Virus record (IMG/VR): IMGVR_UViG_3300025133_000033 | Origin: a virus | Direction: 5' to 3' (one strand) | Length of the DNA stretch: 64,000 nucleotides | In this document: positions 1 to 64,000 of the stretch, in pieces | Position numbering within the stretch: the first letter of the stretch is position 1 | Layout: every line of letters starts with the position of its first letter | Notes under the pieces: generated by a model | What the model was told of the DNA's origin: nothing | Databases searched by the model: none | Seen by the model: only the letters and a program-made list of their open reading frames with translations | Position numbers and translations under genes: made by a program

Positions 1-15
1 AAATAGTTTTTTGTT

Positions 16-30
16 TGGCACGCTATTTGC
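16..30 (+). promoter_or_regulatory. sigma54 (RpoN)-type -24/-12 promoter motif
   Basis: TGGCACGctatTTGC: GG-N10-GC spacing matching the TGGCACG-N4-TTGC consensus. Confidence 0.6.
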
Positions 31-41
31 GTAATTTTTCG

Positions 42-158
42 TCGTAAGTCGTTGGTATGAAAGGACTTAGGGCGAGCCGCCGCCGCCCGCCGCTGTAAGT
101 CGTTATATACCAAGGGTTTACGTCGATTTCTTGTGGGGGGTATAATACCCCCTTTTTT
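42..158 (+). ncRNA. putative ~115-nt two-hairpin small RNA
   Basis: Predicted start about 12 nt after the -12 GC; hairpins at ~40-74 and ~95-120; ends in an intrinsic terminator. Inferred, no family recognised. Confidence 0.35.
136..158 (+). terminator. intrinsic terminator
   Basis: GGGGGTA-TAA-TACCCCC followed by TTTTTT; the U-tract exists only on the + strand. Confidence 0.6.
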
Positions 159-160
159 GG

Positions 161-403
161 CTAATAATAGCCATCTTCGAACTCTTGGCAATTGAAGTCG
201 TTACAATCCCAACCATCCCCATCGGTGATGTCCTCATAGAGGTTGTCGGAACGCATCCCCTCGTGCCAGTCGATGTCGTCCTCCGTCCATGCGAAGGGGG
301 CTTCGCACTCCACCGTAGGGGGGTCGATGCGGTCGCACCAATCCTCGAACTCTGCGGCGATGTCAACGGGGAAGGCTTCGCGGGGGTCTTGGCGGCTAGT
401 CAT
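161..403 (-). CDS. small, highly acidic early protein (80 aa)
   Basis: GGAG RBS before ATG at 403, downstream of the promoter at 446-473; 25 D/E versus 4 R and no K. Confidence 0.7.
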   Translation of the reverse strand: MTSRQDPREAFPVDIAAEFEDWCDRIDPPTVECEAPFAWTEDDIDWHEGMRSDNLYEDITDGDGWDCNDFNCQEFEDGYY

Positions 404-445
404 GGCAGAAACTCCAGAAGAAAGAAACGTTGTGAACATGCTTCC

Positions 446-473
446 ATTATAGAGAGTATCGGCAATCTGTCAA
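446..473 (-). promoter_or_regulatory. sigma70-type promoter
   Basis: TTGACA-16 bp (gattgccgatactctc)-TATAAT. Confidence 0.8.
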
Positions 474-514
474 GCGGAACATCGTTAAATATCGAAATAA
501 ACTCAAAATACTTT

Positions 515-529
515 TGGCACGGGATTTGC
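515..529 (+). promoter_or_regulatory. sigma54-type -24/-12 promoter motif
   Basis: TGGCACGggatTTGC; predicted +1 near 541, at the start of the palindrome pair. Confidence 0.6.
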
Positions 530-530
530 G

Positions 531-1482
531 TAAGAAATCGTCGTAAGTCCTTTGATAGTAAGGGTTTACGGCGACGAACGGGCGGTTTTGGCCCTAAGTC
601 CTTTGATACCAACAGGTTACGTCAATATCTTTTGGGGGGTACGATTAAGTCAATAGTGTGGTAGGAGGCTCATGGAATAAATTTTATTTCTGTGCGTGAC
701 CCCATTAGAGGGGGTAGAATAGAATCGCGATATGGCCGAATAAATTTTATTTCTGTGCGTGACCCCATTGGAGGGGGTGAAATAGAATGCGGGGGGCACA
801 ATACCCCTCATAAGAAATCGTCGTAAGTCCTTTGATAGTAAGGGTTTACGGCGACGAACGGGCGGTTTTGGCCCTAAGTCCTTTGATACCAACAGGTTAC
901 GTCAATATCTTTTGGGGGGTACGATTAAGTCAATAGTGTGGTAGGAGGCTCATGGAATAAATTTTATTTCTGTGCGTGACCCCATTAGAGGGGGTAGAAT
1001 AGAATCGCGATATGGCCGAATAAATTTTATTTCTGTGCGTGACCCCATTGGAGGGGGTGAAATAGAATGCGGGGGGCACAATACCCCTCATAAGAAATCG
1101 TCGTAAGTCCTTTGATAGTAAGGGTTTACGGCGACGAACGGGCGGTTTTGGCCCTAAGTCCTTTGATACCAACAGGTTACGTCAATATCTTTTGGGGGGT
1201 ACGATTAAGCTAATAGTAGGGTAGGAGGCTTGTGGAATTTATTTTATTTTTGTGCAAGACCCCATTAGAGGGGTATGAACAGAATCGCTATATGGCCGAA
1301 TAAATTATATTTCTATGCTTAGCCCCATTAGAGGGGGGCAAATAGAATGCGGGTGGGATAGCACCCCCCACAAAAAATCGTCGTAAGTCGTTACTATGAA
1401 AGGAGTTAGGGCGACGACCGGGCGGTTTTCGTCGTAAGTCCTTTGATACCAACGGGTTACGTCAATATCTTTTGGGGGGTAC
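531..1482. repeat. 280-bp tandem repeat array, ~3.4 copies
   Basis: Units start at 531, 811, 1091, 1371. Copies 1-2 identical, copy 3 identical to 1209 then diverged, copy 4 partial and diverged. Each full unit has a palindrome pair and an internal 63-bp-period duplication (GAATAAATTTTATTTCTGTGCGTGACCCCATT at 675 and 738). Confidence 0.95.
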
Positions 1483-1639
1483 AGTAGATGCCTGCATGGG
1501 TACATACATACCCCTGTGTACACCCCCCATGTGGCGGGCGTAGGAAGCTACCAGGGGTGGTACGTACCCCCAGCAGCAGGGTGTGTGGTGTGTGGTAGAT
1601 GCTACCCTCTCCCCCCTTGGAGGGTAGGCACCCACCCAC

Positions 1640-1930
1640 CTACAGAGCCATTGCTTGCATAGCAGAGGATAGAGCACTACCCACCTGAGTGGTGGTCAGC
1701 TTATCACCATGATACCTACTCTTTAGTATACCGTGGCAGAGATCATCAGCTACCCCATTGGAGGTATCCCCTTCCCAATTGAGATAGGATAGTTCACTAG
1801 TCACAATGGGTAGTATGTCATCGAAGATCTGATCATAACGTAGTTGTATCTGGGGGTATCCATCAATAACATTACCCACCAATAAGGTGATGTTAGCAAT
1901 AGCTATATTGAGGGGGGTTGTTCTTTTCAT
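1640..1930 (-). CDS. hypothetical early protein (96 aa)
   Basis: ORF preceded by AAGG; follows 1979-2278 in the same direction. Confidence 0.55.
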   Translation of the reverse strand: MKRTTPLNIAIANITLLVGNVIDGYPQIQLRYDQIFDDILPIVTSELSYLNWEGDTSNGVADDLCHGILKSRYHGDKLTTTQVGSALSSAMQAMAL

Positions 1931-1978
1931 TTTCTTTTACCTTATAGCTCAAGAGAGGGGGTTGATAAAGGACTATTA

Positions 1979-2278
1979 TCAGCCTAAATATTTCATTCTT
2001 TTTGATTGTAAAACTTCTAGCTCCGTGAAGCTATGGTCGATGGTTGGATTAGGAAAGGTTTCACCATCGTAAACGAGGTACTTCCAAGAGAAGCTAAAGC
2101 ACCCCTCGGTAGAGCGGTTTTCTACCAATACTTTCGCGTTGTATGTTTCCTTGTCCTGCAATCCAAACTCCGCCCATTCTGCGGCACTAACAAGTAGCAC
2201 GCTGGAGAATGGGGCGTGGCGTAGTTGAATCTGAACTGAACCAACGGGAGTCGTCGAAGTTAAGGCTAATTGTGGCAT
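1979..2278 (-). CDS. hypothetical early protein (99 aa)
   Basis: AAAGGAAAC leader before ATG; directly downstream of promoter 2318-2346. Confidence 0.7.
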   Translation of the reverse strand: MPQLALTSTTPVGSVQIQLRHAPFSSVLLVSAAEWAEFGLQDKETYNAKVLVENRSTEGCFSFSWKYLVYDGETFPNPTIDHSFTELEVLQSKRMKYLG

Positions 2279-2317
2279 GTTTCGTTTCCTTTGTAGTGTT
2301 TTGTTTTGTATATCTGA

Positions 2318-2346
2318 ATTATATCAGATCGCTGCGAGTTTGTCAA
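2318..2346 (-). promoter_or_regulatory. sigma70-type promoter
   Basis: TTGACA-17-TATAAT, perfect consensus. Confidence 0.85.
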
Positions 2347-2360
2347 TAGGTCTTTTGATT

Positions 2361-2483
2361 TTATCCGAATCTTTTTGTGAATCGGATCTGTCGGTGTTTG
2401 GCGTACCACTTTGTGCGGGCGGTATCTTGCTGTCCACTTTGTGGGTTAAATCGTCGTCGTCGTCGTTTCATTCCGTCTGGCAT
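2361..2483 (-). CDS. 40-aa basic peptide (not in ORF track)
   Basis: MPDGMKRRRRRFNPQSGQQDTARTKWYAKHRQIRFTKRFG*; CCACTAGGAA leader; own promoter at 2520-2548. Confidence 0.6.
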   Translation of the reverse strand: MPDGMKRRRRRFNPQSGQQDTARTKWYAKHRQIRFTKRFG

Positions 2484-2519
2484 CGTGTCGTTCCTAGTGG
2501 CGTTGTTTTGTATGTTTTA

Positions 2520-2548
2520 ATTATATCGTATCAGGTGATGGTTGTCAA
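2520..2548 (-). promoter_or_regulatory. sigma70-type promoter
   Basis: TTGACA-accatcacctgatacga-TATAAT (17-bp spacer). Confidence 0.85.
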
Positions 2549-2560
2549 TAGGTCTTTTGA

Positions 2561-2692
2561 TTATTTTGTAGAATAGTGAATCTTTTTTACCGATACGATA
2601 GCCAATGTTCGAGCGTATCGCTCAAGATGCCCATACGACGAGAATTTCATTTCTACCTTACGTGTGCCGATGATGAGTGTGGCTTGAATCAT
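2561..2692 (-). CDS. 43-aa hypothetical early protein
   Basis: MIQATLIIGTRK...; CCACTAAGGAAAACAAA leader; own promoter at 2732-2760. Confidence 0.65.
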   Translation of the reverse strand: MIQATLIIGTRKVEMKFSSYGHLERYARTLAIVSVKKIHYSTK

Positions 2693-2731
2693 TTTGTTTT
2701 CCTTAGTGGCGTTGTGGCTTAACATGGTTGA

Positions 2732-2760
2732 ATTATACCGTATCAGGTGATGGTTGTCAA
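2732..2760 (-). promoter_or_regulatory. sigma70-type promoter
   Basis: TTGACA-accatcacctgatacgg-TATAAT; near-identical to 2520-2548. Confidence 0.85.
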
Positions 2761-2978
2761 TGGGTAGGACGCGACCAATTTGGATTATATAGAAAGTTTT
2801 CCTTATCTTTGTTTTCCATGATAACACGATGAACACCATCGGTATACCATACGGGGCATTTCTCGGTATAGCCATGTGATTGATAGCCACGCATCACAAC
2901 CAACAATTTCGATAGGCTAGTGTGGCCTAGTTCGATTACTTCGTGCTTAAAATTAACAAGTGGTTGAGAAGATTGCAT
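2757..2978 (-). CDS. 73-aa hypothetical early protein
   Basis: CCACTAAGGAAAACTAAA leader; own promoter at 3017-3044. Confidence 0.7.
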   Translation of the reverse strand: MQSSQPLVNFKHEVIELGHTSLSKLLVVMRGYQSHGYTEKCPVWYTDGVHRVIMENKDKENFLYNPNWSRPTH

Positions 2979-3016
2979 TTTAGTTTTCCTTAGTGGGTTG
3001 TGCTTTGTACTTCTTC

Positions 3017-3044
3017 ATTATACTAAGTATCGGCATTTTGTCAA
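3017..3044 (-). promoter_or_regulatory. sigma70-type promoter
   Basis: TTGACA-16 bp (aaatgccgatacttag)-TATAAT. Confidence 0.8.
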
Positions 3045-3107
3045 TAGGTAATCCACTTAAATCGAGATAATTATCAAAGTATTTTATATGGGTATTTTGT
3101 TTACGAT

Positions 3108-3122
3108 TGGCACGGCATTTGC
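3108..3122 (+). promoter_or_regulatory. sigma54-type -24/-12 promoter motif
   Basis: TGGCACGgcatTTGC. Confidence 0.55.
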
Positions 3123-3210
3123 GAAAGGGGGGGTTTTTTCAATCTAGTCATTTTGGGGGATAGGGGGGCGAAAATCGCTAGGTGGTTCCGGCTACAAGTT
3201 CTAGCTCTCC

Positions 3211-3264
3211 CTGAAAGGACCACTTTTCCGAATCAGCTCTAGCCCATCTGAAAGGACCACTTTT
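3211..3264. repeat. 17-bp direct repeat, 2 copies
   Basis: CTGAAAGGACCACTTTT at 3211 and 3248. Confidence 0.85.
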
Positions 3265-3307
3265 TAGATAAGAAAAAAGGCCGCATCATTTTCTGACACG
3301 ACCATTC

Positions 3308-3511
3308 TTACAGGGGCCACTTGGGGGAAGAGGGGGCACGAGAGCCGGTAAGAGTTTCAAGCTCATCTTTCAACCTCATAATTTCTTCAATCTTCCAACT
3401 CCAGTTACTCTCAGGAGCAACCTGTTGATGATAAGCAACCCTTAGCCCACGCTGGAGCTTACGAATTGATAAGCTGATAGATGTGATTCTCTGGTGCTGA
3501 AACGGAGTCAT
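3308..3511 (-). CDS. hypothetical protein (67 aa)
   Basis: ORF overlapping the end of the upstream HTH gene. Confidence 0.5.
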   Translation of the reverse strand: MTPFQHQRITSISLSIRKLQRGLRVAYHQQVAPESNWSWKIEEIMRLKDELETLTGSRAPSSPKWPL

Positions 3512-3725
3512 GGTCGGTACTGTTTCCTCCGACGTTAACTACACCGCAAACGCCTCTTCCTGACTTCTTTTTAATCCCTAATTTCTGTCTCATTTTCCTA
3601 ACACTCTGCAAGGTAACCATCCGTCCACTACTAGCTGTAAGATCAGCCGCAATCTCACTATCTTTTAGTTTATGAGCGTTCTCACGAATGAAGTTTTTCT
3701 CTGCATCTGACCATTTGATATTCAT
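3459..3725 (-). CDS. small HTH-type DNA-binding protein
   Basis: MNIKWSDAEKNFIREN...DSEIAADL...TLQSVRKMRQKLGI pattern; GAGG RBS before ATG at 3725. Confidence 0.65.
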   Translation of the reverse strand: MNIKWSDAEKNFIRENAHKLKDSEIAADLTASSGRMVTLQSVRKMRQKLGIKKKSGRGVCGVVNVGGNSTDHDSVSAPENHIYQLINS

Positions 3726-3802
3726 TTTCCTCTGTCTCCTAGAAAAAGTTGCTGGTGTGACGTATATACTATTATAGTTGAGTTGACAACTTTTCGCATA
3801 AC

Positions 3803-4150
3803 ATGGAGACAAAATTTATGGCACTGTTAGATATTAAAGCCTCGCAACTACGAGCGAGGGAATCCGTAGAGCTACATGCCCAGGTACAACAGGAACTCGC
3901 TACCGCGAGAGCACAACTGGACGATCAAGACCAAAGCATTTCTGCTCTACTTGATAAAAATGCCAAGCTGAACGAGGAGCTAGAAGAGTCCAAGAAAAAG
4001 ACCGCCAAGCTTATCAAGCAAGCCGGGGCTAAGGCTAAGAGTAAAGGCCCAAAAGAAGGGGGGCCCGTTATCATTAAAAATGACAAGGGTGAAGTAGCCA
4101 AGGAAATTCATGCCTCTAAGCCAAAGGATCAAACAACCAATGAAGCTTAA
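3803..4150 (+). CDS. coiled-coil hypothetical protein
   Basis: ORF with heptad-like helical composition. Confidence 0.6.
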   Translation: METKFMALLDIKASQLRARESVELHAQVQQELATARAQLDDQDQSISALLDKNAKLNEELEESKKKTAKLIKQAGAKAKSKGPKEGGPVIIKNDKGEVAKEIHASKPKDQTTNEA

Positions 4151-4391
4151 GATAGTTTATGATGGTAACGATGAAAATACCAAAGTTATCGACAAAGAAA
4201 CAGGTAAGCCTGTAGAGGGAATTATCTCTTGTAATATCGTCATGGAACCTTATCTTACCTTGGCTACTCTTACGTTTAGTGAAGGCATCGAGTTTGAACT
4301 AGATAATGTGGAGGCTGAGAAAGTATATGAAGATTCCGAAGGGGTACACGGAGGAGCAAGTCCTCCAGATAATCGAGAGAATATCGAATAA
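4140..4391 (+). CDS. hypothetical protein
   Basis: ORF overlapping its neighbours in an operon; start placed at MKLKIVY. Confidence 0.6.
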   Translation: MKLKIVYDGNDENTKVIDKETGKPVEGIISCNIVMEPYLTLATLTFSEGIEFELDNVEAEKVYEDSEGVHGGASPPDNRENIE

Positions 4392-4920
4392 GCTGGCCTC
4401 AACGTTTAAGTTCGGTTACTATGAAATCGACGATATGAAGCAAGAAGCGGCTCTCTTCGCATGGCAGGGCATAGAGAATTACGATGGCGTGCGTCCCTTA
4501 GAAAATTTTCTTTGGGTCCACGTCCGTAATCGCCTCTATAATCTTAAACGTAATAATTATGCTCGGCCCGATACTCCCTGCGACCACTGCCCCTTTGATG
4601 CGTACATAGAACGCAAATGCACGCTTCATGACAACCTTATGAACTGTGAGCCTTACGCCAGACATGAGACGAGGAACGAACTCAAAAAGAATCTCATGTC
4701 TACCAAGCAGGGAGAAGACATGCTACAGGGTCAGCCTCATAGTGTAGAGGATACAGCTCTTTCGAATGAGCTTTATTCAATGATAGACAAAGCTATTCCT
4801 ATCTTCATGAGAGAAGACTGGCTTAGATTTGTTAATAAATTAAGACTGCCCAAAGCTAAACGTGAGACCTTACTAAACCACATCCGACTAATATTGAGTG
4901 AAAATGGCATCGACCCGTAA
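4327..4920 (+). CDS. phage sigma70-family sigma factor (candidate late sigma)
   Basis: Region-2-like EIDDMKQEAALFAWQGIENYDGVRPLENFLWVHVRNRLYNLKR followed by a Cys cluster CDHC...C...C. Confidence 0.7.
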   Translation: MKIPKGYTEEQVLQIIERISNKLASTFKFGYYEIDDMKQEAALFAWQGIENYDGVRPLENFLWVHVRNRLYNLKRNNYARPDTPCDHCPFDAYIERKCTLHDNLMNCEPYARHETRNELKKNLMSTKQGEDMLQGQPHSVEDTALSNELYSMIDKAIPIFMREDWLRFVNKLRLPKAKRETLLNHIRLILSENGIDP

Positions 4921-5728
4921 ACGCGGAAAGCTCTCTAAGGCCGAGATGAGCTATATAGAACAAAACTGCTTCGATCTAAGTCTAGAAGAAATGGCCCGCC
5001 ATCTAAATAGGACCATCCACCCTATCAGGAAGTATATCGACAAGCAGAATCTCAAGGCCAGAGATTTAACTGATGATGAGCACCTTCTATCTACTTTACG
5101 GGACCGTTATTATTTCAAAGAGATGCGGAAGCAATTCAATGATAACGAAATCGTATTCTTTGAGCACAAATGGATCGACCTCTACAAGCAATTCAACGAA
5201 GACGTTGTAGCTACTGAAGAGATGCAGATCGTAGAGTTGTGCCGCACTGCAATCCTGGTTAATCGGTCTATGGAAGACCGCCAAGACATTGTAACGAACA
5301 TTGCTGATCTTGAAAAGCTTATTAATGAGGAAATGGATAAACCTCCCGAATTTCAGGACACACAGGCACTAGCAATGTTTCAAACTCAATTGGGGGCGAT
5401 GATAGGTAGCAAAAGCTCCTACATCACAGAGCACGAGAAGCTTCTTACAAAACAAGAGCGGCTTTTAAAGGACATTAAGGGTACTCGTGAACAACGTAAG
5501 AGAATCGCAGAAGACGCTAATACTAATTTTTTAATTTGGATGCGTCAACTAGATGATCTTGAAGTAAAGGACAAGCAAGGATTCGATATGGAGGTTAATC
5601 GGGTAGCGGCGAACAAAGCCCGTGAACGATTATCTGAATATCATGAATTTGAAGATGGGCTTGTGGATCAACCACTTTTAAATACGGAGACTGTAAAAGA
5701 TGTACAACCAGATATTCACAATGACTAG
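4904..5728 (+). CDS. hypothetical protein with N-terminal HTH; possible terminase small subunit
   Basis: LSLEEMARHLNRTIHPIRKYI HTH-like segment, helical remainder, upstream of terL; the TerS call is positional inference. Confidence 0.4.
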   Translation: MASTRKRGKLSKAEMSYIEQNCFDLSLEEMARHLNRTIHPIRKYIDKQNLKARDLTDDEHLLSTLRDRYYFKEMRKQFNDNEIVFFEHKWIDLYKQFNEDVVATEEMQIVELCRTAILVNRSMEDRQDIVTNIADLEKLINEEMDKPPEFQDTQALAMFQTQLGAMIGSKSSYITEHEKLLTKQERLLKDIKGTREQRKRIAEDANTNFLIWMRQLDDLEVKDKQGFDMEVNRVAANKARERLSEYHEFEDGLVDQPLLNTETVKDVQPDIHND

Positions 5729-6812
5729 GCATATGCCGCTTGAAGAGAAGCGGAAGATATTAGAGATACCGGAAGAGATTGATGCTCTGTGTCGAAGCCA
5801 AGTATCTAGTTTTAAAGGTTACTCGGCCCATGACATAGAGGAAAATTATAAGTTTGGCACAAACGATATTTTGGTGCGGTTTCAACAGGGGAAAATGGCC
5901 AATCTAAAGAATTTCGACTCTTTCGAAAGCAGCAAGCTAGTCAATGTGAGATGTAAGGCCATCGCCTCTATGATGGACACTCTTCACAAGAGATTTCCAG
6001 AGATCATGGAAGACCTTGATCTTATTATTCCCTTTTCTTTTTCTGATATGTCTACCGCCCCTAGACAGAGAATCCCCTCACTAACCTTCTCAAAGGAACA
6101 AAGCTCCAACAATATATTGGTCCCCTCTGTGAACAATTTAGTGGGTTATGCCGAAATGGAGCATGTGGCAATGTATGACACTCCTCTACTTCATAAGAAG
6201 GATGAGTTGTGTTTCGTTGGTTCCCTCACTAATATATATTGGAACGGTAAGGGCATGGCATCGAACCAGCGTCTTCAGATTGCGGAATATTCTAAGGGTT
6301 CAGAATGTCCTATCTTCGCTCGTGTTATTCCTCCAAAGGATTATGGTGAAGAGAAGTTTAATAAGGTCTATAAGGAGGTTTGTGAGCACTTCCCTAGCCT
6401 AGCCGATGGGGATGAGGTCTATTTTCGAGAGAAGAGGATAGAGTTGCGTGAGCAGCTCCAGTATAAGTTCCAGCTATGTATTGACGGGCATGTTTGTGCT
6501 TGGGCACGCTTGCCGTGGCAGCTTGGCTCTAACAGCGTACCAATTAAGATTCGGAACCCTGATTTCAAATTCATGGAGTGGTATTACCCACTATTGGACT
6601 TTGGCAAGGACTGTGTTGAGATCAATATAGATCAGATTCCAGAGGTTTTTGAATGGTTGAAAAACGATCCTGAAGAACAGTTGGCGATTTCCGAGAGAGG
6701 GAAGTCTTTCATGGATCAGTATATCAGTGGAGAGCTGGGCCAAAGGATACTTTTATGGACTATATTATTATTGAGTGATAAACAACAATTGTATTTACAG
6801 GAACTTGAATAG
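5700..6812 (+). CDS. glycosyltransferase family 90 (CAP10-like)
   Basis: QYKFQLCIDGHVCAWARLPWQLGSNSVPIK...EWYYPLL...WLKNDPEEQLAISERGKSF; start could be 5721. Confidence 0.75.
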   Translation: MYNQIFTMTRHMPLEEKRKILEIPEEIDALCRSQVSSFKGYSAHDIEENYKFGTNDILVRFQQGKMANLKNFDSFESSKLVNVRCKAIASMMDTLHKRFPEIMEDLDLIIPFSFSDMSTAPRQRIPSLTFSKEQSSNNILVPSVNNLVGYAEMEHVAMYDTPLLHKKDELCFVGSLTNIYWNGKGMASNQRLQIAEYSKGSECPIFARVIPPKDYGEEKFNKVYKEVCEHFPSLADGDEVYFREKRIELREQLQYKFQLCIDGHVCAWARLPWQLGSNSVPIKIRNPDFKFMEWYYPLLDFGKDCVEINIDQIPEVFEWLKNDPEEQLAISERGKSFMDQYISGELGQRILLWTILLLSDKQQLYLQELE

Positions 6813-6834
6813 TCATCTGGAGGTTTAGGACACT

Positions 6835-8001
6835 ATGAAGAAAGCATTAGTAACGGGGATAACAGGGCAAGATGGCTCTTACTTAGCAGAACTTTTACTG
6901 GAAAAAGGATATGAGGTAGTTGGGCTGGTACGTCGAACTAGTGTTTGTAATCTAGAGAGACTGAAGGACTTGATCAAGAATCCAAAGGTTACCCTAGTGG
7001 AAGGGGAAGTTTGCGACCCACTTTCGGTGTATTCAATAGTGGAAAACGGCAACTTCGATGAGATTTATAACCTTGCGGCACAGTCGCATGTGGGAACATC
7101 CTTCGATCAGCCGTCATATACTTTTGACGTAGATGCGAAAGGTCCACTTAATTTTCTTGAATCCATCAGGAAGTATAGCCCTCGAACGAAGTTTTATCAA
7201 GCTTCTACAAGCGAGTTATTTGGACAGAATTTCACATATCGTCCCCATCCAGATATTCCTCCAGTGAACCATAGCTCGCTGAGCGAGATGGGGAAACACC
7301 TACTAAAAGAAGAACCCACAGCTACTTATCAGGACGAAGATACTCCCTTCGCTCCACAATCGCCTTATGCATGTGCTAAACTAGCTGCTCACGATTTAGT
7401 GAGAATTTATCGTGAAGGTTATGGGCTACATGCTTCGTGTGGTATCCTCTTCAATCATGAATCGGAGAGGCGTGGAGAGAAATTTGTTACGCGAAAGATT
7501 ACTAAGTGGTTAGCTGATTTTTATCATTGGTTTGAACGAGTAGAGGGAGAAACCCCTCAGCGATGGTCTTGCCTTGATACTAGAGATGATGACCAAGTGT
7601 TTTGGGATCTTGGGGTCAGCTTCCCTAAGCTTCGATTAGGTAATTTAGATGCGTATCGAGACTGGGGACATGCAGAGGACTATGTTCGTGCTATGTGGAT
7701 TATGTTACAGCGTGAAGTACCTGACGATTATGTAATCGCTACAGGTGAAACTTGTTCCGTCCGTGGTTTTTTAGAAAGAGCATTCAATGAGATTGGCATT
7801 ACAGGCTTCGAACCGTATGTGGTTATTGATCCGAAATTTTATCGTCCAGCCGAGGTGGAATACCTGTGTGGGCGAGCCCATAAAGCAAAGACTGCTTTAG
7901 GTTGGGAAACAGAGATTTCTTTTGATGAACTAGTACACCGTATGGTTTGGAGTGATATCAATGGGTCGAAAAAGAAAGAGCAAGCGTGCTGCAAAGGCTA
8001 A
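6835..8001 (+). CDS. gmd: GDP-mannose 4,6-dehydratase
   Basis: ALVTGITGQDGSYLAELLL, YNLAAQSHV, YQASTSELFG, SPYACAK, GILFNHES, FVTRKIT, LGNLDAYRDWGHA. Confidence 0.97.
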   Translation: MKKALVTGITGQDGSYLAELLLEKGYEVVGLVRRTSVCNLERLKDLIKNPKVTLVEGEVCDPLSVYSIVENGNFDEIYNLAAQSHVGTSFDQPSYTFDVDAKGPLNFLESIRKYSPRTKFYQASTSELFGQNFTYRPHPDIPPVNHSSLSEMGKHLLKEEPTATYQDEDTPFAPQSPYACAKLAAHDLVRIYREGYGLHASCGILFNHESERRGEKFVTRKITKWLADFYHWFERVEGETPQRWSCLDTRDDDQVFWDLGVSFPKLRLGNLDAYRDWGHAEDYVRAMWIMLQREVPDDYVIATGETCSVRGFLERAFNEIGITGFEPYVVIDPKFYRPAEVEYLCGRAHKAKTALGWETEISFDELVHRMVWSDINGSKKKEQACCKG

Positions 8002-8332
8002 AAGAGGAAAAGGGAAAAGAGTAAGAAGCAAGAGAAGTTATAGGCAGAACAGAAGACAAGATCCTACCTATATCAAGTGGAGGAACGATGTTAAGGATAG
8101 AGACGACCACTGTTGTCAGTGGCCAAACTGTGGCTCTAAACGCCGCATTCAAGTTCACCATATAAAAACTTGGGCTGCACATCCTGGCCTACGTTTTGTT
8201 ATGGCGAACGGCATAACGCTGTGTGAGCGTTGCCATGAATCAATTAAGGGTAAAGAGGTTCATTATGAAGCCTTCTTCCTTAAGATTCTAGAGTACAAAA
8301 TGATTAATAAGCTACGTCAACGACGAGCTTAG
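7961..8332 (+). CDS. HNH endonuclease
   Basis: RDDHCCQWPNCG...VHHIK...NGITLCERCH; basic N-terminus. Confidence 0.85.
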   Translation: MGRKRKSKRAAKAKRGKGKRVRSKRSYRQNRRQDPTYIKWRNDVKDRDDHCCQWPNCGSKRRIQVHHIKTWAAHPGLRFVMANGITLCERCHESIKGKEVHYEAFFLKILEYKMINKLRQRRA

Positions 8333-8351
8333 TCCACAAAGGAGAGAATCC

Positions 8352-9323
8352 ATGAGACGTTTTGCAATAAGCCTGATAGTTATGGCTGCAATGATACTTC
8401 CTTCTATTGCTATGGCACAAGATGTAGCTCAACATCTTCAAGACGTAAGCGTGACGATCAAGTCAAAGAACCAATATAATAGCGGCGGATCTGAAGGGTC
8501 GGGCGTTCTTATTACCAGGGAAGTTAAAATCAAAGATGGCGGCAAAGAGACAGTTAAGGTTAATCTTGTATGGACTGCTGCCCACGTCATTACTAATCTA
8601 CGTACCACCCGCACTATCATTGATAGCAAGGGACAGAAAACGACTATCGTAGAATTTCGTGATGCTCAAATTGTAAAAGAGCTTGTAGAGGATGGTCGTA
8701 AGGTTGGAGAGCTTAAGATGGACGCAAAGGTCATCTTATATAGTGACTCCGAAGACGGACATGATCTAGCACTTCTATTGGTACGTAAGAAGGGGTTTGT
8801 GGGTTCAAGTGCCACATTCCATCTTGGTTCTAAAAAAGCCCCTGTTGGTATTGGGACGCGACTATTTCATGTTGGTTCTCTTTTAGGTCAGTCAGGTGCG
8901 AACTCCATGACTAACGGTATTATGTCTCAGGTGGGACGTGTACTACAGCTTGGTACTGGAGATGGTACTATCTTTGACCAAACAACGTGTGCAGCATTCC
9001 CTGGTTCTTCTGGTGGCGGGGTGTTCCTAGCTGGAACAAAGAAAGAAGAAGTGAGGTACGTAGGGATGCTTGTACGCGGTGCTGGTGAGACATTCAATCT
9101 AATTGTCCCAGTTCGCCGTATGTATGAATGGGCAGAAGCCCGAAACGTTCTTTGGGCACTTGATCCTGCTGTTGTCGCTCCATGTCTGGATGATATCAAA
9201 AGTATTGAGCCTGAAGCACAAGTTGCTGACCATGCTAGTATATCCCACCCCAAGTCTAAAGAACAAAAGTTCAAGTTCATGATCCGTGAGATGAAACAGC
9301 CAGAGATAGATGAGCGAGAATAA
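8352..9323 (+). CDS. trypsin-like serine protease with signal peptide
   Basis: TAAH, DLALL and GSSGGG triad motifs; MRRFAISLIVMAAMILPSIAMA signal peptide. Confidence 0.88.
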   Translation: MRRFAISLIVMAAMILPSIAMAQDVAQHLQDVSVTIKSKNQYNSGGSEGSGVLITREVKIKDGGKETVKVNLVWTAAHVITNLRTTRTIIDSKGQKTTIVEFRDAQIVKELVEDGRKVGELKMDAKVILYSDSEDGHDLALLLVRKKGFVGSSATFHLGSKKAPVGIGTRLFHVGSLLGQSGANSMTNGIMSQVGRVLQLGTGDGTIFDQTTCAAFPGSSGGGVFLAGTKKEEVRYVGMLVRGAGETFNLIVPVRRMYEWAEARNVLWALDPAVVAPCLDDIKSIEPEAQVADHASISHPKSKEQKFKFMIREMKQPEIDERE

Positions 9324-9804
9324 GTTTACTGTAATTAGAGATACGCGAGAGAAACCGGCACATGGCTGGTCATTTGATCCTGATGGCTACTGTGCCGGTA
9401 CTCTTGTTACTAAGCTAGACACTGGAGACTATAGTATTCAGGGTTTAGAGGAAGTTGTAGCTATAGAGCGGAAAGAAACAATACAGGAGTTCGCCCGCAA
9501 CTGTGTAGAAAAGCGTTGGGGCGACTGTATGAAAAGATTAAAGGATATAGAACACCCTTATATTATATTTGAGTTTACCGAAGAAGATGTTGACCGATAC
9601 CCTCTCTCTGCACGAGTGCCTGCCAGAGTACGTAAGATGATGTGCTGGGCTAATGGCAAACCTCGTATAGCAGTTAAATATATCTGGAAAGTAATAAAGA
9701 CGGCACGCGAATACGGGATAGATGTTCGTTTTTGTGGAGATAAGATGACAGCAGAGAAGCAGGCGTATCAAATTATGCGAGAAATCCATGAAGCATATTT
9801 ATGA
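9310..9804 (+). CDS. ERCC4-domain nuclease
   Basis: DTREK...LDTGDYSI...IERKETIQE motif. Confidence 0.8.
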   Translation: MSENKFTVIRDTREKPAHGWSFDPDGYCAGTLVTKLDTGDYSIQGLEEVVAIERKETIQEFARNCVEKRWGDCMKRLKDIEHPYIIFEFTEEDVDRYPLSARVPARVRKMMCWANGKPRIAVKYIWKVIKTAREYGIDVRFCGDKMTAEKQAYQIMREIHEAYL

Positions 9805-11878
9805 TGTAGACAGCTATGAATATTCTTATCTAAGAGTTTCCGGTGATGACCTCAAAGAGGCAAAGATACGTAATCCTCTTCATGATCTAAACGATTGGGA
9901 AAAGGAGAACTATCATCTTCATGTATTACGTATTATGCGTAACCCAGAATATATCCACTGGACAGTAAAGAATCTTCTTAATATAGACTTGTTACCAGAG
10001 CAGTGTGTCATACTGCAAGAGCTATGGACAAAAGCGTTCCCTATGTATATCGCTTCCCGTGGTTTTGGTAAGTCTTTTCTTTTGGCCGTATACGGTATGC
10101 TCCGTTGTTTGCTTGTGCCGGGGTCCAAGATCGTTATTGTTGGTGCTGCATTCCGACAGTCTAAGGTGATCTTTGAGTATATGGATGTTATCTGGAAGAA
10201 CGCTCCCCTCTTCCGTAGCCTTTGCAGCGATGCTAGTGGGCCACGTCGTGATGTTGACCGCTGTACCATGAAGGTAAACGATAGCTGGACTATCGCTGTT
10301 CCTTTGGGGGATGGCACCAAGATCCGTGGTTTACGTGCCCACACGATTATTGCTGACGAATTCAATTCTATACCTGTTGAGATTTATGAAACAGTTGTGG
10401 CAGGTTTCGCTTCTGTTTCTAAAGATCCAGCAGAGAATGTGAAGGAAGCAGCTAAGCGTAAGGCTATGAAAGAGGATGGCGTATGGTCAGAGCAAGAAGA
10501 AGAGATTTATCAAGATCGCCATCAAAACCAGTCTATACTTTCCGGCACAGCAGGCTATGACTTTGAGCCGTATGCTGACTATTGGAAGGTCTATAAAAAG
10601 ATGATTGCGGGAGAGGGCTATACGAGCGAAGCATCCGAAGAAGAGGGTGTAGAATCTCAAGGTAGTCAAATTCCTGAGTATATGCAACGTCTAGACAAGG
10701 ATCAGTTCACAGTAATCCGTATTCCATACGAGCTGATTCCCGAAGGCTTTATGGATGATCAGCAAGTGTCTCGTTCTCGTGCGACTATGCATAGCGGCAT
10801 CTATCTAATGGAATATGGTGCGTGCTTTGCTAAAGACTCTCAGGGGTTTTTCAAAAGAACCCTTGTTGAGGGCTGCACAGCGACAGAGAAAATGATAGCA
10901 AGGGTAGGTTGGCCTAGATGGTGCGATGAGCCCTTTGATGTAGTAACTAGGGGGCGTGCTGGAAAACAGTATGTCTTTGCTATTGACCCCGCCTCTGAAA
11001 ATGACAACTTTGCTCTTGTTATTCTTGAACTCCACGAAGAGCATCATAGAGTTGCTTATGTATGGACTACTACCAAGAAGGACTTCCAAGAACGCAAGAA
11101 GCTTGGACTTACAGAGTCCGACGATTACTATAGTTTTTGTGTTAGAAAGATCAGAGACCTATATAGATCCTTCCCTTGTGTCCATCTAGCTATTGATGCT
11201 CAAGGAGGGGGATATGCTATTGCAGAAGGACTAAGGGACTCTGACAAGATTCTCCCTGGAGAACGTCCTATCTTGCCAATAATTGATGATAAAAAAGAGC
11301 AAGATACTGATGTGTTGGACGGAGATCATATCCTTGAATTTATACAATTTGCGGACGCTAAATGGACCTCTCAAGCAAACCACGGTCTGAGAAAAGATAT
11401 GGAAGACAAAGTTCTCTTATTTCCTCGTTTTGACAATGTAACTCTCGCCCTTGTATCTGAGCAGGACAAAATCCAGTTCAGGATGCTCAAGGAGAGACTA
11501 GGTGATAGTAAGGCTTTGAAACTTTATGACACTTTGGAGGATGTTGTTCTTGAGGTTGAGGAGCTTAAAACAGAACTTTCCACTATCACAGTTAGTCGTA
11601 CCGCATCCGGTCGCGAGAAGTTCAGCACTCCAGAAATAAAGCTGAATACTGGCAAGAAGGGGAGTATGCGGAAGGATCGCTATAGTGCTCTTGTTATGGC
11701 AAATATGGTAGCACGATCTATTCAGCGAGAGATTACCCCTCCTGCTTATGTGGGTGTCGGACGTGTAGCTCAAGCAAGATCAGGGCCTATAGACAAGAAT
11801 AAGCCTATGTATGCTGCATCTCAAGAATGGGCCAGTTATTCTCCTGCCTCTGTTGGGGTAATACGTAGAGGCCAATAG
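9788..11878 (+). CDS. terL: terminase large subunit
   Basis: Walker A ASRGFGKS, Walker B IIADEF, RGLRA, nuclease AIDPASEND and KDRYSAL. Confidence 0.9.
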   Translation: MKHIYDVDSYEYSYLRVSGDDLKEAKIRNPLHDLNDWEKENYHLHVLRIMRNPEYIHWTVKNLLNIDLLPEQCVILQELWTKAFPMYIASRGFGKSFLLAVYGMLRCLLVPGSKIVIVGAAFRQSKVIFEYMDVIWKNAPLFRSLCSDASGPRRDVDRCTMKVNDSWTIAVPLGDGTKIRGLRAHTIIADEFNSIPVEIYETVVAGFASVSKDPAENVKEAAKRKAMKEDGVWSEQEEEIYQDRHQNQSILSGTAGYDFEPYADYWKVYKKMIAGEGYTSEASEEEGVESQGSQIPEYMQRLDKDQFTVIRIPYELIPEGFMDDQQVSRSRATMHSGIYLMEYGACFAKDSQGFFKRTLVEGCTATEKMIARVGWPRWCDEPFDVVTRGRAGKQYVFAIDPASENDNFALVILELHEEHHRVAYVWTTTKKDFQERKKLGLTESDDYYSFCVRKIRDLYRSFPCVHLAIDAQGGGYAIAEGLRDSDKILPGERPILPIIDDKKEQDTDVLDGDHILEFIQFADAKWTSQANHGLRKDMEDKVLLFPRFDNVTLALVSEQDKIQFRMLKERLGDSKALKLYDTLEDVVLEVEELKTELSTITVSRTASGREKFSTPEIKLNTGKKGSMRKDRYSALVMANMVARSIQREITPPAYVGVGRVAQARSGPIDKNKPMYAASQEWASYSPASVGVIRRGQ

Positions 11879-11882
11879 GTAT

Positions 11883-11889
11883 TGGTGTA
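11883..11889 (+). promoter_or_regulatory. candidate late-promoter motif TGGTGTA
   Basis: Intergenic, before portal; same motif at 14929, 17266/17276 and 20620. Confidence 0.4.
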
Positions 11890-11935
11890 CTAATAATAGG
11901 TATTGCAATCCCATTCTTTCTTTAGCAGGGGCGTC

Positions 11936-14092
11936 ATGAGTAAAGAAGCTAATAAATATCCCAAGAGTCGAGCCAGAGATGGTGTCGATGGTCAAGGACC
12001 AGCTCTAGTAAGCTGGGCTAACGAGGCTACGCAAGAAAAAGCCTTTGATACATATGCTTCAGCTTTAGAAGAGGCATCTTATAGTGTTGCTAATTATCGT
12101 AGAGACTTTTCAGGTGTAACCTCAAATACTGATGGTCGTCCAGGGTTGAGAAACGTAGATTTCGATTGGTTTCGTCCTGGTCAAGCAGCACCTATAAAAC
12201 CAAAGGACATTATGGCGTACTCACGCTTTGTCTATCGTCGTATAGGGATAATTCATAATGCAATTGACCTAATGGGAGATTTTGCATGTCAAGGCATCAG
12301 AATAGTTCATCCTAATCCCCGTATTGAACGCTTCTATAACGACTGGTTCAATGAAGTAAGCGGGAAGTTTGTTTCTGAGCGTTTAGGGCATCTTCTCTTC
12401 AGAGAAGCGAATGTCCCGGTTCGAATGTTCACTGCTAAGATGAATAAGTCAAAACGACTAGACATGCAGAAGTCCGTAGGTTCCGCTGAGATAAGAGTGG
12501 ATAAGAATGATGCAAAATTCCAAAAGGCGGAAATTCCGTGGAAATATAATTTCATCGACCCTCTATTAGTTGAGCCTGTTGGTGGACCTCTAGCAACGCT
12601 AACTAAAAATAAGCTCCTAACTCTTAAGGTTCCTTATCATTTAAAGCGTGAAATTCAACGACTACTTGATTCTAATAATCCCGAAGTACAAAAAGTACTA
12701 GAGGATATTTCCCCAGATATTATCAAGGCCGTTTCTAGCAATAGCGATATCATTCTACCTCCTGACAAGACGTATATGTATCACTATAAAAAGGATGACT
12801 GGCAGACATGGGCCGACCCTATGACCTATTCTGCATTTGAGCCCTTAAATCTATATCAAAGATTACAGCTCGCAGACAAGGCCGCTCTAGATGGGGCTAT
12901 CTCTAAGATTCGCGTCTGGAAGATTGGTTCTCTAGAACATAAACTAGCTCCGACTCCAACCACATCAGCTACTTTATCTGATATGCTAGGGGCGAATGTC
13001 GGAGGTGGAACGATTGACATCATTTGGGGTCCAGACATTGAGCTTATAGAAACAAGTAGTGATCTGCACCAGTTCTTAGGCGAAGAAAAATATCATTCGA
13101 CTCTTATGGCCATCTATGCTACTTTAGGGATTCCTCCAACTCTGACGGGAACCTTTGGTGCTTCTGGTACAACCAATAACTTCATTTCATTGAAGACTCT
13201 CACTGAGCGGTTGAACTATGTGCGAAATATCATAATTGACTTTTGGACAACTCAATTAAAGATTGTTCAAAAATCAATGGGCTTTAGAATGCCTGCACAA
13301 GTTGAGTTTGACTATATGTATCTTGATGATCCAATGGCAGTCTCTAATTTGTTAATGAGCATGGCTGATAGAAATATCATTAGTGATGAGTTTGTACAAC
13401 GCAACATTAAAGCTAAGCCAAATATTGAGAATCGTCGTGTTATTAACGAAAACAAGAGACGTGAGAATGCAGACATGGAAAAGGTTAGCCCTTATCATCA
13501 AGTAGATCAAGATCATGCATTGAAAAAGATTGCTTTGCAGACAGGACAGTCTGCTCCTTCTGAAGTGGGATTAGAACTAGACAACCGTAAGAGTGGTGAG
13601 AAATCCCTTATGGATATGAAGGAACAACAAATGAAAGTGAGCCGTCCTCCTGCTGGTCAAAAACAACCAGGATCGCCAGGAAGACCAAAGAACACACGCG
13701 ACACAAAACCGCGTAAACCAAAGAAGTTTGTTCCTAAGAATAAGGCGGCAGTAGAGATGTGGGCTAAGACAGCACAGAAGAAAATCTCTGATGTTATTAA
13801 CCCTCAAGTTATAGCTGCATTCCAAAAGAGCAACTTAAGAAGTCTAACTGCGGAACAATTTAGTCAGTTAGAGAAACTAAAATTCGAGATTTTGTGTAAT
13901 TTAGATATAGGAGGAGAGCTTACTGAGGCAGCATTAGCCACAGCGTCTCAAAATCCTACCCCTAATGTCCATGCACTATTTGAATCTTGGACTACAGAAG
14001 CTCTTGAATTATTAGGTAAAAAGTCATTCTCAATTGACGAAGTACGTGATCTAAGAGTTTCATTCTATGTTGATAATATTTCGGAGACATAA
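11936..14092 (+). CDS. portal protein
   Basis: Position between terL and protease; IIHNAIDLMGDF and IYATLGIPPTL portal-like segments. Confidence 0.75.
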   Translation: MSKEANKYPKSRARDGVDGQGPALVSWANEATQEKAFDTYASALEEASYSVANYRRDFSGVTSNTDGRPGLRNVDFDWFRPGQAAPIKPKDIMAYSRFVYRRIGIIHNAIDLMGDFACQGIRIVHPNPRIERFYNDWFNEVSGKFVSERLGHLLFREANVPVRMFTAKMNKSKRLDMQKSVGSAEIRVDKNDAKFQKAEIPWKYNFIDPLLVEPVGGPLATLTKNKLLTLKVPYHLKREIQRLLDSNNPEVQKVLEDISPDIIKAVSSNSDIILPPDKTYMYHYKKDDWQTWADPMTYSAFEPLNLYQRLQLADKAALDGAISKIRVWKIGSLEHKLAPTPTTSATLSDMLGANVGGGTIDIIWGPDIELIETSSDLHQFLGEEKYHSTLMAIYATLGIPPTLTGTFGASGTTNNFISLKTLTERLNYVRNIIIDFWTTQLKIVQKSMGFRMPAQVEFDYMYLDDPMAVSNLLMSMADRNIISDEFVQRNIKAKPNIENRRVINENKRRENADMEKVSPYHQVDQDHALKKIALQTGQSAPSEVGLELDNRKSGEKSLMDMKEQQMKVSRPPAGQKQPGSPGRPKNTRDTKPRKPKKFVPKNKAAVEMWAKTAQKKISDVINPQVIAAFQKSNLRSLTAEQFSQLEKLKFEILCNLDIGGELTEAALATASQNPTPNVHALFESWTTEALELLGKKSFSIDEVRDLRVSFYVDNISET

Positions 14093-14095
14093 TAT

Positions 14096-15646
14096 ATGGC
14101 AATAAAACCCCCAACAGTTTTCCCAGCAGAAAGGGAAGCGGGGCTTGAGCACAAAATCCGATCTCAATCTTCTATCGCTTTTACCGCTCCTGTAGCGACT
14201 CATGATCCTCAGATGGTTGGCTCCAAAAGTCAACTTAAAGCTTCGGCTGCTCTAACGGAACTAGTCACTGCCGGTCTTGACGATGCAGATGTACACCACG
14301 TTCTTTCTATCTTGGTGTCTACTGTATGGAACAAGAATGACGATATATTCGATAAAGATGAGGTTTGGGCAGCTCGTGAGACTCCCCGTTTTAAGCCTAC
14401 TAATATAGAGCATGATGAAAAACAAATAGTAGGAGGGATTATCAATAGCTGGGCTATCGACTCAGATTTTAATCTTATTGGTGATAGCGAAAACCCTAAA
14501 GCCAGCGACCTTGAATTACCAGATGTATACCATATCTTAGTAGGATCTGTTATATATAAGAGATGGAACGATCCAGAGCTACAGACTAGAGCAACAGACC
14601 TTATTCAGCAAATTGAGGCTGGTGAGAAGTTTGTTTCTATGGAGTGTGTCTTTCATGGATTCGATTATGGTGTAGTTGATCCCGACGGTAACAATCATGT
14701 AGTTGCTCGTACTGCTGACACCGCCTTCTTATCCCAGCATCTACGTGCTTATGGTGGAATGGGAACTTATCAAGATCATAAGGTAGGCAGGGTTCTTAGA
14801 GACATCACTTTTAGTGGTAAAGGGTTTGTAGATAAGCCTGCAAATCCAGATAGTATCATCTTTGATAAAGACCATATTTTCTCGTTCGCTAACGCCTCAG
14901 AAGATAAAAGTCTATTTTTAGATGATAATGGTGTAAATACAAGTACAGAAGGTAATTCTTTTGACATTAACTCACACAAGGAGAACACAATGTCTGATCA
15001 ATTAAACGATCAAATCAGAGAGCTTAAGGAAAGTCTAGCTTCTCTACGCACTGAGAACAAAGACATGGCTGACAAGCTTTCTGCCGCGAACGTTTCCCAA
15101 TATGAAGATAAGATTGAGGCTTTGACAGCAAATATTGCTGTATTAGATGAGGCCAAAGCTGATCTAGAAGGAAAACTAAGCGAGGCAACAAGCAAGGTTG
15201 AAACTTTGGGAACAGACGTAGAAGCTAAATCTACTGAGCTTGAAGAACTTCAAGCAAATTTTGACAAGATGAAAGAAGAAGAGAAAAAGAAGAAGAGAGA
15301 AGCATCTCTCATCGAAGCTGGCATTCCTGCTGACGAAGTAGCTGCTAAGCTTGAAACCTTTTCCTCTCTCAATGATGAACAGTTTGACGTAATCGTTAAG
15401 ACTGTCTCTGACCTGAAGCCTGCCGTATCTACCGAGGCTTCCGAATCCACTACTGAGTCTTCTGAAGAAGAATCCGTAGAGGAAGAAACTACAGCTTCCG
15501 AAGTAGTGGAAGAAAATTCTGTAGAAGAAGATAACACGTCTATGGCTTCGGAATCTAGCGAAGGCGAAGATGAACAGTCTGTTGCTCGTGCTGGTCTTGA
15601 GCAATGGGTGAGCGAAGTTGTTATGAACCAAAAAGCATCCGAATAA
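14096..15646 (+). CDS. prohead protease fused to scaffold domain
   Basis: NKNDDIF, NIEHD, VSMEC, FSGKGFVDKPANPDS; C-terminal acidic coiled coil. Confidence 0.75.
   Translation: MAIKPPTVFPAEREAGLEHKIRSQSSIAFTAPVATHDPQMVGSKSQLKASAALTELVTAGLDDADVHHVLSILVSTVWNKNDDIFDKDEVWAARETPRFKPTNIEHDEKQIVGGIINSWAIDSDFNLIGDSENPKASDLELPDVYHILVGSVIYKRWNDPELQTRATDLIQQIEAGEKFVSMECVFHGFDYGVVDPDGNNHVVARTADTAFLSQHLRAYGGMGTYQDHKVGRVLRDITFSGKGFVDKPANPDSIIFDKDHIFSFANASEDKSLFLDDNGVNTSTEGNSFDINSHKENTMSDQLNDQIRELKESLASLRTENKDMADKLSAANVSQYEDKIEALTANIAVLDEAKADLEGKLSEATSKVETLGTDVEAKSTELEELQANFDKMKEEEKKKKREASLIEAGIPADEVAAKLETFSSLNDEQFDVIVKTVSDLKPAVSTEASESTTESSEEESVEEETTASEVVEENSVEEDNTSMASESSEGEDEQSVARAGLEQWVSEVVMNQKASE
14990..15646 (+). 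CDS. nested in-frame scaffold protein (218 aa)
   Basis: AAGGAGA RBS before in-frame ATG (Met299) at the start of the coiled-coil region. Confidence 0.6.
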   Translation: MSDQLNDQIRELKESLASLRTENKDMADKLSAANVSQYEDKIEALTANIAVLDEAKADLEGKLSEATSKVETLGTDVEAKSTELEELQANFDKMKEEEKKKKREASLIEAGIPADEVAAKLETFSSLNDEQFDVIVKTVSDLKPAVSTEASESTTESSEEESVEEETTASEVVEENSVEEDNTSMASESSEGEDEQSVARAGLEQWVSEVVMNQKASE

Positions 15647-15664
15647 GTTTTAGGAGAATATAAA

Positions 15665-16120
15665 ATGGCTCTAAAAGGTGATCGTGTAGAACATCTAACA
15701 GATATCAGCTTTTTTAAAAGCGATGCTGTTGCAGAACGAGGCGTTATTGTTGCTCATAGCACTGGAGGTTCCGGTGCTGCTATGGACGACGCTGCGGCCT
15801 TAGTTGCTGACGTTGCTGCATATGAAGACGAACCTGCGGGTTTGTTATTGAATGACGTTGTTAATATTGACCTTACCCGTCAACAATACAACGCAAATAA
15901 AGACGAAATGCAGCTTGGTGGTAAAGTCACCTTGCTTCGTCGTGGTACGGTTGTGACCGACCAAATTTCAGGTACTCCAGTTATTGGTAGTGGTGCTCAC
16001 TTTGCATTAGATGGTACTTTGACCTGTGGTAATGAGCAAGCTAGTAGCGTTAAGGTTGGCCGTTGGCTATCCGTTTTAGATGCTGATGGTTTCGCGAAAG
16101 TAGAAATTAATATTGTTTAA
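15665..16120 (+). CDS. head decoration/cement-type structural protein
   Basis: 151 aa between scaffold and MCP; strong AGGAG RBS. Confidence 0.55.
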   Translation: MALKGDRVEHLTDISFFKSDAVAERGVIVAHSTGGSGAAMDDAAALVADVAAYEDEPAGLLLNDVVNIDLTRQQYNANKDEMQLGGKVTLLRRGTVVTDQISGTPVIGSGAHFALDGTLTCGNEQASSVKVGRWLSVLDADGFAKVEINIV

Positions 16121-16137
16121 TCTTAGGAGATTAAGAA

Positions 16138-17136
16138 ATGAAATTTTTTGACTATACTCCAGAAATGACGGAAGTGCTTCGTCAATCCGGTAGCCAAAAG
16201 AAGGAAGAATCTTTGGCTGGAGTAGCTGAAATAGCTAAGGCATTGGAAACTCCATTGCGTAAGGGCGTGATGAGCGGCGATATCCTTGATGGTATCTTCG
16301 AAGTCGTTAATCTAGCTCCTGGTGCTACCAGTGAATTCCCGCTTGACTTCCTGGCTCCTGGTACTGAGAAGGATTTCGTGGCATACACGATTCCTAATCA
16401 TGGCCGTATTCCAGAACGTCACGTAGAAGGTGATTACGTGATGGTCCCAACCTACGACGTAGGTGCATCAATCGACTGGTTGTTGAAGTATGCTCGTGAC
16501 GCTCGCTGGGATGTTGTTGGTAGAGCATTGGACGTTATGCGTTCACAGTTTACCAAGAAAATGAATGATGATGGGTGGCACACACTTATCTCCGCAGGCG
16601 TTGATCGTAACATCTTGGTTTATGATCCAGATGCCGCTAATGGCCAATTCTCTAAGAGATTGGTTTCTCTATTGAAGGTTACCATGCGTCGTAACGGCGG
16701 TGGAAACTCGAATTCTATCAGTCGCGGTCAATGCACTGACTTGTTTGTCAGTCCAGAAGCTATTGAAGATATTCGCAACTGGGGTGTAGACGAAGTAGAT
16801 GAAATTACCCGTCGTGAGTTAATCACTCAAGATGGTGGTATGCTTGTCCGCATCTTCCAAGTAAACCTTCACGATCTTGATGAGCTTGGCGACGAGCAAG
16901 AATATCAGGTCTTCTATGAGAGTGATCTTTCAGGAACTCTTCCTGCTGGTGACTCAGAAATCGTAGTTGCCTTGGATCGCAGCAAGAACGACAGCTTTGT
17001 AATGCCTGTCCGTGCTGGCCTTCAGATCTTTGAAGACGATACCCTTCACCGTCAACGCCGTGGTGGTGTTTATGGATGGGGCGAACATGGTTTCGCAGCT
17101 TTGGATAACCGAAGAGTTCTTATTGGCTCCTTCTAA
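16138..17136 (+). CDS. major capsid protein (probable HK97 fold)
   Basis: Canonical position, 332 aa, strong RBS, followed by a terminator. Confidence 0.85.
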   Translation: MKFFDYTPEMTEVLRQSGSQKKEESLAGVAEIAKALETPLRKGVMSGDILDGIFEVVNLAPGATSEFPLDFLAPGTEKDFVAYTIPNHGRIPERHVEGDYVMVPTYDVGASIDWLLKYARDARWDVVGRALDVMRSQFTKKMNDDGWHTLISAGVDRNILVYDPDAANGQFSKRLVSLLKVTMRRNGGGNSNSISRGQCTDLFVSPEAIEDIRNWGVDEVDEITRRELITQDGGMLVRIFQVNLHDLDELGDEQEYQVFYESDLSGTLPAGDSEIVVALDRSKNDSFVMPVRAGLQIFEDDTLHRQRRGGVYGWGEHGFAALDNRRVLIGSF

Positions 17137-17164
17137 GATATATCCAAAAGCGTTTTTTATAATC

Positions 17165-17202
17165 AAGCCGCTGGTGGCACTTTGCTGCCATCGGCTTTTT
17201 TT
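17165..17202 (+). terminator. intrinsic terminator
   Basis: AAGCCG-c-TGGTGGC...GCTGCCA-t-CGGCTT followed by a T-tract. Confidence 0.8.
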
Positions 17203-17215
17203 CTAGGAGAACAGT

Positions 17216-17353
17216 ATGTTGTTATGGGAAGAAGAGGCAGATCAAGAATGGATGCTAGGTGCCCGTGGTGTACTATGGTGTATAGATGATTGCGGCGTGA
17301 TATGGCTTAGAGATGAAGATGGCATAACCTGGAACTTAAGAGAGCGTAATTAA
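17216..17353 (+). CDS. 45-aa Trp-periodic micro-protein (not in ORF track)
   Basis: AGGAGA RBS; MLLWEEEADQEWMLGARGVLWCIDDCGVIWLRDEDGITWNLRERN*; stop abuts the next ATG. Confidence 0.65.
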   Translation: MLLWEEEADQEWMLGARGVLWCIDDCGVIWLRDEDGITWNLRERN

Positions 17354-17680
17354 ATGAGCGTAACAGCAGACGAAAGGTTGTGTAAGCAACCCTCTGAAAA
17401 ACGCAGGTTCCTAATGGAATTTAGCAAACTTCTAACCGTAGGCAGTAGCGAAACTATCTCTGGTATAAATAGTATTGTATCAGCGAATGTTGGCGAGACT
17501 GGAACCGATCTGACTATTAGTCAGACGGGGATCATTGATGGACTAGGGACAGACTCACGAGTGGTTATGTGGATTGAAGCTGGAACATCAGAGAGGACTT
17601 ATCGTATAGAGACCCTAGTTACCACTACTAGTGGCCAGATTCTAGAAGGCGACGGTTTACTCCACGTAACAGATAGGTAA
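17354..17680 (+). CDS. virion structural protein (small beta-rich)
   Basis: Located in the head-tail module. Confidence 0.55.
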   Translation: MSVTADERLCKQPSEKRRFLMEFSKLLTVGSSETISGINSIVSANVGETGTDLTISQTGIIDGLGTDSRVVMWIEAGTSERTYRIETLVTTTSGQILEGDGLLHVTDR

Positions 17681-17685
17681 CAATT

Positions 17686-18237
17686 ATGGCGACATGGGAA
17701 CAAACAGGCTTATTAATGCTACGTGCTATATTAAATGATGCTGGCTGTGGAACGGGCACGTATACAACAAAAAGACTACAAGACCTTCTGATTACTGCCG
17801 CATACTTCCTGCCTATTGATATCAATTTCACTAGCACCTATACTGTTGATGTAGAAGCAAATACAATTTCTCCTGATCCTATTAGTACAACTGCTGATGG
17901 TCAGGAGTTTATTAATTTCATGGTATTGAGGGCAGCATGTTTGGCCGACGAAGGAAACTTCAGAACCAACGCTCTAATGCAGGGGGTGAAGGCGAGGTGC
18001 GGCCCTGCCGTGATTGAATTAAATAAATACGGAGAGTTCTTAGCAGAACTATTAACGGCTGGTCCCTGTGCTGCATATGAGACTCTTAAAAAAGAATATA
18101 ACTTTAGTTATGAGGGCGGAACTATTATTAGGGCCGTGATGTCACCCTTCGCATCAAATGATTTTGACCCAGGCACCAACCTTCGCGGTCATGGGTTCTT
18201 GGACACTAATAATCCGCATCGTGGCGGCACTTACTAA
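17686..18237 (+). CDS. putative head-tail adaptor
   Basis: Position after MCP; size. Confidence 0.45.
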   Translation: MATWEQTGLLMLRAILNDAGCGTGTYTTKRLQDLLITAAYFLPIDINFTSTYTVDVEANTISPDPISTTADGQEFINFMVLRAACLADEGNFRTNALMQGVKARCGPAVIELNKYGEFLAELLTAGPCAAYETLKKEYNFSYEGGTIIRAVMSPFASNDFDPGTNLRGHGFLDTNNPHRGGTY

Positions 18238-18250
18238 TCGGAGATAAACA

Positions 18251-18469
18251 ATGGCAATTATTATTTTTCAACCCCAAGGTAGCGATACCCCTCATCAAGA
18301 GGGAACTGTCCAAGTACAGGCTCCAAAGGCAGGAGTTTGGGGAGGGCCTGAATATTCTATCAGCGGTTACCCAATCACTGTAACAGGAGTAGAGACAGGA
18401 GTAATCAACGCTGCTTATAGCGGTAGATTTGATGATCCTCGTTACTATACTGGTGATACAGCGAGCTAA
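18251..18469 (+). CDS. hypothetical structural protein
   Basis: GGAG RBS; operon context. Confidence 0.55.
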   Translation: MAIIIFQPQGSDTPHQEGTVQVQAPKAGVWGGPEYSISGYPITVTGVETGVINAAYSGRFDDPRYYTGDTAS

Positions 18470-18471
18470 GA

Positions 18472-19005
18472 ATGACTACGACTATAAATCCCTATTCTGG
18501 CGTCATTACGCCGGGGCTCAAAACAATTTTTAGCAACGCCATCTCAGCTATGCTGTATGATGACTCTTGTACCGTTCCATGTACTCTGCACTATGGAATT
18601 ACTAAGTATGAGGACTGTGCTAACTGTGTGTTTGATCCAATAGGAAATAAGTCAGCAAATAGATTTCAGGATGGAGGTCCGATACCTTTTCCTTTTGGAA
18701 ATATTTGTCCTATGTGTAATGGGGGAGGAAAGAGGGCTGTAGAGTCATCAGAAGACTTAAGCCTAATGGTTATCTGGGATCAAAAAGATTTCTTCAAGGT
18801 TGGTTCGGTCAATACTCCAGATGGAGATATTCAGACTATGACCTTCGCTGACAGAACCCCTAAGCTAAAGAGAGCAAAAGAGATTGTTGTAGCTACTAAT
18901 ATAGCAGGTTATGCCACTCATAGATTTGAGCGTATAACCGACCCTGTGCCGTGCGGCCTAGATTCAGATCAGTTTGTTGCCTGTATGTGGAAAAGGATTG
19001 GGTAA
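18472..19005 (+). CDS. putative head-closure/neck protein with CxxC pairs
   Basis: CANC and CPMC motifs; position. Confidence 0.45.
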   Translation: MTTTINPYSGVITPGLKTIFSNAISAMLYDDSCTVPCTLHYGITKYEDCANCVFDPIGNKSANRFQDGGPIPFPFGNICPMCNGGGKRAVESSEDLSLMVIWDQKDFFKVGSVNTPDGDIQTMTFADRTPKLKRAKEIVVATNIAGYATHRFERITDPVPCGLDSDQFVACMWKRIG

Positions 19006-19661
19006 TGGCTACTATTATAGGAAGTTTAGAGATTACTACGCCGGGAATTAGGGGACAACTTTTCTCTAATGTGAATAAGGAAATTACTCGTATAGTCAAA
19101 AGAAATTCCGTAAAAGTTAGTCGCAATATTAAAGAGCATGTAGAGAAGCTTCTAAGAAGTGCAATTGTTGGCTCTCCTGAATACGAATCTTTCTTTGGTG
19201 GTAAGCTACAAGCAGAACTAGGAGTTCCCGACCCCTCAGTTATTGATACAGTTATAGAGCAATGGATGAGCGGCGTTACGGTAAAGTTTCTTCAAGGAGA
19301 AGGAAGATTTGGAACTTTGTCTATTGGTATGATAGAAGACGATTATAGTGATGTGCTAACCTTGCCAGATGCAACATATTCCTACTCAAGTCGTAAGGGT
19401 GGAGGGCTAATTGATTGGCTACGCTTCTTATTGCTAGAAGGAAGTAATGTGATTGTAAGAGACTATGATTTTACAGATTCGACTAAGAGGGGAAGCAGAA
19501 CCGGACTTGGAATTATGGTTGGTCGTTCAGGTGGTTCGTGGAAAGTCCCTGACCAGTTCGCGGGAACAGCAGGAGACAATTTTGTGTTGCGAGCTTTACA
19601 AGAGATTGATACAGAAATAGATAACATAGTTAGACGAGAAGTTACCAGAGGCTTTAAGTAA
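19005..19661 (+). CDS. putative neck/tail-completion protein
   Basis: TAATG coupling at both ends; position. Confidence 0.45.
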   Translation: MATIIGSLEITTPGIRGQLFSNVNKEITRIVKRNSVKVSRNIKEHVEKLLRSAIVGSPEYESFFGGKLQAELGVPDPSVIDTVIEQWMSGVTVKFLQGEGRFGTLSIGMIEDDYSDVLTLPDATYSYSSRKGGGLIDWLRFLLLEGSNVIVRDYDFTDSTKRGSRTGLGIMVGRSGGSWKVPDQFAGTAGDNFVLRALQEIDTEIDNIVRREVTRGFK

Positions 19662-20608
19662 TGACAGCACAAGACTACACCTCATTTAATAATGTTGATA
19701 ATGTAGGGGAAACCCTACTGATGTCTCAGCTTGAAAGCAACCTAAAGACTTATTTTGATTGGTCTTTTTTAGGTATTGGTGCTTTTAGTAACGCTACTAT
19801 TCCTACATCAGGTGCATATGGAGGGACTTACGATAGACTGCGAGCTGTTGATGACCCCTCCTATACAGACGGTCAGGTATGGGAGTCTGCTCGAAAAGAC
19901 TGGGTTTGGGAAACGGGGATAGAACGAGGGACTGGAGAACAGCCCGTTGATATTTCTGGGATATATATTGGAGGTACTTTATATGCAACTGGAGATGCTA
20001 CTTTTGGCCATCACTATAATTATCCCCTTGGAAGAGTAGTATTAGATACCGCTATAGCTACTACCTCCACAGTTCAGGTAGAACACAGCTATCGTAATGT
20101 ACAGGTATATATAGCAGACCAAGCCCCTTGGTGGGATGAGCTACAATACAACTCTCATCGAGTTGAAGATTCCACTTTTCATCACATAGGGTCTGGCAAC
20201 TGGCAGATTTTGGGCAATCATAGAGTACAAATGCCCGCCGTTGTGATAGAGGCTGTCCCGAGGCGTCAGTTTAAGCCTTACCAACAGGGAAGCGTTGGAC
20301 AGTATGTATATCAGGATGTGAATTTTCATATCATTGCTGAATCTCGCTGGTGGAGAAACCAGCTTATAGATATACTGTCCCTACAACAAGACAGAACAAT
20401 ATGGTTATACGACAATAACTCCATCCCATTTTCATTAGATCATCGTGGGATGAGATCAACAGATCCAACTCCCTACCCCTATTTAGTCGATGATTACCGT
20501 TGGAAAATGGCTAGAATCTATAAGACTCTTGTGACTGAAATGGAGTCTCATAATAGCCGCTTACACCAAGGTACTGTAAGGGTTACTTTTGAGGTCATTA
20601 TTGCCTAA
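19661..20608 (+). CDS. putative tail terminator-like protein
   Basis: Directly upstream of the tail tube gene; MPAVVIE...VNFHIIAES pattern. Confidence 0.45.
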   Translation: MTAQDYTSFNNVDNVGETLLMSQLESNLKTYFDWSFLGIGAFSNATIPTSGAYGGTYDRLRAVDDPSYTDGQVWESARKDWVWETGIERGTGEQPVDISGIYIGGTLYATGDATFGHHYNYPLGRVVLDTAIATTSTVQVEHSYRNVQVYIADQAPWWDELQYNSHRVEDSTFHHIGSGNWQILGNHRVQMPAVVIEAVPRRQFKPYQQGSVGQYVYQDVNFHIIAESRWWRNQLIDILSLQQDRTIWLYDNNSIPFSLDHRGMRSTDPTPYPYLVDDYRWKMARIYKTLVTEMESHNSRLHQGTVRVTFEVIIA

Positions 20609-20667
20609 AATCATAAAAATGGTGTATTTAACAACGAGGTTATACTTTTCAATTTAGGAGAAGATAA

Positions 20668-21813
20668 ATGGCTAATAATAGAATTTACTACCCAATTCAA
20701 CAGGTATCGTTCCGTAAGCCGGGAACGACTGTTTTTCGTGAAGGTCACGGTATCCAATCCGTAGCTATTACGACAACCTTTAATTTGGAGCAAGCTTTTG
20801 AGCTGGGCCAACTAGCCCTCTTCGAAAATATCGAAGGTATTCCAGATGTTGAGGTTACACTAAGTAAGGTTTTAGACGGATACCCAGCACTGTTCTGTCT
20901 TGCTACGGCAACTGATGCTGATGGAGCCGATCTAGCTGGTCCTACTCTTGCAGAGCGTGCTCCTGCCGAGACAATTATGCAGTTAGGTATTTGGCCTGAA
21001 ACAAACAATGCTGTATCGGCGTCCCCAAATATATACGTAGAAATGTCTGGGCTTACCGTTTCTTCTGTAACTTACAATTTCCCGCTTGAAGACAACTTCT
21101 CAGAAGATCTTACCCTTGCTGGCAACACAAAGATCTGGGATACTTATGCGGGCTCCTGTACTGCTCCGTGGGCTCTTGCTGCGGCTACAGGCTCGCCTAA
21201 CTTTGCTTCTAATGATGATGCCCCGGTTGGCTCTGGTGGTGTTAACCGTCGTGAGAATATGAACTTCGCGACGACTCTTGCTCAAGCAAACGACGCAGAC
21301 TACACTCGTTTACCTGGAGATGTTTTCGGGGTAACAGCTAGTGGTGTCAAATCAGGCCAATGTCACGTTGCCTCTATCACGGTATCTACCGACTTGGCTC
21401 GTGAAGACTTGTTTGAGCTGGGAGCTAGAAGCCCATATGCTAAGACTGTGACGTTCCCAGTAGAAGTAACTACAGATATTGAAGTGACTTCTGTCTCTGG
21501 CGATGATGTAACAGCTATCGACGATTGTGCTGGTGCTGGTGCATGTGTTGCTGCTGAGAACTTGACTGATCGTCCAATCCGTTTGACCACATGCGAAGGT
21601 CTGCGAATTAACTTGGGAACTAAGAATAAATTAGCTTCTGTATCCTACGGTGGAGGTGATGCTGGTGGAGGAAACGTAACAGTTACCTACTCCTACACAA
21701 CCTTTAATGACTTTACTGTGCTACACTCCGGTGATACTTTTAATGATTCCGGTACTGGCTGGTGGGCTGTCCGCTCTGGATTTATGGCTGCTGCAACTCA
21801 AGGTGCTGCTTAA
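20668..21813 (+). CDS. major tail (tube) protein
   Basis: Strong RBS, own candidate promoter and terminator, Thr/Ser/Gly-rich, internally repeated FELG motif. Confidence 0.65.
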   Translation: MANNRIYYPIQQVSFRKPGTTVFREGHGIQSVAITTTFNLEQAFELGQLALFENIEGIPDVEVTLSKVLDGYPALFCLATATDADGADLAGPTLAERAPAETIMQLGIWPETNNAVSASPNIYVEMSGLTVSSVTYNFPLEDNFSEDLTLAGNTKIWDTYAGSCTAPWALAAATGSPNFASNDDAPVGSGGVNRRENMNFATTLAQANDADYTRLPGDVFGVTASGVKSGQCHVASITVSTDLAREDLFELGARSPYAKTVTFPVEVTTDIEVTSVSGDDVTAIDDCAGAGACVAAENLTDRPIRLTTCEGLRINLGTKNKLASVSYGGGDAGGGNVTVTYSYTTFNDFTVLHSGDTFNDSGTGWWAVRSGFMAAATQGAA

Positions 21814-21842
21814 TTTAGCACCAGACGTTTGACAACGTGCTG

Positions 21843-21874
21843 AGGGGTTGGGGCTTCGGCCCCTTCCCTTTTTT
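21843..21874 (+). terminator. intrinsic terminator
   Basis: GGGGC-TTCG-GCCCC stem with cUUCGg tetraloop and T-tract. Confidence 0.85.
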
Positions 21875-21893
21875 CTCTTAGGACAGAGAAAGT

Positions 21894-22958
21894 ATGGACA
21901 AGAGCAAGAAACAACTAATAACTAATAGGCTGCTAACTGGCGTAGTTTATCTTAAGGTAGGTAAACAGCTTTATAAACAAATACCGCCAACTAAAGATCA
22001 ACGTGCTCTAGCTGATCTTTTCTATACAGAAAATCTCAATAATGTCAAATATGACAGCTTGATCAGTCGTGACCAAGCCACTTTTATGCTACAGAAGACT
22101 CAGATTTGGGGTCCATTGCATGAGAAACAGCTAGAAGACTATAAGACATATCTAGAAGACTTAAAAATTCAATTATATAAAGCCGTCTATAATAAGAAAG
22201 ATCAGAAGGCTCTTAGACGTAAGATCAAAGGGGCCAATAAGTCTATCGAGAAAGCATATACAAAAAAGTTTTCTCTGGAGACTATGACCTTTGAATACCA
22301 CTGTGAGCTACTACGTCGCGATTTTTTAATTGCTTTATGTATTCGCGATTCATCCGATGATCCAGTATATACATATGAAAATTTTTGGGAATCAGACGGA
22401 GGTATCCTTACAGCCTTCACTGGCTTTCATGACCGCAATGTGATTTCGCAAGAAGAATTCCGTGAGATAGCTAGAACAGAACCTTTTAGATCCGCTTGGG
22501 TACTAGGCAAAGAGAATATGTTTGGTATTTCCGCCTCTGAGCTAGAGGAAGACCAAAAGTCTATCATACTTTACTCTCGTATGTATGATTCGGCTTATGA
22601 AAATCCAGACAGACCATCAGAAGAGGTTATTGAAGACGATGATATGTTTGATGGCTGGATGGCAAAGAGTAGACGCGAGGCAGAGAAAGACAGAACACAA
22701 AGAGAGGTAGAACAGCTTCTTGGTAATAAGGGTGTAGGTAAGCACAATATAGGAAATGCAGGAGAGATGTTCGTGGTAGCAGACTCTAAAGAAGAGGCTG
22801 AGAAGATCAAAGAGCTTAATGATCTTAACTCTCGTATGAAGCTAGAACATAGAATCAAGGCAATAGAAAAGAGTGGGAAGTTAGAAGAATCTCAATTACC
22901 TGATGTCAAGTTAGATCTAAGGAATCAGGCTATGAAACAAATGTCTGAGAAAAGATAA
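21894..22958 (+). CDS. hypothetical protein, possible tail assembly chaperone
   Basis: Between tail tube and tape measure genes. Confidence 0.5.
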   Translation: MDKSKKQLITNRLLTGVVYLKVGKQLYKQIPPTKDQRALADLFYTENLNNVKYDSLISRDQATFMLQKTQIWGPLHEKQLEDYKTYLEDLKIQLYKAVYNKKDQKALRRKIKGANKSIEKAYTKKFSLETMTFEYHCELLRRDFLIALCIRDSSDDPVYTYENFWESDGGILTAFTGFHDRNVISQEEFREIARTEPFRSAWVLGKENMFGISASELEEDQKSIILYSRMYDSAYENPDRPSEEVIEDDDMFDGWMAKSRREAEKDRTQREVEQLLGNKGVGKHNIGNAGEMFVVADSKEEAEKIKELNDLNSRMKLEHRIKAIEKSGKLEESQLPDVKLDLRNQAMKQMSEKR

Positions 22959-22969
22959 AGGATATAGAT

Positions 22970-23284
22970 ATGGCTAATCCAAGTTATAACGAAGCCTCAA
23001 AGAAGCGGCTCTTAAATAATATTACAAGAAAATTTGATACAACTATTATTGGCTCACTAGCTATTTTAGAAGAAGAGTTTGGAGATCTATGGGGTCACGG
23101 CCTCGAATACAACGAACTAACAGAGGAGCAAAAGGAGTTCCGTGTAACATGGCAATCGGCTCGAACACGCCTACTTGATGCTGGCAACTCGAATCTGAGA
23201 GCAGCACTAAGCGAGATAGCCCAGTATACGCTATCATGGAATCGTTTTGTGATGAATTTTAAATCAACAACCAAGGATAACTGA
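22970..23284 (+). CDS. hypothetical protein
   Basis: AAGGA RBS; operon context. Confidence 0.6.
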   Translation: MANPSYNEASKKRLLNNITRKFDTTIIGSLAILEEEFGDLWGHGLEYNELTEEQKEFRVTWQSARTRLLDAGNSNLRAALSEIAQYTLSWNRFVMNFKSTTKDN

Positions 23285-23295
23285 GGAGTATTAAA

Positions 23296-24210
23296 ATGGG
23301 TAAAATTACCGAAAAGGCTGACAAGAGAACATTCGAGGTAGACGGAGTTGAATATGCTGTTCGTCGTCCCAAGATGGAAGAGTTGGTGAAAGCTAATGAG
23401 CAACGCCGTAAGGTGTTTAACGAGGAACTAGAAGCAGGCTCTCTTTTAAGGGATCAATTAGAAGCCGAGCTACGTAAGCGTAAAATGTGGAGTGATGATC
23501 GAGAAGCCAAGTATCAGCAGCTCCGTGTAGATATAATAGATATGGAATATAAGCTGGCAAAGGGCGGAATTAAGTTGTCAGAAGCGAAGAGTATCGCTTT
23601 AGCAATGAGGGAAAAAAGGGCCGATATGATAGAGCTTCTCTCTTCTCGTACTGAGCTTGATTCTAACTCATGCGAGGGCAAGGCTGATGCTACAAGATTT
23701 AACTATCTTTTTGCTAACTGTTTGGTGTATTCTGAGACGGGAGAACCTTACTTTCCAAAGGGCTTGGATGAATATTTGGTCAAACAGGAAGACCCTGTTG
23801 CTTTATATGGTGCCAATGAATTTTTCTATCTTATCTCGGATACAGAAGAGGTAGATGCCAAGCTCCCTGAGAACCAATTCCTGAAAAAGTTTAAGTTTGT
23901 TGATGATGGGCTTCGCCTTGTAGACAAAGAGGGTCGTCTGACCGATACGAAAGGGCGACATATTGACGAGGTTGGGAACTTTATTAAGTGGACCTCTGAG
24001 ACAGAGCATGTCTTTGTTGACTCAAAGGGTCGCGAACTTAACGAGGAGGGAGAGTTTGATATCGTAGCAGAGCCGTTCCTAGACGACAAGGGCGAGCCAA
24101 TTGATACAGACCAGTTCGAAGAAAAGGTAAAAAAGAAAAAGTCTCCCCCAAAAAAACGGACAAGCAAGAAGACAAAAGCGGAAGTAGAAGAAACTGCTAT
24201 CGCTGAATAA
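23296..24210 (+). CDS. putative tail assembly chaperone
   Basis: GAGGAG RBS; directly before TMP; C-terminal repeated VDxxGR motifs. Confidence 0.5.
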   Translation: MGKITEKADKRTFEVDGVEYAVRRPKMEELVKANEQRRKVFNEELEAGSLLRDQLEAELRKRKMWSDDREAKYQQLRVDIIDMEYKLAKGGIKLSEAKSIALAMREKRADMIELLSSRTELDSNSCEGKADATRFNYLFANCLVYSETGEPYFPKGLDEYLVKQEDPVALYGANEFFYLISDTEEVDAKLPENQFLKKFKFVDDGLRLVDKEGRLTDTKGRHIDEVGNFIKWTSETEHVFVDSKGRELNEEGEFDIVAEPFLDDKGEPIDTDQFEEKVKKKKSPPKKRTSKKTKAEVEETAIAE

Positions 24211-24221
24211 TAAACCTGGAT

Positions 24222-24267
24222 AAGCGATCTATTTTGATGCATGGTATTTCAAGATAGGTCGCTTTTT
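24222..24267 (+). terminator. hairpin / intrinsic terminator
   Basis: AAGCGATCTATTTTGA...TCAAGATAGGTCGCTT followed by TTT. Confidence 0.6.
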
Positions 24268-24282
24268 GTTTAGAGGTAGCAC

Positions 24283-27200
24283 ATGGCATTCAATATTAAT
24301 GCAAAAGTCGTTCTAAGTGGACCTAAGAATATAGGTACAGTTCGCAAAGCCATCTCCAAGGGCTTGCGTGGCATTAACGTGCCAGTAAAAATAAGTATAA
24401 CTAAAGGGGCCGCTGGTCAGCTTAAAGCCTTTAATGCTGCTCTTACTTCTGTAGAAGCAAATCTTAAGCGTTTGACGGCTAGTGCTACTACAGCAAAGAA
24501 TTCTATGGCTGGAATGGCAGGTTCTACTACCAGATTAGGCAACGCTACAGCCGGTGCCACTAAGGGTATTGCTAAGGCAGGAGCGGCTGCTAAAAAAACC
24601 GGCTCTCAGATTGAAGCCTTCGGTAAAGATGCTGCTTTGGCTATTCGTCGATTTGCAGCTTTTACTATTGCGACAGGAGCCATCTTTGGTTTTGTTCGTG
24701 CTGTACAACAAGGTATTTCTCAAGCCATTAGTTTTCAACGTGAGCTGATTAAGATTACTCAGGTTACAGGCAAGGCAGGTAAAGACCTACAGGGGCTTAC
24801 CAACACAATTGATAACCTATCTACAACTCTTGGTGTGAACGCTAACGAGTTACTTGATGTCGCTCGTACCTTTGCCCAAACAGGCCAGTCATTAGATCAG
24901 GTGCGTGCATCTCTACGTGCTGTAGCACGAGCATCACTAGCTCCTACTTTTGGTAGTCTACAGCAAACTACTGAAGGTGTTATTGCTGCTTTAAACCAGT
25001 TTAATATCTCTGCTGATAAGACCGAGCAGGTACTTGGCTCTTTAAATGCAGTATCTAAGAAGTTCGCTGTTGAGTCGGAAGACTTAATCTCTGTGATCCG
25101 TCGTGCTGGTGGTGTGTTTGCTGCGTCTACTCCTGAGTTCCAAAAGCCACAAGAAGCACTGAATGAGCTGATCTCAATCTTTACTGCTGTTCGTTCTACT
25201 ACTCGCGAAAGTGCCGACTCTATCGGTACTGGCCTAAGAACTATCTTTGCTCGTATTCAACGTCCTCAGACGATTGAGTTCTTGAAGCAGTTTAATGTTG
25301 AGCTGGTTAATGCTGAAGGGCAGTTCATTGGCTTTTTTAATTCATTCAAAGAATTATCTAATAAGCTAAGTGCTTTACAAAAGAGAGGCGATACTGTAAC
25401 GTTTGGTGCTATTGTTGAAGAGTTAGGCGGTATTCGTCAGCTAAAGAACTTGATCCCAGCTATCGTTGAGTTTGAAAAGGCTGAGAAGGCTCGTAAAGTA
25501 GCCTTGGCGGGAACGGCAAGCATTACTAAAGATGTTGTTCTAGCCCAACAAACTCTTTCTGTGCAGCTTGATGCATTGCGTCAACGATTTGGCAAGTTGA
25601 TACGTGATATTGCTGGTTCTGATACATTCCAAAATTTAGCGAAGTTTGCTCTCACTGCTGCTAATGCTTTTATTACTTTAGCCGACGCTTTGCGTCCAGC
25701 TATCCCTCTTCTTACTACCTTCGCTGCTCTGAAATTATCGGGTGCTGCTTTTGGTTTTGCTAGTGGATTTATTGGAGGAATTGGCAAAGGCGGGAAGGGC
25801 GGTGGAAAAAGTGTTATTGGAGGAGGAGCTGGTGGTGCTAGTGGTGCTGCATCAAAGGCTAAGGCAGAGGCTACTAAGGCGGCTGTAACAGCTAATACAG
25901 CAGAGATACAAAAGAATACTGTCCAGCTTATTGCTTTAAATAAAGGAATGGGGACTTTAGGCTCTATTTCTTCTAAGACCGTTACCGTACTACAGACCTT
26001 GAGTGCTCGCATACCTATTTTGATTGCAGCTATGAAAGGAGTGGCAGTAACTACAGCTACTCCTCTAGGCCGAGGCCGTAAACCTACAGTAGCCAAGCTA
26101 GGAAGCGGAGGATCTGCTCGTCCAAAGTTTGGTATGGGGGGATCTTCTCGTCAGAAGTTTGCGGCTGGTGGTCTGGCTAGTAAAACACAAACTAAAATTG
26201 GTGCCGCTATTTTAGATGGACCTCAAGGTATCGCTACGCCGCCTCTAAATGTCATAACTCCTGCTGAAGTTCAGAAGGCTTCTCAAGCTCTGGGGAAAGG
26301 ATCAAGAAATACTTCGGCTATCAAGGGAGGGAAACCGCTTACTCTCCAACGCTCCGCTTTAAATGAGAACACTGCCAAGACATTTGATAGCTCCTTAGAA
26401 AAAGGAATTACTGAGGCTGTTAAAGGAACTAGTAGTCTTCTGGCTAAAGACTTTGGTTTGCCTGTCCCAACCGTTCCTGGCAAGGCCCCCCAGGATTTCT
26501 TTGACAGTATTAATCGCGGAGTAAAAGGCAGCTTGTTTGAATCTGTGTTAGAAGCCTTTCAGACAGGAGGCAAATTTAATAATAAGCCCGATATTAATCG
26601 TCCTTTTGATTTTGAGACAGGACTTGTCCCTAAGCTTGCGGACAACTTCGATGGCTTAAAAGGAATTAGCTTTATTGACGCCAAGCTAAGCCAACGTTCT
26701 GCGGGGCCTGACAATTTAAGAAAGAAGGCAGTAAACCAACTAGTTAGAGACCTTCCTCCTGCTATTCCTCTTAAGGGAGCAGCTCTTTCTAAGCTTGGGG
26801 GTTTTGGAGGTGCAAAAGGAAAAGCCCTTTTACGCAAAAGGCTTAATGACTCCACCCCTCTTCAGGGCAAGGTGGGAGGGACAGATTCCGCATCAAGAAT
26901 TCTAACCTCTGCTGATGCTGCTGGCATGAAAGTAACTTCCACTACTAGCGGAAAGCAAGTAGGAGCCTTCTTGAAAAAGCAAGGGATTCGTTTAGATCTG
27001 AATCGAGGCGGTACTCAGCCAGTTGTGCCTACTATACCCTCTTTAGTGACGCCGGGAGAGTTTGCTGTCAACAGTAAAGGTGTCGCTCAAGCAGGAGGCA
27101 AAAAGGCTCTAGATAAAACTAATGCTGGTGGAGATGCTTCTAACTTAGCTAATGTTGATCCTGCTAATATATCTCAAGTTCCTGGTATTGGTACGCGGGA

Positions 27201-30200
27201 CACAGTTAAAGCAGATCTTCCTGTAGGCTCATATATTATCAATCGTGGAGATTCTCTTGCTGCTATTGACTCTGGGGTTTTTGAAGAAGCTCCTCGACTA
27301 TTCGCAAATAGAGGTGGATCAGTAGGTAGATCAAGCAGTACAGGCCGTGCAAAATTTGCTGGAGGAGGAGGAGTAGGCTATGGTGGGGCAATCCAAGTTA
27401 TCACTGGAGCAACTTTAGCATTAAGCGTACTGCAAGGATTAGACTTTAGCTCATTCGAAGGCTTTGTTAATGGTATTGGTGGTGCAGCTATTGCTATTTC
27501 TTTGCTTGGTTCACAAATGGGAAGCGGTGCTTTCTCGATGGGGAAATTAAGTGCTGCTGCTCAAGCAGCGGCCATCAGTGTTGATACAATGGCTAAAAAG
27601 TCAAGCCTAATAACGGGGAAAGATGGCTCTGCTGGTTTAGGTGCATCTCCAGAAGCTCAAGCTTTTGCTGGAGCTAGAAGAGGAGGAGCAGCCCTAAAGA
27701 AAGAAGCAACAGAGCAGGCAGGTGTAGTGAGAGCGGCAAAGGCTAAGGCTAAGGCAGCAGCCAAGAGACAGGCCGCTGCTTCTAATAAAACTGCGGTGTT
27801 AGAATCGCAAAGAACGTTCTTTCCGATAGGTCACTCAAAAGCTGGACAAGCGAGAAGCAATAAGGCTCTAGAGGCTCAAATACAGCAGGCAAACGCACTC
27901 GAATTAAAACTGCTTAAAGAAAAGACTACTGCCGAAAACCAACTGATAATTGAACGACAAAAGGAGATAGAGATCTCCAAGCAGAGACAGGCCAACGACC
28001 GTGCGATAGCCAGAACAGGCCAAGCTTTTAAGGACACCCCAGATGGCCGGGAAGCGGCAAGAAGAGGAGCGGGAGCAAAGCGTCGTGCAGATAATCTTAC
28101 AAGATCAAGAGAAGACAGGGTAGCCTCTGTTAGAGAAAGGCTTGCTGCACGCAGAAAACGCCATAGAGCAGGAATTAGACCTAGACTAGCTGCTGGAGGG
28201 GGTTTGCCTCCTGTTGGTAGAAGTACTAGGCTATTTGGCAAGTCAAGTCTTGTAGGCTTAGCTACGAGACCCCCTTTGCCACCCAATGGCAAGGGACTAT
28301 TGCCTCCTGGGGGAATAAAAGTCATTGCTTCTACTTTAGGGAAGGTTCTAAAGCCAGGGATTATCGGTGCTATCGCAGCTCTTGCTATTGGTCCTATTGC
28401 TGATGCTGTTGGTAAGGGATTTGGTAGAACAGAAGTAGGTGGAGCGAAAGGTTTTCGTGGGCCGGGTGGTGCAAAAAGTGCTAAGGTGTTTGGCGGTATA
28501 AAAGGAGGGCTTCAAGGAGCCGCTCTTGGTGCGGGTCTTGGTATGGTTGTAGCTGGTCCCGTTGGTGCGGCTGTTGGTGCGGCTGTTGGAGGAGTGGCTG
28601 GTGCTACTATTGGTCTCCTTAAGGCTGCTCAAGAGCAAGTGAAATTCGAGTCTCTTGATGCCTTGGCTGTTGCTTCTGATAAATTTGGCGATAGTCTAGA
28701 GAGACTAGGCTCAGATTTTAAAAATGTCGAAAAGATTGACGATTTTGCTAAGGCTACCGAAAGCCTTTCTAAGCAAGTTCTAAGAACAACTGATACTTTG
28801 GCGGGGATGGAAAGCTTGACTCAGCAAGCAGCCAATGCTTTTAATTCAGTGCCGGGGCTACTTTTCCCTAGTATTAAGGGATTAGGGATTGGGCTTCAGG
28901 GCATAATAGACATAGGAACTGGCTTATCTGCTGAGACTGGAATTATTAATAAGATAAAGGCTGTAGGAGATGTTAGTCTCAGTCTCTTTTCTAAGGCAGC
29001 ACAAGACAGGAAAGATAGTAGAGGCAGGCAGGTTGCAGCTCAAAAAAGAGGAGCAGCAATTGGTCAATCTCTAAATTTGATTAATGATGAAGATCTTAAG
29101 AAAGCCCAGGAGCAGTTTAAGGCTTTTACTGAAAATATTGCAGCAGGATTTTCTTTAGAAGAACTAGAGTCTTTGCCAGACCTTTCCGATCTCAATATTT
29201 CTGAGCTTCAGTCAGCATTAGCAAGTGCTGATGATGTTACGGGTTCAACAGATGCTTTCACTGGGAGTATGCAAAGATTATTCAAGACACTTAACTCCTC
29301 TAATCGCATGGCGGCAGCTAAGAGACTATCTACTGATATAGCGAAGATCAAAAAAGGAAATAACGATGATGGTGAGCTTTTTGAAACTATTCTGCAAACT
29401 TCGGACGACGCCTTTAGAAAATCATTAGACAGGGGTGGGTCAGTTGGAGATGGGGTTGAAGCCTTTAAGCAAAACTTTATAGCACAAGCAAACGATATAT
29501 TGTCCAGAAAGAACACAAGCTTTGCAGGTTTTGGCATTGATACCTCAAGCATAGAAAGCATTACTAAATCTATTCGTAATCTTGATCCTGATCAAGCCAA
29601 GGCATTCAATGAGGCGTTAGGTTCTTCTTCTCAGCAAAATATCTTAGATATGGTTGCTACAACAGATAGATATATAGACGCCGTAAAAAACGGCAATGTT
29701 GAGCTAATAGCAGCTCAATTCCAAGCTGAGAAGATTGCGAAGCAGCTTGCTAAGATGGTTCAAGGATTTGATGCCTTCGGCCAAGCAATAGATCAGCTTT
29801 CTCGTCGAGTAGCAAGTGCTGTCTCTGATTTAGTGGTAGTGTCGGGAAATATAGAATCAGAAATTAAACGCATAGGTGGAGCCGACCAGACTATAACTCC
29901 TCAAAAGAGGGTCAATCCTCTTACTGATCTTGCTGGACGTAGTAACGTTGAGATAGGGGGTGCTATAAATCGCATACAGAATGTAGTGGCTGGAGGAGGA
30001 GGAGGAGCCGCTTTCGATGGATTGAAGCCACTCCTAACATTTGCCCGAGACCTACCATTTACTCTCAAGAGAACTGTTGATGATTTGGCAGCTCGAAATG
30101 CAGGAACCTCTGGCACGGCTGATATTAGTCTAACCGATATAACCAAGACTTTTGAAAGGTTTGCAGGAGCCGATTTTGCAGGATTACCAGAAGGCGTTAA

Positions 30201-33200
30201 AAAGGATATTGATGCTAGTCTTAGAAATGTCTTTGCTGGTCGTCAGAAGGGAAGCGATGACGCTGGACTTGGTATAGAACAGCTTCGGAAGACCTTGGCG
30301 AGCGGAGGAGGAAAAGAGCTACAGTCAGCTATCACTGACTTTGGAGAGAAGCTACGTGCTGGATCAGAGTCTATAACTAATAGCTTGAATCAGTTTAATG
30401 ATTCTGTTTTATCTTCTGCTAATTTCCAGTTAGAAATTTTTCGCAATCGTGCTCAGGCAGAAGAAACTATCGTAAAGAATCGTCAAGCTTTTGAAGAACG
30501 CTTCAATAAGTTTATTAATCGTTCTGTCGATGTGCGTGCTAATGCTGAAAGCAAACTAAGAAAAACTCTTGAAGCACAAGTAAATGCCGGAGGTGCTGCT
30601 GGAGGACTAGCGGGAGCGGGGGCAGGCTTTAATGTCCTTGATTCTCGATCATTGCTGGGCCGTCGTTCTAGTCTTGAAGCAAGCCGTACAAACACACAGA
30701 ATGAGCTAAAAGCACTGCAAGATTCTCCAGATGCATTAAGCACAAAGGGTCTTGATAGGCAGACAGAATTAGTCAAGAGACTTGGTGAAAACGCTAAGGC
30801 TCTTGAGGGCACTAATAAGGCTCTAGATACATTAAGTACTGATGTAGTCCGACTAGGAGCAATAGAAAGCGAATTAGCTAAAATCCAAGAGAGTCGTCTG
30901 AATCAACGTCAGCGTGCTCAGCTATTTGCTTCAAAGGTTGGTAGTGCTAAAAATCCAGAAGATAGAAGAAAGGCTTTCTTTGATTTTTTAAAGCCGACTC
31001 TTGCAGCCGAAAAAGCATCAAGAAACCAACCATTAAAATTTGAGGAAGCGTCAGCTATCCTAGCTGATCCTGGTCAAGTTAAAGATGCTTTCCAACTAAA
31101 TGAGGCAGAGCTTGAGCAGGTATTAGCGAATGCTACCAAGGCTATTGGGGGAGGGTTTGCAAAGTTATTTGATGGACTCGGAGGCACTCGCCCCAAAGGA
31201 GATCTGCTAGGAGGTCGCTTGTTTGGTGTTGGCGGGACCGCAAAGGGCACCACTAACGACGAAAAAGGTCTTCTTACTGAGGGGGAGAGACTTCGTGTAG
31301 CACAAGAGGAGGTTATTACAAGAGTAGTTAATGCTAACTCTAAACAAATCATAAGTCAGCAGGAGAAGTTCCGCACAGAGCTGGAGCTAACAGCTATTAA
31401 AATACTACAAGCTTCTCTTGCCTTTGAGGAGCTAAGGGACGCTGCTACTATTGAGTTTAAATCACGAGTTGATGCTATAACCGCTGATGATACTGCACCA
31501 GCTAAACCAACCCGCCCAACAACTCACAGAACAGACCCAAGCAAAATCACCCCTGCCGCAATAGCTGCCAATGCTAGAGATATATCTGCTGCTCGACAAG
31601 CCGCTGGCATTAAGCCTGTGAAGCCGATCCTCGATGGTCAAGGTAATATTACTAATACAGACGATGTGTTCGGACCATACCGAACTTCGCATTCTGGAGT
31701 AGGAAGTACTGCCGCTCCTGCTCCTCCCCTCTCAACAAATCTCGGAGCTGCCTTGCAACAAACCTTGGATAACTCTCGACAAACCGCTGGCACTTCGCCC
31801 TCGGGCTCTGGCCCCTTGGCGGCTCTGAATCGTCCATATAGAGGGACTCCTAATGAGCAGGAGGCACTATTACAGGGTCTGGACGGTTTGCGAGATCTGG
31901 TTTTGCAAGACGTGGGAGGCGGTAGAGGGACTCCTAATGAGAGAGGAGGCTCTGGAGCTGGTTCTGGGCCTGCTGCCAAGGCTGCTGCTGAACTAAAAGT
32001 AGCTAAAGCCGCCAAAGCTAAAGCCGCTGCCAAGGCTGCTGCTGAACTAAAAGAGGCTAGAGCTGCCAAAGCTAAAGCCGATAAAAAGGTCGCCGGAATT
32101 GGTAAAGGTCGAAAAGATACAGGTGCAAAGAGAAGGGCAGTTAAAGTTGCTGAAGCCGCTGCCAAGGCCGTTAAAGCTGCTGAGGCCGCTTATATCAAAG
32201 GGATTCAAGAGTATGAAAAGCTTGCAGAAGAGGCAGAATCGAAAGCGAAAGAAGCCGCTCTAGAGGCCGCAAAAAAAATCAAGCCTGCTGGTCCTGATCC
32301 AGCACAAGTTGATAGAGATAGAAGGGCAGCCGATCTAGAAAAACGTAGGGCGGCAGTTCTTAATAAACCTTCGGCTAAGCCTTCGACAGCAACCCCTTCT
32401 AGTCCCGCTGCACTTGGAGGATTATCTCCTACTCCACAAAACCGTATTTTAAAGAAGCCGAAGTCGGACGCTGAAGTCGAGCGTGCCAGGGCTGACAAAT
32501 TCAATAAAGAGAGAAGATTAGCTCTTACTCCGTTTGAGCGTTTAAAGGAAGCCAGAAGAGATAGGCATGAAAAAGTTATGCAAGGAAGAAGAGATGCTCG
32601 TGCCGAGCAACAGGCAGCAGCAAGAGAGAGATTTGGCGGTCTAAGCTCTGTTAGAGGGCAGGCTGCTCAAGCTAAAGACTTCTCAGTATTTCGCAAGCAG
32701 CAGCTTGAGCCTTCAAGACTAGGAGGAATCCAGCCAACCTTTGAGAATAATACGGTGGCAAGAAGAATAGTTGGTAGAGGGCTAGGAGCCAAAGGAGGCT
32801 TGGATGCCACCTCTAAGAGTGTCTTAGATACTGTTAGCGGTCAGCACGCATCTAGCCAAAAAGCTTTTATCCGAAGCTTTAGAGGAGAAGAGAGAAATCG
32901 TGTATTCCAACAGTTGAATACAGATAAAAATACAAACCTTAGAGAAGACTCAGAGTTTAATGCTCTAAGAGAGAGGCTTGGTCGTAAGCAAGAGACAAAG
33001 ACTGGAAACTCAGGATTTGGCACTCGTTTGCCTGACGGAGGAACAACCTCTCAGGTAGATTCTATTAAGCCTACTGTAGAGACCTTTGCGGCAGCACAAA
33101 ATACTTTTGGTCAACACGTAGGAGCATTAGCAAAAGCTGCCGAGAAACTAGAAAATATGAATGGACTAACAGTTCAGTTTGAAACAAAGGTACAGCCGAT

Positions 33201-33324
33201 TGAGGTACTTCTTAATGGTGCTCAGTTAATAGCCGAAGCCACTCCAACAATTCTGAAGAATGTCATGAGTCAATTGTCTGAGAAGATAAAGGAAATGGCT
33301 GGTGGTAATGACCCTACTCTTTAA
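24283..33324 (+). CDS. tape measure protein (3013 aa)
   Basis: Ala/Gly-rich helical protein; N-terminal TMP core (FAVESEDL, IGTGLRTIFARI); FAxGG and GTRDTV...PVGSYIIN motifs; position. Confidence 0.85.
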   Translation: MAFNINAKVVLSGPKNIGTVRKAISKGLRGINVPVKISITKGAAGQLKAFNAALTSVEANLKRLTASATTAKNSMAGMAGSTTRLGNATAGATKGIAKAGAAAKKTGSQIEAFGKDAALAIRRFAAFTIATGAIFGFVRAVQQGISQAISFQRELIKITQVTGKAGKDLQGLTNTIDNLSTTLGVNANELLDVARTFAQTGQSLDQVRASLRAVARASLAPTFGSLQQTTEGVIAALNQFNISADKTEQVLGSLNAVSKKFAVESEDLISVIRRAGGVFAASTPEFQKPQEALNELISIFTAVRSTTRESADSIGTGLRTIFARIQRPQTIEFLKQFNVELVNAEGQFIGFFNSFKELSNKLSALQKRGDTVTFGAIVEELGGIRQLKNLIPAIVEFEKAEKARKVALAGTASITKDVVLAQQTLSVQLDALRQRFGKLIRDIAGSDTFQNLAKFALTAANAFITLADALRPAIPLLTTFAALKLSGAAFGFASGFIGGIGKGGKGGGKSVIGGGAGGASGAASKAKAEATKAAVTANTAEIQKNTVQLIALNKGMGTLGSISSKTVTVLQTLSARIPILIAAMKGVAVTTATPLGRGRKPTVAKLGSGGSARPKFGMGGSSRQKFAAGGLASKTQTKIGAAILDGPQGIATPPLNVITPAEVQKASQALGKGSRNTSAIKGGKPLTLQRSALNENTAKTFDSSLEKGITEAVKGTSSLLAKDFGLPVPTVPGKAPQDFFDSINRGVKGSLFESVLEAFQTGGKFNNKPDINRPFDFETGLVPKLADNFDGLKGISFIDAKLSQRSAGPDNLRKKAVNQLVRDLPPAIPLKGAALSKLGGFGGAKGKALLRKRLNDSTPLQGKVGGTDSASRILTSADAAGMKVTSTTSGKQVGAFLKKQGIRLDLNRGGTQPVVPTIPSLVTPGEFAVNSKGVAQAGGKKALDKTNAGGDASNLANVDPANISQVPGIGTRDTVKADLPVGSYIINRGDSLAAIDSGVFEEAPRLFANRGGSVGRSSSTGRAKFAGGGGVGYGGAIQVITGATLALSVLQGLDFSSFEGFVNGIGGAAIAISLLGSQMGSGAFSMGKLSAAAQAAAISVDTMAKKSSLITGKDGSAGLGASPEAQAFAGARRGGAALKKEATEQAGVVRAAKAKAKAAAKRQAAASNKTAVLESQRTFFPIGHSKAGQARSNKALEAQIQQANALELKLLKEKTTAENQLIIERQKEIEISKQRQANDRAIARTGQAFKDTPDGREAARRGAGAKRRADNLTRSREDRVASVRERLAARRKRHRAGIRPRLAAGGGLPPVGRSTRLFGKSSLVGLATRPPLPPNGKGLLPPGGIKVIASTLGKVLKPGIIGAIAALAIGPIADAVGKGFGRTEVGGAKGFRGPGGAKSAKVFGGIKGGLQGAALGAGLGMVVAGPVGAAVGAAVGGVAGATIGLLKAAQEQVKFESLDALAVASDKFGDSLERLGSDFKNVEKIDDFAKATESLSKQVLRTTDTLAGMESLTQQAANAFNSVPGLLFPSIKGLGIGLQGIIDIGTGLSAETGIINKIKAVGDVSLSLFSKAAQDRKDSRGRQVAAQKRGAAIGQSLNLINDEDLKKAQEQFKAFTENIAAGFSLEELESLPDLSDLNISELQSALASADDVTGSTDAFTGSMQRLFKTLNSSNRMAAAKRLSTDIAKIKKGNNDDGELFETILQTSDDAFRKSLDRGGSVGDGVEAFKQNFIAQANDILSRKNTSFAGFGIDTSSIESITKSIRNLDPDQAKAFNEALGSSSQQNILDMVATTDRYIDAVKNGNVELIAAQFQAEKIAKQLAKMVQGFDAFGQAIDQLSRRVASAVSDLVVVSGNIESEIKRIGGADQTITPQKRVNPLTDLAGRSNVEIGGAINRIQNVVAGGGGGAAFDGLKPLLTFARDLPFTLKRTVDDLAARNAGTSGTADISLTDITKTFERFAGADFAGLPEGVKKDIDASLRNVFAGRQKGSDDAGLGIEQLRKTLASGGGKELQSAITDFGEKLRAGSESITNSLNQFNDSVLSSANFQLEIFRNRAQAEETIVKNRQAFEERFNKFINRSVDVRANAESKLRKTLEAQVNAGGAAGGLAGAGAGFNVLDSRSLLGRRSSLEASRTNTQNELKALQDSPDALSTKGLDRQTELVKRLGENAKALEGTNKALDTLSTDVVRLGAIESELAKIQESRLNQRQRAQLFASKVGSAKNPEDRRKAFFDFLKPTLAAEKASRNQPLKFEEASAILADPGQVKDAFQLNEAELEQVLANATKAIGGGFAKLFDGLGGTRPKGDLLGGRLFGVGGTAKGTTNDEKGLLTEGERLRVAQEEVITRVVNANSKQIISQQEKFRTELELTAIKILQASLAFEELRDAATIEFKSRVDAITADDTAPAKPTRPTTHRTDPSKITPAAIAANARDISAARQAAGIKPVKPILDGQGNITNTDDVFGPYRTSHSGVGSTAAPAPPLSTNLGAALQQTLDNSRQTAGTSPSGSGPLAALNRPYRGTPNEQEALLQGLDGLRDLVLQDVGGGRGTPNERGGSGAGSGPAAKAAAELKVAKAAKAKAAAKAAAELKEARAAKAKADKKVAGIGKGRKDTGAKRRAVKVAEAAAKAVKAAEAAYIKGIQEYEKLAEEAESKAKEAALEAAKKIKPAGPDPAQVDRDRRAADLEKRRAAVLNKPSAKPSTATPSSPAALGGLSPTPQNRILKKPKSDAEVERARADKFNKERRLALTPFERLKEARRDRHEKVMQGRRDARAEQQAAARERFGGLSSVRGQAAQAKDFSVFRKQQLEPSRLGGIQPTFENNTVARRIVGRGLGAKGGLDATSKSVLDTVSGQHASSQKAFIRSFRGEERNRVFQQLNTDKNTNLREDSEFNALRERLGRKQETKTGNSGFGTRLPDGGTTSQVDSIKPTVETFAAAQNTFGQHVGALAKAAEKLENMNGLTVQFETKVQPIEVLLNGAQLIAEATPTILKNVMSQLSEKIKEMAGGNDPTL
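31972..32080 (+). repeat. 54-bp in-frame tandem duplication within TMP
   Basis: AAKAAAELKVAKAAKAKA / AAKAAAELKEARAAKAKA. Confidence 0.85.
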
Positions 33325-33339
33325 CAAGGATTAAAAAAA

Positions 33340-34869
33340 ATGTCAAGCGGATTATCATTTGCTTATGGAGACTACAACTTCAGGCCAAGACCTTTCTTTT
33401 CGATTCAGTCTCGACCACTAAAAACTCCAGATGGCTCTGGCTATGGAATTACTCATTCTGTGTCTCTAGAAGGAGATCTGCTCTTAACGGGAACTACTCA
33501 GTTAAGTAGCGGTATACTTGGGGTGTCTGAAAAGATTGAACTCTTAAAGGATGCTCTAGATACAGATGGGCGTCTTTTAGCCATTTCTTGTAATGACAGT
33601 CCAATTATTAGTGGTTATCCGATAGTAGAAGGATATGCCTTTGATCGTGAAAGCGATAATATGACTCGTCGTGCGTCATATAAAATTGATTTTGTTATGC
33701 CTACCATTAAATTAGGTAGCGGAAACGATACATTTAATAATGGAACTTCTTTTCCTCCTTTTATTGAGAGTGCTACTGAGACATGGGACGTTGATTTCGC
33801 TGATGAAAGAATGCCTTTTGATTGGCAGCTACTTGATGGTACTGATGAAAAGTTTGGCCATAAAATGGCTGTTACTCATACAGTTAATGTGGTTGCAAGA
33901 AAAACTTATACTGGAACTGAGGTTGGCAACATTCCGTGGCAAGATGCCCGTGATTATGCTATTGATAGGCTTGGCTTTGATGCTGAGTTTGTTACCCTTA
34001 CAGGGGTTCTAGGTTTGCCTGGAACAGCCTACTTCTCTCAACAGGATGTGTTTAATCATTTCCGCCAAGTCTCTACTGATAAAACTGCCGGGTCTATTCA
34101 AGTTGTTGAAACTTTTATTGTTACTCCTAGCGGTTCAGACAGTTTGCCTAATAACGCTATTGAAAATTTTGACATTAATATTGGCCAAGAAGACGGAATT
34201 GCTACTGTTGGTATCAATGGGAATATTGAAGGCTTAGCATCAATAACGTATACTGGAGATGGAGGTAGTCAAAATGGTTTTAATGTTGGTTCTAGCAAAT
34301 ATTCTGCTGCTTCGGGGTACTATAATATAATAAAGGATAGGTTATTTCAAAGGGCAAAGACAGCATACGCCGCTGTTAGTGGATCGTGTTTTAACCGATC
34401 ACTTAACGCAACAGTTCGTAGTCGTTCGGTAGGCATCAATCCTATTGAAGGAACAATCTCTTATGATTATACGTTTGATACAATTCCAAGCGGCTGCATC
34501 ACTGGCGAATGCATACTTTCCCAAAACATCTCTATTGACGACACGTTGGCATCAGATGTATTTGCTACTCAGACAGTATTAGGACGAGCCCAAGGGCCAA
34601 TTCTACAAGACATTGGGACAATAACAGCAAGCACAAGGACAGTAAGTATCGAGCTAGTAACCCTGCCTCCTACAGACTGTTCTACAGTTGATGCAATTTA
34701 TGCTCCTGTTCCAACTGGTGCTGTTGATGATTTTATCGCAGTGATCTCTGGAGATCTTGCTAGTGCAAATAGTCAGGTATTTGTATCAGCTCAGAGCCAG
34801 AACTGGAACTTTACTATTGGTCGATATACAAAAACTATCGCCTTTACTTACAATAACTGTAGCTCTTAG
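33340..34869 (+). CDS. tail tip / distal tail-like protein
   Basis: Directly after TMP; beta-rich. Confidence 0.55.
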   Translation: MSSGLSFAYGDYNFRPRPFFSIQSRPLKTPDGSGYGITHSVSLEGDLLLTGTTQLSSGILGVSEKIELLKDALDTDGRLLAISCNDSPIISGYPIVEGYAFDRESDNMTRRASYKIDFVMPTIKLGSGNDTFNNGTSFPPFIESATETWDVDFADERMPFDWQLLDGTDEKFGHKMAVTHTVNVVARKTYTGTEVGNIPWQDARDYAIDRLGFDAEFVTLTGVLGLPGTAYFSQQDVFNHFRQVSTDKTAGSIQVVETFIVTPSGSDSLPNNAIENFDINIGQEDGIATVGINGNIEGLASITYTGDGGSQNGFNVGSSKYSAASGYYNIIKDRLFQRAKTAYAAVSGSCFNRSLNATVRSRSVGINPIEGTISYDYTFDTIPSGCITGECILSQNISIDDTLASDVFATQTVLGRAQGPILQDIGTITASTRTVSIELVTLPPTDCSTVDAIYAPVPTGAVDDFIAVISGDLASANSQVFVSAQSQNWNFTIGRYTKTIAFTYNNCSS

Positions 34870-34877
34870 GATTTAAA

Positions 34878-37800
34878 ATGGCTGTATTAGGTCAAAATTT
34901 ATGTACTCCCGCTAGAATCTATGGGCCTATCCCACAGGTTCTTTTTTGCGGTTGTAGTGTATTAAGCTTTAATGCTCAAGCAGGATGGAATGAGCAGTCT
35001 TCTAGTATGAGCATTGAGCTTATACAAGACACTTGTGCAGGCCCAAGGGTCTGGTGGGATCAGTCTCTAGCTAGACAATCCTCTTCTAGTTTAGCTGATC
35101 CAGGCTTTACTTTTCCAGAGCCAGGAGTAGCGGCTTATTTTCGTGTTGAAGAAGATCCCGATGGAGCTACCGAAGCTGATCGCGGAGGCTTTGAGTATGC
35201 GGGTATAGTTGAAGGATGGACTCAAAAAAACGATGCCAATGGAAATCCTGTCTATACTGTTAAGCTTGTTGATCCTCGCGTAATTATCGAAAATACTCAG
35301 GTAATTGTTAATAATTTTCCTGGCCAAACTTCTGGCGTATGGAACCTAATCAATGCCTATGGGTTTATTGAAAGTCTGGGCGATACCTGCACATCTTCTC
35401 CTGCTCAAGCTATAGGAGGAGTCTCATGGCTTAATACTATTGGCAACCAAGCCAACTCTAGAGGAATGGTCTGGAACGATGTTCGTTGTGCTATCTCGAC
35501 ATTAACAGCAGCAAACAATAGACCTATGGCATCGTTTTTCTATGACGACTGGTGCCGTGACGCTCGCATTCTCTACGTAGGCCCTGATCCAGCAGATGAT
35601 GGATATGGTATTATTGAAAGAGACGCGGTAATTACCGATCCTGTCTTTCAGACTATCCCTAACGCAAACTTAAATGCCTCTTTTTATCTCATAGATATTA
35701 GAGAGATCCCTTTTACTCCTTTGTACTATAGAATCTCTGGGCCTAATATCAGCCTAATGGAGATGATAAGTCAGGTATGTCAGGACGCGGGGTGCGATTA
35801 TTATGTTGAGCTATTACCGTTCCGCAATGCCGGTAATGTATTCAAGATGATAAAAGTCCGTGTTGCTGTGCGTTCTACCCAACCTACCTTGGGGGTTATA
35901 GATGATTTTATAGCCGCTAAGCAAGCCGCTGTTGCCAAAGCCAATGGGGGTATTCTTGCTTATACTAAAGGTGAAGAGATACGGAATGAAAGCACTTCTA
36001 CCTACCTTATAGGTGGAGAGTTGCGTCAGCACTTTGAGGCTTCCGCTTCTAATATGCTACCATTCTGGGGGCTAGATATAAATGGAGACTTGATCCATGC
36101 TACTGTAGCAAACGATGAGTATAGTGTCCGCATGGATTTGTCTCGTTTAAATGTCTCTTTAAATACTCCTTTTGCTGCTCAATTCCAATGGATAACAGAG
36201 AGAGAATTGCGTGCGGCTTTAAGTGATATTGATGCATGGAAAGAAGTAACCCATTTTATAGATGGAGATTTCGCTGTATGGTTAAGGACAATCAAACAAC
36301 ATAAAAGGTTCCGTCAGCAATTATTAATGGATGCGTTAAACGAGAAGCTGCCAGCAGCAGCTATTAGTATTGGCGGGCCTGACGCTAACAGCTTAGACAA
36401 GGCATTTAATGAGGCAGAAGCCAAAGACTTAGAGATGGCATATGAGTTTGTTCGAACATATGCTGATGAGTTCTATGGTAAGCAGTGGTTGGTAAATGCC
36501 ACCTCTTTTGTTTGCTTTACAACAGATCCAGAATCATCAAAGCTAAGGTATTCTCATGAGCCTTCTACTGAGGGGTGCTGGGTTAATGATGATGTAACTA
36601 CAGTGATTGGCTTAACTCATGACAGCACATCTACAGATTTTTTCCGCGATGAGACCGGAAAGTATCAGCCTATTGTTAAGTTCCCTCTTGTCTCAGCACA
36701 GAGAATTGGAGGAGGTGCTTTCTCTTATACGGCAGACCCTTCTAAGCTAGGAGATGATAATTACATAACAGATGGAGTAGGTGAACTATGGGTTAAGGCA
36801 GAGGTAGATGAGCGTTGGGTAATGGGCACTCCTCTTGTTCCAGCAGCCTCTACTATTTCCTTTTTATTAAAAACCAATGCTCCTGTTACCAATAATACTA
36901 GCGATACCAATAATTTTATTGAAGCCTTCGGGGGCCTTGATATTCTATTAGATGATGAGGCTCTTATTAATGCTAATCCATTGATTCAAGATCGAGGACA
37001 GTTTGCTTTAGGTGCTCTCCACTTTGCATTAGCTCCAAGTGCTGCCCTTGCTCCAACATTGAATCATGTTCAGGTGTATGGTGCCTGGGGGGTAGCTGGA
37101 TTGCCAGGGCAGGTTGATCTAGAAACAGACGATGGTTTTGTTCCGTGGGAGTATGGTAGCGATACTATCATGAATCAAGCCGCCTATAACAAGGTGAGCG
37201 ATTCAGTCACTCAAATGCGTAAAGGCGAAAGAGGATCGATTACTGTTGCGGGCCTTCCTAATATTCCTCTTGGTGCTGAGCTGTTTTCAGTAGATTCAGC
37301 AAGCCCTCCTCACTCACAGGGCACCCAGAAATACCTTGGGACCAGAGTTCAGAGCTTATATCAATGTAGTCCAATCATACCTCATATATCTATAGATATG
37401 AATGAATGGACCGGAGAATTTGGTCCGAATGTCACTAATATAACAGTGAATGCTGGAGCGGGTGGCTTTACTACCGAATACCAATTCAGTACATATACTC
37501 CTACTTTTGGTAGATTTAATAAAGATAATGCGGAGAGATTAAAGCAGGTTGGTCAAACTCGTCTAAGCAACATGAGGAATATACGTGCTCAGAATGCATT
37601 GCGTAGGCAAGTAGGAGCCTCTATTGCCCGTGGAAGACAAATCTTATTGAATCAGCTTGGACGCACCGATAGAGTTCCTAAGAGTGCTCATCATACTTTT
37701 GTTGGTAGATATCTTGATGTGGGGCCGGGCTATAGAAACGAGCTAGCTAGTCACGCTGTTCGTGAGCTAACTCTAGGAATCTCAACAGATGCCGTATATG

Positions 37801-39047
37801 CTAAGTCAGCAATAATGAGTATGGATGGATTACTACGCCCTGTGTCAAAGGCTGGGGATGGGAATCTTTCTCAATATACTTCTTGGGGAGGAGGCTATTG
37901 TACAGACTTTCCCGGTCACGCTAGACAGTCCGATCCTCCCGTTAGAAGCTATACTGGCTTAGCAGTCACTTTAGATTATCTAGACGCTTTAGCAAATCCT
38001 AGTTCTTCTCTACCAACAGATCGTTCTGATACCGCTTTGAGTGGGCATGATATTGAGATTTTAGCTCGCGGCTCCACCCCTCCTCAAAGTGGATGGGCAA
38101 TAACAGAGGGGGCTGATAATGCAGAGGGTTATTCTAGCGATTATCGCTTTTTTGCACTTCGTGGTCCTCTGCTTATTCAACAGTGGGGATATGATCTTGA
38201 AGGCAAGCCCGTTCCAAACAAGGCAGATGCTCCTGCTGATGCACGAGCGGGGAGTTTTCAGACTTCTACTTTGCATGATAAGTTTATGGATGGATGGCTG
38301 CAAGATCCAAAGTCATGGCCATTAGCTCCTCTTGATCTTCGTCTGGATCGAGACAGAGGAGTATGGACTACTCCTCAGCCCCCTAGACCTGTTCATGTTA
38401 CCCCAACAGGCTTTTGTTTATTATCCTCTTCTGGAGCGACCGTTAATAATTCCAGCACAATGTATAAAGCTGATGGAACAACGGTGACTAGTAAGCTAGT
38501 AGATGTAGCATGGCCTTGGACTATTGCTCCTCCTACAGGGATTGGTAAAATTCCTACATATTATGATAATGTAGACTGTAAATATTATGCCTATCCGATC
38601 AACCGTCTTAATGTGGGATCGTTTAGTGGATGGGGAGAGAACGATGATGAACGTACGGTTACTTCCGTTGGAAACGTAACTGATGAAATACATGATACTA
38701 AGAGATTGCTCTTTCAAAATATCCTTGGCCTACCCGGCTCTGGCTGTAAGCCTCTTGCTGGAAATGGGCTTGGGTTTGCAATCAGCGGACACTTAGATTC
38801 TTGCTCAAGAGATGTATATGTTTCTATAACTGGCTCGCCAAGACTTATTGATAATGCTACAGGCACTTGGAGCCTTAACTACATATGTGGTATCAATGTG
38901 AATAAAGACGGGTCTGGATATGTGAAGGACGTAAACTATACTTGTGCAAATCTGACGGGGTTTATTACAGAGTGCAGTGAGTTAGTAATGGTTATGCCTA
39001 CGGGTGACTTGTCTTTATGTGTTTGTGGTCCTGATACTCAGGGATAA
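34878..39047 (+). CDS. large tail tip / baseplate hub protein (1389 aa)
   Basis: Position; beta-rich; Cys-rich C-terminus. Confidence 0.55.
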   Translation: MAVLGQNLCTPARIYGPIPQVLFCGCSVLSFNAQAGWNEQSSSMSIELIQDTCAGPRVWWDQSLARQSSSSLADPGFTFPEPGVAAYFRVEEDPDGATEADRGGFEYAGIVEGWTQKNDANGNPVYTVKLVDPRVIIENTQVIVNNFPGQTSGVWNLINAYGFIESLGDTCTSSPAQAIGGVSWLNTIGNQANSRGMVWNDVRCAISTLTAANNRPMASFFYDDWCRDARILYVGPDPADDGYGIIERDAVITDPVFQTIPNANLNASFYLIDIREIPFTPLYYRISGPNISLMEMISQVCQDAGCDYYVELLPFRNAGNVFKMIKVRVAVRSTQPTLGVIDDFIAAKQAAVAKANGGILAYTKGEEIRNESTSTYLIGGELRQHFEASASNMLPFWGLDINGDLIHATVANDEYSVRMDLSRLNVSLNTPFAAQFQWITERELRAALSDIDAWKEVTHFIDGDFAVWLRTIKQHKRFRQQLLMDALNEKLPAAAISIGGPDANSLDKAFNEAEAKDLEMAYEFVRTYADEFYGKQWLVNATSFVCFTTDPESSKLRYSHEPSTEGCWVNDDVTTVIGLTHDSTSTDFFRDETGKYQPIVKFPLVSAQRIGGGAFSYTADPSKLGDDNYITDGVGELWVKAEVDERWVMGTPLVPAASTISFLLKTNAPVTNNTSDTNNFIEAFGGLDILLDDEALINANPLIQDRGQFALGALHFALAPSAALAPTLNHVQVYGAWGVAGLPGQVDLETDDGFVPWEYGSDTIMNQAAYNKVSDSVTQMRKGERGSITVAGLPNIPLGAELFSVDSASPPHSQGTQKYLGTRVQSLYQCSPIIPHISIDMNEWTGEFGPNVTNITVNAGAGGFTTEYQFSTYTPTFGRFNKDNAERLKQVGQTRLSNMRNIRAQNALRRQVGASIARGRQILLNQLGRTDRVPKSAHHTFVGRYLDVGPGYRNELASHAVRELTLGISTDAVYAKSAIMSMDGLLRPVSKAGDGNLSQYTSWGGGYCTDFPGHARQSDPPVRSYTGLAVTLDYLDALANPSSSLPTDRSDTALSGHDIEILARGSTPPQSGWAITEGADNAEGYSSDYRFFALRGPLLIQQWGYDLEGKPVPNKADAPADARAGSFQTSTLHDKFMDGWLQDPKSWPLAPLDLRLDRDRGVWTTPQPPRPVHVTPTGFCLLSSSGATVNNSSTMYKADGTTVTSKLVDVAWPWTIAPPTGIGKIPTYYDNVDCKYYAYPINRLNVGSFSGWGENDDERTVTSVGNVTDEIHDTKRLLFQNILGLPGSGCKPLAGNGLGFAISGHLDSCSRDVYVSITGSPRLIDNATGTWSLNYICGINVNKDGSGYVKDVNYTCANLTGFITECSELVMVMPTGDLSLCVCGPDTQG

Positions 39048-39063
39048 TTTAACGGAGAAGATT

Positions 39064-39333
39064 ATGAATGAGAAGCCTATCGCTGAAAGAATAGATGAGG
39101 TGGTGGCTCATCTTGAGAAAAACGAAGACATACGCTTAGACAATATCCACACCAAAGATTCCCAAGGAGTGGGAGATACTTTACATAAGGTATTCGAGAA
39201 GTTCGGCTTGACAGAAGAAGGCATTCAGCAAGCAAGTGGGATGCGTTGGTGCGGCTGTCATAAGAGGCGTCAATTCTTAAATCGCATCTTCCCGTATAGA
39301 AAAAAGGCTGACCCAGAACAGGGCAAAGATTAA
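39064..39333 (+). CDS. small hypothetical protein with CGC..R...LN motif
   Basis: GGAG RBS; last gene of the + arm. Confidence 0.55.
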   Translation: MNEKPIAERIDEVVAHLEKNEDIRLDNIHTKDSQGVGDTLHKVFEKFGLTEEGIQQASGMRWCGCHKRRQFLNRIFPYRKKADPEQGKD

Positions 39334-39427
39334 AAAAAGGGCCAGGGTCATTTAAATTCTTTTGACCCCGACCCCCCACTTGCCCGACGTCACGGTTGTC
39401 ACACCGCCAGTCGCAACAGGACTACTT

Positions 39428-39820
39428 CTAGTCCTTCTTTTTATATACGAACCAACCCTTATTGGGCAAGAAGCCCGAGTGTTGTTCTGCATAAGCCTCT
39501 TCATCTGCTCGTCCTTGCTTCTGCGTATCAGATAGTAGACTCCATCTATGCTTAGGGTAAATCTCTCCACCCTTTCCTTTGACTTGACCAAAGACTAGCT
39601 TTGCTCTGCATTGAATGCTTTGGCAAACTATCTCTAGCCAGTCATTGTCATCTTTATCTTGACGACAAACAAATCTCACATCCTTGTTTCCACATTTTCC
39701 ACACTGGCTATGCTGGAAGATTTCTTGGACACGGGCCATACCCTTGAACAAGTCAACTTCTTTATCGGAGTCTACATCCATCCAGATAGCATCAGTTATC
39801 TTAACTCTAGCAACAGTCAT
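39428..39820 (-). CDS. Zn-ribbon hypothetical protein
   Basis: CGKC...CQSIQC; GAGG RBS. Confidence 0.65.
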   Translation of the reverse strand: MTVARVKITDAIWMDVDSDKEVDLFKGMARVQEIFQHSQCGKCGNKDVRFVCRQDKDDNDWLEIVCQSIQCRAKLVFGQVKGKGGEIYPKHRWSLLSDTQKQGRADEEAYAEQHSGFLPNKGWFVYKKKD

Positions 39821-39823
39821 TTC

Positions 39824-40579
39824 TTACCTCTTCTTGTCGAACGATTCTTTCCAGTTTTCATCATAGCCTACTAGATCTTCACTGATAGTAGACTGGTTAC
39901 GTTGATATTCTGCCAACTTAGTCAGAATAAATCGCCCCTCAATGTTTTTAACATCTCTGAGCTTCTTTGCAGCTTTCGCTGTTTCTTGAATAACGGCCAA
40001 CGCATTGACGTTATTACGCTTACACATCTGGTTTATAGCCAGGATTTGCTGATCGTTAATAGGTTCTCCACCAACATCCTCATCAGGATCTTCGGTTGTT
40101 ATTATCTCTTCTGCTGTTTGTACACGAATCTTTAAAGCACGACGCAAAGCCTTGCCTTCCGCTCTTGTACATGCAGTAGCAACAATATGCTGATTAAAAG
40201 GAGAGGGCAACTTACTGCCGACAACATCGACACAGGCCGAAACATCCAGGGTTCCTTTACCATCATTTCTTTCAAAGACAAGTCTATGCTTAGCAGTACA
40301 CTTACCAGTAAGGGCTTGGGCTGGAACCTCAAGGATGTGAGTATCAGATAAAAGGATTTGGCCAAATACCGCTTCAGCTACACGTCGTAGTCCATCAGTA
40401 GTAGGACTTCCATATGAAAGCTCATGGTCTGCAAGCTGATCAAGGATATGCTCAACCCAATCAGAATCAGTACACTTGTGTTGAGGCTCGGTAGAAGAGT
40501 TGGTAGTAATAGCCTCGTCTTCAATAACCTCATCAATGATGCCTACAACGCTTAAATCTTCATCTTTTATATTACTCAT
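39824..40579 (-). CDS. putative ssDNA-annealing protein (Rad52/Sak/ERF-like)
   Basis: ATACTRAEGKALRRALKI...TAEE motif resembling annealase core helices. Confidence 0.5.
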   Translation of the reverse strand: MSNIKDEDLSVVGIIDEVIEDEAITTNSSTEPQHKCTDSDWVEHILDQLADHELSYGSPTTDGLRRVAEAVFGQILLSDTHILEVPAQALTGKCTAKHRLVFERNDGKGTLDVSACVDVVGSKLPSPFNQHIVATACTRAEGKALRRALKIRVQTAEEIITTEDPDEDVGGEPINDQQILAINQMCKRNNVNALAVIQETAKAAKKLRDVKNIEGRFILTKLAEYQRNQSTISEDLVGYDENWKESFDKKR

Positions 40580-41376
40580 ACTTCAAAATACCTCTCGTGT
40601 TCAGGGGGGAACTTATTCTTTACTTTAGCTAGAACCTCTTCAACGCTAGACCAGAGTTCTCTCATGTAGCGTTGAGATTCTCGCTTAACTAATTTTACTC
40701 TGATAAGTACCATTCCCGAAGACAAAATCAGGCCATTCTTCTGTTGATCTGCTGCCTGCCTCTTCTCAAGCTTGTCTTCTCCAAACACGGGCTCAAAGTG
40801 TAGAGGCCCATCCACCTCGATTGCAGCCCGACATGAAGGAACATACAGGTCTATATGTAGCCTTTCGTTCTGCAAGATATGTTCTTTATGCTTGTCTACT
40901 CTATATCCCTCCTGAGTGAGCTTTTCGAACAGGAAGTTCTCCGCCTTAGATCCATTTCTGGATGCCTGCTGGATCGCCTCGCTGCTCTTTTTAAAAAAGG
41001 TCGCCCTCTCACTGGGGGTCTTTTTATTCCATGCTTCTTTGCCTATATTTGACCGATCATTTCTTTCATTTTCAGTCAATCCATCCCATACTTTTCCTTG
41101 ACTTTCACTGATCTTAGCTCTAGTCTCTTGTGATTGAGTTTTACCCTCTGTGGGATGCTCGTTTCGACCTTCCGAGATGGCCACTTTTTGAGCCTCTCTT
41201 TTGTCTCTAGACTGAACTCCAAGCTTAGTAGCATCTCTACGAACCTTGTTTGGATATGTCCCCACTAGCTTGGCAACCTCTCCCCAGCTTAATTGGTCCT
41301 TATTATACCATTTATTATAGTGCTTCAAACGAACACTATCTGGCTCTGCGAAAAACTCTTCTCTTAGGGTTGTCAT
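40576..41376 (-). CDS. Vsr/DUF559-like endonuclease with NUMOD3-like DNA-binding segments
   Basis: GKTQSQETRAKISES; SKAE...HIDLYVP...IEVDGPLHF. Confidence 0.7.
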   Translation of the reverse strand: MTTLREEFFAEPDSVRLKHYNKWYNKDQLSWGEVAKLVGTYPNKVRRDATKLGVQSRDKREAQKVAISEGRNEHPTEGKTQSQETRAKISESQGKVWDGLTENERNDRSNIGKEAWNKKTPSERATFFKKSSEAIQQASRNGSKAENFLFEKLTQEGYRVDKHKEHILQNERLHIDLYVPSCRAAIEVDGPLHFEPVFGEDKLEKRQAADQQKNGLILSSGMVLIRVKLVKRESQRYMRELWSSVEEVLAKVKNKFPPEHERYFEV

Positions 41377-41819
41377 AGTATCACCTCCTCAAGCGATTCT
41401 CTATCCCAATTATACGCAATCCCCGCAGGCTGTTTAAATAGCTGACTAAATAGATTATAGTGGGTCTTACCGCGTGCAATTATCTCCATCTCGTCATGAT
41501 AAAAAATCTTATTAATTTGTTGAAAACCAAACTGTTGTAGCTGCATCCATTCAAAATGCCAAATATAGTAGTATTTCTTAGTTGCGGTTAAGCAGTTCGC
41601 AGCTACTTGTGCAGATAGCATTGAAGTAGCAATCAGTATGCCTGGATGATGAAGTGCTTCTATCTGCTGCATAATAGCAAACTTATTCTCCATCGGCAAC
41701 TGCTTCAAGCCGCTGGTAAATAAATATACATCCTGGGTTTTTGATAGCTCATTCAGAGCCTTAAACATAAAGTGGTTTTGGGGCGAGCCCACGACCTCAT
41801 CAACAATTACGCCTATCAT
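41373..41819 (-). CDS. glycosyltransferase-like hypothetical protein
   Basis: ILIATS...KKYYYIWHFEW resembles a GT-B N-terminal half; cluster context. Confidence 0.4.
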   Translation of the reverse strand: MIGVIVDEVVGSPQNHFMFKALNELSKTQDVYLFTSGLKQLPMENKFAIMQQIEALHHPGILIATSMLSAQVAANCLTATKKYYYIWHFEWMQLQQFGFQQINKIFYHDEMEIIARGKTHYNLFSQLFKQPAGIAYNWDRESLEEVIL

Positions 41820-42645
41820 ATTGGTATATCCTTTGTTTGGTTATTTCTCTTAGTTCCTCAAGGCCCAGCTTATCAAATATTTCAGATAAGGTGTGGTGGT
41901 AAGTATCTTGGTAGGCCATGACCACCTTGTCTGCGAGTAGCTCTTTGCCTTTAATAGCCTCTTGGCATTTTTCAATCAATTCCTCAATGCTGCTGAAGTT
42001 GTGCTCTTCCTTTTTTTGTCTAGAAAAAACAAGAGGAGTGCAATTATTATAGCAGGCATCATTAACCCTCTGCTCATCAAATGAGACAAAGACCTTTGCG
42101 GAAGCAAAAGCTTTCTTATAGTCGTCGGGTCTAAGCTGCCCCAAGTAGTTTGGGATTGGTACGCGAGTGTTGCCATAAATTTTAGTTTGAAATTGGTGGC
42201 TTAATACCCTCAATGCCAACATTTCAAATTCATTCTTTATGTCTGTGTTGTCTGTTATGGCTACTACATCGGTAAGAAAACTAGGAGCCTCTTGACCGCC
42301 AGTCATGTCCACCATGTCCGTAGAGTAGCCCATCATTATGTCAGCACCATTAGATACCTCATCAGTCATACCTATTCTAAGATTAGGAGTAGCGGTACTT
42401 AAAGTAGGTTGAAATTGGAAGAAGACAAACTTAGTGTCTGGAAATTCCTTTTGAGCCAATTCTATAGATCTATCTAGAGCATCCCTATCATGGTAGAAAA
42501 GAATATCAGGCTTTTGGTCCTGCATCAAATCGAATAGAGGCATCTCTTGATCGTTCCACAGGAAAGTATGTGGAATCACAGTCCTTAGTGCTTGGGCTAA
42601 CCCATAAACTCTTAGGTCTGGATGCTGGGAAATAAATACCTTCAT
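41800..42645 (-). CDS. GT-B/CgeB-like glycosyltransferase
   Basis: KPDILF, KIYGN...YLGQL...YKKAFASAKV, HTLS near the C-terminus. Confidence 0.5.
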   Translation of the reverse strand: MKVFISQHPDLRVYGLAQALRTVIPHTFLWNDQEMPLFDLMQDQKPDILFYHDRDALDRSIELAQKEFPDTKFVFFQFQPTLSTATPNLRIGMTDEVSNGADIMMGYSTDMVDMTGGQEAPSFLTDVVAITDNTDIKNEFEMLALRVLSHQFQTKIYGNTRVPIPNYLGQLRPDDYKKAFASAKVFVSFDEQRVNDACYNNCTPLVFSRQKKEEHNFSSIEELIEKCQEAIKGKELLADKVVMAYQDTYHHTLSEIFDKLGLEELREITKQRIYQYDRRNC

Positions 42646-43346
42646 ATAACCGTCCCTACCCTTTCTAAATCTTTATTAGTATCAATATCAATTACCCTTG
42701 CTTTCTTGTCATAACAACCAGCCACCTTGCCTCCGTTTGAGACAATATGATTGATGGCCTCAAATCCAAATCTAGAATAGTAGATAGGATTCCAACAAAA
42801 TTCTTTTAGAAGCTTAAGCTCGCGACCCTTAAAGAACCCCATCTGACCCCACTTAACAGGAAGGTCATACATCATGTTCTCTAATCCTCCTTTTTTATTT
42901 ACAATACATCCCACTTCCTTATCTCCCATTATTTCATCTCCTACAAGAATAGAGGAATGGTTGTAGTCTATAGTACGTAAGGCATATTCATTAAATACTA
43001 AGTCCCCATATACCACAAGAACATCTCTCTTGCAAGCCCGAAGACCCATTCCCAAAGACCTCACTACATTTGTATCCTCGTATCGCTCGTTTTCTACTTT
43101 AACAATTTCGCTTGGGGTGTTATTCATTAGCCGGTCAGCATCAAAGCCTGTAACAAGAATAATATTAGAGGCAGGAAGTACCTTGCGAAATAGCTTAAGC
43201 TGGTTAGCTAGTATTGTAGTGTTGTTCTTGATCTGGATTAGGGGCTTTGGCCCATAAGACTTCATACGACGGCCTAGTCCTGCCGCAGGAATTACAATAT
43301 CAATAGGAGGTAATTCGTGAGGCTTATGAATATGACGAATGCTCAT
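42642..43346 (-). CDS. sugar/phosphocholine-type nucleotidyltransferase
   Basis: IVIPAAGLGRRMKSYGPKPLI, TNVVRSL, VYGDLVF, DIDTNKDL. Confidence 0.85.
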   Translation of the reverse strand: MSIRHIHKPHELPPIDIVIPAAGLGRRMKSYGPKPLIQIKNNTTILANQLKLFRKVLPASNIILVTGFDADRLMNNTPSEIVKVENERYEDTNVVRSLGMGLRACKRDVLVVYGDLVFNEYALRTIDYNHSSILVGDEIMGDKEVGCIVNKKGGLENMMYDLPVKWGQMGFFKGRELKLLKEFCWNPIYYSRFGFEAINHIVSNGGKVAGCYDKKARVIDIDTNKDLERVGTVI

Positions 43347-43825
43347 TACTTATATACCGTAATTAAAGGGTCTGGTAAATGGATAAATAATCTATTCGCT
43401 TGCATCATATACTGCATCACTCTAATTTTAGAGTCGGACCCCTCATCAAAATTGATGGGGATTGTCAGATTAGCAAAGAAGCTTTCGTCTGGCAAGTCTC
43501 GTCCGCTAAAGAAGTCTACAAACTCTTGCCCTCTTGTTTTGATTAGAGCATCTGTATATACGAACCCTATTTCTGGGCAACGGCTAAATAAGTCAATCAC
43601 TATTGCCTCTAAAGAGGAGTTTGTAATCTTAGTGTCTTGCGTAATAAAAGCCACAGGGTTTATTTTTTCTGTGGGATTAAAAAGAGCCTTTGTATGCTTG
43701 TTAAAGAACTCATGCTCTGGCAACTTGTTTTCGTTGCGAATAACAATATACTCTTCAGGTAGCTCGTAGTCATTATTAACCAAAAAGGTCATTCTAGGCA
43801 TGGGCATATTTCTTTCGCCTCGCAA
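43346..43825 (-). CDS. degenerate GT2-like protein
   Basis: PEIGFVYTD and FIHLPDPL motifs; true start may be a few codons downstream. Confidence 0.45.
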   Translation of the reverse strand: MRGERNMPMPRMTFLVNNDYELPEEYIVIRNENKLPEHEFFNKHTKALFNPTEKINPVAFITQDTKITNSSLEAIVIDLFSRCPEIGFVYTDALIKTRGQEFVDFFSGRDLPDESFFANLTIPINFDEGSDSKIRVMQYMMQANRLFIHLPDPLITVYK

Positions 43826-44643
43826 ATAAAGTTGGTTCCGTTAGCTTCAAACTTCTCTATCTTGTCTTCTAAATGAATACCAAAAGCATTCCCTCCATGC
43901 TTCTTATGGGCGGTACGATTGACAATCATTCCGTTAAGGTCGTCTACTGGTTTTCCAAACCCCACCTGCATCATCTTGATTAGAATTGCATCATTCAATT
44001 CTTTACTAAAGTCTTCGGGCACTTTGAAGGAGGAACGGAAGACAACATAAAAAGGATATGATAGATCTCCGGTAGAATCAAACACTAGATCAATCCAGCT
44101 TCTATCACTTAAGCTGTCATCATAAACATTCTTGCATGAATACTGATAAAACTCTTGGTCCTGTATCGCCTCTAAAATGCTACTAGGCTGAATATTATTT
44201 TCAGGATCTTTAACAAAGTCTATATACTGCTGATTGATAACGGTCACCATATTAGGCACAACCTCTTGGGTTTTTAGATTGTGTAATATATCCTTTAGTT
44301 GTAGGAGGGTGCTTCCTTTTTCAAAAAAGATGATGGCCTGATAGGGACACTTCGTAGTCATGCGGGCTATATCTTCCCAGCTACTACGAGGGTAGTCTTT
44401 CATAAGCTCTTGGGTACGATAAAATAAACAGAATCTACCATTTATTAGATAGAACTCTTTATGAGATTCATCGAATACTTCTAGCACCTCAATACCTGCC
44501 TCTTTATAATCTTTTATCTTGTCAAGAGAGCATCCCTTCTGACGGTCCTTCTCAAACTTAGCAAAGACGCAGTTTCTACAGGTGGTATGGATATGACTAA
44601 TCTCTACGTCTTCTTGAACCTCTTGAGCCTGTTCGTCTATCAT
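43789..44643 (-). CDS. hypothetical protein, Cys-cluster N-terminus plus GT-A-like region
   Basis: CRNCVFA...GC...FC; LKTQEVVPNMVTVIN. Confidence 0.45.
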   Translation of the reverse strand: MIDEQAQEVQEDVEISHIHTTCRNCVFAKFEKDRQKGCSLDKIKDYKEAGIEVLEVFDESHKEFYLINGRFCLFYRTQELMKDYPRSSWEDIARMTTKCPYQAIIFFEKGSTLLQLKDILHNLKTQEVVPNMVTVINQQYIDFVKDPENNIQPSSILEAIQDQEFYQYSCKNVYDDSLSDRSWIDLVFDSTGDLSYPFYVVFRSSFKVPEDFSKELNDAILIKMMQVGFGKPVDDLNGMIVNRTAHKKHGGNAFGIHLEDKIEKFEANGTNFICEAKEICPCLE

Positions 44644-45035
44644 GTTCTTGTGACCTCCATTAGGTAACGGCCATTATTTAGTCCTGCGAATTTAACAGGC
44701 CATTTCTTTTGTGCAAAATATATTTTCAAAGTAGCCACAGAATTCAGATTATTGACTCTAGAGAAAAAATTAGTCGCTGATTCTTTTAAAGACATATCCC
44801 CATAATGAACCCTGCGGCATATATCTAGTGCGTCTATTCCCTCAAGGATTAGACTTCCCCCTTTACGAACCTTCTCTGTAATTGAATCTAGGATATCAGG
44901 ATTTTCAGACATTTCTAATACGTCCTGAACACAGATCTTCTGAAAAAATGAATTAGGGGCGAGTGCGAATTCTTCTTCTGAAATCTGAGTTCCTGAATTG
45001 TTTTTAGCTACAACCAGCTCTATTTCTTTGTGCAT
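44640..45035 (-). CDS. methyltransferase-like fragment
   Basis: DVLE...KVRKGGSLILEG pattern. Confidence 0.35.
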   Translation of the reverse strand: MHKEIELVVAKNNSGTQISEEEFALAPNSFFQKICVQDVLEMSENPDILDSITEKVRKGGSLILEGIDALDICRRVHYGDMSLKESATNFFSRVNNLNSVATLKIYFAQKKWPVKFAGLNNGRYLMEVTRT

Positions 45036-45036
45036 T

Positions 45037-45987
45037 TTATCCTCTCAGGTAGAATGAGTTTCTAGCGTAATTGAATACATCGTTCCACAACTGAACGAAT
45101 TTATCTGGACTATGCCCTTCGGTCGCTATCGAAAGAGCATTTTCTATAACTTGCTGTGTTTTATCAAACTCTAGTATTTGCTGAACAATGTCTGGCTGCA
45201 TAAGAGAGTTTAGATTTTCAATTATAATAATAGCTCCTTTCTCTAGAAAGATATCAAAGTCAGAGCTTTTAAGAGTGACTACCGGAATTCCTAGAGCCAT
45301 AGCCTCTAGCATCTTAGGAGTAATGGTTTGCCATAAGTGAAGATAGAAGGCCGCTTCGGACAAAGAGGTGGTAAACCTGATATCAGTTAAAGCAAGAGGC
45401 AGGCTCTTTATATACTCTTCTGGTAAATCCTTATCCACTGCAATTTTTGTATTAGCTCTAGGATTGACCTTTCTCTCTATCGGATTATGAGGAATAGGTA
45501 TGGTAGTAGAGACGGAAGTTGAGGTGGAGGTCCAGCCCTGTGTGATTGATTTGCTAGACCCTACGGTAACAATCCCCCCCCGTTGATACATTGCCTCTGG
45601 ATTATCAATGCTTAGATTAGCAAAGAAGGGGTGTTGAAGCTTGGTAGCATTGCTTACTATATCAACAGTAACGATTGGAATATGCCAAGCTCTCGATAGA
45701 CCGGAAGCAGTCTCCCATTGTCCAAGCCTATTAAAACAAATGATTAAATCATACGCTCTTTCGAATGAGAAGAGGGGATTTCTGCATATTCTTAGATTCA
45801 GAGGAGTATGCTTAACCTCTCTTTTCCATTGTGATAGATGATATTGTTCTGTAAAAAGAAAGAAATTATGTCCCGTCTGGCACAAAGCTGAGATATAATC
45901 TTCTTCGTTATCACACATTACAATAATGTTGAGCTTATCGTCTGAGGATCGAGTAGCTGTTCTAATAATATTCTCTAATTGATACAT
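45037..45987 (-). CDS. GT-B-like glycosyltransferase
   Basis: YDLIICFNR; MLEAMALGIPVV; FVQLWNDVF. Confidence 0.65.
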   Translation of the reverse strand: MYQLENIIRTATRSSDDKLNIIVMCDNEEDYISALCQTGHNFFLFTEQYHLSQWKREVKHTPLNLRICRNPLFSFERAYDLIICFNRLGQWETASGLSRAWHIPIVTVDIVSNATKLQHPFFANLSIDNPEAMYQRGGIVTVGSSKSITQGWTSTSTSVSTTIPIPHNPIERKVNPRANTKIAVDKDLPEEYIKSLPLALTDIRFTTSLSEAAFYLHLWQTITPKMLEAMALGIPVVTLKSSDFDIFLEKGAIIIIENLNSLMQPDIVQQILEFDKTQQVIENALSIATEGHSPDKFVQLWNDVFNYARNSFYLRG

Positions 45988-47054
45988 AAGAAGCCCTTTA
46001 TTTCATTGTTTGGCACAGTAAATAACTGCTGCTTAAAGGCCGCTAGTCCCTGTTGAATTCTTTCAAACTCCTCTTTTTCAAACGCTGCCTTCTTCATACA
46101 AGACATTATACTCGCAATCTTTGGTTTTTTCCATAGAAACTCAGCACTCCACAGGTGATCAATTTGCCGCTGAGGATATACTGGTACATCTTCAAATGTT
46201 TCAACGTAGAAATCATAGTCATCACCAAGTATAGCTGCTGTCTCAGGAACAATTGGAATACTTCCGTGAACGATTGCTCTTAAAAGATTTTGATTAGGAG
46301 TATAGTTATATCCTGCATCAACATAGAAATTTCCTTTTTGATGAAGGAAGTTCACTATCTCGTTGGATGAATTATTAATAACAACAACATTTGGGTAGTA
46401 TTCACTTAAGGAATATATGCCCAAGGAGCTTTTCAGCTCAGACACTTTATCTTGGATAGATTGAGACAAGTCTTCTCTGGTGCATACAGCAAATTGAACT
46501 GAGTCATGAACACTAAAGGAGGCAAGATAAGCGGTCAGCATCTCTTCTAGCCCCGACCTAGTATCTAGCGTTCCTACTGTATAGAAGCATGTGTTTGACG
46601 ATGGCAACTCTAGATGATGAGTTTTAGTAATCATGTGTAGAGGAGGGAAGTCAAAATTAAAGACTTTATCGCAATCAATCCCCGAAGATACTAGCAGTTG
46701 CTTTTCTGACTGAGAGAACACAATGATCTTGTCCATCAACTGTAAATGGTAAATCCAGTCTGTATTATCAATGCGGCTATCTACGGAGAGGACCGCTATG
46801 TTGGTTTTAAAATCACCATTATAATTAATAAATGATGGTAGGCCATGCTGTATTAATATGTCTTTTGTCGATAGCTTATTCTCCTCGTAAATTTCTAACG
46901 TCTCAACGTCCTTGGAATCTTTTTCGTCAGTAAACCAGGCGGGACGAAGCACTAGATTAACATCCTGTGCTGCCAGTAAAGTAGCAAGGGCTTTGCTTGT
47001 GTAGCCCCAGTCATCATTTTGTCTGTATGGTCCTATATAGAGTATATCTATCAT
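45975..47054 (-). CDS. GT4-like glycosyltransferase
   Basis: ILYIGPYR..WGYTS; DKIIVFS; FYTVGTLDTRSGLEEML. Confidence 0.65.
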   Translation of the reverse strand: MIDILYIGPYRQNDDWGYTSKALATLLAAQDVNLVLRPAWFTDEKDSKDVETLEIYEENKLSTKDILIQHGLPSFINYNGDFKTNIAVLSVDSRIDNTDWIYHLQLMDKIIVFSQSEKQLLVSSGIDCDKVFNFDFPPLHMITKTHHLELPSSNTCFYTVGTLDTRSGLEEMLTAYLASFSVHDSVQFAVCTREDLSQSIQDKVSELKSSLGIYSLSEYYPNVVVINNSSNEIVNFLHQKGNFYVDAGYNYTPNQNLLRAIVHGSIPIVPETAAILGDDYDFYVETFEDVPVYPQRQIDHLWSAEFLWKKPKIASIMSCMKKAAFEKEEFERIQQGLAAFKQQLFTVPNNEIKGFLCIN

Positions 47055-48703
47055 TTTTTATGCCTCCTATGAGCTTCCTCTATAAATTTATGAGGATGTT
47101 CCTGTGCCTGCCCTGTTCGCAAGGCATCAAATAGATAGCGACGGTGTGCTAAAGGAAGGTGTTCTTCAAACACAGATTTTTGAGTGCAGGACTTAAGTTG
47201 TCCACTGCCAAAGTCTGCTCCAAAGTTTAAGCTTCTAGAAATTAATAACATCCTATAGTTAAACGCAGAGTATTGGTCTTGGATGAGACGAGTGCAAACC
47301 CATTCCGCAAATTGGTGATGAGTCATGTTCTTTGGGGGCTCATCTGGAGGAACAGCCATTGTAGGAGGAGAATTCCATTGACCTTCTAGGCCCTTCCCCT
47401 CTACATTATCTATATAGTTCTCCCAAGCCTTTGCCGCATTATCCCAGGTGTATCTGTCAAGACACCCCTTGCGTGTTTCTAAGCGATGCCTTTTTGCTTT
47501 ATCTTTGTCTTGACACGCCAAGAGCAATAAAGCTTTTGTTAATTCTTTATTGTTTGGTCCTGAACGATTAGCGTTTGTTTCCATTTCGCGAGCCAGGGAA
47601 GGAGCGATAGGAACTCCTTTTACTTGTTTCACTATATCTTCCATAGCACTATAGTCTATAGCCACAACAGGAACCCCACATGCTGCTGCTTCGACTTGAG
47701 GCATACCAAAGCCCTCGCAAATAGCATACTGTACATAGCAATCCATAAGATTATAGATTTGCATTAGCTCCTCTCGGGATACTCCTGTAGACACTCCTGG
47801 CATTACTGCACTCTGGTGCTTGCAGAACCGACAGATAGTAATGGCATCACGAAAGTGAGAAGGGAAGAACTTACCGCAACCTCTACATTTATAGGTACAT
47901 AAAACCTTAGATCCTAGCCCATACTCGTGTACCAAAGAGGTTATCTCCCAGCCCATTTTTTCTGGGTAGCTTGTATGTAGATATAGAAAGCTTTTTTCAG
48001 CTATCTCTGGAGGGGCCTGATCTAAGAAGTCCTTAAATGATTGCATTAACTCAGGAAACATCTTGCGTTTTTGATTACGCATTACTGTTCCAACAATGAA
48101 GCTATCTGGGTCAAGGCCAAATGATCGTTTATGGTTTTTTTTATTAGGAATTAAACCAAAGATATCTTCTTCCATAGCTGGAGAAGCACATCCTACGGGC
48201 TTAAGGCGACCTTGAGTTTGTTTGTCTAAGGCACGAATACCAAACTCTGAGTAAGCCATAAGGCCATCACATCTATTGAAGAGTTGGTATAGCCACTCTA
48301 GCTTTTGTGGCTCAGAGTCAATAGTAGGCATCCAAACCCAGTGAAAGAAGGGTAAGAATGGACTATCTGCAATATAGGCATCCATCCAAGGGTCACGATA
48401 AGTAATCACAATATCAGGCTTAAAGTCTAGACAGGCACGTTCAAAACGAACAATGCCCCATTGGACTTGAGGCTGGGCTGTATGCTCTTTGGCATAGCCT
48501 TCCTCTCCCTCCATAGGAGCCACCCCATAGGTGAGCCAATCTGACTGCTGGTCTACCGAAGTAGGACTACAATAACAGGCTAGCTCAGCAAGCTCGTACT
48601 TCCCCGTCTTATGCAGCCTCTTAAGGATCTCTATCCCATATACTCCAAATCCAGAAGCTAATTTGTGTGATTCTGTTACAACTAGGATTTTCTTTTTACG
48701 CAT
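47051..48703 (-). CDS. GT4 glycosyltransferase with Zn-ribbon insertion
   Basis: SGFGVY, VGTVMRNQKRKMFPEL, CRGC...CRFC, EGFGMPQVEAAACGVPVV. Confidence 0.88.
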   Translation of the reverse strand: MRKKKILVVTESHKLASGFGVYGIEILKRLHKTGKYELAELACYCSPTSVDQQSDWLTYGVAPMEGEEGYAKEHTAQPQVQWGIVRFERACLDFKPDIVITYRDPWMDAYIADSPFLPFFHWVWMPTIDSEPQKLEWLYQLFNRCDGLMAYSEFGIRALDKQTQGRLKPVGCASPAMEEDIFGLIPNKKNHKRSFGLDPDSFIVGTVMRNQKRKMFPELMQSFKDFLDQAPPEIAEKSFLYLHTSYPEKMGWEITSLVHEYGLGSKVLCTYKCRGCGKFFPSHFRDAITICRFCKHQSAVMPGVSTGVSREELMQIYNLMDCYVQYAICEGFGMPQVEAAACGVPVVAIDYSAMEDIVKQVKGVPIAPSLAREMETNANRSGPNNKELTKALLLLACQDKDKAKRHRLETRKGCLDRYTWDNAAKAWENYIDNVEGKGLEGQWNSPPTMAVPPDEPPKNMTHHQFAEWVCTRLIQDQYSAFNYRMLLISRSLNFGADFGSGQLKSCTQKSVFEEHLPLAHRRYLFDALRTGQAQEHPHKFIEEAHRRHKK

Positions 48704-49142
48704 CGTTTCCTTCTCTGATCTTACGTAAGGCTTTATAGAAGCGGTTCTTGACAGCAGATGGCGTATCGCCTACAATCTCACAGATTTCGCGGAACTTGTA
48801 TCCTTGGCATCTCAACTCTATCAATCGTTTTTCTTCGTCATTCATATCGGAAGTGAAGTATTCCCAAACTCTTTCAGGAGTCATCATAGATGGAGTAGGG
48901 GCATCTTCAATAGAACTATGTCGTTGTCGAGCTTTAAGTTCGCGAATAATTGCCCACTGAATTGGTCGCCAAGCATAGGTGGAGATAAGATTTCCTTTAG
49001 AAGGATCATATTTCTGTAGTGCTTTCCATAATCCAATTCTACCAGCGTCAAGCAAGTCTTGTCGTTCGGTGTGATTTCTGGGCTCAAACTTATTGACAAT
49101 AGATGCCACGAGAGGCATGTTGTCTTCAATTAGTTTATCCAT
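48696..49142 (-). CDS. sigma70-family (ECF-like) sigma factor
   Basis: NMPLVASIV, DLLDAGRIGLWKALQKYDPSKG..STYA, region-4 GYKFREICE...AVKNRFYKALRKIR. Confidence 0.9.
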   Translation of the reverse strand: MDKLIEDNMPLVASIVNKFEPRNHTERQDLLDAGRIGLWKALQKYDPSKGNLISTYAWRPIQWAIIRELKARQRHSSIEDAPTPSMMTPERVWEYFTSDMNDEEKRLIELRCQGYKFREICEIVGDTPSAVKNRFYKALRKIREGNDA

Positions 49143-49164
49143 GCTATACCTTTATTATATATTG

Positions 49165-50781
49165 TTAGGTTAGTTTTTGCACACGCTTTACCAGAAAACT
49201 TCCGCGATTTTGGTCGCGTGATCCACGAAAAAGCAATATGCTGTCTCTTGTTACGTCCTCTCGATGCTTCTCCCAAGCCTCTGAAAACATGGTTACGTTG
49301 TCAAGGGCACAGGTTCCATCGCTTATTTTTAAGAAAGCCATAGTTTGACCCTTGCTTTTACCCTTTTTAATAGTCCATTCTCTCACGTCATTAATTTTTG
49401 CCGCTATCGAGATAGATTGTGAATTAAACCCTTTGATGTATTCACGACAAGAACAATTAGCATCGCTAGTATCATATTCATCAATCTCCGTACAGGTTAA
49501 TTCTACGCTTAAATACTCACGTTCTTGCCTAGCTCTCCACTTAGCACTGTCTACTAGGTCATATGGGGGGTTGTCCAGAGCAGAGATTGTTCCTTTCATT
49601 AGCTCGATGAACCTATCTGTATGAGCAGTACGTCTCTCGTTTGGGATCTTCTTATACAGAATCTCTTCCACACCACCCCTAAAGGTCTTACAGTCAGATG
49701 CCTCTAGGAACTTGTGATCGGAATCTCTAAATTCACGATACATTTCCAGATCATATAGCATCTTGTTCCGATTGATCTTATAGTAATCTAAGGCACCGGC
49801 TAAGATCATGGCCTGGAAAGCATCTCTCTTGATGAATCTGCCTAGTTTCATTAAGAATTGGTCCCATGTAAAACTAGCCAAATCATATTTATTGTTCTTT
49901 ACTACACCACGAAGCTGATCAAAAACCGAGTTTCCCACGTTTTTTATATTAGTGATTCCATAAGTCGGGCAGTTGTCTATCAGCTTAAAAACTCTATTCA
50001 TTTTAATAACACTCGGAGGCATGATATCAATATCCATCATTCGAGCATTATTCACAAGGTCTTGGATTTCCATGTGAGGGTCTTGCTTGCCGTTAGCATG
50101 ACGTAGCCAAGCAGTGAAGAAAGGACGAGGGAAGTGAGCCTTAATATAGGCTGTTAGATATCCTGTGTTGGCATAGCTAAAGGAGTGAGACTTGTTGAAC
50201 GAGTATCTCTGAGACTTCTCAATCCAACTAAAGATCTCCTCTGCTTCTTCCTTGTTGATGATGCCTAGACCTATGGACTTTTTAAGGAACTCTTCCTTAA
50301 TCTTGGCCATGAGTTCTACCTTTTTCTTACCAATAGCCTTGCGAAGTAATTCCGCCTCCTGAAGATTATACCCTGCTATTTGCCGAGCAATACCTAAAGC
50401 TTCCTCCTGATAGATCATAATCCCGTAGGTGCCTTCAAGGATAGGCTCTAAGGCGGGGTGGAGGTATGCTACAGTATCACGGCCACTCTTGCGATCTATA
50501 TAGTGCTGAGTCAAATTTTTCCCATCAACAATTGCCTCTAAACAACCGGGACGAATTATTGCTATAAGATCAGACAACTCTTCCATGTGAGCGGGAGCGG
50601 TCTTTGCTGCCGTACTTTGACCTAGCTGAGACTCTAGTTGGAATACCCCCTTGGTATTACCATCGGAAATCATCTGCCATGTCTTCGGACAATCCAGACG
50701 CAGCTTGGTAAGATCGGGATTTATTACAGGCTTTCCTTTTGAGTTCTCCTCAAACCTACATCCACAGTCGAATTCAATCAT
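49165..50781 (-). CDS. dnaE: DNA polymerase III alpha subunit, C-terminal half
   Basis: GVFQLES, IRPG, TYGIMIYQE, LRKAIGKK, YSFNKSHS, IKNVG, C-terminal OB fold MAFLKISD. Confidence 0.93.
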   Translation of the reverse strand: MIEFDCGCRFEENSKGKPVINPDLTKLRLDCPKTWQMISDGNTKGVFQLESQLGQSTAAKTAPAHMEELSDLIAIIRPGCLEAIVDGKNLTQHYIDRKSGRDTVAYLHPALEPILEGTYGIMIYQEEALGIARQIAGYNLQEAELLRKAIGKKKVELMAKIKEEFLKKSIGLGIINKEEAEEIFSWIEKSQRYSFNKSHSFSYANTGYLTAYIKAHFPRPFFTAWLRHANGKQDPHMEIQDLVNNARMMDIDIMPPSVIKMNRVFKLIDNCPTYGITNIKNVGNSVFDQLRGVVKNNKYDLASFTWDQFLMKLGRFIKRDAFQAMILAGALDYYKINRNKMLYDLEMYREFRDSDHKFLEASDCKTFRGGVEEILYKKIPNERRTAHTDRFIELMKGTISALDNPPYDLVDSAKWRARQEREYLSVELTCTEIDEYDTSDANCSCREYIKGFNSQSISIAAKINDVREWTIKKGKSKGQTMAFLKISDGTCALDNVTMFSEAWEKHREDVTRDSILLFRGSRDQNRGSFLVKRVQKLT

Positions 50782-50981
50782 TTGAGTCTTTCTTCAACCT
50801 TGATTTCTTGAACTTCTAAAGAAACATAAGACCCATCTCTCCCTGGCCCCTCCTTGTCTTCATCCCCGTCTAGGCTATGAGCGAACAAGTCTAGCTCTTT
50901 CTTAGTTGGTTTCTTCATAACTAAAAAGGGACCATAGTGATCACAGGATTCGCTGTCTGCTGTTATTGACCAAACCTTCAT
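50778..50981 (-). CDS. hypothetical protein (67 aa)
   Basis: ATGA overlaps on both sides. Confidence 0.6.
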   Translation of the reverse strand: MKVWSITADSESCDHYGPFLVMKKPTKKELDLFAHSLDGDEDKEGPGRDGSYVSLEVQEIKVEERLK

Positions 50982-51664
50982 GCCTTGACTCCTTTAAATG
51001 ACCCTTTAAACTTGGCTACCGAAGCCTGCTTACGATGGAACTTCAAGAACCTAACAAAGATTTCTGACTCTTCGTACACGTCTACGAGAGCATCGTGTGC
51101 TTGACCTTGAGACTCTATCCCGAAGAACTTACGAAGAGTGTCCATCTTGAAATCAGTTGGCTCGTCTAGGCTTTCCATCCACCAAAAGATCTGATCAAAA
51201 ACATCCATCTTAGTAACCTCAGAAAACGGCACCTTAGTCTTATGTTTTGCCGCCAGTCTATCTACAATGACCTTATCGTATCCCCAGATATTATATCCCA
51301 CGGGGATAGGTTGAGGATACCATTGGCCAGGGCGTTTGTCAACTTCGTACTTGGCACAGTAGGTACAGAATTGTTTCCAGGCAGTCTTTTGTGCGACCCC
51401 TCCCTTCCACTTTTCTACTACTTGGTCAAATTCAAGACCCATGTTGTCTGCGTGCCACTGAATAGTTTTACTCCGCTCGTCATCAAAATAGTCCTCGTTG
51501 TCGATCCCTGGTGGACGAATCCATACATTGAAAGAAAACTCTTTCTTAATTTCTAGCGTATCTGGATCAATAGGAACCGCCGCCAGTTGTACGGGGTTAC
51601 ATTCATTAGGATTTTTCCCATCTGTTTCAAAGTCGAAACATAAAAACCATCTATTATTTTTCAT
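50978..51664 (-). CDS. DEDDh 3'-5' exonuclease (DnaQ-like)
   Basis: FDFETDG, GYNIWGYD, HDALVD. Confidence 0.88.
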   Translation of the reverse strand: MKNNRWFLCFDFETDGKNPNECNPVQLAAVPIDPDTLEIKKEFSFNVWIRPPGIDNEDYFDDERSKTIQWHADNMGLEFDQVVEKWKGGVAQKTAWKQFCTYCAKYEVDKRPGQWYPQPIPVGYNIWGYDKVIVDRLAAKHKTKVPFSEVTKMDVFDQIFWWMESLDEPTDFKMDTLRKFFGIESQGQAHDALVDVYEESEIFVRFLKFHRKQASVAKFKGSFKGVKA

Positions 51665-51894
51665 ATAACATCCTCGTTTTCTACAAATAGATCTTGGAAT
51701 TTCATAGAGCCATCACAACTACTTATGTGCTTTTCTGTCGTGCCTTCCTCGCGGTCAAAGTTTTTATCGAAAGATTTACACATAGCCCCCCACGCATCCT
51801 CATCAATCGTAACTCTCTTGATGAAGGGGTATTTTTGTGACAACTTTACCATTTCCAATCTGAACTCTGTTATCTTTTGGTCAGTCTGCATCAT
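51661..51894 (-). CDS. hypothetical protein
   Basis: AGGAG RBS before ATG at 51894; overlaps the dnaE-N stop. Confidence 0.55.
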   Translation of the reverse strand: MMQTDQKITEFRLEMVKLSQKYPFIKRVTIDEDAWGAMCKSFDKNFDREEGTTEKHISSCDGSMKFQDLFVENEDVI

Positions 51895-53773
51895 CTTCTC
51901 CTGCTGTAATTTTAATTGCATCCATAGTTTTATCTAACGTAGTAACACCCAAGCAGTCTAGCTTAAGTAGTCCCGCTGCCTCGCAGCTTGGACCTTCAAA
52001 GCCTGCCAGTTGATTGTTCCCCTGCTTGTCAAGGACCATCGGACAGGTATCGCTGATAGGGTTTGCGGAAATAACTACTCCCGCAGCGTGCTTACCAGAG
52101 ATAATCTTCGTACCCTCTAAGCGAATAGCTTGTTCAAATATGCGAGACATTGGCCCCTCAAGCTTTCCGTTCTCACCAATAGAGCACCATCGTTTTAATT
52201 TACTAGAGTTATTCTCCAGTGCCCAAAGGATGACTGAAGAGATTCCATACTCTTCTTTAATATCTCCAAGCTCATCAGCAATCTTGCTTTCGTCTACAAT
52301 GCACTTAGTTATTGCATTCTGTTCATCAAAAGAGATGTTTCCACGAGCCCCCATAACACGTTTAAGAGAAGCTCTCCCCTTTAGTGTTTGGAATGTAATG
52401 ATCTGAGCAACGTTGTCTTCTCCGTATTTTTTACGGATATACTCAACAATCTCACCCCTAGCAGCTTTGGGTACATCGAAGTCAATATCAGGCCACGACA
52501 CTTTACCAGGAGCATTACGTCCAGCGTTATAGAAACGCTCAAAGATTAGGTTATAGGGGATAGGATCAATTTGAGTGATGCCAAGTAGATAAGAAACCAT
52601 GCATCCAGCAGCACTACCACGGCCAGGACCAGTTAGATAGCCTCGACTGCGAGTAAAGTTTAAGATATCATTCACAATCAAGAAGTAACTAGACAGGTTA
52701 ATTCCCGTGAATACATCCAACTCCATATTCACACGGCTACCATACTTATTGAATTCTGTAGACTCAGTATTAATATGGGCCATCTTGTCGTTCCATCCTG
52801 TACGACAGAGATAGCGAAGATACTCATTAGGGTCCATCCCTTTAGGGCAATCAAACCTTGGAGGATCTGGCGGGTGTAGGATATTATAATCCTCGCACAT
52901 ATCCGCGATAACATTGGTATTAGCAAGCTCCTCTTCTGTATGAAACTCTAGCATATCTTCGAAAGAAGGAATATGGTAGTTGTGAGATTTGAAGAAGGTC
53001 TGTAGGGTACGATTAGCCGTTCCCTGTTTTAATTCTCTCTTGACTTGTCCCAAGGTCTTTTTAAAGTTTGTGCAGAGCAAGACCTGTTGATCCTCCGCGT
53101 CTTCCCTTTCGGCATAGTGAGCATCAGGTGTAGCAACACAAGGGATTCCTGTCTTGACGGAAATCTGCCTTAAAGCGTTAGCCACCATTCCCGCGAAGGT
53201 ATTAATCTTGGAGTCTATTAACTGAATCTCAATGAAGAAGTTTCCTTTGCCAAAAACAACCTGTAGGTTCTTAGCACAAGCAATCCCCTTTTTCATCCAG
53301 TCAGGATCAAGTCTTTCTCCATCAGTTATAGCATTCGCCAGTACTGATCCAAGGTGCCCGCTAAAAGATACTAGATTTCCAAAGCTGGCAGTCTTAGCCA
53401 TCATATCAATGTCGATACGTGGCTTATAGTACATATTTTCCTTCCTATTAGCATCAGATACTAAATGCAATAGCTGCTTCCAACCTACCGCATTCTTAGC
53501 TAGGATGACCTGATGGTCTAGCGACCTATTATCTTTGTTCTTTATTTTCACATCCTGCTTTGACACATACATCTCACAACCCAGTATCGGACGAAAATCT
53601 TTATCCTTCATTTTTCCAAAGAAGTCGATAGCACCCGATACCGTACCGTGATCCGTAATAGCTCCAGCCTTCGCCCCGATCTTCTCATAGCGATCAGCCA
53701 TAGCTTCGCAGCTAGACAATCCATCTAGCAGAGAGTATTCGGAGTGACAGTGTAGTGGAGTGTAGTGTTTCAT
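51881..53773 (-). CDS. dnaE: DNA polymerase III alpha subunit, N-terminal half (PHP + palm/thumb)
   Basis: LHCHSEYSLLDG, ITDHG, GPGRGSAAG, FERF, PDIDFD, HAAGVVI, GLLKLDCLG. Confidence 0.95.
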   Translation of the reverse strand: MKHYTPLHCHSEYSLLDGLSSCEAMADRYEKIGAKAGAITDHGTVSGAIDFFGKMKDKDFRPILGCEMYVSKQDVKIKNKDNRSLDHQVILAKNAVGWKQLLHLVSDANRKENMYYKPRIDIDMMAKTASFGNLVSFSGHLGSVLANAITDGERLDPDWMKKGIACAKNLQVVFGKGNFFIEIQLIDSKINTFAGMVANALRQISVKTGIPCVATPDAHYAEREDAEDQQVLLCTNFKKTLGQVKRELKQGTANRTLQTFFKSHNYHIPSFEDMLEFHTEEELANTNVIADMCEDYNILHPPDPPRFDCPKGMDPNEYLRYLCRTGWNDKMAHINTESTEFNKYGSRVNMELDVFTGINLSSYFLIVNDILNFTRSRGYLTGPGRGSAAGCMVSYLLGITQIDPIPYNLIFERFYNAGRNAPGKVSWPDIDFDVPKAARGEIVEYIRKKYGEDNVAQIITFQTLKGRASLKRVMGARGNISFDEQNAITKCIVDESKIADELGDIKEEYGISSVILWALENNSSKLKRWCSIGENGKLEGPMSRIFEQAIRLEGTKIISGKHAAGVVISANPISDTCPMVLDKQGNNQLAGFEGPSCEAAGLLKLDCLGVTTLDKTMDAIKITAGEDDAD

Positions 53774-53905
53774 CCAAACAAGCCTTTCTAAAGCCATATA
53801 CCTATCTCGACCATTTTCCATAAGCCGAAAGGCACAAAAATTACGGCGGTAAAGAACAACCCTTTTATTAGTCCTTCTATACCGCTAAACATTTTACCGT
53901 CCATC

Positions 53906-54175
53906 TTACTCTTCCTCTACAAGAATAATCTCTTTAATTACTATATTCTTTTTTAAGACGTGTTCTGAAAACTCCTCAATCATTTCCTCGGCTCCTGCCT
54001 CTGTCTCCGACCAGCTAGCAAATTTAAACAAATGGTCTCCTACAGCCTCCCATATTCTCGTACTGTAATCCTTTTGCATGTAGAACTCTTTATACTTAGG
54101 ATAATACCTCTTGGTTAGAGGATAGTATTCTAATGAAAAGGGAGAGGGAGTCTCAGGTTTTTTCCACGGCCACAT
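53906..54175 (-). CDS. hypothetical protein (89 aa)
   Basis: TAATG coupling; AGGAG RBS. Confidence 0.6.
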   Translation of the reverse strand: MWPWKKPETPSPFSLEYYPLTKRYYPKYKEFYMQKDYSTRIWEAVGDHLFKFASWSETEAGAEEMIEEFSEHVLKKNIVIKEIILVEEE

Positions 54176-55275
54176 TAGTTTTCTCCTTTATGACTATCAT
54201 CATGAACCTTACCTCCACCTTCTCCATATGATCCATGAGTATGATCAGGATGAGCATAGTTCTCTGTCACCCAGTCAATCCCCATCTTGTCTATCATATA
54301 GCGGAGCTGTTCACACTTAGTCATTACTTGCTTGTACTTTGTTAGTTTACCAGGACGTTCTTCAATCAATGCGGCAACGTGATCGTCTTCTTCGAAAGTT
54401 GTCTTGCCCGCATGACATAGCTTAGAGCACTTCCAGCTTTGCTTGATATCAATCTGACGGATAGTCTTTGGCTTCTCAGTATTTCTAATAGCTTCGAATC
54501 GCCGCTGGATCATATCCTCTGTCTTTTCTAAGTCTGAGTCTTGGAAGTGGACAGTAAAGGCCCCTCCATCATTGATGAAGTAAATGGTTACTAGGAAGGT
54601 ATGAACGTGAGGATACATCTGTTTTGCTGCATAGTGATATAGCCTTAGCTGAGGATCAGAAAAAAGCTTATGCTGGTCCTTAGTTTTTCCCGTCGCCCAA
54701 TCCAATCGCTTGCCAGTCTTCCAGTCCACAATCTCATACACGCCATCTCCCAGGTCAGAAATCAGGTCGATGGTTCCCTTGAGAGCGAGCTGACCCTTGA
54801 GTCCCTGCTCAGGATAATTGTACTCTGCCCAATCGTAAGGTAGCTCAAAATCGAAGTGCGGTTCTGCATCCACGACATTCAGATTGCGGGGATCGAACAT
54901 GCCTTCATTATACTTTAATGTTTTCCAGGTCCAATTTACACAATCTTTAAAATCTCTCTCGGTCCAAGAGTGATGGGAAACCCCTTTGATATAATCCTGA
55001 TAGACCCTTGCACAAATGTTGCCGAGATACTCTGGGTCGTAGTTGGAGGTCTCAACTTCTCCAATATCATCATCCATAATCATCAGCTCGCCATCCTGGT
55101 AAGCCTTCTTTGCCAACGCAACTATCTCTAGTACCTTATGGACAATGCTTCCTTTGTCTGCTTTTTTATTTGATAGACCTCTCAAGCCTAAAGTGTATTC
55201 AGAATAAAACTGCATAGGACAGAACCTATGACAGTTGAACGAGCTACTTCGAAAATATACTATTGGAATTGTCAT
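54175..55275 (-). CDS. Cas4/RecB-like PD-(D/E)XK exonuclease
   Basis: FCPMQF, KGSIVH, KGTIDLI...IVDWKTG, PQLRLY, C-terminal CSKLC...C. Confidence 0.8.
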   Translation of the reverse strand: MTIPIVYFRSSSFNCHRFCPMQFYSEYTLGLRGLSNKKADKGSIVHKVLEIVALAKKAYQDGELMIMDDDIGEVETSNYDPEYLGNICARVYQDYIKGVSHHSWTERDFKDCVNWTWKTLKYNEGMFDPRNLNVVDAEPHFDFELPYDWAEYNYPEQGLKGQLALKGTIDLISDLGDGVYEIVDWKTGKRLDWATGKTKDQHKLFSDPQLRLYHYAAKQMYPHVHTFLVTIYFINDGGAFTVHFQDSDLEKTEDMIQRRFEAIRNTEKPKTIRQIDIKQSWKCSKLCHAGKTTFEEDDHVAALIEERPGKLTKYKQVMTKCEQLRYMIDKMGIDWVTENYAHPDHTHGSYGEGGGKVHDDSHKGEN

Positions 55276-55350
55276 GCTTAATCCTCTAAGGGCCAATCGA
55301 CATAGGAGGCTTCTACTCCACACACTTTACACTTTTTAATATCTACTGTA

Positions 55351-56166
55351 CTAACTCCCTATTACAGCGTGAGGAAGATTCTTGCAGCCCAGCTTTTGTA
55401 ATGCTTCATAGATAGCCTTACACTGGTCCTCAATCTCCATGTCTTGGTTATCAATCACTAGGCTGCACAAACTAAAATCAATTTGCTCGCTTGCATGGGT
55501 ATCTTTAGAGTCGAAGATATCGCGAGACAATCCAAGGATTATAGCACCCTCGTCTCGTAGGAGGTTTATCTCATTTGGAAAACGCACGTCGCAGATGACA
55601 GCTATCTCTGGTTCCTCAGCTTTTATTTTACGTAACAGAGAATCAACCCAGACTGTTTCATACATCTTACGGAAGATCTCAGTACCCATATACTGGAGGA
55701 CTTCACGGATGGTCATTGGTCCTGGTTCATGAACAGTCAACTCCCCTATTTCAATGGCTCCTTGGGTTTCATAATCTTTAACGGCAACAACCCCAGGCAT
55801 ATTCTCCCACAGAAGGTGAGTTAGCTCGCTCTTATCCGCATCTGTTCCATATACCTTACTTGCGGGCAGACCAAGCACCTGAATAGCAATACTCTTTAAA
55901 GTATCTGCTAAGGCATAGATCTTACAGAAGGGACCAACTGACTCATAGAGACCTTCTATATTGACATTGCCAGGAGTGAATGAGAACCATCCTCCGTTCA
56001 TAGCGGTTTGACCAAGAACATCCTTAACCTCTAGCTCGCCTGTCTCTTCATTAATCCGAAGCTCCTCTGAAAGACCAAGCTCTTTCATTTTAAGCATAGT
56101 AATAAAATTACAGCTAGTGTTTTTACCACTTTGTTTCTTACCGGCGAATCCGATTATCTGAGTCAT
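55351..56166 (-). CDS. deoxynucleoside monophosphate kinase
   Basis: IIGFAGKKQSGKNT, ADTLK, REVLQYMGTE, DVRFPNE, HASE. Confidence 0.88.
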   Translation of the reverse strand: MTQIIGFAGKKQSGKNTSCNFITMLKMKELGLSEELRINEETGELEVKDVLGQTAMNGGWFSFTPGNVNIEGLYESVGPFCKIYALADTLKSIAIQVLGLPASKVYGTDADKSELTHLLWENMPGVVAVKDYETQGAIEIGELTVHEPGPMTIREVLQYMGTEIFRKMYETVWVDSLLRKIKAEEPEIAVICDVRFPNEINLLRDEGAIILGLSRDIFDSKDTHASEQIDFSLCSLVIDNQDMEIEDQCKAIYEALQKLGCKNLPHAVIGS

Positions 56167-57299
56167 TGATAACTCTCCTTTGCTAATTCTATCCACGGCT
56201 TAATGTCCGAGGTTATACTATCTATATTGAGGTCTGCTATATCATTACCCTCGAACGAAGGGAAATACAGTCTGTATGTTTTGCCACAGCTTGCTTTTAT
56301 ATCTGTCGCGGCACGCTGTCCAGCCGCATCATTATCCATTAAGGCAACAATAGAAAGGGCACCTGATTCATCAATCAAGCCTCTCTGGGCGTCAGATAGG
56401 TCCGCACCAAATAATGCAACAGAGTTGTGGACTCCTGCCTCTTCTAGCCTCCACACATTACCAGGAGATTCAACTAAGATAATAACCCCCGTCTTTTGAA
56501 TGTATGGCTTCGCCTTCCAATAATTATACAGACACTTTTCCTTTTCGAAGCCCTTTGTATGCCTCCATTTTGGAAAAACATGACAATTTTTCTCAGGATC
56601 ATGCCACTCTTTACATTCTTTACACTGACCAAAGATACTACGGCCTGTAAACCCAATTATAACTGTCCCGCAATCACTATAAATGGGAACCATTGCCCTA
56701 TTATACATAGGTTTCTTTGGGGAATGGCATACTCCTACGTCATAGTCATCTAGTACTTCGATAGAATAGCCACGTTGCAGGTAATAGGTGGCTGGTATCT
56801 CTACTTTATTTCTATAATAATCCTTCGTAATGATACCACTGAGAGGCTTTGGTTCATCAATACTGCTAACTAAACGGCAAAAGTCCTGGTGGTCATTGAC
56901 ATAAGTTTCACCCGATAGCTGACCAAAGCTTACCTTGTATCTATCTAGTAGCCAACTAACAGTATCATCGAATGATACCATAGGGTCTCCAGGGACCGAC
57001 CAGCCACGCAGGTTAGACAGCCCCCCACGAATCATACTTAGAAGAGATGTGCCAAAGTGTGCTTCGCATTGGTGGGTTCTACATTTGAAATGCACCCTGT
57101 AGTCTGCATTATAATATAAGTTTAAGGCAGAGGTATTATCCCCTCCATGTATAAAACAAGAGGAGAAAATTAGCTTCTCTCCCCTGCGAAACTTAACGTC
57201 AAAATAATCATAGATATCTTCAATGTTCTCTAAGACAACATTGGTTAGGCCGTTTAGTTTTTCTTGATCTTTATATTTAGAATGCCACGTCTTCGTCAT
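56163..57299 (-). CDS. DNA primase (DnaG-like)
   Basis: Zn finger CFIHGGDN...CRTHQC, IGFTGR, LYN, TOPRIM LVES...MDNDAAG. Confidence 0.88.
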   Translation of the reverse strand: MTKTWHSKYKDQEKLNGLTNVVLENIEDIYDYFDVKFRRGEKLIFSSCFIHGGDNTSALNLYYNADYRVHFKCRTHQCEAHFGTSLLSMIRGGLSNLRGWSVPGDPMVSFDDTVSWLLDRYKVSFGQLSGETYVNDHQDFCRLVSSIDEPKPLSGIITKDYYRNKVEIPATYYLQRGYSIEVLDDYDVGVCHSPKKPMYNRAMVPIYSDCGTVIIGFTGRSIFGQCKECKEWHDPEKNCHVFPKWRHTKGFEKEKCLYNYWKAKPYIQKTGVIILVESPGNVWRLEEAGVHNSVALFGADLSDAQRGLIDESGALSIVALMDNDAAGQRAATDIKASCGKTYRLYFPSFEGNDIADLNIDSITSDIKPWIELAKESYQ

Positions 57300-59781
57300 C
57301 GTCTGGTCCTGTGTCTGTTGCAGGTACTCCTGCATCTAATTCGTATGCTGTCTTACCTTCGATAAGCTTAGCGTATTGACCCTTCATTAGAATATTTATA
57401 TAGTCTCCATCCTCTAATCCTTCCCCGTGGCGGGCAACTACTGGTACTAGTTTACGATTCCCGTTCTCGGGGCCGTCCTTTGCCACCTCTTCATCAGACT
57501 TATTTTTATAGATTGTAAAGTTTGAGCATAGCCAAATGATACGATCAGAACCACTAGCGGTATCTGTTGACTCTTTCGTAATACCATCCCTATTCAATTG
57601 GACAAAGGTTAGAATAGGTACATCATAACGTAGAGAGAAATTATGCAAGGCGGTCATCATAAAGCCTAGAACTTGGAACTCTTTCATGTCCCCACGAATT
57701 TCTGCTGAGTCCATTAGCTTCAGATAGTCATAGATTATAACACAGTCTTTAGCTTTTCCTTGATCGTTGAGACCAACTACACGGGCTATCCATCTTCTCA
57801 TAATTGATAGCTGGTCTTCAAATGGCTTTCCTCCTACATTTTTATGGTAGTAGGGGATATTCTTATTCTGTCTACCTTGTTCTAATAGTCTCTCAGACTG
57901 GTACTGGCTCTTGGTAAACTGCCCTGTTTCCATCTCATTAATTGTAGTCTTGTGATCAGAGTCGTATGACAGCATAGCCATACCACGATTCTGATGATCG
58001 CTTTTCCTCATTTCAGTATCAAGGTCAAGGACTGGTATATCGAAGGACTTGGCAATATGCACTCCTATATTCTCTGCCATCACTGTCTTGCCTGTGTTCT
58101 TGGTGGCAATATAATCGTCTGTTATATACATTTCATCATAAGCATCTACCTTAATACATCTGGTATCCATCTGTCCTAAAGATTTCACCTCAATAAGACC
58201 GCGTGTTAATACTCCTCTTTGCCTAGCGTGGCACCTATCTTTTTTGCGAGATAAACGAAAGCATAGTCTATTATCATTCAATCGTGGATGGACCCGATAA
58301 GACAGGAAGGAAGATCCTTCGCAGGTTGTGATTCTACTTTTGTAAGTTGCCATTCCTCCCAATGATTGTACTAGACTAACCATGTCTTTAGCTAATTCCT
58401 CGGATGTGGTGGAATACTCTAGAAATCCACGCTTATCAACCGATCCATCTCCATCCATAAGTCCCTGCAATAAGGCAGTCCTGTTTTCTAAAGAGGAGAA
58501 TAAGTACTCTTTAGGAATGAATTTATAATGACTAGTTTTGCCGAATAGCTGTAAACGTCTTAGCTCATTAGTAAAAATATTTTGTTTATACTCTGTGCTT
58601 CCTCCTCTTCTGCCGTGAGTGATTGCGTAGTCGTATCGCGACCTATGTTTAACAAAATAATCTTTGTTGGTTGTAGAAACGATTTCTTGTATATTATCAA
58701 TAATTTCAGCATCAGCGGAACTGAATCCCGTGGAATGAGTAAGACTTCCCTCAGCAATCAGTATTCCCAATAAGTAAGGATCAATTATATGGCCTTGATC
58801 CTTATTAAGTTGTAATGGCGATACTAGAGGGAATCTCCATCGTGCTCTTTCATGAATAGATCCGGGGGCTATAAAGAGTGAATCATTTTGCAGGTTTTGC
58901 CATGACAGAGTTTGATAGTCTTTACTTTTAGTATGTCTTACTTTCCAGCGGTGCTCATCACACGCCCGTGTTGAAGAGCCATCGTTAAATCTAAACTCAA
59001 AGACTTCTTTAGACCCCGTATTAAATACCTCTAGGACTTTAGTAGTTCCCCCGTCTGGATGACATATTATATCTCCAACCTTAATATCGCGATATAGAAT
59101 CCATCCCTCTGGAGTAAGAATCTTCGCATCTAAAGGTTGGCACTTAGGACGAGCACCAATAACATTGACTGTTCCTCTTCTAAGCCCTCCGCCAATAGCA
59201 AAGTCGTACTTAATAAAGCCTGTAGGAATACCAATTTGATCGACGGGATTTTCGCCTAGCTCTGCCAAGTATTCTTCAATATCCTCAAATACCTTCTGCG
59301 GAGCATCGTCATGGTCATTTAGCAGGGAGGTAAAGTCGAAGATAGACTCTTCGGCAATTCCTAAGATATGGGAGATTGGCTCATCGCCCTTTAGGAGTAG
59401 ATACTTATCCTTTGTTTCCTCTAGCTGGTCATGCATCATTCGGGCTATTTGTAGCTTGCGAATCTTGCCTGCGAATCGACGCACATTATCTAAGAGTACA
59501 GGAAACTTAAGAATAGCAGTAAGATGAGCTAGTTCTTGACGCTGTTGAATAAAGTCTGAGACGCCTAGCTCTTTCGCAGAGGACAGGATAGATGCTATGT
59601 CTATCTTTCTCGCATCGTCCTCCTCCAGCATCCTCTTTATACACGCATACAAAACTCCGTTAGACTCAATAGTAAATGATTCACTATTGATAATATCGGC
59701 AACATCGTAGTATGCTTCTCCGTTGTATCTACATAGCCCAGCCAGAACAGCACGTTCGGCAGCGGGGTCAGATAGTATCAT
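57277..59781 (-). CDS. dnaB: replicative DNA helicase containing an intein
   Basis: AAERAVLAG, GIPTGF, Walker A GARPK|TGKT interrupted by the intein, IYDYLKLM, VQLNR. Confidence 0.93.
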   Translation of the reverse strand: MILSDPAAERAVLAGLCRYNGEAYYDVADIINSESFTIESNGVLYACIKRMLEEDDARKIDIASILSSAKELGVSDFIQQRQELAHLTAILKFPVLLDNVRRFAGKIRKLQIARMMHDQLEETKDKYLLLKGDEPISHILGIAEESIFDFTSLLNDHDDAPQKVFEDIEEYLAELGENPVDQIGIPTGFIKYDFAIGGGLRRGTVNVIGARPKCQPLDAKILTPEGWILYRDIKVGDIICHPDGGTTKVLEVFNTGSKEVFEFRFNDGSSTRACDEHRWKVRHTKSKDYQTLSWQNLQNDSLFIAPGSIHERARWRFPLVSPLQLNKDQGHIIDPYLLGILIAEGSLTHSTGFSSADAEIIDNIQEIVSTTNKDYFVKHRSRYDYAITHGRRGGSTEYKQNIFTNELRRLQLFGKTSHYKFIPKEYLFSSLENRTALLQGLMDGDGSVDKRGFLEYSTTSEELAKDMVSLVQSLGGMATYKSRITTCEGSSFLSYRVHPRLNDNRLCFRLSRKKDRCHARQRGVLTRGLIEVKSLGQMDTRCIKVDAYDEMYITDDYIATKNTGKTVMAENIGVHIAKSFDIPVLDLDTEMRKSDHQNRGMAMLSYDSDHKTTINEMETGQFTKSQYQSERLLEQGRQNKNIPYYHKNVGGKPFEDQLSIMRRWIARVVGLNDQGKAKDCVIIYDYLKLMDSAEIRGDMKEFQVLGFMMTALHNFSLRYDVPILTFVQLNRDGITKESTDTASGSDRIIWLCSNFTIYKNKSDEEVAKDGPENGNRKLVPVVARHGEGLEDGDYINILMKGQYAKLIEGKTAYELDAGVPATDTGPDDDEDVAF
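58096..59142 (-). mobile_element. 349-aa intein with LAGLIDADG homing endonuclease
   Basis: Starts CQPLDAKILTP, block B CDEHRW, LLGILIAEGS and LLQGLMDGDGS, ends YITDDYIATKN followed by +1 Thr. Confidence 0.92.
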
Positions 59782-59924
59782 TCATTTCTCCATAACATCA
59801 AAATAGCAACCGGAATAATCACTGCGGGATAAGGTCTATCAAACCCCACTCTATACAAATGGTCGAAGAACATCCCAACCACCACCATTATACATAGAAG
59901 CTCAACAAGATGAAGTCTAATCAT
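59778..59924 (-). CDS. 48-aa membrane micro-protein (not in ORF track)
   Basis: MIRLHLVELLCIMVVVGMFFDHLYRVGFDRPYPAVIIPVAILMLWRNE*; TAATG and ATGA coupling to both neighbours. Confidence 0.6.
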   Translation of the reverse strand: MIRLHLVELLCIMVVVGMFFDHLYRVGFDRPYPAVIIPVAILMLWRNE

Positions 59925-60487
59925 TATCCGCAAGCCGTAGCTGAACAGTCGTTACATTTGTATCTTTTTACATTATGAACCATAGAAGCAGAGACTTCCT
60001 CTTCCTCTCCGCAGCCACGACAACGCACCCAAATCATTGGAGAGGGACGGGCCTGCTTCTTCGTTTTTCTTTTGTTATTTTTATCAAGCTTAGAAGCATC
60101 TTTTAATTCTTGTCGTTCTTCTGCATCGAGAGAAGTATCTCCAATAAAATCTAAGAACCTATTCTCACGAGGAGAGTCAATGTCATACTCAAGAGTTCTG
60201 CACGCTGACCCCTTACTAATCTTACGCTCTTGTGTACGAGGTCTGCTTCTTTTTCCCCTTTTGTTGCGACGAGGACGCTGTTCTTCGATCTCTTCTAAAT
60301 CGGTACTATCTTCTTGCCTACGTTTCTTTCCACGCCCACGACGGCGGTTAGGTTTCTTCTGAATCTCATGCTTCGTAGGCTTCTCCTCTGGTGCTTCGCT
60401 GTCACCCAAAGCCTCTTCAAGCTTATCGAGCATAGAGTTATCCATCTTAGCAAGCAGGCTTGCTATTCTATCTTTTTTATTACTCAT
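59924..60487 (-). CDS. Arg/Lys-rich protein with C-terminal Zn ribbon
   Basis: CRGC...CNDC. Confidence 0.65.
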   Translation of the reverse strand: MSNKKDRIASLLAKMDNSMLDKLEEALGDSEAPEEKPTKHEIQKKPNRRRGRGKKRRQEDSTDLEEIEEQRPRRNKRGKRSRPRTQERKISKGSACRTLEYDIDSPRENRFLDFIGDTSLDAEERQELKDASKLDKNNKRKTKKQARPSPMIWVRCRGCGEEEEVSASMVHNVKRYKCNDCSATACG

Positions 60488-60981
60488 CCCTTCATTACCT
60501 TTGCTTTCTGTAGGTTCACGAATAAATCGCTTAGGTTTTTAATGGAAGTGGAAAGGTATGTTATACGGTCTGCCCGCTGTTGTGCATACCTTTGAATCCT
60601 TAATACTCCACTAGCATAGCCATCTTCTTTAGTAGCTTGGAAGAACTGACTTTCCCATGACCCTGTATATTGAGACTCTCTGCCAGAGATGAACTCTTTA
60701 AGGACCGCTGTGGCCCAATTGATCCTGGCATTTTCACGGTTAAGTGCTCGTTGTAAGTAAAATGCGTAGTTGCCTAGCACCAACGCTGCCTCAGCACAAT
60801 CTTCTAGCGTTAGTTTTTCGCGGTCCCTTGGACCCAGCGACAAGTATCGTTGAACTTCTGTGTCTTCTTGGCCCTCAATAAAGGCTGGCAATCCCAGCCC
60901 CTTTTCGTACTCATTCAACACCTCATCGAGTTTATCAAGCCTATCCCTTGGCGTCATCGGCTTTGTATTCTCGTCAGCCAT
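60484..60981 (-). CDS. helical hypothetical protein
   Basis: Operon-coupled ORF. Confidence 0.6.
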   Translation of the reverse strand: MADENTKPMTPRDRLDKLDEVLNEYEKGLGLPAFIEGQEDTEVQRYLSLGPRDREKLTLEDCAEAALVLGNYAFYLQRALNRENARINWATAVLKEFISGRESQYTGSWESQFFQATKEDGYASGVLRIQRYAQQRADRITYLSTSIKNLSDLFVNLQKAKVMKG

Positions 60982-61364
60982 TCTTCTATCTTTTCGTTAT
61001 AGGGTAATTCTATCAAGGTTATTCTGTTTTGTTCGCACCAGTCCCGCTTGTCCTGGTCCCTCTTTTTTTGAGCCATAAAGTCGGAAGCTGTAGAGTGGAA
61101 CAGACTATTGAATTTGTAGTGCTGCTGGCCGTTGACCTCCACAGCCAATTTAATATTGCTTATGAAGAAATCAAAGTACTGAGTTACCCCCCTTTTAATA
61201 GGGATGGACACCTCTTCAATTATCTGTGTCGTAGGGAACAGTTCATAAAGTATCTGTCGAGCTGCTAGATGTAACTGTGATCTATTACGGGTATCCTCCG
61301 CCGTCACAATCTCACCGCTTGGCTTCCAGTCTACTATATCCCCATCAAGATCGCGAGTTTTCAT
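60954..61364 (-). CDS. Vsr/DUF559-like endonuclease
   Basis: YFDFFI...LAVEVNGQQHY...RDQDKRDWCEQNRITLIELPY. Confidence 0.75.
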   Translation of the reverse strand: MKTRDLDGDIVDWKPSGEIVTAEDTRNRSQLHLAARQILYELFPTTQIIEEVSIPIKRGVTQYFDFFISNIKLAVEVNGQQHYKFNSLFHSTASDFMAQKKRDQDKRDWCEQNRITLIELPYNEKIEEWLTRIQSR

Positions 61365-61395
61365 TTACGCCCTTTAAAAAACTTCTTCTTCGCAT

Positions 61396-62532
61396 TTAAT
61401 ATCTCCCTAAGATCGTATACTTATTATTCAATACAGAGATTCCCTGTAGGCCCCAACCATACATTCCTGCACGCCGTTGTCGATGAGGGTTAGAATCACT
61501 ATAAAGCATGATATCCTTTTGTGTCTCTGGCCTGGTTATATAAAAAGGATATGATCCATTGGACTGATCTAGACCAAGACAAAACATTTCGCTCTTAAGA
61601 GAAATAGGAGGTAGCCCCAACTCATATGTTATAAATCTGTTAGCTTCTCCCGCATAAGAGAAGCTGTCATGGAAATGTATCTTGATACCTTTATAAAGAA
61701 GTCCTTTATTTTTGATAGCTTCTTGCCAAGCCTTTTCTCCATATTCTTCTATAAACCACGACTGAATAAGCTCGGGACTAGTATAAGCGTCGGTAAGACA
61801 CCTTCCATCCTCCCTCATCTTTTCTTTCATCTTCTCTATCAGCATGATACTCTGTCCTGATACAGTGTTATTGCGATCAAAGGCAGCAGCAATCAAAGTA
61901 TTCCAAGCGTCTGTAGATAGTTTGCTTCTAAAGGATTCAATGAAGGCTTCTATTGCTGCCCCTAATATATCCCATCGAACATCACGACAGTAGACCAAAC
62001 GCCAGTCTATTGAGCTTGCTATTTCATAGTTTGGTACGGCTACATGGTCTCCTTCTGTGAGTCTATCTGGGACATGGCCATGATTAGGTATTATATAGGC
62101 ACTGTCTATGCCTTTTGGCAACGAGAAGACACAATAGGAGTTGTGGTTTGGAGACTCTGGAACATAGTGAAGCTCATGAAAAATATCAAAGACAATATCT
62201 TCCCGTATAGAAGCATTTACGCCATCCTGAATAATAACACAGAACTCTTCCATCGCAGCTTCAGAGGTCTTCATGTCATAACTGCCTATCCTCATGACAA
62301 TATCATTAATCACTGCTTGTGGAGGCAGATTAAAGCCTTTATTCGAAGGGGCTGTCTTCCTCATAGGAGACATTACCTTCTTGAGATCTACCTTTAAGTC
62401 CTTGCCTATATCGGGATCTACATCATCTAAAGTAGTAGTTGATATGTTGACTCCAGCAGCCTCAAGATCGACAGCAAGAGGGACGCTAATACCTAAGACG
62501 CCTAACGCTTTTACAAAGTCTCTTCTTTTCAT
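61396..62532 (-). CDS. major capsid protein paralog with N-terminal Tat signal peptide
   Basis: MKRRDFVK plus hydrophobic segment; collinear similarity to the MCP at 16138-17136 (AYIIPNHGHVPDR vs AYTIPNHGRIPER; HRQRRAGMYGWG vs HRQRRGGVYGWG). Confidence 0.85.
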   Translation of the reverse strand: MKRRDFVKALGVLGISVPLAVDLEAAGVNISTTTLDDVDPDIGKDLKVDLKKVMSPMRKTAPSNKGFNLPPQAVINDIVMRIGSYDMKTSEAAMEEFCVIIQDGVNASIREDIVFDIFHELHYVPESPNHNSYCVFSLPKGIDSAYIIPNHGHVPDRLTEGDHVAVPNYEIASSIDWRLVYCRDVRWDILGAAIEAFIESFRSKLSTDAWNTLIAAAFDRNNTVSGQSIMLIEKMKEKMREDGRCLTDAYTSPELIQSWFIEEYGEKAWQEAIKNKGLLYKGIKIHFHDSFSYAGEANRFITYELGLPPISLKSEMFCLGLDQSNGSYPFYITRPETQKDIMLYSDSNPHRQRRAGMYGWGLQGISVLNNKYTILGRY

Positions 62533-63539
62533 TATTCTAGTCCTGCCATTTCTCTTACTTGTTTATTTAAATCATCAAAAGCTTCTCTGTCTTGTTCAAG
62601 ATACGCGGCTGCTTTTACCTTCCCTTGGAACTGACTATCATCTGGCCACTTGATCCATGCTCCAGCTTTTCTTAAGATCCCAAAGTCACATGCCACGTCA
62701 ACCAATTCCATTTCCTCCCAAATGCCATGCCCATACTTCATGTAGCTTTGCACCTTTTGACCTGGAGGAGTGTTCGTTGCGGTGTTCTCCACGATCCAAT
62801 TAATCTTCTGCCCTATCTGATGCTCACCTTGTTTTAAAGGCTCTTTATGGGTAGCGTATAGCTTCACGTCTTGGGCATATTTCAGTGCGTTGCCCGACTT
62901 CTCTGTCTTCTTTTTTGCATTTCCCATAGCACCAATGTTAGCCATGATATGAGTGATCCCTACAAGAGTTACTCTATTGATAGGCAACACATTAGCGAAG
63001 CGACGGGTAAACTTTGCAATAAACTTTTGCATAACCGCAACCTGTGCATCTTCAATATCTTGCACCAGCTCTTTTTCTGAAGCTAGAGCTGAGAAGGAGT
63101 CTATAACTCCAACAGAATGTGGTACATAGTGAACCAGCTTATCAAAAATTGAAAGATATTTCTCTCCCGTTAAGATGTTGCCTTTCTTTGATCCGATAAC
63201 CTTAAAAAACTCTGGGTCAAGATCAAGGCCGTTCACTCCAAGTAGGTCACGCTTCTTGAGGCGACCCTCAATATTGCCATACATAATCTTACGACGAGTG
63301 CCATCTTCTAGCAGTACCTTCTGAGCGTTCTTACAGAACTGTAATGCTGTAACAGTTTTACCAACCTTCTCTGGGCCAGTCATGACAAACAAAGAGCCTT
63401 CGGGAACTCCTCCCCCCAAGGCTATGTCTAGTTTAGGTGATAGTGGAATTATAGGAGGAGCATTCTCAATGATCGTTGCTGGATCAAGTAATACTTCCCC
63501 GTACTCTTTAAGGATATCTTTTTCAAATGCGTCATTCAT
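62532..63539 (-). CDS. recA: RecA/UvsX-like recombinase
   Basis: LDIALGGGVPEG, GPEKVGKT, VIDSFSAL, SGNALKYA, KAGAW. Confidence 0.88.
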   Translation of the reverse strand: MNDAFEKDILKEYGEVLLDPATIIENAPPIIPLSPKLDIALGGGVPEGSLFVMTGPEKVGKTVTALQFCKNAQKVLLEDGTRRKIMYGNIEGRLKKRDLLGVNGLDLDPEFFKVIGSKKGNILTGEKYLSIFDKLVHYVPHSVGVIDSFSALASEKELVQDIEDAQVAVMQKFIAKFTRRFANVLPINRVTLVGITHIMANIGAMGNAKKKTEKSGNALKYAQDVKLYATHKEPLKQGEHQIGQKINWIVENTATNTPPGQKVQSYMKYGHGIWEEMELVDVACDFGILRKAGAWIKWPDDSQFQGKVKAAAYLEQDREAFDDLNKQVREMAGLE

Positions 63540-63970
63540 TCTAGGTCTTTCAGTTCTGATATTACGGATTTCTTTGAATTGTTACTATCAAAGGTCTTCT
63601 TTTCCCTAAAATCATATAACACCTCTTCAGCTATTTGTCGAGAGATCTCCTCCTTCAGTACATACTCTTCAATGACCTTATGTAGCCACCCGCTACGAAG
63701 AGAGTAGGTCTTGTATGTACGATTATCGCGTAGAGCAGCGATAACAGCATGTTCTCCATGCTCTTTGATGAGGCGGTTAGCTAATACGACCTGAAATTGA
63801 AAATACTTTTTCCAATCTGGCAATTCCCAGAAGCGAAGGGGTAGATCCGCTCTGTCATTCTGAGCCTTTTTTTCACAGATAAGCTCAGCTATGTACTGGG
63901 CGGCATGAACCCATCCTCGGGGAGCATACCTGGATTGATAGCGACTTTTATCAGATCGTTCTTTGGCCAT
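63536..63970 (-). CDS. hypothetical protein (144 aa)
   Basis: ATGA-coupled to recA. Confidence 0.65.
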   Translation of the reverse strand: MAKERSDKSRYQSRYAPRGWVHAAQYIAELICEKKAQNDRADLPLRFWELPDWKKYFQFQVVLANRLIKEHGEHAVIAALRDNRTYKTYSLRSGWLHKVIEEYVLKEEISRQIAEEVLYDFREKKTFDSNNSKKSVISELKDLE

Positions 63971-64000
63971 TTATTTTTCGTCAGAGATTTTATGGATTGT

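Follow-up and report, generated by a model that had tools for sequence, protein, structure and literature searches.

The Early Region and Its Predicted Control Elements

The window, by which we mean the whole 64,000-nucleotide stretch analyzed from IMG/VR virus record IMGVR_UViG_3300025133_000033, covers the beginning of a large contig from a siphovirus-like phage. Its landmark genes and the elements discussed here are collected in Table 1. Positions 1-3800 contain small genes on the - strand, five of which possess a perfect TTGACA-N16/17-TATAAT promoter on that strand. A tRNA/tmRNA scan found none.

Table 1. Landmark genes and predicted control elements of the window
Feature	Position	Strand	Description
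Sigma-54-type -24/-12 motif, copy 1	16-30	+	TGGCAC-N5-TTGC; TGGCACGCTATTTGC
Palindrome A	39-75	+	Core 45-69, 25 bp, TAAGTC-N13-GACTTA; flanks TCGTCG/GGGCGA
Linker	70-95		GC-rich; fixed length, variable sequence; 26 nt in this phage
Palindrome B	96-120	+	TAAGTCGTT-N7-AAGGGTTTA; related to A, 51 bp on
Intrinsic-terminator-like hairpin	135-158	+ orientation only	GGGGGGTATAATACCCCC, then T6
Acidic early gene	161-403	-	80 aa; convergent with module copy 1; no Pfam family
Consensus sigma-70 promoter	446-473	-	12/12 matches; serves gene 161-403; back-to-back with sigma-54 motif 2
Sigma-54-type motif, copy 2	515-529	+	
Tandem array	531-1482	+	280 bp x 3.4; four palindrome pairs, 544/595, 824/875, 1104/1155, 1384/1435
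Perfect sigma-70 promoters	473-446, 2346-2318, 2548-2520, 2760-2732, 3044-3017	-	
Consensus sigma-70 promoter	3017-3044	-	Back-to-back with sigma-54 motif 3
Sigma-54-type motif, copy 3	3108-3122	+	No palindrome after it
Terminase gene	9788-11878	+	
Capsid gene	16138-17136	+	
Tape-measure-like protein		+	3013 aa
Split DnaE genes and intein-bearing DnaB gene		-	

A conserved (GC)CGATA box lies in the spacer of early sigma-70 promoters, both in the window (446-473, 3017-3044) and in related loci (L022, L017, G001). The box occurs in 120 of 283 distinct consensus promoters of related loci, where chance would supply a few, and it hints at an additional factor or at promoters of an extended type. 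Beyond the early region, a 204-aa protein (4306-4920, +) has a weak Sigma70_r2 match (E = 2.9e-4, under the curated cut-off). It is possibly a phage sigma-like factor, encoded at the head of the structural arm.

At the left end of the window, a sigma-54 motif, two palindromes, and a terminator-like hairpin follow one another on the + strand. The consensus motif is present where it had been predicted, and wherever its sequence is free to vary (TT ahead of the motif, a purine following TGGCAY, T ahead of TTGC) it agrees with the consensus of the 103 copies described below. Palindrome A begins 14 nt past the TTGC. The hairpin at the far end is called a terminator on the + strand alone, exactly as anticipated; read on the - strand, the stem has no U-tract behind it.

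The layout had been predicted to recur, and it does so at 515-529 and 538-574. The 538-574 stem, checked by hand, pairs at all 15 bp with three G-U pairs. Here, motif copy 2 heads a tandem array. Each 280-bp unit of the array contains two 63-bp AT-rich sub-repeats with a CCCC-N-GGGGG mini-dyad (660-815, repeated in every unit), enclosed by a GGGGGGTA...TACCCC stem. The same stem stands at copy 1 (135-153) with no insert, and a search for the AT-rich sub-repeats in relatives did not find them. GTACA-rich sequence occupies 1478-1530. Among 83 relative copies, 11 have a doubled GTACA motif (TGTACA-N3/4-TGTACA) after the module, and 26 have at least one GTACA or TGTAC 8-60 nt past the second palindrome (e.g., L119, L131, L065, L074).

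Motif copy 3 faces the end of the - strand gene 3308-3511 and that gene's terminator (3303-3279). Just after the motif (3127-3139) comes a run of G5-7 followed by T5-7, with no pairing C-run; the same run follows degenerate second palindromes of relatives (L049, L051, L063, and others). Non-coding DNA at 3160-3270, between motif 3 and the 3303-3279 terminator, carries CTGAAAGGACCACTTTT twice as a direct repeat on the + strand.

Motif copies 2 and 3 each diverge from a sigma-70 promoter, whose -35 hexamer lies 41 and 63 bp away, respectively. Exact TGGCAC-N5-TTGC occurs three times in the window (16, 515, and 3108), always on the + strand and always in non-coding DNA, when shuffles lead one to expect 0.08. 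No gene is faced by any of the three.

A Dispersed Family of Modules

The module has a definite anatomy that is conserved among related phages, with fixed geometry, a clustered distribution, and a predominantly antisense orientation. The sequence of the first hairpin matches exactly in 11 IMG/VR contigs, and these contigs harbor many palindromes, mostly in pairs ~53 nt apart. A family pattern combining TGGCAY-N5-TTGC, a 14-15 nt spacer, and a 25-bp palindrome (TAAGTC-N13-RYTTA) identifies 99 IMG/VR stretches with 103 distinct copies, as against ~2 estimated by chance. As many as seven copies lie inside 6 kb. Widening the spacer to 16-40 nt, with 25 spacings summed, yields merely 55 stretches. 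A promoter-only pattern returned 14 loci, none with a hairpin, and these were taken as unrelated.

The spacing is sharply defined: among motifs in the fetched loci, a spacer of 14 or 15 accounts for 96 copies and adjacent values for 1-3 each. A second palindrome is usually present 53 bp beyond the first. Specifically, 72 of 83 relatives have an offset of 53 bp, and 72 of 83 have a linker of 28 nt. The linker can be G-rich, C-rich, or itself palindromic; only its length is constant. Similarly, the palindrome arms are conserved and the 7-bp centers vary. The whole ~95-bp element is a nested palindrome. With its palindrome pair, the module places dyad-symmetric sites in helical phase near a promoter, the geometry expected of an enhancer for a sigma-54 activator. 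Given that the palindrome centers are about five helical turns apart, both would present themselves on the same face of the DNA.

In all, 1.16 Mb of fetched loci contain 256 motifs (~4 estimated by chance). Each of four large records confines its motifs to a single region of 2-10 kb: a 122-kb record has all 12 of its motifs in 10.5 kb, a 223-kb record has 7 in 6 kb, a 192-kb record has 6 in 2.4 kb, and a 161-kb record has 10 of 12 in 3.7 kb. With the pattern reversed as a control, the count is 0. Genomes carry roughly 6-13 consensus sigma-54 sites each.

Flanking genes of the family contigs share 65-71% DNA identity with the window's terminase, capsid, and 4898-5728 genes; thus, the family contigs are relatives of this phage. 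One of them, the complete circular assembly G001 (161 kb), shows synteny to the window, with proteins ~50% identical. By these sequence comparisons, the module is common to a large clade of uncultivated, mostly large phages. Against cultured phages, blastn of 1-3500 and of one module returned nothing or only a chance 20-mer, the capsid protein had no match, and the terminase matched just distant Bacillus and Microcystis phages at ~25% identity, so no cultured relative or host can be named. A relatives search with a neighboring 370-aa protein found none. Finally, a scan of genome contigs produced a misbinned phage fragment of 1.2 kb in a Chloroflexota MAG, along with two hits due to chance, and so gave no host information.

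Orientation at Cassette Boundaries

Gene orientation around the modules was read from GC skew, the ORF-length test being uninformative. Calibrated on the window's genes, skew is positive on the coding strand in 51 of 56 and 35 of 38 bins. By this measure, genes lie on the strand opposite to the module in 86 of 94 cases downstream and 70 of 84 upstream. Overall, ~90% of palindrome-linked copies are antisense to the genes that flank them. Modules often stand back-to-back with a divergent promoter, either sigma-70-like or a second sigma-54 motif. In L022, L043, and L045, the order is gene, inverted palindrome pair, inverted sigma-54 motif, sigma-70 promoter, next gene.

Terminators are scarce. 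A terminator on the module's own strand lies within 130 nt of only 4 of 82 modules; copy 1 of the window has such a terminator. A sense terminator accompanies 9 of 82. The antisense orientation combined with the shortage of same-strand terminators implies that the usual product, if any, is an antisense transcript running into the preceding cassette.

RNA Hairpins or DNA Sites

The original prediction considered the 16-158 segment a complete small-RNA transcription unit. Extended to the family, this reading supposes that the module encodes a sigma-54-driven structured sRNA, perhaps a sponge, a decoy, or an antitoxin mimic, made from many copies per genome and having the two hairpins as its product. 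Copy 1 fits the idea well: it has a promoter, a predicted +1 at the base of a hairpin, and a terminator functional on the + strand only. Moreover, with the spacing fixed at 14-15 nt, the RNA would begin with a hairpin at its 5' end. For RNA from 38-160, the predicted folding energy is -56.9 kcal/mol (z = -6.0) when read from the + strand, compared with -46.6 kcal/mol (z = -4.5) from the - strand. Both of the related palindromes on which the hairpins were proposed are present (45-69, 96-120), but the predicted fold of copy 1 is a single long hairpin in which palindrome A pairs with palindrome B.

Comparison of copies lends the stems little support. Among 23 palindrome pairs, pairing equals the shuffled value under the two-hairpin model (77.4% versus 78.0%) and likewise under the one-long-hairpin model. 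Partner shuffles of 83 copies give z = 0.4 for the first palindrome and 2.75 for the second. Mismatches prevail in the inner stem of the first palindrome: pairs 6-20 and 7-19 form in <50% of the 83 copies, the same as in shuffles. The long hairpin, with z = -4.7 for its outer stem and -1.35 for loop-to-loop pairing across copies, was discarded as unsupported. A larger alignment does contain an excess of double-sided changes (119 versus 88.6, reached in 0 of 500 shuffles) and a covariation score of 0.162 versus 0.147 (reached in 8 of 500). This small excess is not specific to RNA, because a DNA palindrome whose two half-sites change symmetrically produces it as well. In short, the shuffle tests on 23 and 83 copies leave the stems essentially devoid of covariation, and no Rfam family matches, whether at gathering thresholds in the whole window or at E<=1 in 1-3800.

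Folding energies show a slight strand asymmetry. On average, the motif strand folds at -28.1 kcal/mol, the opposite strand at -25.9, and shuffled sequence at -20.2; the element as a whole is thus marginally more stable on the promoter strand, as a small RNA would have it. At the level of individual elements, however, just 48 of 83 favor the promoter strand, and single palindromes fold at just -6 to -7 kcal/mol.

Wobble pairs are a further argument on the RNA side. In the second palindrome, whose consensus is TAAGTCCTT/AAGGGTTTA, two neighboring G-T wobbles stand on the motif strand in 54-56 of 83 copies. That is what a single-stranded fold there would predict, and it counts against reading the palindrome as a DNA site. 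The G-U pairs of the 538-574 stem had been taken to favor a + strand RNA. The argument holds for the array copy, but the wobbles are inherited sequence, and the second palindrome is flipped, reversing them, in ~6-12 copies. In addition, some palindrome pairs have no sigma-54 motif; these stand 25-60 bp away from sigma-70 promoters and are found in both orientations.

A second phage clade possesses a different arrangement. It has a single TAAGTC palindrome with two convergent sigma-54-type motifs and GGGGCCCC boxes at 19 nt on each side. The unit is ~93 bp long, symmetric, and repeated many times per contig (L144:2467-2559; also L143, L160, L161, L167, L177, and L181). Two flank variants combine in this clade with no pairing kept.

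Collectively, the lack of clear covariation, the flipped and promoterless pairs, the fixed offset, and the architecture in the second clade favor protein-binding DNA sites on one helical face. The complete sRNA unit is not supported as a general reading, and we regard a structured sRNA as an unlikely purpose for the module. A ~115-nt RNA may still arise from copy 1, which would then be one representative of a module dispersed over cassette boundaries. From its sequence features, the module more likely exerts control at the DNA level than through a structured RNA.

Is the Motif a Sigma-54 Promoter?

The GG-N10-GC core within TGGCAC-N5-TTGC is present, and its spacing is kept throughout. Positions that the search pattern left free follow the sigma-54 consensus in the 103 copies: TT precedes TGG in 77-79%, a purine follows TGGCAY in 97%, and T precedes TTGC in 84%. 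About half of the motifs that have no palindrome point along genes. Several such sense motifs lie ~35 nt upstream of conserved small genes that have a ribosome-binding site, or immediately before a sigma-70 promoter, and the small genes adjoining sense motifs are conserved across contigs. The free positions and the sense copies, together with ~100 related-phage copies at the fixed 14-15 nt spacing, strengthen the sigma-54 promoter reading.

One small gene has an especially regular setting: a conserved 44-aa Cys-rich, Zn-ribbon-like ORF lies ~35 nt downstream of a sense sigma-54-type motif and has a conserved leader. It is found at L026:9445-9579 (-), with homologues in L072, L070, L133, L086, and L077, and has no homologue in the window.

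Motifs also occur in compound arrangements. Pairs stand face-to-face, with 5-6 bp between their TTGC ends, or back-to-back, with 7-8 bp between their TGGCA ends, and other motifs form alternating arrays of 3-4. Examples are L026 (G001) at 8000-12000, L080:7760-7900, L086, L131, and L118. A CCTTAC-N6-GTAAGG mini-dyad and a sigma-70 promoter often follow these pairs and arrays.

Face-to-face and alternating arrays are awkward for real promoters. They raise a second doubtful alternative, namely that TGGCAY-N5-TTGC is the site of a phage protein or some other protein rather than of sigma-54, and that the module is a multi-protein operator array with no transcription of its own. Boxes that stand face-to-face, back-to-back, alternating in threes and fours, or symmetrically round a single palindrome are operator-like. 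The phages also appear to lack the relevant machinery: neither the AAA+ activator domain PF00158 nor sigma-54 (PF04552) is found in eight related records, four of them complete, so that an activator is hypothetical or host-encoded. Tandem duplication of a divergent pair can, however, generate the face-to-face, back-to-back, and alternating arrangements alike. An operator array would also have to accommodate a sigma-54 consensus match that reaches unselected positions, the constant GG-N10-GC spacing, the single sense copies ~35 nt upstream of conserved genes with ribosome-binding sites, and the strong antisense bias, which suggests selection related to transcription. We regard it as being as unlikely as the sRNA.

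Relation to Known Systems

The closest analogue of the module, judged by layout, appears to be the downstream enhancers of FlrC. In Vibrio, FlrC enhancers are usually located downstream of sigma-54 start sites (PMC6504787). Like the V. cholerae FlrC targets flaA and flgK, the module combines a -24/-12 promoter with paired dyad-symmetric sites in helical phase, downstream of the start (PMC6504787). Unlike in the FlrC system, the first site of the module starts at ~+3, no AAA+ activator is known, and the element belongs to phages, recurs about a dozen times in each genome, and runs antisense to genes. To our knowledge, an enhancer starting at ~+3 is nearer the start site than any documented case.

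Sigma-54-dependent sRNAs (Qrr1-5, GlmY/GlmZ, CrcZ) likewise have a promoter that immediately precedes a short non-coding unit rich in hairpins, and copy 1 also has a terminator. In contrast to these sRNAs, the module has no Rfam match and essentially no covariation-supported fold, its terminator is usually missing, and the same palindromes also occur with no promoter. Many short, conserved, predicted protein sites dispersed in intergenic phage DNA call to mind the stoperators of cluster A mycobacteriophages. Stoperators are single asymmetric sites of 13-14 bp oriented with transcription, whereas the module consists of paired 25-bp palindromes tied to a sigma-54 motif.

A further likeness is to the PeSLs of T4-like phages, in which a conserved promoter-plus-dyad motif separates the small cassettes, early or accessory, that make up a variable region (PMC2839356, PMC4122927). 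This trait is present here: the composite motif flanks small cassettes beside an early sigma-70 promoter (L022, L043, L045, and the window). A PeSL, found in myoviruses, is a sigma-70 early promoter plus a sense-direction terminator stem-loop. The module, by contrast, is a double palindrome with an antisense sigma-54 motif in siphovirus-like genomes, and the sense-terminator trait is absent: the palindromes have no U-tract, separate sense terminators accompany just 9 of 82 modules, and the promoter is antisense.

The PeSL-like layout (PMC2839356, PMC4122927) also inspires an explanation that we judge improbable: the element could be a single-stranded DNA, cruciform, or recombination substrate, a PeSL-like or attC-like boundary repeat through which early cassettes are gained, lost, and shuffled, and which carries the promoter as a passenger. 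Consistent with this possibility, the ~95-bp element is a nested palindrome that marks cassette boundaries, many near-identical copies exist per genome, and there are tandem duplications, including the 280-bp array of the window and degenerate repeats in G001. Recombination alone leaves unexplained the fixed 14-15 nt coupling to the sigma-54 motif, the orientation bias, and the conservation of the arms across phages at ~50% protein identity, and shuffling may be a by-product of repeated sequence.

A Model for the Module

Sigma-54 promoters are silent until opened by an ATP-driven activator. The explanation that we prefer, with about even confidence and on the strength of the sequence patterns, is that the module couples a sigma-54 promoter at the DNA level to a downstream pair of palindromes that binds a regulator. 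Positions 16-158 would then be one copy of a composite control module placed at the boundaries of early cassettes, and the palindromes would be protein-binding sites, serving as downstream enhancer or as operator. Host sigma-54 RNA polymerase would park at the motif as a closed complex, and a factor on the palindromes would decide whether it fires. Firing would send antisense transcripts into the preceding cassette, and these could cause shut-off or insulation of early genes. At copy 1, the + strand terminator would cut the transcript to ~115 nt and thereby spare gene 161-403. The presence of palindrome sequence in the RNA would be a consequence of the enhancer's position, not the product.

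A bolder version of the promoter-plus-regulator model, which we consider a long shot, dispenses with the classical AAA+ protein. Host sigma-54 polymerase would instead be fired by an unrecognized phage factor on the palindromes (~+3 to +95), or by extrusion of the palindromes, turning on a genome-wide antisense shut-off of early cassettes. If true, it would constitute both a new route of sigma-54 activation and a new phage timing switch.

Finally, the parked complexes might never be activated. They would then form roadblocks that meet transcription head-on, or insulators, between cassettes, or else a decoy by which replicating phage DNA titrates host sigma-54. Sigma-54 holoenzyme is reported to occupy many sites in a transcriptionally silent state (PMC4591121), and the absence of an activator from the related phage records searched, the dozen or so consensus sites per genome, and the few sense terminators between gene ends and modules (9 of 82) would all suit such a role, but a decoy needs neither palindromes nor fixed orientation, sense copies appear to drive genes, and the + strand terminator of copy 1 implies real + strand transcription, so we think this explanation improbable too.

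Implications

In the literature, PeSLs and downstream sigma-54 enhancers are described; we found no description of the module, nor any published report of phages using sigma-54 promoters systematically. The module is a sharply defined element of 125 bp that is easy to synthesize and testable in vitro. It marks a phage clade with ~6-13 sigma-54 consensus sites per genome, joined to a phased double palindrome and directed mostly against the phage's own early genes. If the sites are merely bound, they would represent a natural case of parked sigma-54 polymerase serving as chromatin-like architecture or as a decoy. If they are active, they would give these phages an inherent means of timing their early genes, an antisense or insulator system gated by an activator, and would also supply a clue to host range, since the host must have rpoN.
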